Part shown: in pieces, positions 1-64,000 of the stretch
Layout: each line of letters begins with the position of its first letter
How positions within the stretch are numbered: position 1 is the stretch's first letter
Virus record (IMG/VR): IMGVR_UViG_3300035501_001769
Coordinates: 8,158-72,157 of that record
Strand: one strand, 5' to 3'
DNA from: a virus
Taxonomy: Duplodnaviria > Caudoviricetes
Length of the DNA stretch: 64,000 nucleotides
Made by a program: the position numbers and the translations under genes
Notes under the pieces: model-generated
The model's input: the letters and a program-made list of their open reading frames with translations, nothing else
The model's database searches: none
What the model was told of the DNA's origin: nothing

Positions 1-976
1 TGTGCCGAGTAACGAAAGCCAACAAACCTGAATCAAGCCGCACATCCATACCGTCATCCGATAGACCAACAACTACACCAAGAGAGCCATTGTAATATTT
101 TTTTTGGGGGTCATTAACTGTCATCATTACACGTGCGCCAAGTCTTAATGATAATTCAAGGTCGCAAGGTGCTGACATGGGGTTGAAGTCATTGGTTAAG
201 GTCGCTGTAAATGTATGGGTTGCTTCTCCTAATAGCTTGTTGTTGATTTCTTGAACTGTTGATTTTCGCGCACATAAATGTACCGCTTTATTCTCAAAGT
301 CATCGGCAGATTTAATACTTCTGCAACATTCTAATTCTTCAATATCATCATCTGTCAATTGGTATTCTCTTGTGCGGTTCAGAATGTTCACAAACTTGCT
401 ATCAGACTGGCGAAAGACTTGATTAAGTTCTACAATCTTAAACTCCGTTTTACGCCACACCTCCGCGTGAAAAAAGTAAGAACCACGATAATAGTGCTGA
501 AGGACCACCAATTCTTCTTTCTTAACCACAGGAGGGAGCTGGAACAGGTCACCAATCATGACAATTTGAATACCGCCAAAAGGCTGTTCGTTGCTCAGTA
601 TTAACCTTAGCTTACGGTCGATATAATCAAGTACATCAGGGCGTACCATACTAATCTCGTCAATGATGATAGTATCAACCATCTGGAGCATTTTGATTTT
701 GTTAGGCGATACATTTCTCTTAATCACATCATCGGGGGCGAGAACACCGAAGGGAATTGATAATAGGCTATGAAGCGTACAACCACCGGCATTAATAGCG
801 GCTACACCGGTAGAGGCGGCTATAACAAAGTTCTTTTTAACAGTCCTGAGAATGTGGCGAAGCAAAGTTGTTTTGCCGGTTCCTGCTTTGCCTGTAAGAT
901 AGAGATGGTCTGTGCTATATTGAATGATGTCAATAGCTTGTTGCATCTCAGGCGTTATTACGATTTCAGATTTCAT
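1..976 (-). CDS. Pif1/RecD-like SF1B helicase (5' part; runs off the window start; not in the ORF track)
   Basis: Manual translation from ATG at 976: MKSEIVITPEMQQAIDIIQYSTDHLYLTGKAGTGKTT (Walker A) ... ASTGVAAINAGGCTLHS ... IIIDEISMV (Walker B) ... FGGIQIVMIGDLFQLPPV ... VFRQSD; all are Pif1-family motifs. Confidence 0.9.
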   Translation of the reverse strand, partial: MKSEIVITPEMQQAIDIIQYSTDHLYLTGKAGTGKTTLLRHILRTVKKNFVIAASTGVAAINAGGCTLHSLLSIPFGVLAPDDVIKRNVSPNKIKMLQMVDTIIIDEISMVRPDVLDYIDRKLRLILSNEQPFGGIQIVMIGDLFQLPPVVKKEELVVLQHYYRGSYFFHAEVWRKTEFKIVELNQVFRQSDSKFVNILNRTREYQLTDDDIEELECCRSIKSADDFENKAVHLCARKSTVQEINNKLLGEATHTFTATLTNDFNPMSAPCDLELSLRLGARVMMTVNDPQKKYYNGSLGVVVGLSDDGMDVRLDSGLLAFVTRH

Positions 977-2681
977 TGATAGTGAATAATTTATCCTTAT
1001 TGTCAAATAATATGTAATCACCTCGTTGTAATTCATCGGCATAAACTTCAATTGGTTCATCTTCGCCTTCACGTTTCACAACCAATTCAGCATTAACATC
1101 AAGGCTGAGAATGTGGTTATTGTCGAGAGTGACATTGACTGATTCAATTGCTTGCTTTTTGCCACATACAACCGTTGTATTTGCCGGATATAACCCTGCG
1201 CGTTCAGGAAGTAGAAAACGTTCAAAAATCAGGTCATATTTCATCGGATCTACAAGCGTAATGCCAAGCAGATACAGCAATAGAGAACCGGCAGCAGAGC
1301 CACGACCACAACCAACTAAGATACCGTTACGCTTACACCAGTTAACTGTGTCGTATTGTACAAGCAAGTAGTCGATATTGTCGGTGGATTCTATGATGTA
1401 CTTCTCATATTCCATCTGCTTACGATACTTGTCAATCTCTGAAGCCGGAACAAGGCGTTGCAGACCATCTTCCAACAACTGATTAAACATATTGTGAGTT
1501 GTCTTATATTTTGCGGCTTCTTCTTCGGTCATGTAGTACTTAGGCATATAGTTACGAGATGTTTCCCATCTCGCCTTAGCACCATCAGCAATCACGATTG
1601 TATTAGCGCAACATTCACGGAATATGCCTAACACATCCCACTTATCGGCATCGAATAGCTGAAGGAAATACGCATAATGCTCATCTATGTCTTTAAAGTA
1701 TTGGTCCTCGGATTGTTGATGAGCAGCACCGATAGCAATCTTGTTCAGGATAATCTTGTTTCTTGCATCATCCTTGTCAAGATAGTAGCAATCGCCAATA
1801 AGCACCGGTGGCACCAAGCCTGAGTTATACACGTTATCAAAGTAGTGTTTGGTTGCTGTCAGCGTAACAATGTCAATACGTTCTGCTTTATATTCAGATA
1901 AGTCCACTTGGTATAATACGTGAATAAACTTGTCAATAAACTCAGTATCAATTAAATCCATGTGACCGCTAATCCATTCAGCAGTATTCTTGCCAAACAC
2001 AAGCACGTTACCTTCAGCATAACTTAATAATTGGTCTATTGTCAACGTCTTATCATCCGGATTATCAACCATTATTGTCTTTTGGATTCTCAGCAGATTA
2101 CGTAGACCTTTTTGAGTTTGCACGTACACTTTAGCTTCTACTTTGTTATCGTCATCGTCTGTAAAAACCAAACTGTAACCAAAGACAGGATTGATATTGG
2201 CTGAAGCACATTCTTTTTGCAACACAAATAAACTCGCCATCGTGTTAAGGTCACACACGCCAAGAGCTGCATGACCAAGATATTTAGCCTTAGTAACCCA
2301 TTGTTTGGGCATAAAGCTACCGTTAAGTAGTTCGTAAGGCGTATGTACACCAAGATTAACATACGGTATGTCAATCTCTGTCGACACTCGTTCACCTATG
2401 TATTTGAGGATATTGAGAGAAAACTCTGAATTGAAGTTGTGGTAATAATAATTATCTCCAAACTTGAAGATAACATAGTGAATATCTTCTGCTTCAAGCG
2501 CTTCTCTATCTTCGACAAGGTTAAACTCCATCTCACCTGTTTCGGTGGGTTTAAAAATTGATTTGATTTTGGTCATGTTCTGGTAGAACATCTTGCCGAC
2601 TCCATCAATCAACACACATTCCTTATCGATTACTGCGTGTTTGATTTTATTGTTTCGGAGCCATTCGGTTAACTTATTCAT
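966..2681 (-). CDS. dnaE: DNA polymerase III alpha subunit, N-terminal half only (PHP domain plus start of palm), ending in a Hint/intein-like tail
   Basis: HTPYELLNGS (PHP), GCGRGSAAGSLLLYLLGIT, FERFLLPER; the ORF stops about 77 aa later with no PDID catalytic motif. Confidence 0.9.
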   Translation of the reverse strand: MNKLTEWLRNNKIKHAVIDKECVLIDGVGKMFYQNMTKIKSIFKPTETGEMEFNLVEDREALEAEDIHYVIFKFGDNYYYHNFNSEFSLNILKYIGERVSTEIDIPYVNLGVHTPYELLNGSFMPKQWVTKAKYLGHAALGVCDLNTMASLFVLQKECASANINPVFGYSLVFTDDDDNKVEAKVYVQTQKGLRNLLRIQKTIMVDNPDDKTLTIDQLLSYAEGNVLVFGKNTAEWISGHMDLIDTEFIDKFIHVLYQVDLSEYKAERIDIVTLTATKHYFDNVYNSGLVPPVLIGDCYYLDKDDARNKIILNKIAIGAAHQQSEDQYFKDIDEHYAYFLQLFDADKWDVLGIFRECCANTIVIADGAKARWETSRNYMPKYYMTEEEAAKYKTTHNMFNQLLEDGLQRLVPASEIDKYRKQMEYEKYIIESTDNIDYLLVQYDTVNWCKRNGILVGCGRGSAAGSLLLYLLGITLVDPMKYDLIFERFLLPERAGLYPANTTVVCGKKQAIESVNVTLDNNHILSLDVNAELVVKREGEDEPIEVYADELQRGDYILFDNKDKLFTINEI

Positions 2682-3713
2682 TTACAGCGTTGTTAATTTA
2701 AATTCTGTTGGCGTTTGCAGATTTGTGCTGAAAGTGTCGTAAATATCCCAGAAGTCCATTTCATCCCAGTCCTTACCATCGCTATCAATTTTGGCTATTA
2801 ATACATCAAAATATTCTGATAGTTCTGCTGCGACACGGTTAATTGCTTCTGTTGCATCGGAGTCATATCCAACTACAATCGTTGATACTCCTTTGGATTG
2901 TAGTTTAAAGATTTGAGCCTGAGAGATTTTCTTGCCGAAGGTTGCCACAGGTACAATTCGGTGATTATCGTAGAGGTTCAATTTTCTTGTTAAGGCGATA
3001 ACATCAAAGATACCTTCACACAGAATAACTGTATCAGTTTCATCTTCTATTACTGCATCGTAGTTGTATAACAGCTTAACATAGTCGTTTTCAGTGCTAT
3101 TGTTGTAACGTCTGATTTCATACCTGCCTTTGCGCCTTGCTTCATCATTATATTCATCAATAGTATCTTTGGTCCATTTGTGTCTGCCAATATAACCTAC
3201 AATATCGCCTGAATCAATGATGGGAAATAAGACATAGTTATCGTATTTAAAATTCAGTCCTCGTGTCGTACCTACCGGAAAATAGTCATAATCATCATAA
3301 ACAAAGCCACGACATTTAAGATACTTATCCTGAAAGCAGCGTTTCCATCCTTCAGGCATATTGACGATAACAAGTTCATCATCAATCTCCTCATCATTAT
3401 TCAGCGAATAGAAAGACGATACTTCTAATGGTGCAATCTGTGTTGTTTCCTCAGCAATTAAATCAGGTCTACCAATATCTTTGAGCAGCTGAGGTAGTTC
3501 TTTTGTTGTGTGACCACATTTAAAGCAGTGCGACATGAATGGCTTTTTACGCCCGGTTTCAGGACCGATGTAAATGCCGAACTTTGAGCCGCCCTTACCG
3601 CAATAAGGACACTCAGGTACAAGCAGATTTTTACGACCACCATCATAGTTGGCGTGAAGCTCAATTATCAGCTCTTGGATAATGTGTTCGCGCTCGTCTT
3701 TTGAATAATACAT
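2682..3713 (-). CDS. dnaG: DNA primase (Zn-finger plus TOPRIM)
   Basis: CPYC...CFKCG zinc finger; ILCEGIFD and VGYDSD TOPRIM motifs; located in the replication module. Confidence 0.85.
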   Translation of the reverse strand: MYYSKDEREHIIQELIIELHANYDGGRKNLLVPECPYCGKGGSKFGIYIGPETGRKKPFMSHCFKCGHTTKELPQLLKDIGRPDLIAEETTQIAPLEVSSFYSLNNDEEIDDELVIVNMPEGWKRCFQDKYLKCRGFVYDDYDYFPVGTTRGLNFKYDNYVLFPIIDSGDIVGYIGRHKWTKDTIDEYNDEARRKGRYEIRRYNNSTENDYVKLLYNYDAVIEDETDTVILCEGIFDVIALTRKLNLYDNHRIVPVATFGKKISQAQIFKLQSKGVSTIVVGYDSDATEAINRVAAELSEYFDVLIAKIDSDGKDWDEMDFWDIYDTFSTNLQTPTEFKLTTL

Positions 3714-3719
3714 AATACA

Positions 3720-4589
3720 TTACATACCTTTATTTAGCCAATACTCTATTAGTTTTTGTTCTCTATCTTCAATGACTTTAAGCTGTTCGCTATCATTTAT
3801 ATCGAGGGTGGGGTAGCCCTCACCTAAAATCTCCAATTCTTTTTCGTCAAGTAGTCCTTCTTCGAGAGCTATCTGAATAGTCCATTGTTCAGCTATTGCA
3901 CGAGCGATACCCGGAAAAGTCTTACTGCGCAATCGTCTACGAGCTTCAGGGGTTCTTGTCTTGCTGAACGCTTCGTGATACCATTTGGCCATTTTGCTAC
4001 CACTTTTAAATACAACATATTCACCGTGGTCATCGGTTTCTTTACTGGGATGAAGTGGCTTTAAGTTCTTCAACCACAGGCAAGTATTTTTGCTGTATGG
4101 GTCGCCAAACATATACGGATGGATTTTAATATCCGGCTTTCGATAGCGTGTACTCATAATGCCAATCGGGTTTTCTACTGCAATACGCTTTACATCGCTG
4201 TTTATCAAAGACATAAAGAAGTTAGCAGCTTCTTCTCTATCTTTCGCTCTGTTGGGGAATTTAGGATGAGGTCTGCGCCATTCAGTCGGAAGGTGTTTGT
4301 CATCAGGGTGATAATACCATCGAACTCCACTGCCGGCTAAGTACGTACAGGGGGGGTGAGCTATCATAATATCCCAATCCCCACCTACCTCAGCTATTTG
4401 TCCATTCTGAAGTGTGAGATTTGATTTATCCAAAACGGTATTAATATCGTGGTTAAAATGCCATTCTGGGTGTTCACCACTACAATCAAGTAAGTCACAA
4501 CTGAAGGCTATATGACCCAGTTTGCGAAATGCCATACATACCGCTTGACTTTCCTCACACGCTATTAAAATGTTTAGTTTACGTTTCAT
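3720..4589 (-). CDS. Phage DNA cytosine methyltransferase-like protein
   Basis: N-terminal LIACEESQ SAM-binding-like motif, DIMIAHPPC catalytic motif, VENP motif, C-terminal RSKTFPGIA. Confidence 0.75.
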   Translation of the reverse strand: MKRKLNILIACEESQAVCMAFRKLGHIAFSCDLLDCSGEHPEWHFNHDINTVLDKSNLTLQNGQIAEVGGDWDIMIAHPPCTYLAGSGVRWYYHPDDKHLPTEWRRPHPKFPNRAKDREEAANFFMSLINSDVKRIAVENPIGIMSTRYRKPDIKIHPYMFGDPYSKNTCLWLKNLKPLHPSKETDDHGEYVVFKSGSKMAKWYHEAFSKTRTPEARRRLRSKTFPGIARAIAEQWTIQIALEEGLLDEKELEILGEGYPTLDINDSEQLKVIEDREQKLIEYWLNKGM

Positions 4590-4708
4590 TATCTGAGAGA
4601 ATGTGGTTTATGCTTTCTCTCAGAATAGGTTGTTCAAATTCTCTCCGGTGTGATTTTTTGAGAGAAATTTGAGAGAAAAATTGAGAAAACTTAAACCACT
4701 GTCATCTC

Positions 4709-6082
4709 TCAGCTTCTACTACATAACGCTAAATTCATTGTTCGCTTCTTATCATAAAACCTTTCATGCTCATAATCAGTAGCAATTCTGAAAGCCTCAC
4801 CCTTCCTGAAGAATCGAGCCTTAGCCACATGAAGCCGCATCGTACCTTCTTTTTCCTCGCGTGATGACTGGTTAAGAGTTATCAAATGGGTAAGCGGTCG
4901 AGCAAGACCTTTGGCTTCCGCTGTGTTATAAGCTGTCAGTACATTCTTTTCATCGTTTAACCACTCTTGGTTTTCGATGGTTGATTGATACGTTACGACA
5001 ATCCAAACATTCTCATCACTCGCTAAGTCTTTCAGGTCATTCGCCACACTAATACGTTTCAAGCGTTCTCCTTGGTCGCTGTAATGTTTACCCGAAGCGT
5101 CTGTTAACAAGTCCATAGAGTCGATAATGATAATATCGGGTGCGAATTTGTATTTGCGCTTAAAGTCTTGAATCGCCTTATGAATATCTTTGGTTGATAC
5201 CTGAGAATTGAACTTAGGGTAAGACTTAACATATAGCTTGCCTGATACCTGTTTAAGTTCTTCCTCAATCTCCTGTAATTCCTTGTCGGTCAACAAGCCA
5301 TTCTCAAACTTATAGGTGCTACATGATGCCAATGAAGCTGAATATGCGTCAATAACTTCAGCTTCACTACCTTCAAGCTGAAAGTGAAGTACGTTAAGAC
5401 CATCCATTTGACACGCACATTTACCTACCCAACGTGCGATGTGAGATTTACCAACACCGGTGGGTGCAAGAAAACATGATAACTGACCGCGAAGATTACG
5501 TGATTGGTTACGTATATCAAGCTCATCAATGTAGAAACGCACAACTTCTTTAGCTTGTCCTTCAGTGTTACGCTTTTCTTTGTTTTGCACATATCGCTGG
5601 GTGAAGTTACCTGTAATATCGACAAACTCAGCAGATTGTAAAGAGAACTTATTAACCCAATCGCTATACTCCACCAACCGTTTTGTCGCTGCATCTACGC
5701 CTGTACGGTTGTATAAGTCGATAAGCTCCTGATACGTTTTTTGAAACTTGACCTGTTTGATATACGTTTCAAGCTGAGCCATTGCATCAGCGGTTGGCAG
5801 CGCATTATTATAGTCTGACAATATCTCATCAAACAAAGAACGTGCAGCACGTGATGATGCCAAAGACTGCATGATTACCGATTCTTGCGGTATCTTTTTA
5901 TTCTTCTTATAATAGTCGGTTATGGCAGTGTGAAGTGCTTGATAATCCTTGTTGGGTAGCATGGACTTATCAAGGTGTTCTGTCATAACCGCTAAGATGT
6001 ATTCATTATTAAGACATGACGAATACAAATCCCCCAGAAATTCCTCCGTGAGAAGTGGATTTGATTTATTTAGCGGTGCCAT
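4709..6082 (-). CDS. dnaB: DnaB-like replicative helicase
   Basis: Walker A APTGVGKS, HFQLEG, IIIDSMD, VTYQ; next to primase. Confidence 0.85.
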   Translation of the reverse strand: MAPLNKSNPLLTEEFLGDLYSSCLNNEYILAVMTEHLDKSMLPNKDYQALHTAITDYYKKNKKIPQESVIMQSLASSRAARSLFDEILSDYNNALPTADAMAQLETYIKQVKFQKTYQELIDLYNRTGVDAATKRLVEYSDWVNKFSLQSAEFVDITGNFTQRYVQNKEKRNTEGQAKEVVRFYIDELDIRNQSRNLRGQLSCFLAPTGVGKSHIARWVGKCACQMDGLNVLHFQLEGSEAEVIDAYSASLASCSTYKFENGLLTDKELQEIEEELKQVSGKLYVKSYPKFNSQVSTKDIHKAIQDFKRKYKFAPDIIIIDSMDLLTDASGKHYSDQGERLKRISVANDLKDLASDENVWIVVTYQSTIENQEWLNDEKNVLTAYNTAEAKGLARPLTHLITLNQSSREEKEGTMRLHVAKARFFRKGEAFRIATDYEHERFYDKKRTMNLALCSRS

Positions 6083-6656
6083 ATTCGCTTCTTAATCTAT
6101 ATAATTCCGGATAATTTTTTTGTGTTTCGCGTTTACAGTCATTGATATAACTACATTCATGACAAGCTGCTGAAAGCGGACTCCAACCTAATGTTGATTC
6201 CTGACACAGCACATATCCTACTCGTTGGTTCAACATTCTGCGTTTGGTCGGTTCCTCAGCTTCAACGTATATGTATTGAGCTTGTGGGTGTTGGCTAAGG
6301 TCGCGTATTTGGTCGAGTAAATAACTGCGAGAAATACCACCGCCTTCAAGCCACAAATCTTCATAATATCGCTGTTGGTGCTTTCGTTCCCTGAACTTAG
6401 ATATAGCCGTAGGACCAAAAATCACGTTAGCTTGCTGAGGTTGTATGCTATTACGCCTGTTATATGCTGCAAAAATGATAAAGTCGGTTAACCGTTCTTC
6501 CCCCAGTTCACCATATTCTTTTGCCATCCTCGTATTGAAAGCCGCCAACGCTTTTTGGGTACTCCCCCCTTGTGATAATTTAAGAGGGGAGTTTAGCTTG
6601 TCTTGAAGGATTGATAGCAACTTAACTGTGTTTTTTAGCAATCTTCCTTGTTCCAT
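6066..6656 (-). CDS. Hypothetical protein with C-terminal Cys cluster
   Basis: 196-aa ORF overlapping both neighbours; CQE...CHECSYINDC. Confidence 0.6.
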   Translation of the reverse strand: MEQGRLLKNTVKLLSILQDKLNSPLKLSQGGSTQKALAAFNTRMAKEYGELGEERLTDFIIFAAYNRRNSIQPQQANVIFGPTAISKFRERKHQQRYYEDLWLEGGGISRSYLLDQIRDLSQHPQAQYIYVEAEEPTKRRMLNQRVGYVLCQESTLGWSPLSAACHECSYINDCKRETQKNYPELYRLRSEYGTAK

Positions 6657-7263
6657 TTCGATGTAGTGAGTTTCTTAACTGTTGTCGAGCAAGGAACAAG
6701 CGACTCTTAATTGTGTCGATATTAGGAGAACTTAGATTGCCCTTCTCGTACTCAATTTCAGCTATTTCCTTCAGTGAATAACCTGTTGTCTGAAGGATAA
6801 AAGCATCTCGGTACATTGGTTTGAGTCCATCTAAAGCTATCAAAATATCATCACTGAGCATTGTACGGTAGTTGTCAATTGTCATCGCATTAGCTGAGAT
6901 GTCATCAAGTTCATAACTACCTGCCACCTGCTCAGATACATTACAATCGAAGTCCTTGCGTTGTTCTTGCTTCCATCGCTCACGGTTCAACTTATACACA
7001 TGACGTTTTGTGCAAATGTGAATCCACGGTCGAATATCTGTTGTCGGATCATAAGTTTCGATACCTTTATACAATATCGTGAGGACTGAGTAATAAAACT
7101 CTTTTACATCAGCGAAGTCATTGGTGTATTGGCGAGTCAACTTGTATATCATCCTAAATTTAGGCTTGATAAGTTCGTTGAATAGCTGATTACGCCTTTG
7201 AGTTTCTTCGTCAGTTAGCGTACTTCGCTTTCGCTTGGATTGGCTTGTTTCTTCTTCTCCCAT
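6622..7263 (-). CDS. Phage-encoded RNA polymerase sigma factor (sigma-70, ECF-like)
   Basis: Region 2-like YKGIETYDPTTDIRPWIHICTKRHVY; region 4 HTH GYSLKEIAEI...TIKSRLFLARQQL. Confidence 0.85.
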   Translation of the reverse strand: MGEEETSQSKRKRSTLTDEETQRRNQLFNELIKPKFRMIYKLTRQYTNDFADVKEFYYSVLTILYKGIETYDPTTDIRPWIHICTKRHVYKLNRERWKQEQRKDFDCNVSEQVAGSYELDDISANAMTIDNYRTMLSDDILIALDGLKPMYRDAFILQTTGYSLKEIAEIEYEKGNLSSPNIDTIKSRLFLARQQLRNSLHRNGTRKIAKKHS

Positions 7264-7499
7264 GAAGCTGCAACCTCTTGAACAAATAAATCAGATGCAG
7301 CCGCAGGTAAACCTTTAGCTTCACAATACCTTTTCCATGTATTGTTACGTTTATTAAATTCCACCCGAACTTCTTCATCAGATGGTTGTGGCTTCTTGGA
7401 TAGGAAAGCGTAAAATTCCATTAGCAAATCCCCAAGTACCGCGAAATTTTGTGAGATAATCCTCTCTTTTAATCGCCTAAGCCTTCTACTTTGACTCAT
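7215..7499 (-). CDS. Hypothetical protein
   Basis: 94-aa ORF tightly packed in the operon. Confidence 0.55.
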   Translation of the reverse strand: MSQSRRLRRLKERIISQNFAVLGDLLMEFYAFLSKKPQPSDEEVRVEFNKRNNTWKRYCEAKGLPAAASDLFVQEVAASWEKKKQANPSESEVR

Positions 7500-7520
7500 A
7501 TTGTTGTGATGATAGATTGG

Positions 7521-8009
7521 TTATAAGTTGTATTTGATGATGTAGTAATAGAAGATATGTGTTGCATCAGCTTCATTATCGTCAATTGGGGTAATTCCCC
7601 AACGTCTAACACAAAACAGCTTCATCATATCTTTATCAGCATTGCCGCTACCGGTTGCCCATTTCTTGACAGTTTTGGGATTTACAAAAGCAGGTTCGGG
7701 TAAGTTTAGCTCGTCACAGACTTCAAATAGGATTCCCCTAAATTCAGCAAGTTTCACTGAGGATTTAAAGCCGCCGATGGCGTTGCCGGCACTCACATCT
7801 TCCGCGACAATTTGTTTGATGCCATACTTTTGTATGTAGTTGATTAATGTGTCGCGGAAGGCTTTGTGTTGTTTATTGTCGTTTCGATGTTTAGCCTCGG
7901 TAAAATCCCACGTACCACTGGAATATACTGAGTGATAGCCGCAATGTGTGGCGATGTCGAGGCTAAGAACTTGTTCTCTGGTTACTTTTTCTTTTACTTC
8001 ATGATTCAT
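7521..8009 (-). CDS. ruvC: RuvC-like Holliday junction resolvase
   Basis: LSLDIAT..GY, IVAED, DNEADA acidic triad. Confidence 0.8.
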   Translation of the reverse strand: MNHEVKEKVTREQVLSLDIATHCGYHSVYSSGTWDFTEAKHRNDNKQHKAFRDTLINYIQKYGIKQIVAEDVSAGNAIGGFKSSVKLAEFRGILFEVCDELNLPEPAFVNPKTVKKWATGSGNADKDMMKLFCVRRWGITPIDDNEADATHIFYYYIIKYNL

Positions 8010-10335
8010 TAATAATTATATTAGCTATGTTGTTATGTTTGACCACCACTAATTTGTGGGGATAGTTCTCGTGTATAAGACCATGACTTACAACCAACGA
8101 TGTAATTTGAAGGGAGTTGAGCGCATCAAACATACTTGCCAAACCACTTTCATCAGTTGCATCCAAGATTTCATCGAGAACAAGCAAGTCAAGACCGTTA
8201 CCCTTATCACTATCGAGATTGCTGAGGGTGTGCAAAGCCAAGATACTTGCTAAGTTAACTCGTGTCTTTTCACCTTCGGAGAATTTGCCAAACGAACCAC
8301 AATCAATGCCGTCACGAATAATTCCAATCGAGATTTTATCTCTAATTTTGCCGGATTTAAGTAGGGTAAAACCGGCAAAGCGCACACGAATGTCGCTGCC
8401 AATCTTTTCAAGGAAGTCGTTAGTAATTCGTGAAAGTGCATCAATCTTAGAATTAGCCAAGTGCGTCTTAAAGTCAACAAACCTACGCTCTTGCATCTTC
8501 AACTCGTTCAGTTCGTTTTCGATGTTGTGTAATTCTTTGAGATGGCTGCTTAAACTTATTTCTTGTCTGTTTTGTCGCTTTTTAGCATCAATCAATGCGT
8601 CATCGGTTGTCTGCTTTTCGAGCTTATCTATTGTGTCATAGTAAGTGGGTATCATATTATCCAACACCGTTATCTCAGCATCGTGTTGTCTGATAGTGTT
8701 TCGATAACCGCGTATTACACAGTCCAAACTATCAAAAGCATCATCAAACATACGCTCTCTAATTTTAAGCATTGAATCTACCAAGTCATTCATTGACTTA
8801 ACAGCGTTATCCACCTGCCACTGTACGTTTTGTAATTCGATTTGTTTTTCTCTGCTGGCAACTTTGCATTTGTGTAAGGCATCAGCTATTGCGTTACATT
8901 CAGCTCGTGCCACTTCTACAGAGTCCATTAGCTCTTTTAGTTGAGTTTCTTTTTGTTCTACCTGTATAGTCTTATTTTCGATGTCTTTCTTAATGGTTGC
9001 AATGGCTTCAGTTTGTTCCCTTACAATATCATTAAGCTCATCTACCGATTGTCCTGAAGATACAACAAAGGCGTGAGAGCATTTCGGGCAAGCAATCGCG
9101 CTCATTAGCTTAGTCTTAGCTTGCATCAAAGCTGCTTCACATACACTTAGTTTTTTCTTTTCACGAGCTATATCTTGTTCTATATCAGCTTGTTGATGCT
9201 TAATTGCAGTATATTCAACGCGCAAAGAAGCTAACTTGCTTTCTTTAACTTCTTCAGCTTGAACCAACAACTTGTTTGCCTTATCAACATCTATCTCTGC
9301 TGCACTCGCTTCATTTTTGAGGGTAAACAGCTTTTCTTCTAATTGATTTGCTATTTTATCCTTTTCAAGAAACTCATCTTTGCTTCTTTGTGCTTTAACC
9401 AAATAGCTATCTGTTAATATTGCACCCTTGATAGGTTCAAGAACCTTAATCACGCAACCATGCACAGTGAAAATATTTTGTGAACTATTCTGAAGTGATT
9501 GTAACTCCTTGTCAGCTTCTTCAACCTCATTAATAAGATTGTTACACGTTTCAATTTCTTTTTTATGATTGGCAATATCTTCTAATGCACGTTCAATAGC
9601 CTGTTTGGTCTTTTCGATAGTCTGAAGTTTAGCGGCTTCTCTTTCAGGTGCGCTATTTTCAAGGCTTTCTATCTGGCTATTAATAGCTGACAGTTGACCT
9701 TGGTCGTAAGATACTGTAATCTCTTTGTTGTGTAAGTCAGCTTCAAGTGCGGCAATATCCTTTCCAAGATATTCAATAGACTCATCAACCAACACACCAT
9801 TACTGAAACGATTGATAAGTTCTTTCTTCTCTCTGTCCGAACAAGTCAGGAATGATTTATACTTGTGCTTTGATAGAATGAAATTAGAGAACATATCATC
9901 CTTGCTGATACCAATTGTGTCGAGAATAAATCTATTATATTCATTTACATTGGCTTGCACTTCAGCCACATATTCGCCATTAGAATTTAAATCTCTGAAT
10001 GATACTGTGATAGCTTGTGAAGCGTTGCGACTAATGACACGTTTAATTATCATAGACTTGTTATTAGCCTGATTATCCAATGTTAATCGGATTGTAGCTT
10101 CATCATGTTCGTCATTGATAATTTCTTCTAACTTGGTTATGGGGCGTAAAGGTTCACCGGTCAGACCAATTGCAATAGCTTCTATTAAAGCTGATTTGCC
10201 TGAGCCGTTAGATTGTTGAGATTCATTGTCGGCATTATAACCGAAAATAAGGGTGGTGCAGCCTTGTTTCGGGGTATAATTAAGTTCTTCTAATACGCAG
10301 ACATTTTTAGCGTAGATGTTTTTTAATTGCCACAT
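7999..10335 (-). CDS. sbcC: SbcC/Rad50 (gp46-like) ATPase
   Basis: GSGKS Walker A, coiled coil with CPKC zinc hook, FSEGE signature, LLVLDE Walker B, SH loop. Confidence 0.9.
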   Translation of the reverse strand: MWQLKNIYAKNVCVLEELNYTPKQGCTTLIFGYNADNESQQSNGSGKSALIEAIAIGLTGEPLRPITKLEEIINDEHDEATIRLTLDNQANNKSMIIKRVISRNASQAITVSFRDLNSNGEYVAEVQANVNEYNRFILDTIGISKDDMFSNFILSKHKYKSFLTCSDREKKELINRFSNGVLVDESIEYLGKDIAALEADLHNKEITVSYDQGQLSAINSQIESLENSAPEREAAKLQTIEKTKQAIERALEDIANHKKEIETCNNLINEVEEADKELQSLQNSSQNIFTVHGCVIKVLEPIKGAILTDSYLVKAQRSKDEFLEKDKIANQLEEKLFTLKNEASAAEIDVDKANKLLVQAEEVKESKLASLRVEYTAIKHQQADIEQDIAREKKKLSVCEAALMQAKTKLMSAIACPKCSHAFVVSSGQSVDELNDIVREQTEAIATIKKDIENKTIQVEQKETQLKELMDSVEVARAECNAIADALHKCKVASREKQIELQNVQWQVDNAVKSMNDLVDSMLKIRERMFDDAFDSLDCVIRGYRNTIRQHDAEITVLDNMIPTYYDTIDKLEKQTTDDALIDAKKRQNRQEISLSSHLKELHNIENELNELKMQERRFVDFKTHLANSKIDALSRITNDFLEKIGSDIRVRFAGFTLLKSGKIRDKISIGIIRDGIDCGSFGKFSEGEKTRVNLASILALHTLSNLDSDKGNGLDLLVLDEILDATDESGLASMFDALNSLQITSLVVSHGLIHENYPHKLVVVKHNNIANIIINES

Positions 10336-10338
10336 AGC

Positions 10339-11376
10339 TTAATTGATTTTGTTGAGGTAATTTAAGCCTAATTGAACGTTGTCGATTTCTTTTTGAGTGC
10401 AGAAACTTTTGTATTCTTCTTTGATTCCTGCAATATCGAACTTGGAATCAAATGACCCGGTACCATCAGCTGATTGTGTTAACATTACTTCTTTAGACGC
10501 AATTTCAACTTTGGCATAACCGGCATTAATTAAAGCATTGCGGTTAATACTCTTAGCTTCTTCAGGCGCACATTCTACTTTCAGCTTTACTTTTACATTG
10601 CTTTCAGTGAGGGTGGGTAATGTATCAAGTTGATTGGCTTGAACGGTAATTACTAAGTATCGTTGGTTTACTTCGTTCTGAATGAATTGGGTACTACCAT
10701 CACTATAAACAATGGTGTAGCCTTTCATCTCATCTTCGCCAAAGTTGTGCTGACGTGATGCTCCGATATATTCTACATTGGTTCCGGGGATTTTACAGCG
10801 GTCGTGATAATGGCCTACAAGCACCTTATCGAAAGCCTTAAACATTGTAGCAGGTAATTCTGAATCACTGCTTGTAGATAATGCTCCGTTAATGCCTTGG
10901 TGAATGTAGAGAATGTTATAGCAATTAGGGTCAATCTCTTTAGCAATGCTTTCATAACGCTCAACAAAACTGCCGTTCTCAGGGAAATAACTCATAACAG
11001 TAAGAGCGACATTATCAACATGAGTAAGCATGAGAGCTTCATCAACAACGGTAACACCGGGATATTCACTGAAGATATGACTATAACCGATAGTTGCTTC
11101 TTGGTCCACTTTACAGTGATTCCCTTCTGCTATATACACATCAATACCTTCTTGCTTCGCTTGCATTAAAGCGTCACGAACAGCAGACAATGTAGATAGT
11201 GTTTGGCCTGAACGAGATTCCCATAAATCACCACCGATAATAATCTTGCTAATATCGTGAAAGTGAGCCACCGTCAATGCCTCATCCCAGTTATCACAAA
11301 ACGCCTTAATATCATTCTTACTTACGTGTATATCATTGAGTAGTAAGAATATAGGTCTTTTTACTGTTTTTGTCAT
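10339..11376 (-). CDS. sbcD: SbcD/Mre11 (gp47-like) metallophosphoesterase nuclease
   Basis: DIH, GGDLW, GNHC, GHYH motifs; adjacent to sbcC. Start set at MTKTVK (11376) rather than the ORF-track start at 11415. Confidence 0.88.
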   Translation of the reverse strand: MTKTVKRPIFLLLNDIHVSKNDIKAFCDNWDEALTVAHFHDISKIIIGGDLWESRSGQTLSTLSAVRDALMQAKQEGIDVYIAEGNHCKVDQEATIGYSHIFSEYPGVTVVDEALMLTHVDNVALTVMSYFPENGSFVERYESIAKEIDPNCYNILYIHQGINGALSTSSDSELPATMFKAFDKVLVGHYHDRCKIPGTNVEYIGASRQHNFGEDEMKGYTIVYSDGSTQFIQNEVNQRYLVITVQANQLDTLPTLTESNVKVKLKVECAPEEAKSINRNALINAGYAKVEIASKEVMLTQSADGTGSFDSKFDIAGIKEEYKSFCTQKEIDNVQLGLNYLNKIN

Positions 11377-11395
11377 AAGTATAAAAATGTACTTC

Positions 11396-11417
11396 GGGTG
11401 TGCTGTTACACACACCC
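11396..11417 (-). terminator. Hairpin downstream of the SSB gene
   Basis: GGGTGTG-N8-CACACCC inverted repeat between genes. Confidence 0.45.
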
Positions 11418-11453
11418 TAATACATTGGTTGATATAAAGTTGATTAAGCGGAT

Positions 11454-12734
11454 TTATCGTGTTCTGGGGTGAGTTGGGCGAACACGTACAGCCGGCTCGT
11501 TGGTATCATCGTTACGGCTGTTGCGAGGGTCATCGTCATCATCAGCTTGTGCAGCCGGAGCGTTTGCATCACTGTCAAAGCCTAAGATGTCAGCAATAGC
11601 TTGTACTGCTTCACCGTTAGTCATCTGACGTTTGATGTGGATGTCGATGTCGTTGTCATCTACGAAAGTTCTGAGGCGAGTGCGGAACTCGTTGCCTTCA
11701 TCGCTGCGGTCATCAACTCCATCAGCCTCCATTTTCAGCCATTGAGCGTAAATCTGTTCGAAAGTATCGCTTTGGTTTGCTGCTTCATCATCGCTGTTAA
11801 CGTCAATGCTGAAGTGTGATTGGTCATCTGCCGGCAAGTTCATTTTAACTTGATCCAAACAGTCAATCATCTCTTGCTCTGCCATGATGTTAATGCCATG
11901 ACGTGCATCCATTTGTTTGAGGAATACGATTGTACCTTCAAGCATACGGCGAGTGTAGCGATATTGCAATTCAGGAAGTCTGGGCGCATCGAACAACGCT
12001 TGTATGGTCTTTTGGTCGAGGGGTTGGGTATCGCCAATTACGTCAATACTATAACGATAGGTTGTCTTGCCACCTTCTGTTCCGCGAGTAACTTCAAGGG
12101 TATAAGCATCTTGGATTGATGAAAGCGGACAGAACACTTGTTTACCTTTAGCTTTAGAACTGAGTTTGCTCCAAAGGTCAAGTTTTACAGCTTCAAGCTC
12201 CTTATACTGAGGATGTGAAATTTGCATTACCTGAATACCCTTAGATAAATCTTCGAGGTTCAGGACATACATTGAGTGCTTGTAATCGTAACGGATGCCA
12301 TTGTTGTATGAGCTTCCGGCAAGCGTTTTACAGAGCTTAGTATCGTCAGAGTGGAGTTGATTAACAAGTTGAACGTACTTGTCAATCGGGTCTGCTGTAA
12401 GGTTGTTGAATACAAGTGCAGTGTGAATAACATTGACATAGGCGAACACATCTTTACCTTTGCTGTCTACCTTACCTGTGTCAATTTTAAGCAACTGTTC
12501 GCGGATGGGGTATTCATAGCCGGTGCGTTCCATAGGCAGGACAGGCTTACCATCAGCGTCAATCACCGGAACAAGAGGCAATACGCGAAGAAGGTATTTG
12601 CCATCTTTATCCATTCTGAAGTAGTTAGTCTGGGTAGATGTTTCTGAGGCAGCTTTCTTTTTTGCTTCATCATGGGTCTGCTGCGATGCCATGAGGATGT
12701 CAAGCATTGACATCGAGGATTCTTCAATTGACAT
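11454..12734 (-). CDS. Single-stranded DNA-binding protein, T4 gp32-like
   Basis: YFRMDKDGKYLLRVLP N-terminal pattern, acidic C-terminal tail, next to SbcCD. Confidence 0.65.
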   Translation of the reverse strand: MSIEESSMSMLDILMASQQTHDEAKKKAASETSTQTNYFRMDKDGKYLLRVLPLVPVIDADGKPVLPMERTGYEYPIREQLLKIDTGKVDSKGKDVFAYVNVIHTALVFNNLTADPIDKYVQLVNQLHSDDTKLCKTLAGSSYNNGIRYDYKHSMYVLNLEDLSKGIQVMQISHPQYKELEAVKLDLWSKLSSKAKGKQVFCPLSSIQDAYTLEVTRGTEGGKTTYRYSIDVIGDTQPLDQKTIQALFDAPRLPELQYRYTRRMLEGTIVFLKQMDARHGINIMAEQEMIDCLDQVKMNLPADDQSHFSIDVNSDDEAANQSDTFEQIYAQWLKMEADGVDDRSDEGNEFRTRLRTFVDDNDIDIHIKRQMTNGEAVQAIADILGFDSDANAPAAQADDDDDPRNSRNDDTNEPAVRVRPTHPRTR

Positions 12735-12753
12735 AATCTGAATGAGTTATAAT

Positions 12754-13218
12754 TTAAGTGTCAAGATAGTTTCTCCACATTTCAGCATACGCGCCAATGT
12801 ATAACTCCTGTGCGCTGGGCGATTTAATGATGTCCGAATCAGGCACCTTAATGCCCCAATGCTGTTCTGCGTGATGAATGACCTTAGTTATAACATCATT
12901 CATCTCAATTGATTTTTCGTTTTTAAGGTCACGGTAATCAAAACGATGACCAGATACTTCGCAGGTATGAACAGGAGCAAATTGTTCCTCAAAATACCTG
13001 TAAAGAGCGTCTACCGGTGGGCGGTTCGGAAGTTCATCTGAGATGGTTTTCAGAACTACACCAAATAGATACTTCAATTGAGGTAAAGAGCGATTCTTTT
13101 TATTGTCGTACAGTAAGTAGTTATACGTACCATTCGGCAATGTGTCCACAGAATCTAATAACTCATCAATGTCAGAACCTTCTTCGTGGACCGTGAAGGT
13201 TCCTTTCTTTTTAATCAT
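12754..13218 (-). CDS. NinB-like recombination-associated protein (tentative)
   Basis: NRSLPQLKYLFGVV resembles the NinB RS..QN..... motif; context. Confidence 0.4.
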   Translation of the reverse strand: MIKKKGTFTVHEEGSDIDELLDSVDTLPNGTYNYLLYDNKKNRSLPQLKYLFGVVLKTISDELPNRPPVDALYRYFEEQFAPVHTCEVSGHRFDYRDLKNEKSIEMNDVITKVIHHAEQHWGIKVPDSDIIKSPSAQELYIGAYAEMWRNYLDT

Positions 13219-13234
13219 CTCTATGATTTTGTAG

Positions 13235-13242
13235 CAAAGATA
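13235..13242 (-). promoter_or_regulatory. Bacteroidota sigma-A -7 element (TATCTTTG)
   Basis: Matches TAnnTTTG, 16 nt upstream of the ATG at 13218 that heads the recombination/replication operon. Confidence 0.65.
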
Positions 13243-13455
13243 CTAAAAAGTTAATGATTTGGTTGATTAAAATTATTAAAAATTTCTGAATGATTATGTG
13301 TTAATTTCGTAAGTGCTTATGTAACAATGTTGTTACGACACAATTTCATGCTAAATTTCTTCCATGAATTTAAATTTGCATATATAAAGTCGATACCACC
13401 GATATTTTTAAATCTCAGGGTGGAAGTTTATTTGCAATCCATTGCTCTTATTAAA

Positions 13456-13926
13456 TCAACAAATCGCTTCAGAGAAAAATTGTGCTTTGTCTATTACTCG
13501 TTGATTTGATGAACCGCGCCAGAGCAATTCTGAGCTTGCCAACGCTTTGATGAATGGTCCGTCAACCAATGTGTCAATATAACGTAAAATCTCCGTGTAA
13601 CGTTCTCTAATGAGGCTTAAACCATATCCTGACCACATCCAGATTGTTTTGTGGGGATAACGTGTCTTAATCATCTTACATAAGGCGAGGATTTCTTCAT
13701 ATTGCATTAACGGTTCACCACCTAAAATAGAGATATTGAACTCATCCTCATTCAGCTTATTGCAGACTTCTTCAACACTCATCTGTGTGCCTGATTGAAT
13801 ATCCCAAAACTTAGAGTTATGACACCCTTCGCAATGTATCGGGCAACCTGAAACGTATAAAGAGTTGCGAAGCCCAACCCCATCTACCGAGGTTGAGCTT
13901 ACAATCTTAGCAACTGATAGATACAT
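13456..13926 (-). CDS. nrdG: Anaerobic ribonucleotide reductase activase (radical SAM)
   Basis: VDGVGLR...SGCPIHCEGCHN CxxxCxxC motif, LGGEPL, WRGSSNQR. Confidence 0.95.
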   Translation of the reverse strand: MYLSVAKIVSSTSVDGVGLRNSLYVSGCPIHCEGCHNSKFWDIQSGTQMSVEEVCNKLNEDEFNISILGGEPLMQYEEILALCKMIKTRYPHKTIWMWSGYGLSLIRERYTEILRYIDTLVDGPFIKALASSELLWRGSSNQRVIDKAQFFSEAIC

Positions 13927-13928
13927 AC

Positions 13929-16145
13929 TTAGTCGTGTGTAACTCTATCGTTAAGTTCTGCAATCTTACCGCTATTCCATCGGTCAGTTGTACCTACGAG
14001 ATAGCCTGTAATGCGCTGCAATCTGTCAATGTTCTCGCTACCACATTTAGGGCAAACCTTTAAGTTTTTGGTAGCATCTTCATACCCACAATCCAAACAA
14101 CGGTTACGATTATGATTAACTGAGCCATAACCAATGTTATACTTATCCATCAGGGTTACAATATCCATGATAGCTTCTACATTGTGAGTTGCATCGCCAT
14201 CAAGTTCAACATAGAAGATATGACCACCGCGAGTAAGTTCATGATACGGACCTTCAACTTCTGCCTTATGTGCTGCGCTACATTTATAAGCGACAGGCAC
14301 GTGATTAGAGTTTGTGTAGTAGTCTTTATCAGTAATACCGCGAATAATGCCATATTTGAGTTTATCACGCTTGGTAAACTTACCTGACAAGCCTTCTGCC
14401 GGTGTTGCGAGAACTGAGAAGTTAAGTTTATAATGGCTCGTTAATACAGCAGCTTTATTCTTCATGCGAGTAACGATAGCCAAACCTAATTTTTGAGAAT
14501 CCTCGTCTTGACCATGATGATGACCTGTTAAAGCAATCAAACACTCAGCCAAGCCAATGAAACCTAAGCCTAATGTGCCTTGGTTTAATACCGACTCCAC
14601 AGAATCGGTTGGTTTGAGATTTTCTGAATTAACCCATAAACCTGACATAAGCAAGGGGAATTGCTTTGCTTCGGCTGTACACTGGAATTTGTAACGGTCG
14701 TATAGTTGTCGTGCCATGATGTCAAGAGCCTCATCGAGTTTCTTATAAAACTCTGCAATGCGTTCTTCTTGGTCGTTAATATCCATGCAGCTCATTGCCA
14801 ATCCGGGGAGATTAATGGTTGAGAAGCTGAGATTACCACGACCTACTGAGGTTTTCTCACCGTTTACGTTTTCGAATACGCGAGTGCGGCAACCCATAGT
14901 TGCGGCTTCATATATATAACGCTCAGGGTCATCAGCTCTCCATTTCTCATGCTGATTGAAAGTAGCATCGAGGTTAATGAAGTTGGGGAAGAAACGTTTA
15001 GCAGTTACTTCGCAAGCCAACGAATAAAGGTCGTAGTTGGGATCACCCGGCAAGAAGTTTACACCGCGTTTCTTCTTCCAAATCTGAATGGGGAAGATTG
15101 CGGTTGAACCGTTACCCACACCACGTTGAGTAGTTTTTAAGAGCTCACGTATTATACAACGACCTTCCGCTGAAGTGTCTGTGCCATAGTTGATTGAGCT
15201 AAATACAACTTGATTGCCACCACGAGAATGAATGGTATTTAAATTGTGAATAAAGGCTTCCATAGCTTGATGAACTCGCTTAACAGTTTCGTTAATAGCG
15301 TGTTGTACCATTCTTTGTTCACCTGCTCCTTCAAGCTCTAAGGTAATAAAATCATCGACCTTAGCATCGTAATAGCTTGAAAGGTCAATACCTTGCAATG
15401 CTTCTATCTTCTTCAGTTCCTCAACAAATGTGCTGCGAACATAAGGAGCCATGTAAAAATCGAAAGCAGGGATAGCTTGACCACCGTGCATCTCATTTTG
15501 AACTGTTTCCATCGAAATGCAACCAAGTATGCTGGCTGTTTCAATACGTTTTGCCGGTCGAGATTCACCGTGACCTGCTTGAAAGCCACCTGAAAGAATC
15601 TTGTTGATGGGATGTTGAAGGCAGGTCAGCGATTTTGTAGGATAGTAATCAAAATCGTGTACGTGCAAGATATTATCTTCAACCGCCTCAGCAGCTTCTT
15701 TTGAGAGAAGGTAATTGAAGCCAAACTCCTTACTGCGCTCACTTGCGATTTTCATCATCATACCGGCAGGGGTATCAGCGTTCATGTTGGCGTTCTCTCT
15801 GGTGACATCGTTCTTCTTAGCGCAAACAATATCGTTAATAATTTGGTCGCTCTTAGAATTACGTACCTTGTTACGAGTGTCACGATACAAGATATATGCT
15901 TTGGCAACTGAGGGGTAATTGCTCACCATCAGTTCTTTCTCCACAAGGTCTTGTATCTTTTCGACCGTGATGTTACGCGCATCTTTGGCTATTTGCGCTT
16001 GAACATTCGATGCAATTTGTTCAGCAGTTTTCTTAGACGCTTCCGTTTCAATCTTAACGGACTGCATCGCTTTAATGATGGCTTGTTGAACTCGCTCCTT
16101 TTCGAACTCAACGACACGACCATCACGTTTGGTAATCATAATCAT
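13929..16145 (-). CDS. nrdD: Anaerobic ribonucleoside-triphosphate reductase with ATP cone
   Basis: ITKRDGR ATP cone, MGCRT, TPAEG, CPKCGS, RITGYL glycyl-radical motif. Confidence 0.95.
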   Translation of the reverse strand: MIMITKRDGRVVEFEKERVQQAIIKAMQSVKIETEASKKTAEQIASNVQAQIAKDARNITVEKIQDLVEKELMVSNYPSVAKAYILYRDTRNKVRNSKSDQIINDIVCAKKNDVTRENANMNADTPAGMMMKIASERSKEFGFNYLLSKEAAEAVEDNILHVHDFDYYPTKSLTCLQHPINKILSGGFQAGHGESRPAKRIETASILGCISMETVQNEMHGGQAIPAFDFYMAPYVRSTFVEELKKIEALQGIDLSSYYDAKVDDFITLELEGAGEQRMVQHAINETVKRVHQAMEAFIHNLNTIHSRGGNQVVFSSINYGTDTSAEGRCIIRELLKTTQRGVGNGSTAIFPIQIWKKKRGVNFLPGDPNYDLYSLACEVTAKRFFPNFINLDATFNQHEKWRADDPERYIYEAATMGCRTRVFENVNGEKTSVGRGNLSFSTINLPGLAMSCMDINDQEERIAEFYKKLDEALDIMARQLYDRYKFQCTAEAKQFPLLMSGLWVNSENLKPTDSVESVLNQGTLGLGFIGLAECLIALTGHHHGQDEDSQKLGLAIVTRMKNKAAVLTSHYKLNFSVLATPAEGLSGKFTKRDKLKYGIIRGITDKDYYTNSNHVPVAYKCSAAHKAEVEGPYHELTRGGHIFYVELDGDATHNVEAIMDIVTLMDKYNIGYGSVNHNRNRCLDCGYEDATKNLKVCPKCGSENIDRLQRITGYLVGTTDRWNSGKIAELNDRVTHD

Positions 16146-16843
16146 TGGATTGCTCCTTTTTGTTTATTGGTGAAGTTGGATAAGTATTCTTTCAGTGTTT
16201 TTTTGAAAATTTCTGAAGTATTATAGCCACAACAACGCGGCTCACCACATAGACCATTTCGATAAACACATTTAGGAACCATCAATGTAGCTAAATCGGG
16301 GTCTACTTCAGCAATCTTAGCTTTCAGTGCTTTAAATACTGTAACCGTTTGCCAATGCGCTTGTTGACATAATCTCAGCTTTGCCATATCAATCAGGCTT
16401 TGAGCGTTGATACATAGGCCAAGATTAACAGGTGTGTAACGGTCGGTATTTTCTTGCATCCATGACATCTCGTTAATCATGCTACCTATCGTTTCCTGAC
16501 AATCCCCCATACGATTGTTAGCAATGTCATCAGATAGAGCGCGTAACTGTTCCTTCATTTCCTCAGCTTTGAAGATTAAGCCGGGGTTGCCACCTTTACG
16601 GTCATCACGGCAAGTAAGTTGGAATGGAACCAAGCCAACGTGGTGACGGAGGATGTGAGTTGATACAAACAACGGAATGTTATGGAGTGTAATCCAAAAT
16701 AGCTGAGTGCGGCACGGACTATGTTCTGATTTATACATAGATAGCAGTGATTGACCACTTTTTCCTATAAATGTCATTTCACACGCTTCTCGCATAAGGT
16801 CAGCATCCGTGAGCTTTTTTACAGTAATGGTAAAATCCTTCAT
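16142..16843 (-). CDS. thyX: FAD-dependent thymidylate synthase
   Basis: EHSP, STHILRH, NAQSLIDMAKLRLC, LVPKCVYRNGLC-type motifs; nucleotide metabolism cluster. Confidence 0.75.
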   Translation of the reverse strand: MKDFTITVKKLTDADLMREACEMTFIGKSGQSLLSMYKSEHSPCRTQLFWITLHNIPLFVSTHILRHHVGLVPFQLTCRDDRKGGNPGLIFKAEEMKEQLRALSDDIANNRMGDCQETIGSMINEMSWMQENTDRYTPVNLGLCINAQSLIDMAKLRLCQQAHWQTVTVFKALKAKIAEVDPDLATLMVPKCVYRNGLCGEPRCCGYNTSEIFKKTLKEYLSNFTNKQKGAIQ

Positions 16844-16980
16844 TGGATTGTTGAAATATTAAGTTGAATTTTAGCTATGATAGCCACTTTCTAAGTGTGT
16901 CTATATTGTCACAAATATCACAACAAAAACTGGGACAACGTGGTATATAAAATGCAAAAAATCATTATATTTTTACAATT

Positions 16981-17382
16981 TTAATGTTGATGCGCCCTTC
17001 TGATTTTGTCATAATATAATTTAGTAGTCATTGTTACCGGTTTCGCTCTCTTAGCAAAACCCGGAGTTAAACCTGTTTCCCTATATAAAATCAATGCTTT
17101 ACGGAACTTGGGTTTCTTGAATAATGGAGATAGCGACATATAGCCTATACCTTCAATCAGTTCAGGGGTAGGGGCAAAAGCACCGCTGGCTTCTACAATC
17201 AGGTTGTATTCCAGCGGTGCTTCATATTTTAGAAAATGCCCAACTTTAGTTTGCTCGAACTTTACTTGCTTTAGTTTTGCTCCTGGCTTCCTCGGTCGTT
17301 TCTTTGGCTTCCTCGGTCTGCCCCTTTTCCTCTTGATTTTCTTTGGCTTCCTCGGTTGCTCCAGCATTTCCTCTAACGTCAT
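16981..17382 (-). CDS. Basic (K/R/P-rich N-terminus) hypothetical protein, possibly DNA-binding
   Basis: 133-aa ORF containing KRKRGRPRKPKKRPRKP (AT-hook-like GRP core). Confidence 0.6.
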   Translation of the reverse strand: MTLEEMLEQPRKPKKIKRKRGRPRKPKKRPRKPGAKLKQVKFEQTKVGHFLKYEAPLEYNLIVEASGAFAPTPELIEGIGYMSLSPLFKKPKFRKALILYRETGLTPGFAKRAKPVTMTTKLYYDKIRRAHQH

Positions 17383-17491
17383 CGGCTTCTATTTTTTGTT
17401 GAGCTTCTACTTCTAATACTGCGCGTTTAGCGGCTTCTAATTCGGCTAAACGCATACTTTGCGCGTTACGCGGTGCTTTGTGAATTTTCAT
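17246..17491 (-). CDS. Acidic hypothetical protein overlapping the basic ORF
   Basis: Starts 2 nt after the stop of the upstream tail gene; TEEAK repeats. Confidence 0.4.
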   Translation of the reverse strand: MKIHKAPRNAQSMRLAELEAAKRAVLEVEAQQKIEADDVRGNAGATEEAKENQEEKGQTEEAKETTEEARSKTKASKVRAN

Positions 17492-17493
17492 TA

Positions 17494-19068
17494 TTATACC
17501 ATGTATGTTACGTTAATATAAATAGCTTCGTAAGTTACGTAAGGGTTGTATAGTATTTCAAGTGTACGGCTACCTGCTTCTATTTTCCATTGGATGCCGG
17601 ATGCTACCAATCCTGAGCCTATTACTTGATTACCGGTAATTATGCCATTTGATGATGTGCCTAAAGATACCGTTCCGCTTGCAGGGGCCACCCATGCTAT
17701 TGTTTCGGTGGGTGCAGCTATTGTTTCGGGTAAAGTTAAGCCATCAGCTAATCCGGATGTGATAACACCAACGATATTAACGACAGAACCCATCTGCTTA
17801 ACTTTCACTCCTGTATTACCTAATGTGGTCCAATCTACAAGGGTGAACATTTCCTTCTCCAACTTAGTAAAATGCGCGTCTACGGCTTCCTTCTCAGCTT
17901 CAAATGTAGTGCTGGTGGTGTATTTGGTTGACAGTAGTTCTCCGTTTTCCTTGATGTCACAAGCAAAGTCAGCAATACCGTTAGCTTGGAAGCGTAAATC
18001 TCCAACTGTGTTCTGAACGATGAACGCCTTATCGCTATCGGTAATATAACCAATCGTGCCAAACACTTGGTCATTGCGGTCTTTCCATGCGATAGATGCA
18101 AGTAAGGCGGCATTAGCGCAAGTATATGAACCATTCTTAACTGTCAAGCCATTCTTACCGGTCTTAGCTGCTACCAACTCACCATTAGCTGTAATTGCTC
18201 CGGTCTTACCTACAACATTCAATAAGGCAGTGCCTTTACCGCTACCAATGACAGTATTACGATAATAAGCTGAAGTGGTTTCGCCTAAGTTAATATTGAT
18301 AGTACCGGTGTCTAAAGCTGAACTATTGTTGATGATACAGTCACTTGAAATTGTAATATCGCCTATGGTGGCTGTACCGAATTGAGCCGGCATACTTACG
18401 ACCACACTCTCGCCTTCAACCTGCATGATAGTGTTACTATTCACACCAAAGATAAAACCGTTGTCAGATATTTCCATCTTGTAGATTTTATCGTCAGTCT
18501 GAGATTGAACGGTTAGAACGTTGTTTGAGTATGAGATTGAGTTATTAGATGTCGCAGAGCCAAATTTAACCGCATCATCCAAAATAATCGGACTGCTGAA
18601 GGTAACATTGTTGGTAAATGTCACTTCGTTGCCAATCTGACTTGAAGCTCCGTTGCTTGATAGGAGTAGGGCGTATTTTCCGAAGAAGGCTTCTTTGATA
18701 CCTACCGCTCCGGTTGATGTTACGCTGATATATTGTTTGTTGCTTGGGAGCGTACTTGAAGCAGCACAGCCATAGTTGACACGACCAACCTTAGTGTTTC
18801 CATCAGCATACTTCAGCGATTCGTTGGTGTCGTTCTCATAAATATAGCAAGGGAACTTAACGTTTGTCGCTCCATCGAAACGCCTGATTTTGCCATTGAG
18901 ATATACATAGCCGCTTGCAATTGTACTACCGCTAACCGAACAGCCTGAAACCACGAAGTTATCGCAATCCGCAAAGATGTTGTTGATAGCAAGAGCCAAT
19001 TCCTGAAGGTTGATTATATCGTCAATGTAGGTGTATCTACCACCTGTCTGAGAAGTAAATTCCTTCAT
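17494..19068 (-). CDS. Tail fibre/baseplate-attached fibre protein
   Basis: G/S/T-rich beta-structured protein directly after the baseplate wedge genes. Confidence 0.65.
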   Translation of the reverse strand: MKEFTSQTGGRYTYIDDIINLQELALAINNIFADCDNFVVSGCSVSGSTIASGYVYLNGKIRRFDGATNVKFPCYIYENDTNESLKYADGNTKVGRVNYGCAASSTLPSNKQYISVTSTGAVGIKEAFFGKYALLLSSNGASSQIGNEVTFTNNVTFSSPIILDDAVKFGSATSNNSISYSNNVLTVQSQTDDKIYKMEISDNGFIFGVNSNTIMQVEGESVVVSMPAQFGTATIGDITISSDCIINNSSALDTGTININLGETTSAYYRNTVIGSGKGTALLNVVGKTGAITANGELVAAKTGKNGLTVKNGSYTCANAALLASIAWKDRNDQVFGTIGYITDSDKAFIVQNTVGDLRFQANGIADFACDIKENGELLSTKYTTSTTFEAEKEAVDAHFTKLEKEMFTLVDWTTLGNTGVKVKQMGSVVNIVGVITSGLADGLTLPETIAAPTETIAWVAPASGTVSLGTSSNGIITGNQVIGSGLVASGIQWKIEAGSRTLEILYNPYVTYEAIYINVTYMV

Positions 19069-19610
19069 TCAGTTATAATTATTTTGTAAGTTTTATTGGT
19101 GATTTTATATTTGTCGATGTAATACTTCAGTGAGTATAAGAATACTTCCTGCTTGATAGCGGCAGTGTTGATTGCCGGCACATTCACAACAAAGCTGAAA
19201 CCGAGTGTGGTGTTTTCGGCTTGTGTAAAAAGTATAGCTGATTCTGTTATTCCTGAGTTGGTTACTTCAGTTTCAAGCCGTAAGGTTGGATTAACAGCTT
19301 CATCAGAATCGTTTTCTTGCGATTGAAAGTAAAAAGCCGTACCCTGAGATTCACCGTTATCAATTGTGATTGATGTTTGTGGATCTAAAAAATACTTGCT
19401 AAACTTGCGGTTCAAATACCACTCAAAAAGTATCACCTGAGATGTCATGCGTGTTTCTATGCGCTTTTCTCGCGCCCATTCACACCATTCATCATTCAGT
19501 GATTGTAACGGCTCTACCAATGAGCGTATAACTAAAATCAACTTCCTACCGCAAAGGAAATGCGGCAGAAGTCGATTAATTAGCTTTTCAAAGTTAATAC
19601 TGTATCTCAT
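19065..19610 (-). CDS. Baseplate wedge protein (gpI-like)
   Basis: Position after the J-like gene; LLPHFL...QVILFEWYLN pattern. Confidence 0.55.
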   Translation of the reverse strand: MRYSINFEKLINRLLPHFLCGRKLILVIRSLVEPLQSLNDEWCEWAREKRIETRMTSQVILFEWYLNRKFSKYFLDPQTSITIDNGESQGTAFYFQSQENDSDEAVNPTLRLETEVTNSGITESAILFTQAENTTLGFSFVVNVPAINTAAIKQEVFLYSLKYYIDKYKITNKTYKIIITE

Positions 19611-20506
19611 TAATTGTCAGTTTCAACTTCCAATACAATTGTTTCGTTCCACTTCTTAGTAACGGAACTATCATCGCTTTCTTTGATGTAGCCTGAGTTG
19701 GGGATAAAACGTCTTGCAATTGCTTGTTCTTCGCCCAATGTACCGTTATCGCCACGCAATCTAATAAAGATACCTTGACCATCTTTGCTTGCGTCAACAT
19801 CAACAACGTGGTCAACCGCCTGAATGGTGTCGATGATATGCTGATAGTAAATCCAACTGTTAAAGTCGAGGTTCTTAATGAACTCATCTAAAGCTGTACG
19901 AATGTTATCCATCAGCTCGGTTGAATTAATCAAACCATCATAATATACCGTCAGACGAGGAACAAGTATATCCCCTTCAAGACTGATTACCTCAACATGG
20001 GTTCCGGCAAAAGCAATTTGTTTAATGTAGCTATTGATTTGGGTAAGCTCACTTGCATCAATAGCCTGATAGTTACCTGCCGAACCTGTTGCAGCCTTCA
20101 AAATCAATTGTCTATCATGAAAGCCGGTTTCTTCAATTTCGGCATAAGCTGCCTTAGTGACTACGCGCTTGGTTTCATTGACTTCGGCATAGCTGAATGT
20201 GGCTTTTTCTTCATCTACCACCAATGTATCGCCTGATTGATATTTAAGAAGGGCATTGGCATAATAAGCCGGAGTACCGTTCACTCGCCCTTGCAAGTCA
20301 TTCACAATATCAACTTTAAACACATCTAACAGCGTTTCAAAGGCGTTAATACAAGCTGCCGTTACCCAAGACAAGGCGTTAAGCACTGACATCTTGGAGG
20401 TAATACTTGAAGCATCTACCGGAGTTTCAACGTACTCAGCTGTATTTAAGAACGTATTACGGCTGGTTACGATGTCCTCATAGATTTCTCTAATCGTTCT
20501 GCTCAT
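19610..20506 (-). CDS. Baseplate J-like wedge protein
   Basis: GTPAYYANALLKYQ and IAFAGT motifs typical of Bacteroidota myophage baseplates; synteny. Confidence 0.6.
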   Translation of the reverse strand: MSRTIREIYEDIVTSRNTFLNTAEYVETPVDASSITSKMSVLNALSWVTAACINAFETLLDVFKVDIVNDLQGRVNGTPAYYANALLKYQSGDTLVVDEEKATFSYAEVNETKRVVTKAAYAEIEETGFHDRQLILKAATGSAGNYQAIDASELTQINSYIKQIAFAGTHVEVISLEGDILVPRLTVYYDGLINSTELMDNIRTALDEFIKNLDFNSWIYYQHIIDTIQAVDHVVDVDASKDGQGIFIRLRGDNGTLGEEQAIARRFIPNSGYIKESDDSSVTKKWNETIVLEVETDN

Positions 20507-21378
20507 TATTTCAGTACTGTATCGTTAATATAAAATTCCCAGCCGCGTTCTTTGCCTACCGGGTCTGTAATAATCTTATTGATAATTGCCAAGCCTGTTT
20601 TAGAAGGTGGTGTTGTAAGATAGACCTTACAGCCTATTCTGGAAGCACACACCTTGTACAGCTCCGCCAAGTAATCATCTATAACACTGACACTTGCAAA
20701 TCTCGCATCTTGAAGATTCAGGGTCTGCAATTGGTCGAGTGAGATGACCGATGACAGGTCTGAAATCTTACAACCTTGCAGGTCGAGATTTGTAGTTTCA
20801 TTGAATAAGAATAGGCTATCCATAATCGGGGCGGTGGAGTTAGTGATGTAAGAATACGCAACAATGGGAGCCGTTAAATATAGACTATCGCAAAGGTTGG
20901 TGGTATCAAATAAATGAAAGCCAAAGGTGTTGCCATAGATTTTAATGATATGCGATGAAAGCTCGTCATCAAACACGTGTTCCGTGGTCTTACCCTTAGT
21001 TGCTAACTTGATGACTTCCAAATCTGTATTATCACCCCAATCAACGATAATATAGCCTGCACCTTGCGCCCTGAATGATACTGAGTCAACATCGCCAACA
21101 TGACCAAAAGCACATAAACGTTCTGTAGTGCTTTTAAAATACACGCCACGTTCACCGTTGACAGGTCTTAAACCTTCATCAGACAGTTTATCAAGTACCG
21201 TACTGCTTATTACATATCCCTCGTTGTATGTCAGTTTCGTTCCTGCTGTTAATTCCGTATCATATCCAAGTTCTTCGTTGGATGATAATAGGTCAAACAC
21301 ACCTTCAATTGAGCCGTAGATATGCAACGCCACATCGAAGATATTTTGACCTTTACGCACAGTATATGTTTTAGCCAT
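20506..21378 (-). CDS. LysM/gpX-like baseplate protein with C-terminal leucine-rich repeats
   Basis: YTVRKGQNIFDVALHIYGSIEG; LDLQGCKISDL...LQTLNLQ. Confidence 0.6.
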   Translation of the reverse strand: MAKTYTVRKGQNIFDVALHIYGSIEGVFDLLSSNEELGYDTELTAGTKLTYNEGYVISSTVLDKLSDEGLRPVNGERGVYFKSTTERLCAFGHVGDVDSVSFRAQGAGYIIVDWGDNTDLEVIKLATKGKTTEHVFDDELSSHIIKIYGNTFGFHLFDTTNLCDSLYLTAPIVAYSYITNSTAPIMDSLFLFNETTNLDLQGCKISDLSSVISLDQLQTLNLQDARFASVSVIDDYLAELYKVCASRIGCKVYLTTPPSKTGLAIINKIITDPVGKERGWEFYINDTVLK

Positions 21379-22033
21379 TTAGCTGTATGTCTAAGTTGTT
21401 TGTATCTAAATCCATATTAGCTGAAGCGATAGACACTCCATCGGCTTCAAACTCGCTTGTAAGCACGTCAACCAAATCATTTGTATTACCGCTGCAATTT
21501 ACCCAGCGCACAAGTCCTACACCGGCAGAAGGGTAGCGATAGTAGTTACCCGGAACGCACTCCAACAATAGGGCAGCGTTCTGGTTGATAGGGTCGATTA
21601 TCTCCACATCGTTTATTTCGGCATTGTAAAGCTCCAATTCTTGCATATCATCAGTAAATCGCAAGTAATAATCACCTGACTCTGCCAACGCTATAAGTTC
21701 TGAAGCCTTGATACTGCTACCTTTGAGAGTAACGTCAAACCACTCATCAGAATCTCCATCAAGCAGGGGTGGGCGTGGTACATAGTGAGATATACCGCCC
21801 GATTTAAACGTCACTTTCAGCCTAACACCCTTGAAATAAGGAGTGTAGGGGATATGGATATAAAACCCATTGCTCCGCAACTCCTTGTAAGTCACGCCTG
21901 AGATGGTTACTTCACCGTAGATATACTTTTCATCGGTGTTATCAACCCATTTAAAATCTCTGAGTGTGTACTTGTTTTTTGATGAAAGAGCCAAATCAAA
22001 CGTAGCTAATTTTAGTGCTATGTCACTGCTCAT
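21371..22033 (-). CDS. Baseplate gp25/gpW-like protein
   Basis: C-terminal NQNAALLLECVPGNYYRYPSAGVGL...LTSEFEADG pattern; synteny. Confidence 0.55.
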   Translation of the reverse strand: MSSDIALKLATFDLALSSKNKYTLRDFKWVDNTDEKYIYGEVTISGVTYKELRSNGFYIHIPYTPYFKGVRLKVTFKSGGISHYVPRPPLLDGDSDEWFDVTLKGSSIKASELIALAESGDYYLRFTDDMQELELYNAEINDVEIIDPINQNAALLLECVPGNYYRYPSAGVGLVRWVNCSGNTNDLVDVLTSEFEADGVSIASANMDLDTNNLDIQLNG

Positions 22034-22051
22034 TAGAATAGTGTTAATATG

Positions 22052-22089
22052 ATTTCACCCAGAGTTAATAAATAACTACCGGGTGAAAT
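22052..22089 (-). terminator. Intrinsic terminator-like hairpin
   Basis: ATTTCACCC...GGGTGAAAT stem in the intergenic region. Confidence 0.55.
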
Positions 22090-22117
22090 GCGTGTGTTTA
22101 TAGTATTAGATTATGTA

Positions 22118-22240
22118 TCAATCGGTATAAGCACCTTTTGAAATGGTTTGGCTATCATTTAGGATACTTTGTATAGCCTCAATGTCACCTGAGATAGTAA
22201 CTTGATAGTCTTGTAAAATGCTTGTACTGAAATGTTCCAT
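22118..22240 (-). CDS. Small 40-aa ORF (not in the ORF track)
   Basis: MEHFSTSILQDYQVTISGDIEAIQSILNDSQTISKGAYTD; starts 14 nt after the stop of the large tail gene. Confidence 0.4.
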   Translation of the reverse strand: MEHFSTSILQDYQVTISGDIEAIQSILNDSQTISKGAYTD

Positions 22241-22254
22241 AATATTTGTGTTAG

Positions 22255-25200
22255 TTATTCGAGATATTTCCAATCACCATTCTTGTTCTTGTACTTAATG
22301 CCGTCAGCGGAGAAGCTAAAGCCATAGCCATTATTCTCCATCATGAAAGTCATGCCATTGGATGTTCTTCTTGCCATTACGTAGTTGTCATTACGTGTGC
22401 CGAGAACAAAACCGTTGGCAAAGAAACAAGTGGTGTATGTGTCTGTATTATAAGAAGCTGTGATGGGTATCTCAGTTGTGTCATTATAACCCCAAGACAA
22501 TGAAGCGGTATCACCTGAAGATACTGACGCAACTGAGTAGGACAATTTGATTACATGATAGCCGCCTGAATCGGCCTTAATGGTGTTGTCAGCAACTGAA
22601 TAGGTGTTACTGTTTGTTTCACCTGCCGAAGCTGAAACGCCTTGCTCGTATATTGTCTTAGTGTTGAGTAATTTCTTATGACCTGCATCTGAATATGTCG
22701 CTATCGTAATCTTTATTGTCGCTGAAGCTGAGTGGGTTGTGGTTACAACCGTACTGCCGCCAACCAGTGTGTTGTTGTTACCATTGATTGCGCCTGTGGT
22801 GCTGATTATTGTTTTACTGTTGCTTGCCGCATGAGCATATAAATAAATATAGCCTTGATTAAGCGTTATTTCAGTTGAAGTTGGAGTATAAATTTCACCA
22901 AGCTCAACTGTGCCTGTGGTGGATTTCGTAGATGAAAGTTCACCTGATACAGCTGCAACGCTAATAGCTTCATGGCTCGCATTGTTTATCTCAATATCAC
23001 CTGAATCACGTGTGCCGATAAGGTCTGACAAATCATCATCGTGATAACTACCATCGAAGGTAGAGCAAAGGCGGTTTTCACTGTCGTAAATCTTGATGGC
23101 TTTTTCGGTCGGGTCTATGCTAACGTGTTGCCCCTCAGAATCACCCACCAAAACATTCTGTGCCACCATATCTTCAGTGTTGATGAACTTAGCATCAATT
23201 GTGCCTGATACGATTTGTTCAGCTGATAGAGTGCCGGTATAGATGCCATTTTTATCAATCGTAGTAACAGCCTTTTCCGATGAAGCTACATCGTATAAAG
23301 TAGCCGTAGCCACTTGCCATTCTACAGACTGATATATCTGCATGGTTTTCTTAATGCCGGATGAAGAAATGGTGATTATTTCCAATTTGATTGACAAGCT
23401 ACTATCACCTTTGACCGTCTGAGTGGGGATTAAAGCAAAGTTGCCAACGGTATCTAATTCACCATCACCGTCAGCATCACAAGTAATTACGCACTTGTAT
23501 TCTTCCCAATCGCCTGTGCCTTTAGTAGATGTAATCCAATTTACAGTACAGTTGTTGCTACATTCCTCTATTGCGAAGTTTGTCGGGATATTGGCTACAA
23601 TACGTGCGAGGTATTTGGCTTTAGCTTTTGCCGGATTCTTGAATGTGAAGCCACCCAAACGATAGTCACCTAATGCAGTCCAATAATAATCGGTTATTTG
23701 CATTGCCTTTGATGTGCTGTTGGGAGCTTCTTCATTATCCACCCATTGACGCTCCATGCCGGTTGTAAGCTGACCCATATCTTCACTGCTACCGGTCAAG
23801 TAAACTCTATCTGAAGCATACAGTTGTAATACAGGACCTTCGCCATGTAAAGTAATGCGTAATGTATCATCGTCATCAAAGGCAATGCCTGACAGGATTT
23901 CAGCACTTACAAACTCAACAATATCTTCCTCAGAAAGCTCTACCGAACCGCTCCACAATTCGTTTACAGTACCGTCAGCTTTAACTATCGCAATATTCAA
24001 TATTGTAATATCGGTACCTCTGAAGGTTAAGCCGGTGCTTGCAATATAATCTTTAACATCTGAATAGCTGAATGTTAAGTACGAATACCCTAAATAGTCA
24101 TCTGTGCCATTGTAGCCTTCATTGCTAAATTCAGGGTCACGATATAGCATCTGACTTGAAGCAAGCATAGAAGCATAGTCGGCACTACTTTGAATTTCGC
24201 TGTCGGCATCGGTCCACATCATGGTTACACTCTCATCGAAGGATAAATCGCCTTCAGCGTTCCATGATATTTTACCACCTGCAATAGAGCCTGAGCCGTT
24301 CTTCTTCCATGCAATATTTCCTGCTGCAAAAGAGCCTGAGCCATCTGAAGCGATACTCCAGTAATTGCCTGACAGACGTGAAGCAGATAGAACAATACTA
24401 TTTGATGAAAGAGTATAACCGGTTGCGTCAAGTGTGTCTGTATCACCACTGTAAATAGCTGTGTCGGTGAACTTCCAACCTGCTATAACATTAGGCCGCT
24501 CGCTGTTGGAGTTGAGGCAGAACACTTGCTTGCCTACTGAATTATAACCTGATAATTGTGTATTGTCAGTGTCGGCAGCAATGTAAACACCTCCCTTTGA
24601 GCTGATTGTGCTACGATAATCGGTCACTGTTTCGCCCAATTCTCCAGTGGTCACATACAGACCGTTATAACCTGAAGTGGAAACGAGAGCAACTGTTTCT
24701 GTGCTGATTCTTTCTTGGCTAATATCCCATCCTGCCAACTTGCCGCCATCCGTACCTAATTGTACTGCTCCACCAAGGAAGCTAAAAGAACCGTCAGCGT
24801 CTATGTACCATTTATAGCCACGTATGCCGTTGGTTCCGATTGTTATGCTGCCCTCTACTGAAGTGGTGGACTGTGCGGTGTTTTTCTTGGTGCCGATGTA
24901 TAGGCTGTTATCGTCAAAGTTCCAGCCGGCTATTGAATTGGTTGAACCTAAGCTGAACACCTTAACGGCTTGTGGCATTTGAAGATTAGAACCTTTGTTT
25001 GTGTCTTGAACTTTATAGCCTTCAAGGCCATAAGATGTACCGCTCTCATAAAACATAGCCACCCCACCGTGTAACGCAGTGTTACTTTTAAAGGCTTCAA
25101 CCGTAGCACCAACGCCATCGCCTAATATCGCGCTAATGTTGGTTACACCGATATATTGAGCTTCGCCATCGAGCAAAATGCCTTTGCCATAAAGAGCTTT

Positions 25201-26034
25201 ATCGTTAATACTCCAACTACCGATTTTACCGGCTGCGGCTGTAATAGTGCCTTCAAAATCAGCACTACCGTCAGCATTAAAATGTACCTTATCTTTGGCA
25301 AATACCGCTGAACCATCGCTGTTGAGTTGCCATGCGGTTTCTCCATCAGGTTGAGCGGAAATAGCTCCTGAAGATAATAGCTGAAGTGAACCGTCAGAAG
25401 TGGCTATCTTATCGTTGTCGATTACCCAACCGCCAATCATGCCACCGTTAGCATCGAGTTTGAAGATTTCCTCAAATTGCTTGTAACCGAATAAACCATA
25501 GTTACTTTCATCGCGGAACGATGGACCCATATAGACACCGGTAATAGTTTCCGCTCCTTCTTCAGTGGTTTCTTTCTTACCTGCAAATAATTTGGGGGTA
25601 ATGACGTACTGACCGCTGATAGTGGTTGCGCTGCTGTTCCATTCCAATATCCAATCGAGCATGGAAGTTTCGCGCACTACGGTGTATTGGTAGGTTACTG
25701 AAGTGTTGTACTCACCACCGTTAGCAGATATAGATAGAGTGATCGACCCTGATTGTTCTTCGCTGCTAATGTCGATAAGCTGAAGGCTCATCGTGGTGTT
25801 ATTAACTTGCTCTAAGACATATTCTAATTTGTCATCGCTTACCTCAGATACTTCAGCGGTAAAATCTACCGCTTCCTCTCCGCAGAACACGCGAATAGTG
25901 GCTGTGGCATAATCTAAGTCAGGATTTGCCCCATCATAATCAGCTTTAATAACACACGAACTCGGTGAAAGCGATACTGAATAAGCATCACTCACCGAGT
26001 TTATAATTATCATTTCTTGTGCTATCTTCGCCAT
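22255..26034 (-). CDS. Large tail fibre/tail-tip protein
   Basis: 1259 aa with repeated (I/L)xGWxI motifs (MIGGWVID, KIGSWSIN, SIAGWNFD, KLAGWDIS, VIAGWKFT); located in the tail module. Confidence 0.7.
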   Translation of the reverse strand: MAKIAQEMIIINSVSDAYSVSLSPSSCVIKADYDGANPDLDYATATIRVFCGEEAVDFTAEVSEVSDDKLEYVLEQVNNTTMSLQLIDISSEEQSGSITLSISANGGEYNTSVTYQYTVVRETSMLDWILEWNSSATTISGQYVITPKLFAGKKETTEEGAETITGVYMGPSFRDESNYGLFGYKQFEEIFKLDANGGMIGGWVIDNDKIATSDGSLQLLSSGAISAQPDGETAWQLNSDGSAVFAKDKVHFNADGSADFEGTITAAAGKIGSWSINDKALYGKGILLDGEAQYIGVTNISAILGDGVGATVEAFKSNTALHGGVAMFYESGTSYGLEGYKVQDTNKGSNLQMPQAVKVFSLGSTNSIAGWNFDDNSLYIGTKKNTAQSTTSVEGSITIGTNGIRGYKWYIDADGSFSFLGGAVQLGTDGGKLAGWDISQERISTETVALVSTSGYNGLYVTTGELGETVTDYRSTISSKGGVYIAADTDNTQLSGYNSVGKQVFCLNSNSERPNVIAGWKFTDTAIYSGDTDTLDATGYTLSSNSIVLSASRLSGNYWSIASDGSGSFAAGNIAWKKNGSGSIAGGKISWNAEGDLSFDESVTMMWTDADSEIQSSADYASMLASSQMLYRDPEFSNEGYNGTDDYLGYSYLTFSYSDVKDYIASTGLTFRGTDITILNIAIVKADGTVNELWSGSVELSEEDIVEFVSAEILSGIAFDDDDTLRITLHGEGPVLQLYASDRVYLTGSSEDMGQLTTGMERQWVDNEEAPNSTSKAMQITDYYWTALGDYRLGGFTFKNPAKAKAKYLARIVANIPTNFAIEECSNNCTVNWITSTKGTGDWEEYKCVITCDADGDGELDTVGNFALIPTQTVKGDSSLSIKLEIITISSSGIKKTMQIYQSVEWQVATATLYDVASSEKAVTTIDKNGIYTGTLSAEQIVSGTIDAKFINTEDMVAQNVLVGDSEGQHVSIDPTEKAIKIYDSENRLCSTFDGSYHDDDLSDLIGTRDSGDIEINNASHEAISVAAVSGELSSTKSTTGTVELGEIYTPTSTEITLNQGYIYLYAHAASNSKTIISTTGAINGNNNTLVGGSTVVTTTHSASATIKITIATYSDAGHKKLLNTKTIYEQGVSASAGETNSNTYSVADNTIKADSGGYHVIKLSYSVASVSSGDTASLSWGYNDTTEIPITASYNTDTYTTCFFANGFVLGTRNDNYVMARRTSNGMTFMMENNGYGFSFSADGIKYKNKNGDWKYLE

Positions 26035-26080
26035 TTTGTTTTTTAGAAGAATAGCTGAAATGATGTATGTTAGGTTGGGG

Positions 26081-26449
26081 TTATTCTATACTATTCATAG
26101 CCTCAGAAGCAATTTCTTTAGCGTGGTTTCGCCAAGACTGTAGCTCTGCAAACTCTTGCTTATATTCTGCTTGCTTTTCCTCTGAAGCATCTGACGTACC
26201 CGAAAGTACCGCCATCATGTTATTGTTGATTGCTTCGATTTGACTGTCGGTGTACTTCAACGTAATGATAGCTGAAACAATAGTTCCATAGCTCCAGTAG
26301 CCGGGTTCTAAAGTTACACTTTTCCAACTATACTGACCGTCAGTTTCTTCGCAATCGAAATTTATCGTATATTGTTTTCTACCCAAATCATACACAAATG
26401 TTATTGGTTCGGGTTTATTATCACCAAACATAAGCATTGTTTTCTTCAA
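26081..26449 (-). CDS. Tail-fibre-associated small protein
   Basis: IEAINNN...EYKQEFAELQSWRNHAKE pattern seen in phage tail accessory proteins; context. Confidence 0.55.
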   Translation of the reverse strand: MKKTMLMFGDNKPEPITFVYDLGRKQYTINFDCEETDGQYSWKSVTLEPGYWSYGTIVSAIITLKYTDSQIEAINNNMMAVLSGTSDASEEKQAEYKQEFAELQSWRNHAKEIASEAMNSIE

Positions 26450-27884
26450 ACTCCTTTCTTCGCATAAATAATTTGTAATCGTAACGCTTTTGAATTTTTA
26501 CAGCACCGGTATTCTTGATTAAACAGCATCGTTTTATATTCTTTACATACGGTGCGTATAACTTTTCAGCCATACTTGCAGATTTATGGTGAACTACAAA
26601 ACCTATATAAGAATTAACTGAAGATGCGGTGCGCGATAATTCTTTGAGTAGTTGCAGTGTTGGAACATTTTGAGATATTACTGCACATAACTTGTTTAAG
26701 CGAAACAAAGCGTCGTGTAAACCACCAAGTGTTCGGTTAACGAGATATGTTCTGTTAGGCTTAATCACACCACCGACAAACCTACATCCATGACGAATTG
26801 TCTGCAAATACACTTTATCAGGGTGTAATGTTACGTGCAAATAGATTTTCAACCACCTTTCAGCTATCTTTCTAATACGCATAATATCGTTTTTATCACC
26901 TACTATGGTAAAATCATCCACAAAGCGTTTGTAAAGACAATTATACCGTATGCAGAGTTTTAGCATAATAGCATCAAAAAACGACATATAAAAATTAGCG
27001 CACAACTGGCTTGTAATATTTCCTATCGCCAACCCTAAATGGCGTGGATTGTTGAGCATGGATTTATGAGCCGGAAGTTTCGCTCTATCGCTGGCAGAGA
27101 ATTTTTTAATACAATTATCTGAAGGCACATGGTATATCGTTATCTTAGTAAGATTCAACAACATATCAATATCATCACCCACATATTCTTCTTTAATAAA
27201 CTTTTCGAGCAATGACCATAAAATATTTTTGTCAATACTCATGAAAAAGCCTTTCAAGTCATATTTTCCCACCCAATTTTTATGCTGTCGCTTCTTGCAG
27301 CACCATATCATATCTTTTCTAAGAGCTTGTTGGGCTGCAAATGTTCCAAATCCCTTACGGCAATTAAATGATACATTCATTTGCCTTCGAAACCGACCTT
27401 CGAACAATGGATTCAAGCGTAGACAAATCCAATGTTGCACAAGTCTATCGCGAAATGCTGCGGCAAAAATTTCTCTATAAGAAGGGAATTTAACGATAAA
27501 ACAAGTGGAAGTTGATGGCACATACTCTCCATAATAGATTTCGTACACCAACTCCCACAAATTTCGCTCGTAATCAACTCTCCACTTTTCACATTCGAGG
27601 GATGAGTATTTATTACGCAAACAGTCGTTCTTTGCAATAACCCATCCAGTTTTAATCTCCTCATCAAGTGCGACCACAGCTCGGACTCTGTTACTGTTGT
27701 ACTTGTTGTTGTTGTTGTTGACGTTGCCATTACCGAAGTTAATGTTCCATGCGTTCAACGCTGAATACTCCAAAGCCGACTCCGCGATTATGCGATTGGG
27801 TTCAATATTTGAAATAACGAGTGGACTATTTATAAGTCCACCTGTATCGCATCCATTTAATTTAAGAAGATTATTTATATCCAT
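26421..27884 (-). CDS. DGR reverse transcriptase (TR translated in its N-terminus; start uncertain)
   Basis: REIFAAAFRDRLVQH, DLKGFFMSID, GLAIGNITSQ (DGR SQ motif), RFVDDF; first in-frame ATG at 27884 (the ORF-track start at 27929 is TTG). Confidence 0.95.
   Translation of the reverse strand: MDINNLLKLNGCDTGGLINSPLVISNIEPNRIIAESALEYSALNAWNINFGNGNVNNNNNKYNSNRVRAVVALDEEIKTGWVIAKNDCLRNKYSSLECEKWRVDYERNLWELVYEIYYGEYVPSTSTCFIVKFPSYREIFAAAFRDRLVQHWICLRLNPLFEGRFRRQMNVSFNCRKGFGTFAAQQALRKDMIWCCKKRQHKNWVGKYDLKGFFMSIDKNILWSLLEKFIKEEYVGDDIDMLLNLTKITIYHVPSDNCIKKFSASDRAKLPAHKSMLNNPRHLGLAIGNITSQLCANFYMSFFDAIMLKLCIRYNCLYKRFVDDFTIVGDKNDIMRIRKIAERWLKIYLHVTLHPDKVYLQTIRHGCRFVGGVIKPNRTYLVNRTLGGLHDALFRLNKLCAVISQNVPTLQLLKELSRTASSVNSYIGFVVHHKSASMAEKLYAPYVKNIKRCCLIKNTGAVKIQKRYDYKLFMRRKEFEENNAYVW
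27669..27780 (-). repeat. DGR template repeat (TR), 112 bp
   Basis: Matches 28407-28518 except at 8 positions, all A on the TR sense strand; 12 AAY codons. Confidence 0.97.
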
Positions 27885-27916
27885 AACCGTAATCGTGGGT
27901 ATAAAATATGCGACTA

Positions 27917-28309
27917 TCAGCGAAGCCAAGCCATCGCTTGACCTGCCAATTGGTTTACCAAGTCCAAGAAATTAGCTTCTTGTTTAGGAGAAATTAGCGG
28001 CACTTTACCATGCTTTTTGTCAGTATATTTTACCGCTGTTAATACTCGCACAGAAGTTTTAATGGCAATTATACGAGCGTTAATATTCGCATAACAGTGT
28101 CTGCGCGATTGCTGATAACTTGATAAATTAGAATCTAACTCATAAGCCATCACAATAAAGTCCAATATCTCAGCTATGTTGCTTACAAGCCGACTTCCCA
28201 ATATCTGATATGGTATAGATTTGGGAAGTCTTTCCACAGCAGGAACAGACCATTGTAACAGCCTTTCAGTTAACCGATAAATCGGAGTTTGTGATGCGTG
28301 ATGCCTCAT
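27917..28309 (-). CDS. avd: DGR accessory variability determinant
   Basis: 130-aa helical protein: PIY...LPK..YQILG...R...ISPKQ...GQ..AW; lies between target and RT. Confidence 0.85.
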   Translation of the reverse strand: MRHHASQTPIYRLTERLLQWSVPAVERLPKSIPYQILGSRLVSNIAEILDFIVMAYELDSNLSSYQQSRRHCYANINARIIAIKTSVRVLTAVKYTDKKHGKVPLISPKQEANFLDLVNQLAGQAMAWLR

Positions 28310-28368
28310 GTTTGTAAAGTTGATTCATTTCAGAATAGCAAACATACTATATAAGGGTTTAATCAAAT

Positions 28369-28392
28369 GCGCGACTCTGAAAGGAGTCGCGC
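28369..28392 (-). other. DGR post-VR hairpin/cruciform
   Basis: GCGCGACTC-TGAAAG-GAGTCGCGC perfect 9-bp stem, 8 nt after the target stop codon. Confidence 0.85.
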
Positions 28393-28400
28393 TAAAGGGG

Positions 28401-31400
28401 TTAAAATGCGACCACAGCTCGGACTCTGTAACTGTTGTACTTGTTGTAGTAGTAGTTGACGTTGCCATTACCGAAGTAAATGCTCCATGCGAGCAACGCT
28501 GAATACTCCAAAGCCGACCAGTAATATGTGGATGTAAGCTGGGTAAAAACACCATCACTTACTGCCTTTGCAAAGATAGCGTTCTGAGTATCTACATTGT
28601 ACCCTTTTGAATGATACCAATATAATCGACCTAAGTCACCCAAATTCGGCAAGAACCATTTGCCGGTTTTAAATAAAGGAGAAAGCGTTTCACCGGACTT
28701 AACTTTTGGTTGATAAGCATAACAAAATGACGCTGCCGGATAATAATATTGCTGATATTTACTCGAACCTTTCTCTGTGACGATTTCTGCCATTAGAGAG
28801 TTTAAACTTTCTAATTCAGTCATCTTGTCGGTGGCACATGGTATCTGTAGATTAACTGAACTATCACCCAAAATAGTGTTACGGTGCTTAATGATATTTA
28901 GCGTATTGCGTAATCCTTTGGGTATTACATCTCCAATCTTATAATCACCAACCTCGGATGTGAGCGTAGTAAAGCCTATTTCAGCCACAGCAGTGTTGAC
29001 ATTTGGTACTTTAAAGCCATCCGCATCGCCATAATTCTCATCTCGATAGGAATCATCTGTAATATAACTTGTACCTGAGCCTTGTGAGTTATATAGACCT
29101 GTGCTTGTAATATCAACTATGGTTGGTATATTGTATACTGAATAGCCGGGAGTGTCTGCTAATTCAATATTACGAACATTATAATTGGCATCATTACTGC
29201 TTCCTTCTGACCAACCGCTATTAAAATAAAGCCCCCAAATACTACTTGTTGATATATCTGACAAGGCTACAGCCAAGCGTTGTGACTTATCATCCGGATT
29301 GATGTAGAAACAAATACCCACAGGGGTTTTTGCAGTATTCAACACATCCGAAAAAGTACCATCAGCAAACACATAATCTCCCACTTTACATTTGTGTTCG
29401 TAAAAACATATCGTTGCCGTTTTAGTGAGTTTTTCTCCGTTAATAAGCGTTGCAACCACTGTAACTTCAGCATCGGGGTGTGTTTCTTCAGTGCCAACCT
29501 TATTTACCGTTAATTCGCCTGTCGCAGAATTGATTGTGGCATAATTAGTTGCAGTCATGCTCCAACTAATATTGGTGAAAGTATTTGCATTAACCGTGCT
29601 GGGAGTAATACTTAATTGATATGTGCCTACTTTATCATAGTATCGTTCAGACGCTATTGACAGCGATGTAAGATTATATGCAGTATAAGTGATATATATT
29701 GGGTTATTTACATCATCAATATTGCCGAATTTCTCAATTAGTTTCCTCTTATTTTCAAACGTGATAATTTGTGTTTTATCTGTCGAACAAGCGATTTTAC
29801 CTGTCAAAGTAATATCCGGCAATTCAGCTAATTTCATCAAGTGATTAACTGAGAAATTAGTCCAATCAACATTCTTAATTACACATTTGGTCAAACCAAA
29901 ATCATCCGAATCACAAATCTCAGCAATAATGCTTTGACAGTTTAGATTTGGACAATTTGAGAACTCGAACTCTTGCATACTGCCCACGCCTTCAATAGAG
30001 AAGTTGTTTGATGTGAGAGCTTCATAATCAACCAAAGATAAGTTAGTTAATGTTGAAGGCAATTGCAACTTAGTGATAATTGAAGGTTGACCGACTTTGA
30101 TAGATGTTACAGATGTGCCACCTATCAAAATTTCTTCCAATCGGGTAAGGTCTGAGAAGTCTATATTACCATTCACAGATGAAGCTCCATTGATGTCGAA
30201 CACTTTAAGTAATGGAGCGGTCACAGTGATTTTAGGCGGTCGGAACTCAATAGGTTGCTGAGATGCGTGAAACTCTGTCAGTCGTTCACCTGCCACTGTA
30301 AAACCATCACCCTCAATAGGCTTGTTGCCAAATTCACCGATAGACCTGTAATTATCAATACCACAAAGCTGAATGTTCGTGTTACCATCACTGTTTACCC
30401 CCGACAAAGTAAACGCCTCTCCGGCTTTAACTCGCTGAGGTGTCGAATAACTTTTACCGTTTGTATCACGACCATAAGCTAATGAGCTACCTGTACTGAT
30501 AGCCGGGTATAACCAAATATGCGGCACGAGGTCAAATGAATACTCAGGTTGCGCACCTGCCAAAGTAGTGATAGAACGGAATGTGAGTGAGTTAGAGCCG
30601 TTCATAGCAAAGTCACCATAAGAAGCGTATGACTGCAAATACTTCAGGCGCAACTTAACCCATTGCATTTCACATTGAAGTTGGTCGCCAAGTGATTGTG
30701 TGATAGGGTGAGTAGAACCGGTATAACCATTACCCCAAACAGCAGAAGCCGCCTCATAAGAGATACGTGCATTTTCGTTATATGCTACGGCAGGAAAATA
30801 ACGCTGTGTGGAGAAGAAATACTTATCCATGCAACCAAATACCTTATCGTCATAGCTTGAATCCTTAGCCAAGTCCGCCATCTGAGCGAACATCGTGTTC
30901 ATCATAGAGCGAAGTTCGGTGGGATAAGCTAATTCAATCAGGTCATACAAAGCGTTTTGTTCACCATTCCAGTATGTCGCATTGCTGCTATCAACGTCAT
31001 GTTCCTCAACGTAATAAGGCTTATTCTTACGGCCTACGTTGTCGGTTGCAAAGATGGTATCTAAGTCATCTTGCGCCCAGTGAATAACGAGCTTATCGTT
31101 TTTGTATGTCAGATAAAGATAAGTATTCTTAGCGCGGTTGTCGGATGCAGCTTTCAGCTTAATAAAGTTTGAGTGGTATAGTCCATCTTCAACGTTAATA
31201 TAGTCAGATGCTTGCTCTTTAAAGTCGGTAATACGTGCGTTAACAAATTGCTCGTTAATGTTTTCCCATAAACTTCCCGAAGGATAAATGCCTGTCTGAG
31301 ATGCAATGTTGAGCTTTTCATATTGACCTTCACCTTTCTTGGCTACACCTGCATCAACCCATTGTGATGTAAGAGTGTCATAACGATATAAGTCAAATTG

Positions 31401-34334
31401 GTTAGCCTCAGAAGATGCCTTTGTAACCCAATAGAATGTTTGACGGTCTGCCTCGCTTGAAGATGCTTTCTGAAGGTCTGTCACTGTGCCAACCCAAGGA
31501 CTGATATGTGTACTGTGAAGATAGAAGAAATTGAACGCTTCTTGGAAATACGAAATAGATTCAGTATTACCCATAACAACTTCCCACTGCTTTGTGCCAT
31601 TATAATAAATAACATCATCAGACAGTGTAACATCATCATTCCAAGGAACGCGGTGGTTGGTTAGTGGCGTACCGTTGTCACAACCTTCCAACATCAAATA
31701 TTCAGGGAACACATTCTTATCATATCCGAAAGTAGGTTTATCACCCTTGCCCGGACCAAATGTGTATAAGCCGTAAAATGTAGGTTCATCGCTCTCGGCT
31801 GAACGTGTAAAAACAAGGAAAGGTTTCTGAACGACCGTAACACGACAATCTTCAAATCCTTCAGTGTTTGTGATATAAGAACCGCCTGTACACTTCTTCC
31901 ATAGGTCTGTATAGAGATTAACACAACCCATTTTGTGAGATTGCATAGATGATGCCCAGTTACGTTTTGCAACGTTCTTAACGGAGTAGGGAACACCATC
32001 CATAAGCTGATATGCCGCGCCTCTGTTTACGCCATTCTCATCAAGCCAATAAGTAGCTGAGGTATTAGCAAATTGGAAGTTCCACATCCAGTATGAACGT
32101 GATGACGTACCTTGACCGGTGGTTTTAACCTGATAAAGCGTTCCTGAGTGTGAAGGGTCATCAATTATATGAATTTGAACATCATTAGTATATGCAACAT
32201 TACCGGTTGAGTAAGAAGGAACTGTGCCGGTAATCACCATCGTGTTATATTTGTCGTATGCCTTTGTATAGCTAATAGTGTTGTCATCACCTAAGATGGC
32301 ATTAGCCTCACGATATTCAAGTTTCTCGGCAACGGTAGACATTGCCGCCATGCAATCTTGTCGTATATCATTAGCTGATAAAGATTTACGATAGACACGC
32401 AAACTATAAATATCAATATCCGAAGTATCGTTGCCAATGCGAATACCCATAGAGGTCTGCTTACCGTTTACATATTGCACGAACTTATCTGTCGTGGTCC
32501 ACATAAACTCACGGTTAATAGTACCGTTGATGAACAAGCGCACATAGTTACATGACGTGTTGTTGATACCGTAAATGATATTAACAGCCAAGTGGGTACG
32601 CACACCTTCTTGCCATGCTACATCTTGGTCATCATGCACACGGTTGTTTTGTGTCATGAAGCAACCATCAGTCGGGTTCATCTCAAAACCAAGCGGCAGA
32701 GAGTCGTTCATGTAAGAACACATACGCAAGATAGCTGCATCCATATCAGTTACATTTCGTGTTGCAAAATCCAACTCGATAGTAACTGAATTACGCATAT
32801 CGGTAATAAAGTCCTGATATGGCTCGTAGTCAATCGTAAGAGAACGACCGGCAAGCACTCTTAAACAGCGGTTGCCATCTTCATCAGTTACCCAACCGTC
32901 AGTTTTGAATTTAAAGCCGGACCAAGTGGAGCTAACAGTTGAATTATCAGCAGTATTGATAATTGTAGCCGGGTTGGTTTCATCATTGGTGCGTAGACGA
33001 GGATTGAGAACAAAGTCAGCTCCCGAAGTAGGTGAAAAGTTGTCTTGATTGTCAACCTGAAGGTCGATCATCGTGCGGATCTCCGATTCACCCGAATAGA
33101 AATGCAAGTAAGCATCTACGGTGGTGTCATCGCTGTCAATTTCTACGAAGTTTGTCAGCTCATATTTGGTGCTGTTCGCTACGTTGCCAAGGTCGAGCTG
33201 CATATACTGTTCAGTGCCTTTGTAGTTGCTTAATAGAATACTAAAAGGTGTTGTTTCGGCATTGGGGTTATAGATAGAGTAGCTGAACAATGTCTGAGAT
33301 GTCCAGTTGGTCGGCGTTTTATTGACATCGTTTAGAAGCAAGTAAACGGTTTTATCCGTCTTATCAGTAATCACCAAAACTTCAGTAGTAACAACATCAC
33401 TAACGACATCAGAATCGTCTACTGTAAGCCACGCTTTAATCGTGTGAATACCCTGAGTGACAACCTTATTCTTGTCGGCAGATGTGTCTGTTACTTCAAC
33501 CTGTCGGGGAGATTCAGTGTAGACAGCTGTACCAAGTGAATAGGCGTATGTTCGCGCTCCATCATCAATACTGATATTCAGCGTTTTCTTGATTGCACCT
33601 GTAATGTAGTAGCTGAGGAAAATCGTACCTGTATCAAAAGGCTTTTCCCATTGAGTTGCCGCTGTAAGTTTGAGCGTTGTTTTGGTTACGTTAAACTGAA
33701 GATAGCGTGTGCTTAACTCAGTAGTGTCGCCCTTAACAATGATACGAACTTGCTGTGTGCCTGTACTCAACATATTCGTAATATCCACCTCAGTCCACGA
33801 AGATGAATCAGCAGCCAAAGAAGATACAGCCACCGTACCCTTAGTTGCCCATGTAGCTGTTGATGAGCTACGTGTTTGCACGGTCAAAGTACCACCTTCA
33901 GTTGTGTCTTGTGTTGATTGCGTGATGGGGTTGTACTCTTGCGAGGTAAATCGGATATTGATTTTAACCGTATTATCAGTGGTTACAATATCGCTTGATG
34001 AATCTCGGTAAAGGTTAACGATATAGCTGACAGCCGATGAACCGCTACCTGTATCGGGCAAGGCTACATCACTTAAAAGCAAATCAGCATACGTGTCTTG
34101 GTCGCTGTTCCATTCGAGATAATCTGATTCTGAAGCAAAACCGTAGATGTGGTAGTTGTTATCACTACCTTTCTCGTCAGACCGTTTAAAATAAGCCGGT
34201 TTTTTGGCGAGAGCTTCCTGCGTATCAGCTTCAATTTGCTCAAACTGGGATATGATGAAGGCTTGAATTTGTGAGCCTGTAAATCCATCCCAGTTCGTTT
34301 CCCTATCCGGAATCTGCGAATTGGTTGTTGCCAT
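28401..34334 (-). CDS. DGR target: 1977-aa tail adhesin/receptor-binding protein with C-terminal C-type-lectin-fold VR domain
   Basis: Contains the VR and a WFLPNLGDL...YWS...VRAVVAF CLec-type ending; LRR-like and Ig-like segments upstream; in the tail operon. Confidence 0.9.
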   Translation of the reverse strand: MATTNSQIPDRETNWDGFTGSQIQAFIISQFEQIEADTQEALAKKPAYFKRSDEKGSDNNYHIYGFASESDYLEWNSDQDTYADLLLSDVALPDTGSGSSAVSYIVNLYRDSSSDIVTTDNTVKINIRFTSQEYNPITQSTQDTTEGGTLTVQTRSSSTATWATKGTVAVSSLAADSSSWTEVDITNMLSTGTQQVRIIVKGDTTELSTRYLQFNVTKTTLKLTAATQWEKPFDTGTIFLSYYITGAIKKTLNISIDDGARTYAYSLGTAVYTESPRQVEVTDTSADKNKVVTQGIHTIKAWLTVDDSDVVSDVVTTEVLVITDKTDKTVYLLLNDVNKTPTNWTSQTLFSYSIYNPNAETTPFSILLSNYKGTEQYMQLDLGNVANSTKYELTNFVEIDSDDTTVDAYLHFYSGESEIRTMIDLQVDNQDNFSPTSGADFVLNPRLRTNDETNPATIINTADNSTVSSTWSGFKFKTDGWVTDEDGNRCLRVLAGRSLTIDYEPYQDFITDMRNSVTIELDFATRNVTDMDAAILRMCSYMNDSLPLGFEMNPTDGCFMTQNNRVHDDQDVAWQEGVRTHLAVNIIYGINNTSCNYVRLFINGTINREFMWTTTDKFVQYVNGKQTSMGIRIGNDTSDIDIYSLRVYRKSLSANDIRQDCMAAMSTVAEKLEYREANAILGDDNTISYTKAYDKYNTMVITGTVPSYSTGNVAYTNDVQIHIIDDPSHSGTLYQVKTTGQGTSSRSYWMWNFQFANTSATYWLDENGVNRGAAYQLMDGVPYSVKNVAKRNWASSMQSHKMGCVNLYTDLWKKCTGGSYITNTEGFEDCRVTVVQKPFLVFTRSAESDEPTFYGLYTFGPGKGDKPTFGYDKNVFPEYLMLEGCDNGTPLTNHRVPWNDDVTLSDDVIYYNGTKQWEVVMGNTESISYFQEAFNFFYLHSTHISPWVGTVTDLQKASSSEADRQTFYWVTKASSEANQFDLYRYDTLTSQWVDAGVAKKGEGQYEKLNIASQTGIYPSGSLWENINEQFVNARITDFKEQASDYINVEDGLYHSNFIKLKAASDNRAKNTYLYLTYKNDKLVIHWAQDDLDTIFATDNVGRKNKPYYVEEHDVDSSNATYWNGEQNALYDLIELAYPTELRSMMNTMFAQMADLAKDSSYDDKVFGCMDKYFFSTQRYFPAVAYNENARISYEAASAVWGNGYTGSTHPITQSLGDQLQCEMQWVKLRLKYLQSYASYGDFAMNGSNSLTFRSITTLAGAQPEYSFDLVPHIWLYPAISTGSSLAYGRDTNGKSYSTPQRVKAGEAFTLSGVNSDGNTNIQLCGIDNYRSIGEFGNKPIEGDGFTVAGERLTEFHASQQPIEFRPPKITVTAPLLKVFDINGASSVNGNIDFSDLTRLEEILIGGTSVTSIKVGQPSIITKLQLPSTLTNLSLVDYEALTSNNFSIEGVGSMQEFEFSNCPNLNCQSIIAEICDSDDFGLTKCVIKNVDWTNFSVNHLMKLAELPDITLTGKIACSTDKTQIITFENKRKLIEKFGNIDDVNNPIYITYTAYNLTSLSIASERYYDKVGTYQLSITPSTVNANTFTNISWSMTATNYATINSATGELTVNKVGTEETHPDAEVTVVATLINGEKLTKTATICFYEHKCKVGDYVFADGTFSDVLNTAKTPVGICFYINPDDKSQRLAVALSDISTSSIWGLYFNSGWSEGSSNDANYNVRNIELADTPGYSVYNIPTIVDITSTGLYNSQGSGTSYITDDSYRDENYGDADGFKVPNVNTAVAEIGFTTLTSEVGDYKIGDVIPKGLRNTLNIIKHRNTILGDSSVNLQIPCATDKMTELESLNSLMAEIVTEKGSSKYQQYYYPAASFCYAYQPKVKSGETLSPLFKTGKWFLPNLGDLGRLYWYHSKGYNVDTQNAIFAKAVSDGVFTQLTSTYYWSALEYSALLAWSIYFGNGNVNYYYNKYNSYRVRAVVAF
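28407..28518 (-). repeat. DGR variable repeat (VR) at the target C-terminus
   Basis: Encodes SALEYSALLAWSIYFGNGNVNYYYNKYNSYRVRAVVA; differs from TR only at adenines. Confidence 0.97.
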
Positions 34335-34355
34335 AGTGTAATGTTAGTTATATTA

Positions 34356-34541
34356 TTATTTAGATTTCCAAGTGTCAGTGCTTTTCCAAGTCTTATCGCT
34401 ACGCCAAATACCTGTACCAAAGCACGATGAAACTGCCGACCATATAAGTCTTGCAGTGGTTTTAGCACCAACATAGAGAGTCGAAACGTTCTTTGTTCCG
34501 ACTCTCAATTGGCTGACAGTTTTATTGCCTATTAGAAACAT
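34356..34541 (-). CDS. Small tail-associated protein
   Basis: 61 aa with SCFGTGIWRSDKTW..W; coupled to neighbours. Confidence 0.6.
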   Translation of the reverse strand: MFLIGNKTVSQLRVGTKNVSTLYVGAKTTARLIWSAVSSCFGTGIWRSDKTWKSTDTWKSK

Positions 34542-34744
34542 TAGCTTTCTTCCGCTATAAAGTAAATCTGTCCTTCAACGATTTGGTTTTGCGCAATCAT
34601 AGTTTCAAGAGCTTCTTCACTCTCAACTTCGATAGGCGTGTTAAGGTTAATTTGGTTGACAAGCTGATTGAACTCAGCGGCAGTCAATTTACCATTGGCT
34701 GTTAAGCCGTTGTTTTCTACTTTATTACCAATATCAAGTGCCAT
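34541..34744 (-). CDS. Small tail-associated protein
   Basis: 67 aa with GKLTAAEFNQLV; 1-nt overlap with the next gene. Confidence 0.6.
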   Translation of the reverse strand: MALDIGNKVENNGLTANGKLTAAEFNQLVNQINLNTPIEVESEEALETMIAQNQIVEGQIYFIAEES

Positions 34745-34756
34745 TATGAAACCTGT

Positions 34757-37165
34757 TTAAAAAAGAATAGGGAAAAAGTAGGGGAAAGAGGCACCGTCAA
34801 TAGTAGAAATTTCGCACACATAAGCCTCAGAACCCGATATTTTTCCATTAAGAGTAAGTGTCTTGCTAAAACGGTCGATGGTAGTTCCCATCGGAATCCC
34901 ATTGTCATTGTAGATTGTTGTCACCCACCAGTTTTCAACCTCGTTCTCGGTGTCAGGGATTAAATACTTGCGCCACTGATAGGTAAAATGTTCTGCTACA
35001 AAGTCATCATCAACCGGCTCACCATGATACAAGACTTGCGCAGTAAGAACCGTGCTGCACGTACCGTTTTTGAATGTCGTACCACCTGAAGATGTAATCT
35101 TGACGGTGTAGCCATCCATCTGATATTTGCGAATGGTAGCTGTGTCAGTGTATTCTTGCGATTGATAAGTTACAACCACTTTGATAGTGAGTGTACTTGC
35201 CATGTCGCTCCACATATCGTTATCAGGATAGATTGTAAGCTGCGTATGCCCTGAATTAAAGTTAGGGGTGTCCTCAATCTCGATATACTTGCCATCTTTC
35301 TCATAATACCATTTGCGAGTTGCAGCTGTGGCATAGATGTTGGTTTCGGTCAGCTTTAATGTAATGTAGTCGGGAGAATACAATATGCCGGCTTCACTAC
35401 TGCCCATAACCGCAAATGTGTCGGCACCTGAAAGAGAGATGTGTTTGTTTTCAATTTGGTGCTGCGTGTCTTGGTTGAAGTTATCCCAATTGAGCGTTAC
35501 ATTGCTGCCAAACTTAACCTTGCCATCTTCATCCCAGCTAATATTGCCTTTAGCAACGTGTCCTTCTCCTGTCGGCTCTATGCGGAATGTGTCACCCCTT
35601 GAAGCAATAGACCCATCAGAATTAAGCTGTAATAGAGGGTTTTGCATTGTACCACCAATACCACCCTTACTGAACCATGCGCCATAATCATCTGAAGGAA
35701 CTACGGTTGCATCGGTCGGCTGATATTGGGTTACATATTCACCGCTTTCCAATTGAGGGGCGGCAATGGCTATCTCAGCGGTATAAATACCTGATTCAGA
35801 ACTTGATGCCGTTTCGTAGTTAGGTACAATACTGAACTGTAAATCGGTGTCTGCCGCAGCTTGTAGCTTGAATGTGCATGAATAGCGTTTCCAAGCAAAT
35901 GTATTTCCCCAAGAGATTGCAAAGCTACCGACCGTATTGTTATTCTGAGTGACCGTTAATGTACAAGCCTTCTTAGCATATAGCCAAAAAGAGAGCGTAT
36001 AAGTTTCGCCAACTCTCTCAGCTAACCATTCGGCTTCCTGAGCTTTAACTGTGGCATAAACGGTAACAGCAAGCTGCTTGCCTACGCCTGTCGGGTTTTC
36101 AGGTACTTCGTTGTTAGATGTTTTAGCTGCTACTACTTCATAATCCAACGAATTAAGGAACGCATTACGGTGAATTTTACCGGCATAGAAAGTTGCACCA
36201 AAGCCGTTCTCATCTCCTGCCGTTAATGTGCCTGAAACGTGCGCTCCCTGCGTTGCGTACATCTGATTGAAGTGTGCGCCATAGCCTTTCAGTTCACCAA
36301 ACACAGGGTCAGTTACGCCATCCAACTTACCGATACGCATTTGGCTTGAATTGGCAAACCCAAGCAAGCTGTTAACCCTGATAATGTTGAAGTCTGAAAT
36401 ATAAATCGTTGTGTCCTTTGCCAGAGCTTTCAAGTCAAGCGTAAATGAACGCTCGTGTCTGCCTGAATTGGCTACCTGAACAAGCTGGACTTTGTATGCC
36501 CAATCTTTAGTGATAGAAACAGTTTGTTTGCTGTCAACTTTAGAACCGGTGGAGTAACCGAACTTAACATCTAAGGTTTGTTCCTCAGAGCCTTTAATCC
36601 AATATGATACCAACACAAATTCAGCTGCATCAATCAGAGTGTTAAATGATTGTTTTAGCTGACAGGTGGTTTTGGTGTCATCAACTTTCTTGGTTATTTT
36701 GCATACACGGTTACGGCTTTGGTCTGTGTCATCGTAACTGAGAGAAAGTAAACTACTGCCATCGAACATATATTGGTTATTGTCCGCTACAACCGAAGTG
36801 GATATACCTTCAGGCCAACACAAGCTGCTTGATTTGCCGATATTGTCGATAATATCCATGTAGGGTGCTTTATCATCAGAAGCTGTGAGATATAACGCGC
36901 CTAAACGGTCCTCATCAAACAAGTTGGTCATGCGTACAAAATCAAGCAATTCACCGTTGGAAGGAGCACCGCCATCAAGCAACAAGCCAACAAAGTAGCT
37001 GTTTTCCACTTCGCAACTCGACTCCACGACAACCATCAGGGAGTAGATTAAGTTATTGCCATCCCAGTATTGCCTTCTCACCACATCTCCGACTTGCAAG
37101 CTCTGTTGTTTCTTGCTGTCGGAGTTGAGTGAGATTTTATATAATTCGTAATCCTTAATTGCCAT
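34757..37165 (-). CDS. Tail protein with carbohydrate-binding-module-like domains
   Basis: 802 aa; VSYWIKGSE, YTLSFWLYAK, PQLESGEYVTQYQP jelly-roll-like segments. Confidence 0.65.
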   Translation of the reverse strand: MAIKDYELYKISLNSDSKKQQSLQVGDVVRRQYWDGNNLIYSLMVVVESSCEVENSYFVGLLLDGGAPSNGELLDFVRMTNLFDEDRLGALYLTASDDKAPYMDIIDNIGKSSSLCWPEGISTSVVADNNQYMFDGSSLLSLSYDDTDQSRNRVCKITKKVDDTKTTCQLKQSFNTLIDAAEFVLVSYWIKGSEEQTLDVKFGYSTGSKVDSKQTVSITKDWAYKVQLVQVANSGRHERSFTLDLKALAKDTTIYISDFNIIRVNSLLGFANSSQMRIGKLDGVTDPVFGELKGYGAHFNQMYATQGAHVSGTLTAGDENGFGATFYAGKIHRNAFLNSLDYEVVAAKTSNNEVPENPTGVGKQLAVTVYATVKAQEAEWLAERVGETYTLSFWLYAKKACTLTVTQNNNTVGSFAISWGNTFAWKRYSCTFKLQAAADTDLQFSIVPNYETASSSESGIYTAEIAIAAPQLESGEYVTQYQPTDATVVPSDDYGAWFSKGGIGGTMQNPLLQLNSDGSIASRGDTFRIEPTGEGHVAKGNISWDEDGKVKFGSNVTLNWDNFNQDTQHQIENKHISLSGADTFAVMGSSEAGILYSPDYITLKLTETNIYATAATRKWYYEKDGKYIEIEDTPNFNSGHTQLTIYPDNDMWSDMASTLTIKVVVTYQSQEYTDTATIRKYQMDGYTVKITSSGGTTFKNGTCSTVLTAQVLYHGEPVDDDFVAEHFTYQWRKYLIPDTENEVENWWVTTIYNDNGIPMGTTIDRFSKTLTLNGKISGSEAYVCEISTIDGASFPYFFPILF

Positions 37166-38875
37166 TTATGATATTTTTTCTACTGTATCGCCTGAGCATG
37201 AATCAGATACCCATAAAGAGCCGTTTGTACTCTTAATCGTCTGTACTTCAAGCTCATATATTCGCATCTTACGCCTAACGGTCAATTCATCGAAAGTAGC
37301 TGTCACCGTAGCACCTGAATTGCTGATTTGCCAACCATAACCGGCAAAACCTGAAGCAAAACTCTGCGTTCCCAAAGTGCCGGTATAGTAGACATTGCCT
37401 GTTTGGAGCATACCTTCAGTAACCCCTTCGATAGCAACACCGTCAGCAAAGAATAGCTTGTTTTCGCCTAAGTACGTAGTGTAATTATCACTAATAATTG
37501 AAAAACGTGGTGACGAGATTTGCTTTTCAAAGTAGAACCGAGCTACATCAGTATTAAGAATTACACTCTTTGATGTTTCACCGTCTATGTTAACTGACAG
37601 ATAGCCGGCAGATGTGGTAAAGTGAAAATCACCATCGGTTGAACTGATATAAGAACTATCCTTATCACCAAGTCTTACACGTTTTGGCAGCAACACACCA
37701 TAATCAGAAGTATTGACGTAGTATGTTGAAAAGGCTAATGAGTTTGTGCCTGAATCGCTATAAGCTGATAAGCCATGAAAGCTACCTATGCCCTCTTTTG
37801 AAATAATAACATAATCATTAGTGTAATTTTTCAGACCTGCTGCAAGGGTAAGGTAGGTGGCGTTTTTGCCGATAGTCATTGAGTAACCCGACATAGAACC
37901 CACCGCCAAGTTAACCACATTACCTTCGTGATAGAGTAGGGGTGAACCGCCTAATAATAGGCTGTGGTTATCAAGGTCAAGGTCTGTTCCGAGTTTAAGC
38001 TGCTCATCATAGCTGTAAAGTAATTCAGTGTCGTTATCTCCAAGGCTAAACCCCTTCAGAGCTTTAAGTGTATTGCCAAAGGTTGATTCACCTTCAACGG
38101 ATAAATTACCTGAAACAATACCGTTAGCCATATACCAATCAACTGAAGGCAGGTTGCTGTTTCCGCTATGCCAGTAAGTGCAATCCCATCCGTCATAATG
38201 ACCGAATATTCCTTTGGTTGTAATGCTTGTGTTGCCTATTGTGAATGTTCCATCTGAAGGCAAGTTAACATTGCCTTTCAACAATATGCCATCCGAGCCG
38301 CCATTAACAACCGTCTGACCATTGATAAAAAATAATGTTTGATTATCGCCCAAATACAACCCATTAGTTGTAAGATGAAGCAATCCATTAACTGTGGCTA
38401 CATCGCTTACGATTAATTGACCACCTACGGCTAATTTGCCGTTTATTTGCGCTAATTTCGCCTTGTCGCTGTCAGTTGATACCTTGAATATCGTAAAACC
38501 ATCAACGCCGGCAGAGAAGCCGTAAAGAGCTGAGAGCTGCCCTGCCATTGAATCACCTGCGCGTTGAACATAACCGGCATTTGTAGATGTTGAACCTGAC
38601 TCTGCATCAGGCGTAAGAACACCGGCAATAGCGTTTGCCATTGCGTAGGCTTGGTTCTTCATCATCACATCTGTATGCTCGCTTAGTTTCTGCTGAACGG
38701 CATCTAAGTAGGCTTGTGTTGGTTCAAGATTCTCATCCAGTTCAACCTCATTATCGGAGAAGTCGGGGGCATCGCTTTCTTTAGCGTTTGCCATCATCGT
38801 CACAAAACCTGTGTATAGATGTTGCAACGCTGAACCATCAGGTATGTTTGCTATGTTTGAGTCAAGTACAGCCAT
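37166..38875 (-). CDS. Tail/central spike-associated structural protein
   Basis: FASGFAGYGWQI...FDELTVRRKMRIYEL motif typical of Bacteroidota phage tail proteins. Confidence 0.6.
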   Translation of the reverse strand: MAVLDSNIANIPDGSALQHLYTGFVTMMANAKESDAPDFSDNEVELDENLEPTQAYLDAVQQKLSEHTDVMMKNQAYAMANAIAGVLTPDAESGSTSTNAGYVQRAGDSMAGQLSALYGFSAGVDGFTIFKVSTDSDKAKLAQINGKLAVGGQLIVSDVATVNGLLHLTTNGLYLGDNQTLFFINGQTVVNGGSDGILLKGNVNLPSDGTFTIGNTSITTKGIFGHYDGWDCTYWHSGNSNLPSVDWYMANGIVSGNLSVEGESTFGNTLKALKGFSLGDNDTELLYSYDEQLKLGTDLDLDNHSLLLGGSPLLYHEGNVVNLAVGSMSGYSMTIGKNATYLTLAAGLKNYTNDYVIISKEGIGSFHGLSAYSDSGTNSLAFSTYYVNTSDYGVLLPKRVRLGDKDSSYISSTDGDFHFTTSAGYLSVNIDGETSKSVILNTDVARFYFEKQISSPRFSIISDNYTTYLGENKLFFADGVAIEGVTEGMLQTGNVYYTGTLGTQSFASGFAGYGWQISNSGATVTATFDELTVRRKMRIYELEVQTIKSTNGSLWVSDSCSGDTVEKIS

Positions 38876-39831
38876 TATTGTTTGATTATTACGCTTTTAG
38901 ATAGGAAACCTGAAGTGCTTGCTTTGTAGGCATCCACTTTGGCTTTAAGAGCAATGAAATTAGCGAAATTAATAGGTGGTTGAGGACCCATCATAGTTGT
39001 TGTTGTAAGCTGACCGAGATAGCCTAACATATCAGATAAGATACTTGCAAGCTGTACGCCCAAAACGGCAGCTTCACCGCTATCTCCACCGACATATACT
39101 TGACTGTCTGTTACTTTGACTGAATAGCCGCCAACGGTTGATGTAACTTCATCGCTCGTAACCATGTGGGAAGCACTTCCATTTGAAACGCTTACACCAT
39201 CACCACTCATATATACATCAGTTTCTCCGATAGCAATTTCCGAGTCTGTTGCGGTAGTGGTCTGAATAACACTATTACCGTCAGTATCAGCAACTTGGGT
39301 GGTAATAGTGTCTTTGGTCATGTCGATGCCTGTCTGATTGCCGGTCAATGCCAAATCTGAAATGTCATCACCTTCTTCGTCATCCAAGTCAAACTCCTCA
39401 CGTTCAGCAACTCCGATGTGAACTTCCTCGTGTGAATCCAACTGAATACGTTGTACGTGCGAATACATACACACGTACTCTTTTAGCGTAGCCGGATCAC
39501 ACACGATAACCACCTCAGAATATAGTCTGGGAATGATTATCATGCCGTTTGAGTTATCTTGAATTGCGCTGAGATAAACACCTTCATGATAACCTTGACC
39601 TTCAGCAATATTTTCATCATCCAAAAAATCATCACCGAACTCCTGCACATCAATCGTACCGGCTAAATCTCCTTCAGTATTAATTTTAGCCACATACCCC
39701 ACCACACGCTCCATATTTCGTACAGTGCCTGTGTTGGGGTTTACGATATTTCTTAATGCAATGTTTTCGATTAGTGTGGCAAGCGTTTTCGCGCTCGAAC
39801 CAACCTGAGTTGTGCCAGTATTATTACTCAT
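38875..39831 (-). CDS. Baseplate spike (gpV/gp5-like)
   Basis: OB-like N-terminus (IIPRLYSEVVI), beta-helix-like repeats, GDSGEAAVLG C-terminus; follows the hub gene. Confidence 0.65.
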   Translation of the reverse strand: MSNNTGTTQVGSSAKTLATLIENIALRNIVNPNTGTVRNMERVVGYVAKINTEGDLAGTIDVQEFGDDFLDDENIAEGQGYHEGVYLSAIQDNSNGMIIIPRLYSEVVIVCDPATLKEYVCMYSHVQRIQLDSHEEVHIGVAEREEFDLDDEEGDDISDLALTGNQTGIDMTKDTITTQVADTDGNSVIQTTTATDSEIAIGETDVYMSGDGVSVSNGSASHMVTSDEVTSTVGGYSVKVTDSQVYVGGDSGEAAVLGVQLASILSDMLGYLGQLTTTTMMGPQPPINFANFIALKAKVDAYKASTSGFLSKSVIIKQ

Positions 39832-41287
39832 CAGTTATCTTAGATTTAATACAGTATGGGAATGTAAGACTTTGACGATAACCGCCTGTACCAAACGATG
39901 TATTGACTTCACCAACAAGATAAATGCCGTTTTTATCATCATAGCGGTCATCTTTAAGTTGTACTATCTCACCGCTCTTAATTGCATAATCGCCAAAAAT
40001 GGTTAGACTTCCATCAATACCGTTCATGTTAATTGAAGAATAGAACGCAATCGCCTCATCCAGTAACTTATCATGACTGAGATTATCTTTCTTTGCAATG
40101 TAGGTCATGACGGTGTAAGAAGATAAATCCACCTTGCTCTCGCCCTTACTACAAACTTTCACACCCTTCTTACGCGCCTTCTTAGATATTTTTGTTTCAT
40201 TCAGGATTTGCCATTGGTCTGTTGATGACATTGATTCATCCCAGTCAGGCTTTTTGCGAATGGTTAGCTGATAGGTTTTTGTTGGCTGTCCTTTACTGTC
40301 ATTCTCCTTACAAATAGCATGAACCGCCAAAAAGTCTTTGTTAGGCTTCATGGTGGTTAGTCCGTTGTTCGCTACGTTATAAGCAAAATCAATAACGTGT
40401 GATACTTGTGGGTTGTCAGTAATCAAAGAATCAGGACCGGGGTTAGAGAAGTACGAGCGTTTAACTGCAAGGTAGGGTGTATCATTCTCAAACACAAGGT
40501 AAGCAAATATCTTTTCTTTCGCCCACTTGTTGATGACATCGTAAATAGTTAAGTCAGTTGTTAACTTAGTAGCACCAACAACAATATCAGCATCAGTTTT
40601 ATAATTGTCGGGGTGAAGCTGTAAACCTGACTTTGCCAATAAGTTATGCTGACCGCTCTTATTGCCTAACAACTGAGCGACTGTAAGCGATGAGCCAAAG
40701 TTTTTATTGGGGCATGAAATCTGCTTTAACTTGGTGGTCAGGCTTTCACATCTCAGTGTTATAGGCTGGTCGATACTGCATTTGGTAATAAAACCATCAA
40801 ACATCAGCGTAAGATATGTGCGATATATTCCGAGTGTTTCCTTGCTTGTAAATATCGACTTCTTACCGCTCTTAATTTTAGCCATTGCCGCCACCGATGG
40901 GTCAGTTGTATAGCCTAAACTAATTCTAATGCGAGAATCAACTGCAAAGGTATTTGTTGTAGCTGCTTCGGTGGTTGTGCGAGTTTCATAGATAATACCC
41001 TTAGAATCTCGTGTTGCCGATACGCCTGTATTGTTCTCTTTCAGCTCCTGTTCTACCGCACTGTCAATTGTTTTTCTGATAATTGTACCGCGTGGAAATG
41101 TAAGAGTGGCTTCATCAACCAGATTAGTATAAGCGTTCTTAATCTGGATATTCTCACATTCTGCTATTAATGTCGGAGATGTTGATGGGGTAGCCAGAGG
41201 ATTGTCTTTATCAACATCCTCCGGCTTCCATATTTCAATCAGACAAATCAGAATGTGATAACTGGGTTGTTCTGAATTGTAAGTCAT
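39824..41287 (-). CDS. Baseplate hub protein (gp27/gpD-like)
   Basis: IRISLGY, FDGFITKC, DGSLTIFGD...GEIVQL...GIYLVGEVNTSFGTGGYRQ. Confidence 0.7.
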   Translation of the reverse strand: MTYNSEQPSYHILICLIEIWKPEDVDKDNPLATPSTSPTLIAECENIQIKNAYTNLVDEATLTFPRGTIIRKTIDSAVEQELKENNTGVSATRDSKGIIYETRTTTEAATTNTFAVDSRIRISLGYTTDPSVAAMAKIKSGKKSIFTSKETLGIYRTYLTLMFDGFITKCSIDQPITLRCESLTTKLKQISCPNKNFGSSLTVAQLLGNKSGQHNLLAKSGLQLHPDNYKTDADIVVGATKLTTDLTIYDVINKWAKEKIFAYLVFENDTPYLAVKRSYFSNPGPDSLITDNPQVSHVIDFAYNVANNGLTTMKPNKDFLAVHAICKENDSKGQPTKTYQLTIRKKPDWDESMSSTDQWQILNETKISKKARKKGVKVCSKGESKVDLSSYTVMTYIAKKDNLSHDKLLDEAIAFYSSINMNGIDGSLTIFGDYAIKSGEIVQLKDDRYDDKNGIYLVGEVNTSFGTGGYRQSLTFPYCIKSKITDE

Positions 41288-42396
41288 TATACTTGTGGAA
41301 TCGTATCTAATAATGCTCCAAGTGATGCTTCTGTTGCACTTTCCATAATGCCGTTAGCAATCTGACCATATTTGCTTTGCATCATCTTATCGTACCATGC
41401 TGTTTGATTGTTCGATGCAATGGTTTCGTTTACAAAGCTGATAGTGTCGCTGCTAACGATAACATCTTCATCAGGCTCAATCGCAACGCAAGTAAAGCTA
41501 TAAGGTTGAATGTTCTTATAGGTTGGCATTTCAAGGTCATACCCCTTAATGATTATGTTCTTCACATTCAGATTGCTAAACATAAAGTGGTCTACCTGAA
41601 TGATACCACTGTACTGCATTATCTGAATGAAACGAGCAACGGCTGAACTGGGGTAAACTCCGGCTTTACCACTATTGATTTCACCTTTTACAGTAAAGCT
41701 CAAATCGCCACCTGAAACAAGTTCTTTGCGTGAGTAATCACGACCTTGTACTTGTGTTTGAACGATGTTTTTATCGCTGTTTAATGATACGGTGGGAGCT
41801 AAGTCAACATGGAACATCGTGGTAAGCGACAACTTGGTTTCACAGCTTGTTGAAGCGGTTGTAGAAACGCCATCAGTTATGGTATATGTTGTATCTGTAC
41901 TGACTACTGTAAAAGTGTATGGGTCATCCACCTCGTAATGCAAGAACATCGCTTCATTAACTCGTCTACCTGCATAATCTTCGGCTATATAAGTGTACGT
42001 GCCTCCGGTAGCCATATTTAGCGCAAGTGAACCGCCATCAATACTTGCAACACCATCAGCAATCAAAGTTTTGCTTTTCTCAGCGGCAATACTTTGTCTG
42101 GCTTGAAGCTGTTTCAGCTGTCGAAGGTATTGCTGAGAACTAATGTAGTTACTAACCTTCTTCAATGCTTCATTGGTGAGTTTGCGCCTTTCAGTGAAGA
42201 TGATAGCTGAGTTGTATGCTCTTGGTGCTTTGTATTGTACACCACTTTGGTCCTTATTGAGATAGCCTCGCGCCAACCGCAAAAGCAAGGAACCTGCGCT
42301 TGCTTCTGCGGTGTATACGAGATTACTCCAAACCGAGCTTTTAGCGGCTGATTTAGCCGCATTAGAAGCTCCGCTTATGATTGATTTATAATTCAT
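41287..42396 (-). CDS. Tail tube initiator-like protein (DUF6046-type)
   Basis: KNIVQTQVQGRDYSRKELVSGGD; directly after the tape measure gene. Confidence 0.6.
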   Translation of the reverse strand: MNYKSIISGASNAAKSAAKSSVWSNLVYTAEASAGSLLLRLARGYLNKDQSGVQYKAPRAYNSAIIFTERRKLTNEALKKVSNYISSQQYLRQLKQLQARQSIAAEKSKTLIADGVASIDGGSLALNMATGGTYTYIAEDYAGRRVNEAMFLHYEVDDPYTFTVVSTDTTYTITDGVSTTASTSCETKLSLTTMFHVDLAPTVSLNSDKNIVQTQVQGRDYSRKELVSGGDLSFTVKGEINSGKAGVYPSSAVARFIQIMQYSGIIQVDHFMFSNLNVKNIIIKGYDLEMPTYKNIQPYSFTCVAIEPDEDVIVSSDTISFVNETIASNNQTAWYDKMMQSKYGQIANGIMESATEASLGALLDTIPQV

Positions 42397-42402
42397 TGTC
42401 TA

Positions 42403-45400
42403 TTAGCTGTGATGATTTGGATTAGCCAACTCCCATGCGTCTTGGAACATCTTATTTATGCACGTTCCAAGTCCTTCCTCGTCAAGCGGCTGGTTCATAT
42501 TAACTTCTTTTATCGTAACATTAATATCGAAGTTAGTATCTCTGGTTACTTCTGCAATAGCTGTTGTACCTAAGTTTGATAATCTATAAGCATCTTGTTG
42601 AATTGATGGTACCGCTTCTTTAGCCATTTTATAGGCAATCATATTTGCTGCCAAAGCGTCTTGGGGAGAACCTGAGATAGAGTCAGTAGGTGTAATATAC
42701 GCAAGCGGTGCGCCCTTACCGGCTACAGGTTTCGCCTTACCCTGTGCCGCTGACTTAGCTGCTGCATCATTGAAAGCTGCGAAATTGTATGGCTGGTGCG
42801 TGTAGTTTTTAAGAATAATGCTGTCATTCTCAGGATTTGACCAGTTGGGCATCAACGTCTTTCCATCAGCTGTGTACACGCTCATGATACCGCCTGTGTT
42901 TTGGTAAAGGTCCATATCTGAGTAATCACCATTGCCAAAAATCTTAGCCATTTGAGAAGCTGTATACTTGCTAAATCCCGGCAAATAAGGTTGTTTACCT
43001 TCTTTATCGTATGCCCAAGCATTTGCGCTACCCATGATGGCATAAGGTGTCGGAACCCAATATATACTGCGACCATTTTCGTCTTTGCCAGTCTTATTGT
43101 CTTTTGTACCCGGAGAAATACCACCTTCGCCAAGGGTAAGACCTTTTATACCTGTACCAATCCAGTTGCCACGATTAATCAACGGCAGCAACATTTGTTT
43201 GAGCGGTAGCATTGTGGTTGATGTGTACCAGTTCCATGCTTGGTCAAACATACCTGATAATACACTGGGGCTGTAGTCTTTACTGATTTTAGTGTACCAT
43301 TCAGTAGTGCCAAATGTACCATATTTCTTATTGAGAATAGGGAATACGGTAGCCATTGTGTTTTGCCAATCCGAAAGAGGCATCTGGAAGGCATCATCTT
43401 TGTATTTGTCGAGCAAATTAACGATAGCCATGTTGCCGTTAAACATACGATTGACAATCGGGGAAAGGGCGTTATGACCGGCGCGAGAGTGCATAATATC
43501 TGCCAAGCTCTGCAATTGGGCATCTTCGAGATCATCTACGTCAAATCTTTTATCCCAAGCGATTTTTTGAGCCATAGATTTATGCGCTTCGTTGATTTTG
43601 TTTCTTAGTTCATCAACCGTTTTAGCAGTTGTAAACGCTGAAGCAAGTTGGTCAGCATATTGAGTAACGTATGGATTATCTGTTTTCTTACCAACAGAAT
43701 ACTGAGCGGCATATATCAAATCTCTGGCACTTGCTGCACTTGGGTCTATAATTGTGCCATTGCCAAAGTCATATTTACCATTCACCAAAGGAATATCAGC
43801 AGCTTCGGCTATGTCTTTGATGCGGTCACTCATACTGTACCCATTCCAAAACTCAGTATTGGTCAAATCGCCATATTTTGCACCAAAAGCAGTGTCTTTT
43901 AGCGGAGTTTTATCATCAAGATTGTTTTCGTTGTGTTGGTCGTAAGCCTCTTTCCATAATCTGATATTCTCAGTTAATATCGTATTTTCATTGCGAATAT
44001 CACCATAACGAACACGCATTGTAGCTGAAAGAACGTCTTGGATATTTGAGAACTTAACAGATTCAAAATTAAAGTTGTTGATGGTTTTGGTCCATTCAGC
44101 AACGCCTTCTTGCAACCTTGCAGTATTGTCCTTCCATTGCTTAATTGAAGCCGCTAATAATGCCACTGCTGCCACTGCTACTGCTCCATAACCAATCACG
44201 CCCATCAAACCCGGTATACCACTTGCAGCTTGATATGCGACACCTGCTAAACCGGCACCACCGGCAGAACCAACAGCACTACCAATCATGCCACCGATAC
44301 CACTATCATCAGAAGTAAACGCACTACCGACTGTATCGCCTAACATATAACCTAATACACCACCAACGCCTGACATACCAACAGCACCTGCTGATTGCCA
44401 TCCGCTCATCCTCATGTGACGCTTCCACCAACCCGGATTATCTTTTGAGTTGCCAACATTAGAGCCGGGTTTTGTGTTGCCAAGACCTGAACCACCTGAT
44501 AAGATTGTTGTCGAACCAACGTTACCACGACTTAATACGCGATTTTCAAGTCGCTCACGTTCATCTTCAGTAAAGATAGGTAAAGCACCACCCGAAACGA
44601 GCTTCTTGCCTAATCCCCTAAAAGCTGTACCCTTCAAGCCTTCTCCGTGAATTGCGCCAATCATAGCTGCCATATTTCTCATCACAAAGCCTGAGCGGAA
44701 GATTGCAGCAACGCCATAAAACAATGACTTAACTGCTGTTAATGTTTTAACGAGGGGAAGCAACAATAATTGCAGTTTCATCCAGAACGTAATAAACGGC
44801 TTATATGTATCGTAGAAGTGATAGAACTTAACCGACACTTCACTGATAATGTCTATAAAGTGTTTAAAGTCTTGGAAAATCTCTGTGATTTTGTCCTTAG
44901 CTTCCGTAGTACCGAGCCATGCTGTTAAGTTTCTCAGCATATTTTTGATGGGGTCTTGAATACCCTTAAACGCTTCTACACCATCATCTGTTAATGTTGA
45001 TGTTAATTGCGCCCAAAGACCGGCAATCGTATTCTTCTTCTTCTCAGCTAACTCATCAACAAGACCATCTGACATGAAGTTAGTTTTAACCAACTCATTC
45101 CACTTGTCAACATTAGCAGCAAGAGCAACAGCACCCTGAGCAGCGGTTTTATTGAATAGCTTGAAGAATGAATCTACTTTAACATCAGGGTTCTTACTAA
45201 TATCCGCAAAGATGTCTGCAAGATTACGTAAATTACCGTTACTATCGGTTCGCTGAATACCAAGTCGTTGCCATTCAGCTTCCATACTCTTAGTAGGCTT
45301 CACCAAGTTACTGAGGATAGTGCGCATGATAGTACCTGCCTGAGAACCCTTCATACCTGCATCACCCAACAAACCAAGTCCGGCAGTAGCTTCTTCAAAC

Positions 45401-46902
45401 GAAATACCGCCAGCCTTCAAAAGAGAGCCTGCATACTTATATGATTCTGCAATCTCATTCAAAGTAACGTTGCTTCGGGTAAATGTGTTGGTCATGACAT
45501 CAGCTGTGTGCATCATCTGAGAAGATTTCATGCCGTAAGATGTCATGATGTTGGTTACAAGGTCGGCAGTTTCACCAAGGTCAGAGTCACCTACAAGAGC
45601 AATATCTGAAATGGGAACCATAGCGGTACTAATATCATCAACCGAAAGACCTGCCATAGCAAGGAATTTCGCTGCATCAGCTACTTCAGTAACCTTAAAC
45701 TTAGTTTGCACACCGATTTGCTTAACGACTTGTTGCATACGGCTGAAACGAGAATCAAAGTCGGCACGTTTATCGTGTGAACCTAAGATATTGCTAACCG
45801 TAGCCATAGTGTTATCGTAATCCGTAGCTGAGTTGACAATATCTCCAATGCCGCTCATCAAACCGGTAAGACCATAAGCAATACCCATACCTTTCAGCAT
45901 ATCAATTGCCATACCACCGGTGTTGGGTAGGGGAGTTGCACCCAACAGCTTATAGGATAGGTTACTGGGTGATGGTTGGAATTTCTTTACACCACTCGCA
46001 CCACTTTTACCGCCTAATGCCGTTGGAACAGGTCTACCTGTCTTAGCATCAGCTGCCACCCAACCTGAAGTAAGAACGCTTTCTCTAAATCGCAAGGCTT
46101 CTTGTGCCTTTTCAATTCTTTGCAATCTACTACTTGAAAGTGGGTTGTTCTTTTTTACTCTTTCTAAACGAGCTATGTTAGTTGAAATTTGGCTTGGTGT
46201 ACCATGCAACATCCCTAAAAAGCCTAATATGGATTCATTTTCACCAATAAGCCTTGTCAATCTTGCCGCTTTTTCAGGTGTTAATTTATTGGGGTTAACA
46301 CTGTTTAGTCGTGTTAAATTATGAGATGCGTGTATTACATCGCGCTGAACATCTCTTAAATTACTTAGACTGTTTTCCAATCTAAGCATTTTTTGAGCAG
46401 ACAAGGAGTTAACGCCCTTTACTCTCTGGTATCTGTCATAATTGGTTTTAACACGCTGTAACTCTGTAAGGCTCTTTGGGTCTTTTGGCATAAGTTGTGT
46501 TTTCTGCCATGTCTGACCTTCAGGCAATGCTATTGTTGGAGCGTTAGCACCTCGGTAATATAGTTTATTGCCATCGCGAATAAACCCATCTCTAAATGCG
46601 GCTCGCCTTGTCGAAGTACGTTTGGTAGCTGAAGTAGTAGCGGCTGTACCACCTTTTAAGACTGTGCTTAACCTCTCAGCTTTAATCAAAAGCGCATCAA
46701 GAGTAGAGTTTGCTTCAGAAGCATCAATAGTTACCTTCAAGCCAGTCAAGGCTTTACGCAACATCTCCGCTTGGCTGTTTATGTTTTCGAAAATGACAGC
46801 AATGTCCTGTAATTTCTGGGTAGCTGCGAGAAACTTGTCTACTTCAGCTACCGCATTGCCGGCATTGACATTAATTAAATAGTCTACTTGATATTGAGCC
46901 AT
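42403..46902 (-). CDS. Tape measure protein (TP901-type core)
   Basis: 1499 aa; TKFKVTEVADAAKFLAMAG, GDAGMKGSQAGT; follows the tail chaperone. Confidence 0.92.
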   Translation of the reverse strand: MAQYQVDYLINVNAGNAVAEVDKFLAATQKLQDIAVIFENINSQAEMLRKALTGLKVTIDASEANSTLDALLIKAERLSTVLKGGTAATTSATKRTSTRRAAFRDGFIRDGNKLYYRGANAPTIALPEGQTWQKTQLMPKDPKSLTELQRVKTNYDRYQRVKGVNSLSAQKMLRLENSLSNLRDVQRDVIHASHNLTRLNSVNPNKLTPEKAARLTRLIGENESILGFLGMLHGTPSQISTNIARLERVKKNNPLSSSRLQRIEKAQEALRFRESVLTSGWVAADAKTGRPVPTALGGKSGASGVKKFQPSPSNLSYKLLGATPLPNTGGMAIDMLKGMGIAYGLTGLMSGIGDIVNSATDYDNTMATVSNILGSHDKRADFDSRFSRMQQVVKQIGVQTKFKVTEVADAAKFLAMAGLSVDDISTAMVPISDIALVGDSDLGETADLVTNIMTSYGMKSSQMMHTADVMTNTFTRSNVTLNEIAESYKYAGSLLKAGGISFEEATAGLGLLGDAGMKGSQAGTIMRTILSNLVKPTKSMEAEWQRLGIQRTDSNGNLRNLADIFADISKNPDVKVDSFFKLFNKTAAQGAVALAANVDKWNELVKTNFMSDGLVDELAEKKKNTIAGLWAQLTSTLTDDGVEAFKGIQDPIKNMLRNLTAWLGTTEAKDKITEIFQDFKHFIDIISEVSVKFYHFYDTYKPFITFWMKLQLLLLPLVKTLTAVKSLFYGVAAIFRSGFVMRNMAAMIGAIHGEGLKGTAFRGLGKKLVSGGALPIFTEDERERLENRVLSRGNVGSTTILSGGSGLGNTKPGSNVGNSKDNPGWWKRHMRMSGWQSAGAVGMSGVGGVLGYMLGDTVGSAFTSDDSGIGGMIGSAVGSAGGAGLAGVAYQAASGIPGLMGVIGYGAVAVAAVALLAASIKQWKDNTARLQEGVAEWTKTINNFNFESVKFSNIQDVLSATMRVRYGDIRNENTILTENIRLWKEAYDQHNENNLDDKTPLKDTAFGAKYGDLTNTEFWNGYSMSDRIKDIAEAADIPLVNGKYDFGNGTIIDPSAASARDLIYAAQYSVGKKTDNPYVTQYADQLASAFTTAKTVDELRNKINEAHKSMAQKIAWDKRFDVDDLEDAQLQSLADIMHSRAGHNALSPIVNRMFNGNMAIVNLLDKYKDDAFQMPLSDWQNTMATVFPILNKKYGTFGTTEWYTKISKDYSPSVLSGMFDQAWNWYTSTTMLPLKQMLLPLINRGNWIGTGIKGLTLGEGGISPGTKDNKTGKDENGRSIYWVPTPYAIMGSANAWAYDKEGKQPYLPGFSKYTASQMAKIFGNGDYSDMDLYQNTGGIMSVYTADGKTLMPNWSNPENDSIILKNYTHQPYNFAAFNDAAAKSAAQGKAKPVAGKGAPLAYITPTDSISGSPQDALAANMIAYKMAKEAVPSIQQDAYRLSNLGTTAIAEVTRDTNFDINVTIKEVNMNQPLDEEGLGTCINKMFQDAWELANPNHHS

Positions 46903-46961
46903 TTATATTGAAATTAATTTATAAAGAATAGACAGATAGCGAGTGAAGTGATATGAAATTA

Positions 46962-46992
46962 AAAGGCTACCACCTTGTAAGTGATAGCCTTT
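46962..46992 (-). terminator. Hairpin after the chaperone extension
   Basis: AAAGGCTA...TAGCCTTT stem. Confidence 0.5.
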
Positions 46993-46994
46993 AT

Positions 46995-47252
46995 TTATGT
47001 TCTCCTTCTTTTTCCTTTAGATGCCGGCTTGGCTGCTGCACCACTCATAGCTCCACCGAGTAATCCCATCTGAGCTATTGATTGTTGATGAGCGTCTAAC
47101 CATGCCGCATCATTGGATATTTCAGCAAATTCTTCTTCGCTGAGAGAGTTTATGTCAGTCCCCGGAAAATAATACCTTATCAGTATTATTCTTTGACGGA
47201 GGTAATCATGCTCTTTTACTTCCGAGGACTTGATATGTTTACCAAGCGACCA
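46995..47252 (-). CDS. Tail assembly chaperone -1 frameshift extension (gpGT-like); no start codon of its own
   Basis: Open -1 frame: ...EVKEHDYLRQRIILIRYYFPGTDINSLSEEEFAEISNDAAWL...; overlaps the chaperone end at GGTAAAC. Confidence 0.75.
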   Translation of the reverse strand, partial: WSLGKHIKSSEVKEHDYLRQRIILIRYYFPGTDINSLSEEEFAEISNDAAWLDAHQQSIAQMGLLGGAMSGAAAKPASKGKRRRT

Positions 47253-47608
47253 TTACGCATTTCGATGATTTTGCTTAATTGACCCATCAAGCCAAAGAGG
47301 AACAATGAATCATCGTTGATAAGGTCTTTGTCACCGGCAAGGAAACAATCGTTTGCCAAAGCTCGCATAGCCGCAGGACCGTTGTTGCTGCTGGTGGCGA
47401 TATAACGAGAGAACGCGACAAAGCCGGGTTCTTTGAAGTATGCAATGTAAAGTTCTTTCTCATCACGGTCAGGCATACCTTCAACTACGATAGGGAATAC
47501 TTGACGGAGTTTAGAGTCACCGGCTTTAAGCTCTGCTACTTTTGCGGTGATTTCAGCTTGTACTTCTTCTGAAAGTGCAATGCTGTCATTGATTTCTGTA
47601 TCTTCCAT
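47216..47608 (-). CDS. Tail assembly chaperone (gpG-like)
   Basis: 130 aa between tube and tape measure genes; YFKEP..., CFLAGD. Confidence 0.8.
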   Translation of the reverse strand: MEDTEINDSIALSEEVQAEITAKVAELKAGDSKLRQVFPIVVEGMPDRDEKELYIAYFKEPGFVAFSRYIATSSNNGPAAMRALANDCFLAGDKDLINDDSLFLFGLMGQLSKIIEMRNGRLVNISSPRK

Positions 47609-47666
47609 AATTATGTTAGTTATTAAAGTGATTTATATTTGAATAGCACCATCTTCAGATAGGTGT

Positions 47667-47698
47667 AAAAAAAAGCGGATATTTTTTACATATCCGCT
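47667..47698 (-). terminator. Intrinsic terminator after the tail tube gene
   Basis: AGCGGATAT/ATATCCGCT stem followed on the minus strand by a T8 tract. Confidence 0.75.
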
Positions 47699-47725
47699 CG
47701 AAATAATCAACTTTATATCTAACAA

Positions 47726-48187
47726 TTAAACGGTAGCATGAGTGACTACGATGTCGAAGGGGTTAAGGTCAAATTCCATAGTGATTTGGGTATCGTCTTG
47801 TGATACTTCCAAACCTTCCTCGCTGAAGAAGCACTTTTTAAGGGTTACTGTTTCAGCAGTCAAGTCACCTTCGTTTGCCCATGAAATCGTAAGGTCAAAT
47901 TCGCCCAAATCTTCAAGGCTATCAAGTGTGCCGCGAAGCTGTACTTGGGTATTGTAATCCATTGTGATAGAAGCTGTATACTCGTAGTTGCCGAAGCCAC
48001 GGTTAACAGGTTTGCCGCCAAGACCGTAGTTAGTTGCTACATTACGCTTCTTATTCCATTTAATAGCTTGTACACCGCTAAGGATAGTGGGGTTGTCAGT
48101 AGCTGCTCCAGTCAAATCCAATGACTGAAGTGTAATCATAGACCATGAATAAGCTACGTTATTAATAGTTGTTGTAGTATCTGACAT
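47726..48187 (-). CDS. Tail tube protein
   Basis: INNVAYSWS, YGLGGKPVNRGFGNYE; follows the sheath gene. Confidence 0.85.
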   Translation of the reverse strand: MSDTTTTINNVAYSWSMITLQSLDLTGAATDNPTILSGVQAIKWNKKRNVATNYGLGGKPVNRGFGNYEYTASITMDYNTQVQLRGTLDSLEDLGEFDLTISWANEGDLTAETVTLKKCFFSEEGLEVSQDDTQITMEFDLNPFDIVVTHATV

Positions 48188-48195
48188 TTATTCAA

Positions 48196-49512
48196 TTATT
48201 TAGAAAGAGCCAACGCTTCGGTTACAACAATTTCGTTTGATGCACCCATAGGAATAATTGAGTATGAAGCCTCGATTATATCCGTTTGGAGAACATTTTG
48301 ATTTGCCGGTACATTTACAGTGCCAACGCCACTAAGCTCATCAGCATCAGCCATTGCGTTCAATGCGTCTGTAATAGCCAATGTGAAGTTAGAGATTACA
48401 GAAGTTGACAGTGTACCTTTGCTGGGATCTACCTTGATAGGTGAATTAACGTAAGGCAGTAAATTCAAGCGAACATTGCGGCGAGCTTTGTTAGCTGCGC
48501 GGTTACGAGCGATATTGCAGAAGTCACCGTCTGAGCAGGTATAATCGAATGAGAAGTAAACACCATCCAAACCATTCTTCTTGCAATAGAAGTTGTAACC
48601 CTTTTCAACCAAAGAGTCAAGCTCGCGTTTGCGGAGCGAATCGTATGAAGTCGGGTTAGTGATTACGCCTTCAGCTACGGTTGAATCGCCAAAACCAAAC
48701 TCAATGTCATCGACATAATCAGCAAGGTTGCATTGTTTAACCCAACCGATGCAATTACCAACAGCGGTAATAGCGATTTCACCAAGCACAACACCTACGT
48801 TACCTACAGGAGTGGTTGATGAAAGAGATGCTTGCATATCAGCTACTTCACCTGCATCATCTTGCTCTTGGCTAATGAATACACCAACAGAAGGAGCTTT
48901 TGCGTTTGTCAGGGTAGGGATTTTGCTGAGAACAACAGTGTTGTCAGTGCCGGTAGTGGTTTTTACTTTAGCAGTGTTAGCGTTCAGAACACATACGGTC
49001 GGAGCGTCGTATTCATCGAGCAATACATCCATAGCGTTTTGGATGTAATCAACCAATTGGAGAGAATAGTTAGCTGACTCGCTTACTTTTTTCCAAAGGC
49101 ATTGCTCAGTCCAAATACCAATGTTGCTAATAACGCCATTAGAAACACGTGACATTTGAGCGATTGCATCTTCCCAAGCGTCTTTATCTGAGCAGTCTGC
49201 GAACATCACGTACAAACGAGCTGTTGAGCTACTGCCAATTACTGAGAAGAATTTGCTGATATGGTAATAAGGAATACCATTCATGAAGCCGCGATTAGAG
49301 CTGCTCTCATAGGCTGTAATACCTAAACTTACTGCTTCTGAAGCTGAATCAAGCTCAACTACGGTGTTGTTAAGTGCTTCAGGTACCGACAAGCCTGTTT
49401 GAGAAGAAATGTCGAATAGTAGACCGCAGGTAAATTCAGGGTAAACAGTGGTGGCCTTAATACGGCCAATATTTCCGTCAAGTCTGGAAATATTTACGTT
49501 ACCAAAAGACAT
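48196..49512 (-). CDS. Contractile tail sheath protein (DUF2586-like)
   Basis: 438 aa; GVYFSFDYTC...IARNRAANKARR, NQNVLQTD; precedes the tube gene. Confidence 0.8.
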   Translation of the reverse strand: MSFGNVNISRLDGNIGRIKATTVYPEFTCGLLFDISSQTGLSVPEALNNTVVELDSASEAVSLGITAYESSSNRGFMNGIPYYHISKFFSVIGSSSTARLYVMFADCSDKDAWEDAIAQMSRVSNGVISNIGIWTEQCLWKKVSESANYSLQLVDYIQNAMDVLLDEYDAPTVCVLNANTAKVKTTTGTDNTVVLSKIPTLTNAKAPSVGVFISQEQDDAGEVADMQASLSSTTPVGNVGVVLGEIAITAVGNCIGWVKQCNLADYVDDIEFGFGDSTVAEGVITNPTSYDSLRKRELDSLVEKGYNFYCKKNGLDGVYFSFDYTCSDGDFCNIARNRAANKARRNVRLNLLPYVNSPIKVDPSKGTLSTSVISNFTLAITDALNAMADADELSGVGTVNVPANQNVLQTDIIEASYSIIPMGASNEIVVTEALALSK

Positions 49513-49520
49513 TGTGTTTA

Positions 49521-49808
49521 TTAATTTTTGTAAAACGGATTTTTATATAGAATAGCTTTACCCCTGATAGATTGTTGCGTATTAGGAGTATACACGTTTC
49601 CTGAAGGGGTTACGTAAAGTGTTTGATACTGAGGGAAGTGTTCAAGGATTTTGGCAACCTCAACAGGAATATCCTCGCTTTCAGCGGTTACTTCTGTTTT
49701 GGTTTCTTTAATCACTTCTTCAGTAGCTTCTTTGGTTGTTGTAGTTGCTTCTGTTTGCTCTACTGTTTGAGCTTCTTCAGTAGCTTCTTTGGTTTTGATA
49801 CGTGCCAT
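49521..49808 (-). CDS. Small head/neck-associated protein
   Basis: T/E-rich low-complexity N-terminus, C-terminal ILYKNPFYK. Confidence 0.6.
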   Translation of the reverse strand: MARIKTKEATEEAQTVEQTEATTTTKEATEEVIKETKTEVTAESEDIPVEVAKILEHFPQYQTLYVTPSGNVYTPNTQQSIRGKAILYKNPFYKN

Positions 49809-49833
49809 GTTTTATGTTGTTAGATATAAAAAG

Positions 49834-49868
49834 AAAGGAGTGGAGTTTCGTTTCTTCTCCACTCCTTT
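49834..49868 (-). terminator. Intrinsic terminator after the major capsid gene
   Basis: AAAGGAGTGGAG/CTCCACTCCTTT 12-bp stem plus T-rich tail on the minus strand. Confidence 0.8.
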
Positions 49869-49890
49869 GTGAATTATTTAGTTATGATAA

Positions 49891-50985
49891 TTAAGCTGCC
49901 GGAGCTTGGTATGCAGTCCAAACTACAATTTCACCCGGAAGTACGAGATTGACATCAATCTTCATACGCATTTGGAAGAAATAGAGTTCAGAGTTGTTTT
50001 GCAAGCGGTCTACGCGAACTGATTCTTGGTCAGTAGCATAGTCAACACCCATCCAGAGGCAAGAGTCTGCACCTGAAGTGAATTTGCCAAGGAAGATGGT
50101 GTGTTCGGGCATACCGTTGATTACAACGATGCGTTTGCCTTTGAACTTAGCTTTGTTAACCTCAGCATTTTCGGTGTACTTAACATCTTTGCTGGTAAGG
50201 TATTGTTCGTACATATCCCATGCTTCCCAACCCATAACGAATTTCAAAGCAGCAGATTTGCGAACATTCTTAGGACATTTTGCCCACATTGCATAAAGAG
50301 CTTTTTCTACAGCTGCACCGTCAGTAAGTTCGGTGTTACCTGCTACGAGAACAGCACCTGAAGCAACTTCGTTCTTTTCTGCCTCTGTACGTTTGTCCTC
50401 AGCAACGTTTTGAGCTGCAACGTTAGCCAATACACGAGCGATTGCGCCATCGAAATAGCTCATATCACCGGCTGCGCTTTCACCACCGATTTCAGTTGCA
50501 CCGGCAGGACCAGCAATTACTTTAGTGTCTACGCCACCCTTACGAGCTGACCAGATGCAATCGCCAATGTATTCATCTTTTTTGTCGATGAGAAGGTGGA
50601 GCATTTTAGCTTGTACGCGAGGGTCAAGTTCGCGGAACAAGAGAGAACCTTGCGGTTGAGCGAAACGCCAGTATTCCTCGTAGTCACGAGGGTTAAACTC
50701 AACGTACACCATGAAGTCTTGGGGTTCAAGGTAGCGTTCTGAATGAGTGAATGAGCCAACGCTGTTTGAGCTAATACCGTTGCCTTGGGGAGCTGCCGGA
50801 GTAGCTACGTTAGGTTGAATGATTTTGTTAAGGTTCAAGTGGGGGAGAACAAACTTCTTTTGAATACCCGGCTTGATATTGATAAGACCTTCGCGGAATG
50901 TGTCATTACCTTTCGCGGTATATACTAACAAGTCCTCAAGAACTTCACCGCTGTAAGAATTGCCTGCAAAATTAATAGTTGCCAT
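49891..50985 (-). CDS. Major capsid protein
   Basis: 364 aa after the protease; YSGEVLEDLL, FNPRDYE, YFFQMRMKIDVN Bacteroidota phage MCP pattern; strong terminator downstream. Confidence 0.85.
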   Translation of the reverse strand: MATINFAGNSYSGEVLEDLLVYTAKGNDTFREGLINIKPGIQKKFVLPHLNLNKIIQPNVATPAAPQGNGISSNSVGSFTHSERYLEPQDFMVYVEFNPRDYEEYWRFAQPQGSLLFRELDPRVQAKMLHLLIDKKDEYIGDCIWSARKGGVDTKVIAGPAGATEIGGESAAGDMSYFDGAIARVLANVAAQNVAEDKRTEAEKNEVASGAVLVAGNTELTDGAAVEKALYAMWAKCPKNVRKSAALKFVMGWEAWDMYEQYLTSKDVKYTENAEVNKAKFKGKRIVVINGMPEHTIFLGKFTSGADSCLWMGVDYATDQESVRVDRLQNNSELYFFQMRMKIDVNLVLPGEIVVWTAYQAPAA

Positions 50986-50997
50986 TGTGTGTTTCTG

Positions 50998-52230
50998 TTA
51001 GAATTTTTGGAGTTCTACATCACCATAAGCAGCTTCGATTTTAGCTTCAATTTCAGACATTGTAGCTTTTTTTGCTGCATCTTGGTTTTCTTTGTCTTGT
51101 GCGATTTCAGCTGAAATTACTTCGCGACCGGGAATAGAAGCAAGAGTTTTTTCAACCATATCAAGATTAGTTGAAGCCATTGCAACCCAGTCGGCTTTAG
51201 CTTCAGCACCGATTTTACCTGCTGCAACGGCATCTTCGATAAGAGCTTCAATGCGAGCTGTTTTAGCTGCTGCTTCTGCATCTTGGTATTCTTTAAGTGA
51301 TGCTTTCACGGTAGCAAGTTCGGTGTTAAGGTTAGCTACTTCAGCTTCTTTGCCCATAAACTGAATGTTCAGCTCATCGAATTTAGCCTTAGCTTCATTC
51401 AATGCTTTTTCAGCTGACAAAAGTTCAGCAATGCGACCGGAAACAGTAGCAACAGCAGTATCAGCGGCAAGGCCAAGCTGTACTGCGAGAACATTTAATG
51501 TTTCGTTTTCCATTACTTGTTTATTGTGGTTTTGATTGTCTTTGTTAAGAATAGCGAGTGTTTGATTAATGAGTTGGTCTGTCTTAATGCCTTCAGTTGC
51601 AGAAGCCATAATGTCGCGCAAAGACAAAGCATCGGTAACACCTTCAATTTGATTTGATACTTGGTCACGGATGATTTTAGAAGTCTTAATTACGCAAGAT
51701 TTGTCAATGATACCTGCTGCAACAGCCTGTTTAGCAGTAAAGAATGTGCCATCAGCTCCTTCTTCACCATCCATGATGTTCTTAACTTGCTCTTTAGAAA
51801 GACCGAAACGCTTTGTGTAAATGGTTTCGAGTTGAGAGCGGAACGCTGAAACGATTTGATTTTCGTTGTCATCGCATGATTTGAGGAATGGATTGTGAAT
51901 CATAAGAAGCGAATAATCGTGCATCATGATATTTTTGCCGGCAGACCAAATAACACTGGCCATTGATGCGGCAACACCTTCGATTACACATTCAACTTCA
52001 ATTGGGCATGATTGAATTACTGAAAAGACGCTCATGCCATGAACAACAGAACCACCCTCAGAATTGATAAGAACAACAATCTTAGACGGTTTAACGCAAT
52101 CTTGGAGCCAGAGAAACTCGTCATTGAAACATTGGCAGTTGTAGCTATCCACAGCACCAAAGAATCGAATGACAGCAGGTTGGTTAAACTCTGCTTTTCC
52201 TACTACGTGTTTTAGATTATTTATGTCCAT
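50998..52230 (-). CDS. ClpP-like prohead protease fused to a scaffold domain
   Basis: INSEGGSV, GVAASMAS, LMIHNP; alanine-rich coiled-coil C-terminal half. Confidence 0.88.
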   Translation of the reverse strand: MDINNLKHVVGKAEFNQPAVIRFFGAVDSYNCQCFNDEFLWLQDCVKPSKIVVLINSEGGSVVHGMSVFSVIQSCPIEVECVIEGVAASMASVIWSAGKNIMMHDYSLLMIHNPFLKSCDDNENQIVSAFRSQLETIYTKRFGLSKEQVKNIMDGEEGADGTFFTAKQAVAAGIIDKSCVIKTSKIIRDQVSNQIEGVTDALSLRDIMASATEGIKTDQLINQTLAILNKDNQNHNKQVMENETLNVLAVQLGLAADTAVATVSGRIAELLSAEKALNEAKAKFDELNIQFMGKEAEVANLNTELATVKASLKEYQDAEAAAKTARIEALIEDAVAAGKIGAEAKADWVAMASTNLDMVEKTLASIPGREVISAEIAQDKENQDAAKKATMSEIEAKIEAAYGDVELQKF

Positions 52231-52268
52231 TGTGTTTTTCTGAAGAATAGATTTTATATTCTGAAATG

Positions 52269-52988
52269 TTAACTTTTTCCGTTGGCTATCGTACTCACAT
52301 CCTTGTACGATATATCTTTATGGTCAGGAAGATGATTGGGGTTTGCAGTTTCGTTTTGGTCCGAATGGTCAGTGAACGGAGGAACCACCAAATATCGAGT
52401 TACAAAATTCTTATAACGATATGAACTGTAATCACGAAAATAAACCTCATACGTTATCCAACATTGCTGTAATCCGTCATCAAAACTTTCAACTTGGTCC
52501 CAGTATGTCAGTTGTAAACGCTCAGTCAAAACAGAGAACTTGTTTTTATTGTCATTGAGCGCAGTATTGATACGCTGAAAGACCTTCATACACTCCGTTT
52601 GATACTCGTCATCGTTATAATCCAAACGATTTAAGATGTAGCATATTCGCAAATCTGCACGACCCTCACCAATACGGTCAGTAGACACCAACCATCGAAC
52701 ATTTATCAGGTGAGCCAAAGCTGCCGGAAAAGAGAATTGAGATTCGGTGTTAGCTGTGGAGCTTCGGATGCGCGTAAGTTGTCCTGTGTTGGCTTTTACG
52801 GTCTTAAATAACTTCGGACCATCAGGGTTGTTTTCATCTTCCGGAATATCTTTTAAGATGCTCAAAATCGCTTCAATCACATCTACCATCGGGTTGCCAT
52901 CGAAAATGGTAGCATCCGCAGTGTCTGTGCTTTCAATAGCATCTTCCGCATCCGGTACAATCGGAGATGGTTTTTTATCGACTATCAT
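52269..52988 (-). CDS. Neck/tail terminator-like protein
   Basis: Position between virion morphogenesis and protease genes. Confidence 0.4.
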   Translation of the reverse strand: MIVDKKPSPIVPDAEDAIESTDTADATIFDGNPMVDVIEAILSILKDIPEDENNPDGPKLFKTVKANTGQLTRIRSSTANTESQFSFPAALAHLINVRWLVSTDRIGEGRADLRICYILNRLDYNDDEYQTECMKVFQRINTALNDNKNKFSVLTERLQLTYWDQVESFDDGLQQCWITYEVYFRDYSSYRYKNFVTRYLVVPPFTDHSDQNETANPNHLPDHKDISYKDVSTIANGKS

Positions 52989-53003
52989 TAAGGTTATAGA
53001 TTA

Positions 53004-53507
53004 TTATTTGGGGAACTTATCGAAAATCAGCTTTTCTAACTCTTGTAACTCGCCCAACAAATAGGTTGAATGACCCATAAATTTACGTTCATATTTAGGT
53101 CCGCACATTGGCTTAACAACAAGCGATTTAAAATTATTATGGACCGCTGCGTAACAGAAACCTTTGTGTCGTTTCTGAGATGTGAATTTAGTTGGGTCTG
53201 TAAATACTTTAGCATGGTCTGTCAACAGATTAGGTGCAACCGTTGCGTGTGATGATGTGCGTGCTACGATTGAATTACGAAGTGTGCCTGTTTCTTGCAG
53301 CAAGGGGTGGCTCTGCTTTTTCTTTGATACTCGCTTGTGCCATTTCTTACCGTCAGCAGAATAAAACCGTTTTTCGTCAAAAGATTTATCGAAAATCTCT
53401 AAAGCTGCCTTACTTGCCAACACGGTAAAGTTATGCACGTTGACAGTAATCGCATGGGGCAGATCAACCCACTGAGCATGGAGTGTTTCAGGCTTTATCT
53501 TTCTCAT
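53004..53507 (-). CDS. Phage virion morphogenesis (tail completion) protein
   Basis: SFDEKRF...W...HPLLQETGTLRNSI...YAAVHN...RKFMG. Confidence 0.8.
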   Translation of the reverse strand: MRKIKPETLHAQWVDLPHAITVNVHNFTVLASKAALEIFDKSFDEKRFYSADGKKWHKRVSKKKQSHPLLQETGTLRNSIVARTSSHATVAPNLLTDHAKVFTDPTKFTSQKRHKGFCYAAVHNNFKSLVVKPMCGPKYERKFMGHSTYLLGELQELEKLIFDKFPK

Positions 53508-54357
53508 AATACTTGCGCTTAATTCGTTTAGCTATCGCGGTAAGTTTGTCAAAGTGTTCTTCCTTAACTTCAAAATAAGGATGATACTCTGAAAAGATAC
53601 GACCACCATAGGCTACGCTCTCCTGAAATGTCTTATTAAACCATTCAGGCATTTCAATCTGTCTGCTTGTACTTGCCGCTTCAACGCTGTTAAATATGGT
53701 ATCTTCCACCAAATAACAACGACATTGATGTTCTATCGGTGGAATTAGCCATGAGGGGAAATCACGCTTAGGAGCGGTATAGCCTTCAAAAGCGAGGTGC
53801 CAAGGTCTAACACGTTCATCGCCTTGCGTCATGTACATCAGAATGGTATTATTATCCCACTCGTAGATTTGTCGAGCAACATACATGGCATAGAATACAT
53901 CTTCATTCTCCACCTTTGCATATCGCTGATTGTATTTGGCGCAAATTGCAGCTAAGAACGCTTCATCAACCTCCTCATCAGATTCCTCAGCTTCCGAAAT
54001 TTCATCAAGCATTTGATATTCTTCGACAACGGCAAAATCTACAAGATTGTCGATGGCTGCAACGATGATGTTAACTCGTTCCTGCTCTTGTGCGGTCAGG
54101 GTGTTGTTATCCTTCTCTGAAATGTAATCTAACGCTTCAGTAACGGTAATACCAAAACCTTCACAAGCGTATTTAATCATCTGTCCGGCTCGTATATCCA
54201 TGATGTCCTCTAATGAATCCCACGGCTCATCATCTTTTTCGACATTGTGAATAAACCGCCAAAAAGCAGCCAACAATACTTCAAAGTCCTTCTTATTGTC
54301 CTCATCAGAAATTGTTGGCACTGCTTTGGCATTTATAGATAAAAGTGGATTGCTCAT
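53488..54357 (-). CDS. Head morphogenesis protein (Mu gpF/SPP1 gp7-like)
   Basis: YMTQGDERVRPWH...PPIEHQCRC. Confidence 0.85.
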   Translation of the reverse strand: MSNPLLSINAKAVPTISDEDNKKDFEVLLAAFWRFIHNVEKDDEPWDSLEDIMDIRAGQMIKYACEGFGITVTEALDYISEKDNNTLTAQEQERVNIIVAAIDNLVDFAVVEEYQMLDEISEAEESDEEVDEAFLAAICAKYNQRYAKVENEDVFYAMYVARQIYEWDNNTILMYMTQGDERVRPWHLAFEGYTAPKRDFPSWLIPPIEHQCRCYLVEDTIFNSVEAASTSRQIEMPEWFNKTFQESVAYGGRIFSEYHPYFEVKEEHFDKLTAIAKRIKRKYYEKDKA

Positions 54358-55655
54358 TTCTTTCCTCTCAGGAAATTAGCTACTGCACCTCTTGGATGAC
54401 CATAACGCTTCAAATATTCGTCATCAGTCATAGCTCCTGCTTGGGAACCACCTGAAGTACCACCGGTGCTTGTTTGCATACTTTTGAATTGCTTGCCAAC
54501 GACAATACCAAATGTCTTTTCAATCTCATCAGGCGCAACTTCATAGTTGTTGAGCAACATGGTGTATAGGTCGATTTGGTCCTTATTTGACATCTCCAGA
54601 CGTTTAGAGTATTTAAACTCCAATCCGGGTTTAATGTAACCCATTTGAACAAGTCTGGGAATAACTTCCTCGTTCATCATGTTCTCAATGTATTCACGAT
54701 ACACTTCAACACGGTCACGGAAGATGTCCTCATGCGCTCTTGTTGAACCGACATAAGACTGAGTTGCACCTGCCATTGACTCAGAACCAAGAATCAAGTT
54801 AGACACTTCGGCATTTACCATCTCAATCAAACTGGTGAAGATTTTTTCCGAGTTAGACATCGTGAACGTCTTAACATCAAGTTCATCATCTTTGCCGGTC
54901 ACGACAACCTTATTCTGAGCCGCGCTTGCAATCTCGTTGGCTAAACGCTGTCTATCCTCATTGCTTTCAGATACGGTTTTTCCGTGGATAATAGGTTGTC
55001 CGTAGGTATGTGAGAAGTTAACAAAGTTAGCCAGTGTAAATTTCTTAGCCAATATGATAGGAGAGGTAGCAGAAAACAAACCTAATGTGCCTGAGTTAAT
55101 AAGGATGTAGTTGTTTTGATACACCTTATCATCGAAATTCCAACCGGGGGTCCAAATGCCTTGTCTTTGTACGATACGGCGTTGGTCGGCAAGAATGTTT
55201 CTTCGCTCCAGAATATTCACGGTTTTCAATTTGCCTGTACGCTCATCTATATCGGGCAGAATTTCCAAAGCTGTATAGCCATAGAGTTTTGATTCAACAA
55301 TACCTCTAATGATTTTGACAAACTGAGTGCCTTGAATTTTCTTGGTTTCCTCAACATCTTTGATGTATCTGCCTTTCTCATTTTGTCGGGCAAGCATATA
55401 GCGTTCACCAATAATCTGAGATTCCAAGGTTTCAAGTACGGATGACAGGTGTGCGTCTTGTTGTACACACGCCTCGTAGATGTCCATTAATTTAGCGCGG
55501 TCATCCAGAATAGTGCCATCTATAACTTGGTGCTGAACGGATTTAAAACGACAGTATCGCTCTATTTCGCGCACATATTCCTGAATTGTCTTTTTATTGG
55601 TACGGAAGATACTTTCCAACAATTTAATATTGAATTGTTGTTCGTCTGTACTCAT
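54354..55655 (-). CDS. Portal protein (DUF935/Mu gp29-like)
   Basis: DAHLSSV, FSHTYGQP, SNLILG...T...GSTRAHE; start set at MSTDEQ (55655). Confidence 0.85.
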   Translation of the reverse strand: MSTDEQQFNIKLLESIFRTNKKTIQEYVREIERYCRFKSVQHQVIDGTILDDRAKLMDIYEACVQQDAHLSSVLETLESQIIGERYMLARQNEKGRYIKDVEETKKIQGTQFVKIIRGIVESKLYGYTALEILPDIDERTGKLKTVNILERRNILADQRRIVQRQGIWTPGWNFDDKVYQNNYILINSGTLGLFSATSPIILAKKFTLANFVNFSHTYGQPIIHGKTVSESNEDRQRLANEIASAAQNKVVVTGKDDELDVKTFTMSNSEKIFTSLIEMVNAEVSNLILGSESMAGATQSYVGSTRAHEDIFRDRVEVYREYIENMMNEEVIPRLVQMGYIKPGLEFKYSKRLEMSNKDQIDLYTMLLNNYEVAPDEIEKTFGIVVGKQFKSMQTSTGGTSGGSQAGAMTDDEYLKRYGHPRGAVANFLRGKK

Positions 55656-55843
55656 TGTAAATAGTTTCAATAGAATAGACACACGCATATTTATCTGTTG
55701 TGCGTTGTTACAGAAACGTAAAATGTTACAGCACACAAATCCTGTATTGTGATTAATTATCTTAATTGCGTATTATCAGCACTTTAAAAGTTAATAATAT
55801 GTTAAGATGCTATTTTGCGGTTGTTTTTGTTAATCTAATGGGT

Positions 55844-55851
55844 TAAATTTG
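55844..55851 (+). promoter_or_regulatory. Bacteroidota sigma-A -7 element (TAAATTTG)
   Basis: Matches TAnnTTTG, 28 nt upstream of the first plus-strand gene, at the strand switch. Confidence 0.65.
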
Positions 55852-55879
55852 CGACACATAACCAAAAAAGTTATCAAAA

Positions 55880-56419
55880 ATGAACGAATCACAAAATTAC
55901 TATCGAATTAAGATGTCGTGGTTGGGCGTGGGTCAAGATGGTACCGCTGAAACCAACAAGACAGAAGATTTGGTCTTAGCGTCATCTTATACCGAAGCTG
56001 AGAAGGTGGCGTATGCGCTTATTGAGAACCAAAACCGAAGCCGCATCTCAGACGAAATCAATTTCGAGATTATCAAAACAAAAATTTCAGATTTGATTTA
56101 CAACGACACCCTTACAAAAGATGATAATCTTCTTTGCGGTTTAGTGTACAGCTACTTTGAAGAAGAACAAAACTCAGGCGTTGGCTTGTATGCTTGTAAA
56201 CTTGCATTGCTGACAATTGACGAGAAAACAGCCAAAGAAAAATGGTCATCAACCACTGTCTACACTCCGGCTAAAAGCAATACGGATGCCGCCAGAATCA
56301 TAACAGACGATATGAATAAACGTATGGTTGATTTTATTATTCGCGACATCAAGTTTGATAAAGCCGAGTCAATTATTCTTCCCCCCAGCACCTATCAACA
56401 CATGACTGAAAGTTATTAA
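55880..56419 (+). CDS. DUF4494-like protein
   Basis: Two-repeat pattern: EDLVLASSYTEAE / YACKLALLTIDEKTAKEK; a family I associate with Bacteroidota. Confidence 0.7.
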   Translation: MNESQNYYRIKMSWLGVGQDGTAETNKTEDLVLASSYTEAEKVAYALIENQNRSRISDEINFEIIKTKISDLIYNDTLTKDDNLLCGLVYSYFEEEQNSGVGLYACKLALLTIDEKTAKEKWSSTTVYTPAKSNTDAARIITDDMNKRMVDFIIRDIKFDKAESIILPPSTYQHMTESY

Positions 56420-56899
56420 ATGATTGACCTTCGTTCCGCGAAGCCTATAAAATTCAACTGCACCGAGCAGGGCTTCCCGGAATTTCCCAAACTGAAATTG
56501 GGAACTACCAATGACACTAACGTCACTTTGTTTGACGTGTCAGAATACCTACAAGGATTCACCTCATCTACCACCATTGAAGGATTCTTCTTAGCCTTCA
56601 ATCACCAAATTAAAACACTTCTGAAGTCCTATGATTTGAAAGAGTCAGAAGTTGTTTTCATCAACGAATCAAAACACATCTTGCTTGATTCTTGTTTGAT
56701 GTATCTGTTCCTGTCTTACGTTGAACCACATTTTCTGGCTCACATCAATGATAAAATACACGAAATGTTCGCTGAAGGGGTGTGCATTTCAGATTCCTAC
56801 CTATTGATGAAAGCGAGAAAGAATTTAACACCGGATATAATTTTTCCTGACGATTATGGGAGAGGCAGACAAGAGCTTGCGAGTGCTTCTATTCAATAG
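56420..56899 (+). CDS. Hypothetical protein (possible DNA-binding, KilA/Bro-like N-terminus)
   Basis: 159-aa ORF abutting both neighbours. Confidence 0.5.
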   Translation: MIDLRSAKPIKFNCTEQGFPEFPKLKLGTTNDTNVTLFDVSEYLQGFTSSTTIEGFFLAFNHQIKTLLKSYDLKESEVVFINESKHILLDSCLMYLFLSYVEPHFLAHINDKIHEMFAEGVCISDSYLLMKARKNLTPDIIFPDDYGRGRQELASASIQ

Positions 56900-57179
56900 C
56901 TCAAAAAAACTAATTGCCATTTTCGCATCTCCATATTTCGCAGGTAAAACTCTCAATATAGCCACAGCCAACGTTAAAAAGGCTTGTGACGGTACTTCAA
57001 TATCTTGTAAGTCGATGTACTTTCGGTATCTCCGTGATGACATCGAAATTGACGAAAGTGACTTCGGTCAACTTACAGTCAGCTTGTATGATATTTTGTG
57101 CCGAAATAAACGCAAAGTCTACCGCGACAAGCGTATGTCGAAAACAGGCATATATATACCAACCGAAAATAAAAAATAA
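56856..57179 (+). CDS. NUMOD1-like DNA-binding protein
   Basis: VLLFNSSKKLIAIFAS...A...I...NVKKACDG....CKSMYFRY. Confidence 0.55.
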   Translation: MGEADKSLRVLLFNSSKKLIAIFASPYFAGKTLNIATANVKKACDGTSISCKSMYFRYLRDDIEIDESDFGQLTVSLYDILCRNKRKVYRDKRMSKTGIYIPTENKK

Positions 57180-57199
57180 CAAACGAAATTCAAAACAAG

Positions 57200-57691
57200 A
57201 TGGACAATACAATTATGGCACCACAACCATCATACGTGGGTGCTATCGACATCAAAATCATCAACAAATCTAAATACGGACTTCCAGCTTATCAAACTTC
57301 AGGTGCTGCCGGCATGGATATTTGCGCCAATGTAGATGAGCCTGTAACTATCGCTCCGGGCGAAAGGGTTGCAATCCCCACAGGTCTACACATCAGCCTA
57401 CCTGAAGGTTTGGAATTACAAATCAGACCGCGCTCAGGTAACGCCATCAAATACGGCATTACAGTATGCAACACACCCGGAACCATTGATTGCGACTTCC
57501 GTGGTGAAATCAAGATTATCCTAATCAATCATGGCAACCAAGATTTTGTTGTCAATGGGGGAGATCGTGTCGCTCAGGGCGTAATCACAAACTACATTCG
57601 CGGTAATTGGGTCGAAGTTGACTCATTAGACGAAACTGAACGCGGTGTCGGTGGTTTTGGTCATACAGGCTTAAAATACACCAAAGAATAA
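57200..57691 (+). CDS. dut: dUTPase (trimeric)
   Basis: AGMD, RPRSG, GTIDCDFRGEI, RVAQG, RGVGGFGHTG. Confidence 0.95.
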   Translation: MDNTIMAPQPSYVGAIDIKIINKSKYGLPAYQTSGAAGMDICANVDEPVTIAPGERVAIPTGLHISLPEGLELQIRPRSGNAIKYGITVCNTPGTIDCDFRGEIKIILINHGNQDFVVNGGDRVAQGVITNYIRGNWVEVDSLDETERGVGGFGHTGLKYTKE

Positions 57692-57736
57692 CACCCATCG
57701 CAATTAACCTTAACAATAATCATCACGGCTACGCTC

Positions 57737-58591
57737 ATGACATCACAAAGTAATTTAAACAACTCACTTGAACAGGTCTACTCTCATCCGGCTTTAGGCA
57801 CGATGAGAGTAACCGAAATCAACGACCAGCCGGCTTTTTGCTTGGCAGATATTTGCAAAATTCTCGGACTTGGAAACACTTCCAAAGTTAAATCACGTCT
57901 TGACAACTCTCGCTGTTATGCTATTGATTTAGCCGACATCGAAGGTATCGACCTTCTGAACCCACGCAAACAAGTTGCCACATTTGTTGATGAAAGCAAC
58001 TTGTATCGTTGCATCATTCGTTCTCGCAAGCCATGCGCTACACCGTTTCAAGACTGGATATGCAAAGAGGTTCTGCCGGCTATCAGACGCACAGGCGGCT
58101 ACATGATAGAACAACCACACGAGAGCAATGAAGAATTACTTGCTCGCGCTCTTTCTGTGGCTCAGGACACGTTAAACAGACGAGAGGAAAGGCTCAGGTC
58201 GTTGGAAAGTGAGAACTTACAACTGAGTGATTCTAATGCCAAACTTGTTTCTTGCAATAGGCATCAGCATGAGATTATTGGAGGACTAACACGCAACATA
58301 ACTCTCGCAGATATGCGCCAACGGCTTGTGCAAATCATGAGGAAACGCTCACGATACACAGGTTATTGGTCACTGCTGTATGGCGAATTTGATAAGAAGT
58401 TCCACATCAACGTAGCTTTCCGTATGCGCAATGCTCAGTTTAAAGGCAGTCAACTTGGCTACATTGCCGACAAACTTGATATGCTGCCGGAACTTTTCGA
58501 CCTCGCTTGCAAACTCTTTGAAGGCACTTATGATGACCTAATTGATTCATGGAGTAAAACAGTCAAATCTATTGTTCAAGATGATGAATAA
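57737..58591 (+). CDS. BRO-N domain antirepressor-like protein
   Basis: FCLADICKILGL, FVDESNLY..I.RSRKP, FQDWICKEVLPAIRRTGGY. Confidence 0.88.
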   Translation: MTSQSNLNNSLEQVYSHPALGTMRVTEINDQPAFCLADICKILGLGNTSKVKSRLDNSRCYAIDLADIEGIDLLNPRKQVATFVDESNLYRCIIRSRKPCATPFQDWICKEVLPAIRRTGGYMIEQPHESNEELLARALSVAQDTLNRREERLRSLESENLQLSDSNAKLVSCNRHQHEIIGGLTRNITLADMRQRLVQIMRKRSRYTGYWSLLYGEFDKKFHINVAFRMRNAQFKGSQLGYIADKLDMLPELFDLACKLFEGTYDDLIDSWSKTVKSIVQDDE

Positions 58592-60527
58592 ACCAGAAAT
58601 AGATGCCTTAGTAGAGAGAATCCAGAAATGCAATACGGCTTATCGTATGGGGCAACCTGAAATATCGGATGCTGAGTACGATAAGCTCGTAGAGCATCTT
58701 CGTGAGATAGCTCCCGAACACGAATGGCTAAAGACACTTGAACCGGCACCGGTCAGTTCAAAACGAAAAGTAAAGCTACCCATCCCGATGAAGTCGCTAA
58801 ACAAAGTGAAGTCATTCGATGGTGTTCTCAGTTGGCTAAAAAGTTTGGCTCTAAACAGCAACACCAAACTCGTAGTCATGCCAAAGTTCGATGGCATATC
58901 ATTGTTACACGATGAAGTATCGAACAAGGCTTACTCTCGTGGTGGTTCAGAAAATGAAGGTCAAGATTGCACTTCTCACTTCAATGTATGGCAGCCTGAA
59001 TTTAAGCCGGTTACGGATAGTCCTGCTTTCACTTTTGGCGAATTTGTGTTCTGTCGCGCCACGTGGAACAATTTGTTTGAAGGTAAAATCTCACCTGAAA
59101 CCGACAAACCGTATGTTTCTCCACGCAACACCGTTGCAGGTTTTATTAATCGAGATTTGCCATCTCCGCTTTTGCAACATATTGATTTTCACCGATATGG
59201 CATTGATGACATCTCGCGTGAAAACTATACGACTTACTATGCCCTCTACAAAAGTCTTTGCAAAATGTACAATCAGCCAGCTTTGTGCCTTGAAACAACT
59301 GCAAAGGAATTGAGTGGGTCGTTGCTACACGAATTATACGCAACATGGCAAAAGGCTTATTACATTGATGGACTTGTAATCTATATTAACGACTTGAATA
59401 TGTGGGATGTAATCGGTAGACACCAAACTACCGGCAACCCAATGTATGCAATTGCCTATAAACACCCCAGTTTCACTGAAGTATTTGAAACAACCGTTTT
59501 AGATGTGACGTGGAACATTGCCAAATCAGGTGCATTTAAACCTGTTGTAAATATCGAAACAGTCAATGTTGGTGACTGCCTTATCAACCAACCGACCGGC
59601 TATAATGCCGGCTGGATAAAAGTCCATAAGATTGCACCGGGAGCTATTGTCAAAATAACTCGTTCCGGTGGTGTTATCCCGAAGATTATGGAAATCGTTA
59701 GAACAGCTTCTGAAGAAAGCATTATCAAAATGTGGAATGACCTATCGACCTGCCCCATTTGCGGAGGCAAAACAAGGTGGAGCGATAGCCAAGTAGAATT
59801 GATTTGTACCAACCCTGATTGTGATGGCGTTCAGTTAGCCAAGCTCATCTTCTTCTTTGAAACTTGTGGAGTTGACGGTCTTGGCGATGAAACATTCAAT
59901 AAGCTCTATCAAAACGGTTTTAAGACCGTCAAAGACTTACTCGAAGCATCATATCAGAAATTATTATCTTGCGACAACTTAGGGCCGGCAATAGTAGAAA
60001 TAATCATCCAGAACGCGCTGCGCATTAAAGACGGTGTTGATATGCCGACAATGATGCAAGCCAGTGATTGTTTTTCCGGTATTGGCAAAATCAAAGCACA
60101 GAAACTTCTCGATTCACTCTCTGAAGATGATTTGCAGAAGTTCTACAACCTCGACTTTCACCCGAACACTGAAAGTGTAGATTTGCAATCACTGCCAAAA
60201 ACCACTCAGTCATTCTATTCCGGACTCGATAAGTTCTATAAGTTCATAACTCGAAACAATCTCAAAATCCTCAAACCTGAACCCAAAGCGGAAGTAAACG
60301 CTGACGGACCGCTGAAAGGCGAGGCTATTTGCTTCTCAGGGTTCCGCGATTTTGAGTTGGAAGCAGCCATCATTCTCAACGGTGGCACGATAGTTTCGGG
60401 TGTTTCTAAAAAGACCACTATGTTGATAGTTAAAGACATAAATTCTTCATCTTCAAAAATCACTAAGGCTCAAAACCTTGGTGTGAAGATTATTCCGGTG
60501 AGCGACTTTTACAAAAGTCTGACGTGA
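58581..60527 (+). CDS. ligA: NAD-dependent DNA ligase
   Basis: ISDAEYD, KFDG adenylation motif, PRN..AG, DGLVI, Zn finger CPIC...C..C, C-terminal BRCT (VSKKT). Confidence 0.95.
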   Translation: MMNKPEIDALVERIQKCNTAYRMGQPEISDAEYDKLVEHLREIAPEHEWLKTLEPAPVSSKRKVKLPIPMKSLNKVKSFDGVLSWLKSLALNSNTKLVVMPKFDGISLLHDEVSNKAYSRGGSENEGQDCTSHFNVWQPEFKPVTDSPAFTFGEFVFCRATWNNLFEGKISPETDKPYVSPRNTVAGFINRDLPSPLLQHIDFHRYGIDDISRENYTTYYALYKSLCKMYNQPALCLETTAKELSGSLLHELYATWQKAYYIDGLVIYINDLNMWDVIGRHQTTGNPMYAIAYKHPSFTEVFETTVLDVTWNIAKSGAFKPVVNIETVNVGDCLINQPTGYNAGWIKVHKIAPGAIVKITRSGGVIPKIMEIVRTASEESIIKMWNDLSTCPICGGKTRWSDSQVELICTNPDCDGVQLAKLIFFFETCGVDGLGDETFNKLYQNGFKTVKDLLEASYQKLLSCDNLGPAIVEIIIQNALRIKDGVDMPTMMQASDCFSGIGKIKAQKLLDSLSEDDLQKFYNLDFHPNTESVDLQSLPKTTQSFYSGLDKFYKFITRNNLKILKPEPKAEVNADGPLKGEAICFSGFRDFELEAAIILNGGTIVSGVSKKTTMLIVKDINSSSSKITKAQNLGVKIIPVSDFYKSLT

Positions 60528-60535
60528 TTAGAAGG

Positions 60536-60566
60536 GCGTGGAAATGTTGTGTTAACATTTCCACGC
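60536..60566. terminator. 13-bp perfect-stem hairpin after ligA
   Basis: GCGTGGAAATGTT-GTGTT-AACATTTCCACGC. Confidence 0.7.
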
Positions 60567-60647
60567 TAATTTATTGTCAATCAGTATCAGTTGAAAATAA
60601 TTTATGTTAAATATTGATTTTCTCTTGGATATAGTTAATATTAGGAC

Positions 60648-60655
60648 TAACTTTG
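60648..60655 (+). promoter_or_regulatory. Bacteroidota sigma-A -7 element (TAACTTTG)
   Basis: Matches TAnnTTTG, 33 nt upstream of the recombinase ATG. Confidence 0.65.
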
Positions 60656-60688
60656 CCAACGAAAGTGAAACAAATAAAATATAATATC

Positions 60689-61282
60689 ATGTCTAAGAAG
60701 AATCAACTAACAACAAGTGACCATCTGAAATTTGAAGAATACCAACGCCTTTTAGCTGCATTGCATAAAGATAAAAAGTATTTCTGGGAAATGTTTGCCG
60801 TTTTATCCTTTTGTACAGCTTGCCGCGTTTCTGATGTACTCCGTTTCCGCTGGTGTGATGTTTTAAATGCTAAACAATGTACCGTGTGCGAGAAAAAGAC
60901 AAGTAAAAGCCGTATGATACCTTTTAACATGGAAGTCGCTACAAAATTCCGTCAGCTTTACCGACTAATGGGCGAGCCGGACAAAAGTGGTTACATCTTT
61001 TCAAACAAAGGCGATAAACCTATTACCGTTCAGTTCATCAACAGAAAGCTGAAGGAGTTTAAGGATATTTATGAGCTTGATATTGACAATTTTTCGACAC
61101 ACACATTCCGCAAAACATTCGGTCGCTATGTGTACGACCAAAACAACCATAGCGCAGAGTCTTTGCTTTTGCTTAATCAAATTCTCAATCACTCGAATTT
61201 GAACGTGACAAAACGATACATAGGCATCACAGCTGAGGAAATCGGTAACGTATTCCAATCTATAAATTTATGCTGGAAATAA
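60689..61282 (+). CDS. Short tyrosine recombinase (catalytic domain only)
   Basis: TACRVSD (R), EKKT (K), HTFRKT (HxxR), LNHS (H), TKRY (Y); 197 aa. Confidence 0.9.
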   Translation: MSKKNQLTTSDHLKFEEYQRLLAALHKDKKYFWEMFAVLSFCTACRVSDVLRFRWCDVLNAKQCTVCEKKTSKSRMIPFNMEVATKFRQLYRLMGEPDKSGYIFSNKGDKPITVQFINRKLKEFKDIYELDIDNFSTHTFRKTFGRYVYDQNNHSAESLLLLNQILNHSNLNVTKRYIGITAEEIGNVFQSINLCWK

Positions 61283-61283
61283 T

Positions 61284-61808
61284 ATGGGAGTCGATTTGAG
61301 CAAGTGGTTAATGGCTTGTGAGGTTTGCGGAAAGTCAGTGGACTTTGCAGAAATCATAAACGAGGACTGGAAAGTCCATCTGGCTGACTGTAAAAAATGT
61401 GTGGAATGTGCATACTGGGATGAAATAATGGATAATCGACCTGAACATGAACAGGTCATTAGGGGTTATCTTTATGACTTCCCAAACACGCCCAACCCCA
61501 GAAGTACAACCGCTCGTTACATATACACCAACTCAGGCGATGTGATGTCATCTTACCGAGCTGTGTGCTATGGGAAAATTCCCGACCGATTGCGTGAACA
61601 TTTTCCCGACACAGCGAGGTTCATCACAAAAGAACAGTACCAAATCATGGTCAACAACGAAGATTACAGCTGCCGTAGCAAAGGCTGTTGGGATAGAACC
61701 CACTGCTTTTGGTATAAGCTGAAGGAGATGGATTGGAATAAAATCCCTGCTTCGCATAAGATAGGTGATGAGCATTGCCCGACATTCATTAATAAGTATT
61801 CATTTTAA
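61284..61808 (+). CDS. Cys-rich hypothetical protein
   Basis: CEVC...CKKCVEC and later C-x4-C-x5-C. Confidence 0.6.
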   Translation: MGVDLSKWLMACEVCGKSVDFAEIINEDWKVHLADCKKCVECAYWDEIMDNRPEHEQVIRGYLYDFPNTPNPRSTTARYIYTNSGDVMSSYRAVCYGKIPDRLREHFPDTARFITKEQYQIMVNNEDYSCRSKGCWDRTHCFWYKLKEMDWNKIPASHKIGDEHCPTFINKYSF

Positions 61809-61829
61809 AACCATAATAAACGACCTGAT

Positions 61830-62399
61830 ATGCTTACAACTCTTGTTCTTGGCGGCACCGTTGTCGCTGCAACAACCGTCAGTTATTTAATCCTATCGAA
61901 CAAAATTAAAGAACTAAAGACCGTCATCAACTCGCACGATGATGAGGTAAAACTTAATACACCCGATAATATTGAATTAATGAGCCAACTGGTTAACATA
62001 ACCGTTACTCAAAACAACGTACTTCGGGAACTTATCAGCTCTAAACGACAACTAAGAGATGATATAAGCTCGGTTAAGACTGAAATCAAACACCTCGATC
62101 AGAAAGTCGATACAATGATGGCAGTTGAAAAAGACAACATACTCGATAGACGCATTGCCAGCTTTCTGTCAATGCACCACCATCGTTACTCCATCATTGA
62201 AAAGCAACGCACAGCTATCGAAAATGAGCAGTATTCACTGGCTCATGCTTACGAAACTCTCGCCAACGATATGGAACGCTACATCATTGACGGTAGACGC
62301 TTCTTTGAAATGACCAAGGATTTGGATCTGCAAGTTAACTTAGAGTTTATGAATGACAAGCAAACCGACAACACGACAGATAAGGAGGCTGAATGTTAA
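61830..62399 (+). CDS. N-terminally membrane-anchored coiled-coil protein
   Basis: Hydrophobic MLTTLVLGGTVVAATTVSYLIL followed by heptad-rich sequence. Confidence 0.65.
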   Translation: MLTTLVLGGTVVAATTVSYLILSNKIKELKTVINSHDDEVKLNTPDNIELMSQLVNITVTQNNVLRELISSKRQLRDDISSVKTEIKHLDQKVDTMMAVEKDNILDRRIASFLSMHHHRYSIIEKQRTAIENEQYSLAHAYETLANDMERYIIDGRRFFEMTKDLDLQVNLEFMNDKQTDNTTDKEAEC

Positions 62400-62506
62400 C
62401 CATCATCTTTACAATAACGCTTGCGATATTAGTCGAGAAGCTGGGAGATAGATTAAACCTCATTTGGGTAAGTCATAAACTCTCAGATAAGGAGGCTGGA
62501 TGTTAG
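62393..62506 (+). CDS. Small 37-aa hydrophobic protein (not in the ORF track)
   Basis: MLTIIFTITLAILVEKLG...DKEAGC; AGGAGG 5 nt before the ATG. Confidence 0.5.
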   Translation: MLTIIFTITLAILVEKLGDRLNLIWVSHKLSDKEAGC

Positions 62507-62679
62507 CTGCAATTTTGATGATAATTTGTGCTGCATGGGTATTCGTTAAGGCGGTCGATGTTGACTGCCACGATTGCCCATTGCGGCATGAATGTCAAGA
62601 CGCTCAAAGAAAGAAAATAATCAAGCTATGCAATAATAGCAAACCTCTAAAAACGAGCCAAATGACTCGTAAAATCTAA
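62500..62679 (+). CDS. Small 59-aa membrane-anchored Cys-rich protein (not in the ORF track)
   Basis: MLAAILMIICAAWVFVKAVDVDCHDCPLRHEC...; AGGAGG before the ATG. Confidence 0.5.
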   Translation: MLAAILMIICAAWVFVKAVDVDCHDCPLRHECQDAQRKKIIKLCNNSKPLKTSQMTRKI

Positions 62680-62697
62680 CAATTAAATTAATCAGCC

Positions 62698-63096
62698 ATG
62701 AGTAAAAATGATTTGAGTGCTGAAGTGCCTATTCTTGACATTTTCGGCGAAATGACTTCTAAAGTGCTTATCGCTTTAGCCATTCAGTACATTGCCAAAG
62801 CGACGGATGAGTCAGGTGGCTTGGCAGAGTTTAACATGGAAAGGATTGCCTACTTGTGCGATGTTCCTGAAAAAGAAGTCAAACAAGCAGTTAAAATTCT
62901 TGAAAATGCCGGCATTGTGATGATTATTGGCGGTAGTTATCGGATGGATGCTCAAAACTACTCGGTAATTGCCCATACATACCGTATGTTGTCGCCTGAG
63001 AAACGTCTAAAATTCGCTCAGGCTATCCAATCTTGCGATAGCGATACAATGGGTTTAATGATGTTGGAAGTTATATTTAATTTGGCAATCAAGTAA
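62698..63096 (+). CDS. Winged-helix DNA-binding protein
   Basis: MERIAYLCDVPEKEVKQAVKILENAGIV HTH pattern. Confidence 0.65.
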   Translation: MSKNDLSAEVPILDIFGEMTSKVLIALAIQYIAKATDESGGLAEFNMERIAYLCDVPEKEVKQAVKILENAGIVMIIGGSYRMDAQNYSVIAHTYRMLSPEKRLKFAQAIQSCDSDTMGLMMLEVIFNLAIK

Positions 63097-63136
63097 GTCA
63101 AATTCAGTATAAAACAACTATAAGGAAGGATTTTAA

Positions 63137-64000
63137 ATGGAAGTGATTAACAAAGCACCTTATGGCACTCATTGGCGTTCAACAATACAAATACTTGGGC
63201 CTAATGTTGGAGCTGTCTTTACTGAAATCTATGATGATTATATGCTTGCCTATCGTACCAACACTCTCGATAATTTTAAAATTTCAGCCAGTAAATTATC
63301 GAGCCAGCTTGCTCCGAGAATTAGCAAGAGAACAATCCAACGAGCTTTGGATTACTTGTTGCACATCGAATTAATTAATAGAACAAAGACCGCTGTTAAT
63401 GATAGGTTTTTTCTCTTATTGATTAATACATTTGTCACCCTGAGCAAAGACAACAAACAGAAGTTTATAGACCTCTTAGATGCCGGCAATATTATAGCAA
63501 TCCACCAATGGCTAAACTACACCCCCGGTGAGATAATTACAGTAGTTGATAGTTCAGGTAAAGAAATAAACTTGTCACCGTGTCACCCTTCTTGGTATCG
63601 TGTGCCACAGAGTCACCCCAACAATATGACGGATTTAACAGAAGGGTGTCACAGTGGCACACTTTTATCCGAGGGGGTGTCACAGTGGCACACTTTTGCG
63701 GAAAATCAAGGGGGTGACACAGTGGCACTTTTCGATGGGGGTGTCACATTGGCGCAAAAAAGTGCCACTGTGGCACAAAAAAGTGCCAATGTGACACCCA
63801 ATATAAATAATAATAATATATATAATAATATATCTACAAGTAATAAACAAGTTAATAATATTAAACAAGTAGATAATATTAATAATCAAGTTATGAATAA
63901 TAATAAAGGGTATAATAAAGATAATTATAACTTAAAAGATAATATAGTTACATTTGGAAACTTGTTTTCAAATGTAACCAATAGGGGGGGGGAACGTTGA
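63137..64000 (+). CDS. Putative replication initiator (wHTH N-terminus, internal iterons, N-rich linker; lambda O-like layout)
   Basis: SASKLS...ISKRTIQRALDYLLHIELI HTH; repeats and an AT-rich tract inside the CDS. Confidence 0.6.
   Translation: MEVINKAPYGTHWRSTIQILGPNVGAVFTEIYDDYMLAYRTNTLDNFKISASKLSSQLAPRISKRTIQRALDYLLHIELINRTKTAVNDRFFLLLINTFVTLSKDNKQKFIDLLDAGNIIAIHQWLNYTPGEIITVVDSSGKEINLSPCHPSWYRVPQSHPNNMTDLTEGCHSGTLLSEGVSQWHTFAENQGGDTVALFDGGVTLAQKSATVAQKSANVTPNINNNNIYNNISTSNKQVNNIKQVDNINNQVMNNNKGYNKDNYNLKDNIVTFGNLFSNVTNRGGER
63573..63799. repeat. Iteron-like repeat array (candidate origin)
   Basis: Perfect 23-bp GGGTGTCACAGTGGCACACTTTT at 63644 and 63675; variants at 63712 and 63738; inverted copy at 63779-63799. 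Confidence 0.8.

Follow-up and report, generated by a model that had tools for sequence, protein, structure and literature searches.

Can a phage replicase work when the gene for its catalytic subunit breaks off just ahead of the catalytic aspartates, and if so, what holds the two parts together? The question is raised by a locus at the start of the window, the 64,000-nucleotide stretch (positions 8,158 to 72,157) of IMG/VR virus record IMGVR_UViG_3300035501_001769 analyzed here. The dnaE-N gene (966..2681, minus strand) encodes 571 amino acids. An N-terminal region of unknown role is followed by a PHP domain (residues 111-244; 1950..2351, minus strand; Pfam PF02811, E=1.2e-11), the first part of the Pol III alpha palm (residues 399-495; 1197..1487, minus strand; positions 3-99 of the 260 in PF07733, DNA_pol3_alpha, E=1.7e-27) and a 77-residue C-terminal extension, hereafter called the tail (residues 495-571; 969..1199, minus strand). 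The palm part ends in FERFLLPER, and the catalytic PDxD motif is absent from the chain. The stop codon (966..968, minus strand) lies within an 11-nt overlap with the start of the following gene, whose ATG is at 976-974. That gene (1..976, minus strand) encodes a Pif1/Dda-like SF1B helicase (PIF1, PF05970, E=4.3e-34) and extends past the window edge, the whole protein having 446 amino acids (L002:2072-3412, minus strand). An earlier note, made from this DNA alone, had described both a DnaE that stops after FERFLLPER plus about 77 residues and a Pif1 helicase as the next gene, and on both points it was right. DnaE-N matches PHROG "DNA polymerase" families. One of these, phrog_13169 (463 positions), reaches residue 554 and therefore includes most of the tail; two others that represent phage DnaE N-halves, phrog_7513 and phrog_11127, end within about 12 positions of FERF. 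The gene shares a coherent replication module with those for primase, DnaB and SbcCD.

The remainder of the polymerase is encoded in the same genome, by an ORF with the short IntC-like start that the earlier note had proposed to look for. The dnaE-C gene follows directly after the helicase, about 340 bp outside the window (G000:C1, about 5644-7821; L003:433-2610, minus strand), and shares 29 nt of its start with the end of the helicase gene. With dnaE-N, the helicase gene and dnaE-C overlapping in this way, their translation is probably coupled. The 725-residue DnaE-C begins with a 33-residue segment, hereafter the head, followed by SLPDVDNDF, and carries positions 93-260 of PF07733 together with the finger, HHH_6 and OB domains. 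The PHP domain, PDxD palm, fingers, HhH and OB are thus each present once, shared out over two ORFs that jointly make one complete DnaE, the C-family replicative polymerase (Pol III alpha). The earlier claim that the PDID motif and the entire C-terminal half are lacking is true of the DnaE-N chain and not of the genome, where the C-half lies immediately past the helicase. The break falls two to three residues ahead of the catalytic PDxD; at this site contiguous DnaEs read FERFLN.(E/G)R, two to three residues, then (M/L)PD.D.

The structure of the tail was predicted with AF2. Confidence in the model is intermediate overall (mean pLDDT 62), with five strands at pLDDT 68-80 over residues 20-66 and the first 18 or so residues below 50. 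In a wide VIA-align search of 48,161 chains, all 25 with a Z score of at least 2 were inteins, hedgehog or BIL domains, at low Z values ranging from 2.2 to 4.9. The best matches were the Pho PolII mini-intein (Z 4.9), PI-PfuI (4.5) and KlbA (4.0), and the split or split-derived inteins Npu DnaE, gp41-1, NrdJ-1 and Aes123 PolB1 were also among them. Superposed on the Npu DnaE IntN chain, the model covered residues 44-99 of 101; as modeled, the tail corresponds to the latter half of IntN, with its end at the canonical split site of inteins. Foldseek also placed inteins and hedgehog domains at the top ranks, with E>1. The proposal that the last 77 residues would match Hint domains was therefore upheld, as Hint matches and no other fold were returned. 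We take the Hint-like fold of the tail to be established at the level of the predicted structure, and for the N part only. Tail and head together amount to about 108 residues in this phage and only about 59 in Cellulophaga phages; a full Hint domain is larger, so part of the fold is missing.

Sequence comparisons pointed in the same direction with sub-threshold scores, consistent with a degenerate IntN-like Hint half. Pfam Intein_splicing was the commonest and top sub-threshold match, found in 24 of 28 related tails (best E=5.4e-5). The tail of this phage alone reached 18.3 bits against a gathering cut-off of 35.8, and in DnaE-N the only Pfam match beyond the palm part was a weak Intein_splicing hit at residues 499-560 (E=0.037, 14.3 bits). 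A tail profile searched against PDB sequences returned nothing better than E 0.23, with the Pab PolC intein ranked third, and the ESM Atlas gave a weak lead only, a cluster bearing Intein_splicing at rank 5 with a score of 0.78. An hhalign comparison of tail plus head with real inteins of the same DnaE-C family was collinear (P=0.0012). It paired D-x-D-A in the tail with T-x-N-H of block B, YADEL..GD in the tail with RTDEL.g.D of the resident inteins, and V.(L/I)D in the head with VYDV of block F. The earlier assignment of the first 18 or so tail residues to block A found no support, since pLDDT is below 50 there and hhalign does not align the stretch with block A.

The 33-residue head has the length of an IntC and is the equivalent of an IntC minus its last strand. 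Modeled alone it was unstructured (pLDDT 34-62), as isolated IntC fragments are, and searched alone it had no match in Pfam and none in PDB profiles. It ends in G-x-x-G-S directly before LPD, with neither Asn nor His; the Ser is conserved in most members and replaced by Ala or Gln in some, and the Cys of the head has given way to Thr or Met in several members, this phage included. The residues on which splicing depends have been lost at both ends. Directly after PER stands A-G-L, which never varies among 28 tails and hardly varies among 100, leaving no Cys, Ser or Thr at the junction; the positions aligned with block B TxxH are D-x-D-A across the family, with D-V-N-A in this phage, so the nucleophilic Cys/Ser and the TxxH that the earlier note had reported missing are indeed absent. 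The terminal (His-)Asn is absent from the head family-wide. With residue 1, TxxH and the terminal His-Asn all missing across the family, canonical protein splicing is excluded, and a spliced product by known chemistry is not expected. Three distant lineages (P0148, P0156 and L069) have Cys directly after PER, and P0154 and P0156 have His-Pro at the block B position; these are relics of splicing activity. Scans of IMG/VR and the metagenome collection with P0156 and P0148 yielded nothing useful.

The tail is a regular part of this polymerase family. In an alignment of 28 relatives, 12 of its 77 columns were invariant and 16 nearly so, and identity to relatives was 48-60% over the tail and 57-66% over the whole N-half; judged from these alignments, the tail is conserved about as strongly as the polymerase. 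N-halves of about 570 residues bearing the tail formed 416 clusters at 90% identity, and the first 90 residues of the C-half, head included, gave 1,439 matches. Every split member has a conserved tail and a conserved head; the tail is kept in each of the hundreds of clusters, including lineages as distant as Cellulophaga phages, and the sizes of tail and head co-vary, both being long or both short. A tail profile run against 1.84 billion representatives matched C-termini only, and neither this full HMMER profile search nor a word-based search found the tail inside a longer DnaE. No natural single chain with both tail and head was found; where the N and C genes are adjacent, in L051, phi13:1 and Larrie, they are out of frame. 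A contiguous insert of about 58 residues occurs at the break site in DAC22, for which no relatives were found in IMG/VR, and the DnaE of Chryseobacterium phage MA9V-3 is contiguous with no insert there. Extended tblastn matches H17-H21, considered as inteins at the break site, were rejected as ordinary contiguous bacterial DnaEs. The net charge is -8 for the tail here (family mean -12.9) and only +1 for the first 17 residues of the head (family mean +3.3).

Related phages carry different genes between the dnaE halves. This phage has the PIF1 helicase there and not a free-standing homing endonuclease; the relatives have an HNH gene (HNH_3 and NUMOD4 in L049, and others) or a GIY-YIG gene (L070), and the gap is empty in L051 and in Cellulophaga and Tenacibaculum phages. 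The HNH cassette of the relatives, absent from this window, swaps in a head of its own. In eight relatives, six of them with the HNH gene, a covarying 10-bp hairpin lies upstream of a stop-containing gap of 7-8 nt that sits right ahead of the codons for the catalytic Asp residues. Crossing this gap probably takes a very short ribosome hop, from CCG to NCG. Translation of the body from a start of its own past the gap was rejected, as an in-frame start codon is lacking in the 8-nt class and initiation further on would remove the catalytic Asp residues. In this phage the dnaE-C head and body share one frame, with no bypass gap.

Taken together, these data are best explained by a DnaE made as two polypeptides that are joined non-covalently by a domesticated, non-splicing split Hint clasp derived from an intein or homing-endonuclease invasion, a reading to which we assign a probability of roughly 65%. 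Each broken end would bear half of a shrunken Hint domain, and with all splicing residues replaced the chains would stay unligated. The last strand of the tail may pair with the first strand of the head in split-intein fashion, and the small beta domain rebuilt in this way would hold the two palm fragments together. We infer that tail and head associate, that their association is needed for polymerase activity, and that the element followed this route: most likely a relic of invasion at a highly conserved site, it would now be fixed as an obligatory extension pair (CTE/NTE). The non-splicing split Hint proposed in the earlier note thus retains its main elements (the DnaE-C, the Hint fold and the residue loss), and the "unusual repurposing" it envisaged appears less isolated, the CTE/NTE pattern being known from other phage genes.

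Several known systems resemble this arrangement. Fractured genes with natural split inteins and free-standing homing endonucleases, three DnaE loci among them, were described by Dassa et al. 2009 (PMC2677866). As there, an essential replication gene is cut at the position where an intein carries its endonuclease, a lodger gene lies between the halves, and the IntN and IntC parts are on the first and second ORF; an HNH or GIY-YIG gene fills the gap as well, in the relatives of this phage. The charge pattern of natural split inteins, an acidic N fragment and a basic C fragment (PMC2677866), is seen in the means of this DnaE family, with only +1 on the start of the head in this phage. Unlike those inteins, which have five catalytic residues and splice, the present pair keeps none of these residues, its Hint domain is shortened and its lodger is a Pif1 helicase. 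The cyanobacterial Ssp/Npu DnaE intein (Wu et al. 1998, as cited in PMC2677866) likewise has DnaE on two genes with half a Hint domain at each broken end, but its insertion site is beside CFNKSH and not before PDxD, and it is an active intein with halves at distant loci, whereas the pair described here is non-splicing and lies in one operon. A parallel in layout is offered by the T4 MobA element (gene 39 - mobA - gene 60) and by MobE, which splits nrdA in phage Aeh1, as summarized in the sources that cite them (Bonocora et al. 2011, cited in PMC5009743; bioRxiv 10.1101/2022.08.31.505936). In these too a conserved enzyme is split beside a metal-binding motif, by an endonuclease cassette, with a conserved CTE on ORF1 and NTE on ORF2, and such extensions outlast the loss of endonuclease and bypass. 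The relatives of this phage match the MobA/MobE elements fully, with an HNH gene, a replacement head, a gap with a stop codon in it and an insert whose end coincides with the landing codon. The host gene (DnaE), the endonuclease and the Hint-like extensions differ, and the relatives' gap measures 7-8 nt with an upstream hairpin, compared with 50 nt in the MobA type; this window has neither endonuclease nor gap.

The parallel with MobA/MobE also carries the case for tail and head being clasp-like CTE/NTE from a homing-endonuclease cassette and not intein descendants, their Hint likeness being convergent or partial. The architecture is the same, those extensions are described as one alternative to inteins (10.1101/2022.08.31.505936), the head demonstrably belongs to the mobile HNH cassette in relatives, intein-profile scores are sub-threshold, and tail plus head are too small for a whole Hint fold. 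We nevertheless consider this origin unlikely, given that every structural neighbor at Z of at least 2 is a Hint domain, that the tail stops where inteins are canonically split, that the collinear match runs from block B through the post-B strands to block F, and that Cys1 and block B His-Pro survive as relics in distant lineages. It is similarly unlikely that the extensions are decaying, functionally neutral relics and that the native palm interface suffices to bring the DnaE halves together. Such relics would hardly keep 12 invariant and 16 nearly invariant columns where the polymerase itself is about 60% identical, nor be retained in all of hundreds of clusters with co-varying sizes. On the other side, the ends of phrog_7513 and phrog_11127 near FERF hint that the split is tolerated without a long tail, and the Aeh1 NrdA halves, according to the work cited in 10.1101/2022.08.31.505936, still bound each other after deletion of CTE and NTE, so the palm interface may supply much of the affinity between the DnaE halves as well.

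A working atypical split intein that trans-splices the halves is very improbable. The Hint-like fold at the canonical split site would suit it, the mostly conserved Ser before LPD could serve as residue +1, and class 2 and class 3 inteins can begin with Ala; yet the N-junction has no nucleophile and an invariant A-G-L, block B Thr and His have become D-x-D-A, a terminal Asn, Gln or Asp with His before it is lacking, and neither the head Cys nor the putative +1 Ser is kept by all members. Bona fide inteins do occur in the same phage DnaE-C family, at FNK|SHATAY (P0187, P0245, L040 and others). They share host protein, phage group and Hint fold with the tail/head pair and differ from it in being contiguous, in retaining Cys1 and ...CN|S, in an HNH domain in the long forms and, for most of them, in a recorded Pfam Intein_splicing domain. 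Only the interruption itself speaks for a pseudogene, with the phage using another polymerase. This is scarcely credible and was rejected: the ORFs of both halves are undamaged and conserved across hundreds of phage sequences, every DnaE domain is present once over the two, no further DNA_pol3_alpha match occurs anywhere in the record, and the replication module is coherent.

The arrangement is not peculiar to a single genome, its family being common among Bacteroides phages of the human gut. A broader form of the clasp reading, in which a former split intein is an obligate non-covalent replicase joint across a very large Bacteroidota phage group, with the break point still an active homing site and the HNH cassette gap of the relatives read by a hairpin-assisted hop, stands at about even odds. 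An intein could then, instead of being lost, persist for good as a structural element of the enzyme that hosts it, a replicative polymerase would work with a catalytic palm built from two chains, and inteins and the CTE/NTE tails of homing endonucleases, so far treated separately, would become linked. Protein engineers could also take an interest in tail and head as two small natural fragments that are free of cysteine, do not splice and may associate with each other. Alongside T4 gene 60, the cassettes of the relatives may be a second natural case in which programmed ribosome hopping is coupled to a homing endonuclease. These cassettes occur as near-isogenic plus/minus pairs.

The dnaE-N gene is an intact open reading frame of 571 amino acids on the minus strand (window 966-2681), encoding a PHP domain (aa 111-244) and the first 99 of the 260 positions of the Pol III alpha catalytic profile (aa 399-495; both Pfam). 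Beyond aa 495 the sole Pfam match is a weak one to Intein_splicing (aa 499-560, E=0.037). The stop codon at window 966-968 lies 77 residues downstream of FERFLLPER; these 77 residues are referred to here as the tail (window 969-1199, minus strand). The catalytic motif and the C-terminal half are missing from this chain, as the earlier note had read. Contiguous DnaEs at the equivalent place run from FERFLN.(E/G)R through two or three residues to (M/L)PD.D.DF, so the cut sits immediately ahead of the catalytic aspartates. The adjoining downstream gene on the same strand encodes a helicase, correctly assigned beforehand to Pif1 (PIF1 family, Pfam, E=4e-34); its ATG sits within the final dnaE-N codons, an overlap of 11 nt. 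A Pfam-model search of the whole record located the second half of the polymerase, which the earlier note had proposed to seek, as a 725-aa minus-strand ORF about 340 bp outside the window edge (L003:433-2610, same record). This gene, dnaE-C, shares its first 29 nt with the end of the helicase gene, giving the order dnaE-N, helicase, dnaE-C. Its product begins with a 33-aa extension (the head) followed by SLPDVDNDF, and contains profile positions 93-260, the finger domain, HHH_6 and an OB fold (Pfam). The DnaE enzyme is complete, but as two chains. The split gene lies in a replication module with a primase, a DNA methyltransferase, a DnaB-like helicase, a sigma factor and SbcCD; the window belongs to a 72-kb IMG/VR provirus record whose nearest cultured relative is Bacteroides phage BS-TP1 (60% identity).

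In the GenBank record of BS-TP1 (PQ571274; L004:~8030-9653), dnaE-N and a Dda-like helicase are annotated and dnaE-C is left unannotated; its ORF extends at least to 30 nt short of the end of the linear record. The roughly 105 residues ahead of PHP in DnaE-N (aa 1-105; window 2369-2681, minus strand) match no Pfam family and are conserved in IMG/VR relatives, in which tblastn matches begin at residue 1. The closest, 99% identical relatives, L009 (7483-7722) and L010, carry a tandem duplication of the final three tail codons (N-E-I; window 969-977), which makes their DnaE-N 574 rather than 571 aa long.

The resemblance of the tail to Hint domains, suggested in the earlier note, is supported by profile and structure comparisons. 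Scanned singly, 24 of 28 tails matched Pfam Intein_splicing (best E=5.4e-5; window phage 0.0022), the matches falling on profile positions 38-100, the block B region, and three matched the Hint module; every one of these matches scores under the curated cut-off. Weak matches to DrmE_C (the C-terminal domain of the DISARM protein DrmE) occur in 17 of the 28 tails (best E=0.0017) and may reflect just a common beta motif. In the AlphaFold2 model of the tail, built with a 28-sequence alignment, residues 20-66 form a five-strand core predicted with confidence (pLDDT 68-80), flanked by floppy ends. VIA-align of this model against 48,161 representative PDB chains returned 25 chains at Z of at least 2 (best scores 4.9, 4.5 and 4.0), and all 25 were inteins, the hedgehog autoprocessing domain or a bacterial intein-like domain. 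Aligned to the Npu DnaE IntN chain, the model spans residues 44-99 of 101, which equates the tail with the second half of this N-terminal intein half and places its end at the canonical split site. Foldseek gave no significant E-value, and its first ranks were of the same Hint-type fold. The individual structural scores are low, and the modelling supports a predicted Hint fragment through the exclusivity of the matches.

Real inteins resident in the same DnaE-C family, at FNK|SHATAY, served as an internal control. These have Cys1 and ...CN|S, with an HNH domain in the longer ones, and most have a recorded Pfam intein domain. Against them, the paired tail and head alignment gave a weak yet collinear hhalign match (P=0.0012, probability ~20%). 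Tail D-x-D-A aligned with block B T-x-N-H, tail YADEL..GD with RTDEL.g.D, the hydrophobic strand of the head with the strand preceding block F, and head V.(L/I)D with block F VYDV. The head alone found no match in Pfam and PDB profile searches and was modelled without secondary structure (pLDDT 34-62), consistent with a segment that would fold only on a partner. Inteins of 147-283 aa at FNK|SHATAY were seen in L040 (8067-11099) and in the related proteins P0187, P0188, P0195, P0203, P0219, P0232, P0245, P0270 and P0283; the L040 polymerase combines a dead split Hint with a live-looking intein.

The residues used in splicing are lost. As had been noted, position 1 of the tail carries no nucleophile, A-G-L following PER directly in every close relative, and block B lacks TxxH, its Thr and His being replaced by D and A. 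The head ends in G-x-x-G-S without His-Asn; several members, the window phage among them, have Thr or Met instead of the head Cys, and the Ser ahead of LPD is not present in all members. Judged by these residues, no known route to protein splicing of the two halves is open. Distant lineages carry Cys directly after PER (P0148, P0156 and L069) or His-Pro at the block B position (P0154 and P0156), apparently surviving relics of a working past.

The tail is about as conserved as the enzyme (48-60% versus 57-66% identity); 12 of its columns are invariant and a further 16 nearly so. It is strongly acidic, and the first residues of the head are basic in the family mean and only slightly so in the window phage; acidic and basic halves are described for natural split inteins (PMC2677866). 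Across lineages tail and head are both long or both short. Conservation, the family charge pattern and matched lengths are the grounds on which the pair is read as a putative non-covalent clasp, which would unite the two palm fragments. Of the non-splicing split-intein clasp proposed in the earlier note, the Hint-like tail and the loss of splicing residues are supported computationally; that tail and head bind, and that binding is necessary, we infer. The pair is akin to two known kinds of system, split-intein fractured genes and genes split by homing-endonuclease cassettes, and corresponds to the C- and N-terminal extensions (CTE and NTE) of the T4 mobA literature. Such tails outlast loss of the endonuclease and of bypass, and dimerisation or function may depend on them (10.1101/2022.08.31.505936). 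What is new in the present case is the predicted intein-type fold of the extensions.

The same split was found in 58 IMG/VR loci, with the helicase between the two genes in most and no gene between them in four (the L051 type). With the tail region as query, 416 clusters (90% identity) of ~570-aa proteins were recovered; the first 90 aa of dnaE-C, head included, gave 1,439 matches. A HMMER search of 1.84 billion representatives with a profile of 28 tails matched only at the C-termini of DnaE N-halves or their fragments, never inside a long DnaE, and a word-based search found no tail-bearing protein of greater length. Outside the 58 loci, a split at the identical place, with shorter extensions (tail ~45 aa, head ~14 aa), occurs in Cellulophaga and Tenacibaculum phages (~30% identity). 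DnaE is unsplit with no insert at the site in Chryseobacterium phage MA9V-3 (L067:3989-7546), and unsplit with a ~58-aa insert at exactly the split site in Bacteroides phage DAC22 (L068:3779-7603), the insert resembling a short Cellulophaga-type tail and head linked by GGG. All three states, none, contiguous and split, therefore exist. The space between the genes holds a GIY-YIG gene in L070 and an HNH_3+NUMOD4 gene in L049 and others (Pfam). It also holds a Cys-rich ~125-aa ORF ahead of the helicase in L039 (7707-8095), a 131-aa ORF without a Pfam match in L071 (4505-4897) and, replacing the helicase in L069 (6706-8400), a ~260-aa ORF with methyltransferase-like motifs seen by eye and an HNH-like ORF.

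In eight relatives (L012:3772-3900, L019:9114-9240, L042:9031-9160, L049:9543-9670, L059:9550-9680, L060:9025-9700, L064:9582-9710 and L069:8400-8520), though not in the window phage, a stop codon ends the head ORF directly after ...SLP, and the body (D-V/I-D...) restarts 7 or 8 nt downstream in another frame. The pattern of this gap is CCG, stop codon, 1-2 nt, NCG, GAT. The take-off codon is CCG in all eight, and the codon preceding GAT is always NCG (UCG in five, GCG in two, CCG in one); its third base is constant and its first variable. A codon under translation would behave the other way round, and re-pairing of peptidyl-tRNA(Pro) would call for just this pattern. At all eight loci a covarying hairpin of 10 bp, with a loop of 3 nt, extends as far as the first base of CCG. 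All 80 cells (100%) are paired and five of the ten pairs show both-sided changes, values reached by none of 500 shuffles. Slid controls drop to 33-60% paired, and the hairpin is absent at loci without the gap. A short ribosome hop, of the same kind as in T4 gene 60 and mobA, is the probable and the most economical explanation; a +1/+2 shift, which would add two residues, is a less likely alternative. The arrangement is consistent with a proposal in which forward bypassing is driven by pairing of the mRNA as it exits the ribosome (10.1101/2024.12.09.627546).

An HNH gene lies just upstream in six of the eight gap loci versus none of ~44 uninterrupted loci, counts taken over phylogenetically non-independent loci. 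L060 and L041 are 97-98% identical apart from the head: the native one of L041 is 98 nt long, and 659 nt stand in its place in L060. The replaced segment runs precisely to the final base of the gap. The native head ATG is the start of the HNH ORF, whose stop in turn overlaps the ATG with which the replacement head begins. L064 versus L057 and L012 versus L018 behave in the same way. Together with L049 and L042, whose sole difference is the presence or absence of the HNH gene, these near-isogenic pairs define a mobile cassette with its right edge at the gap end.
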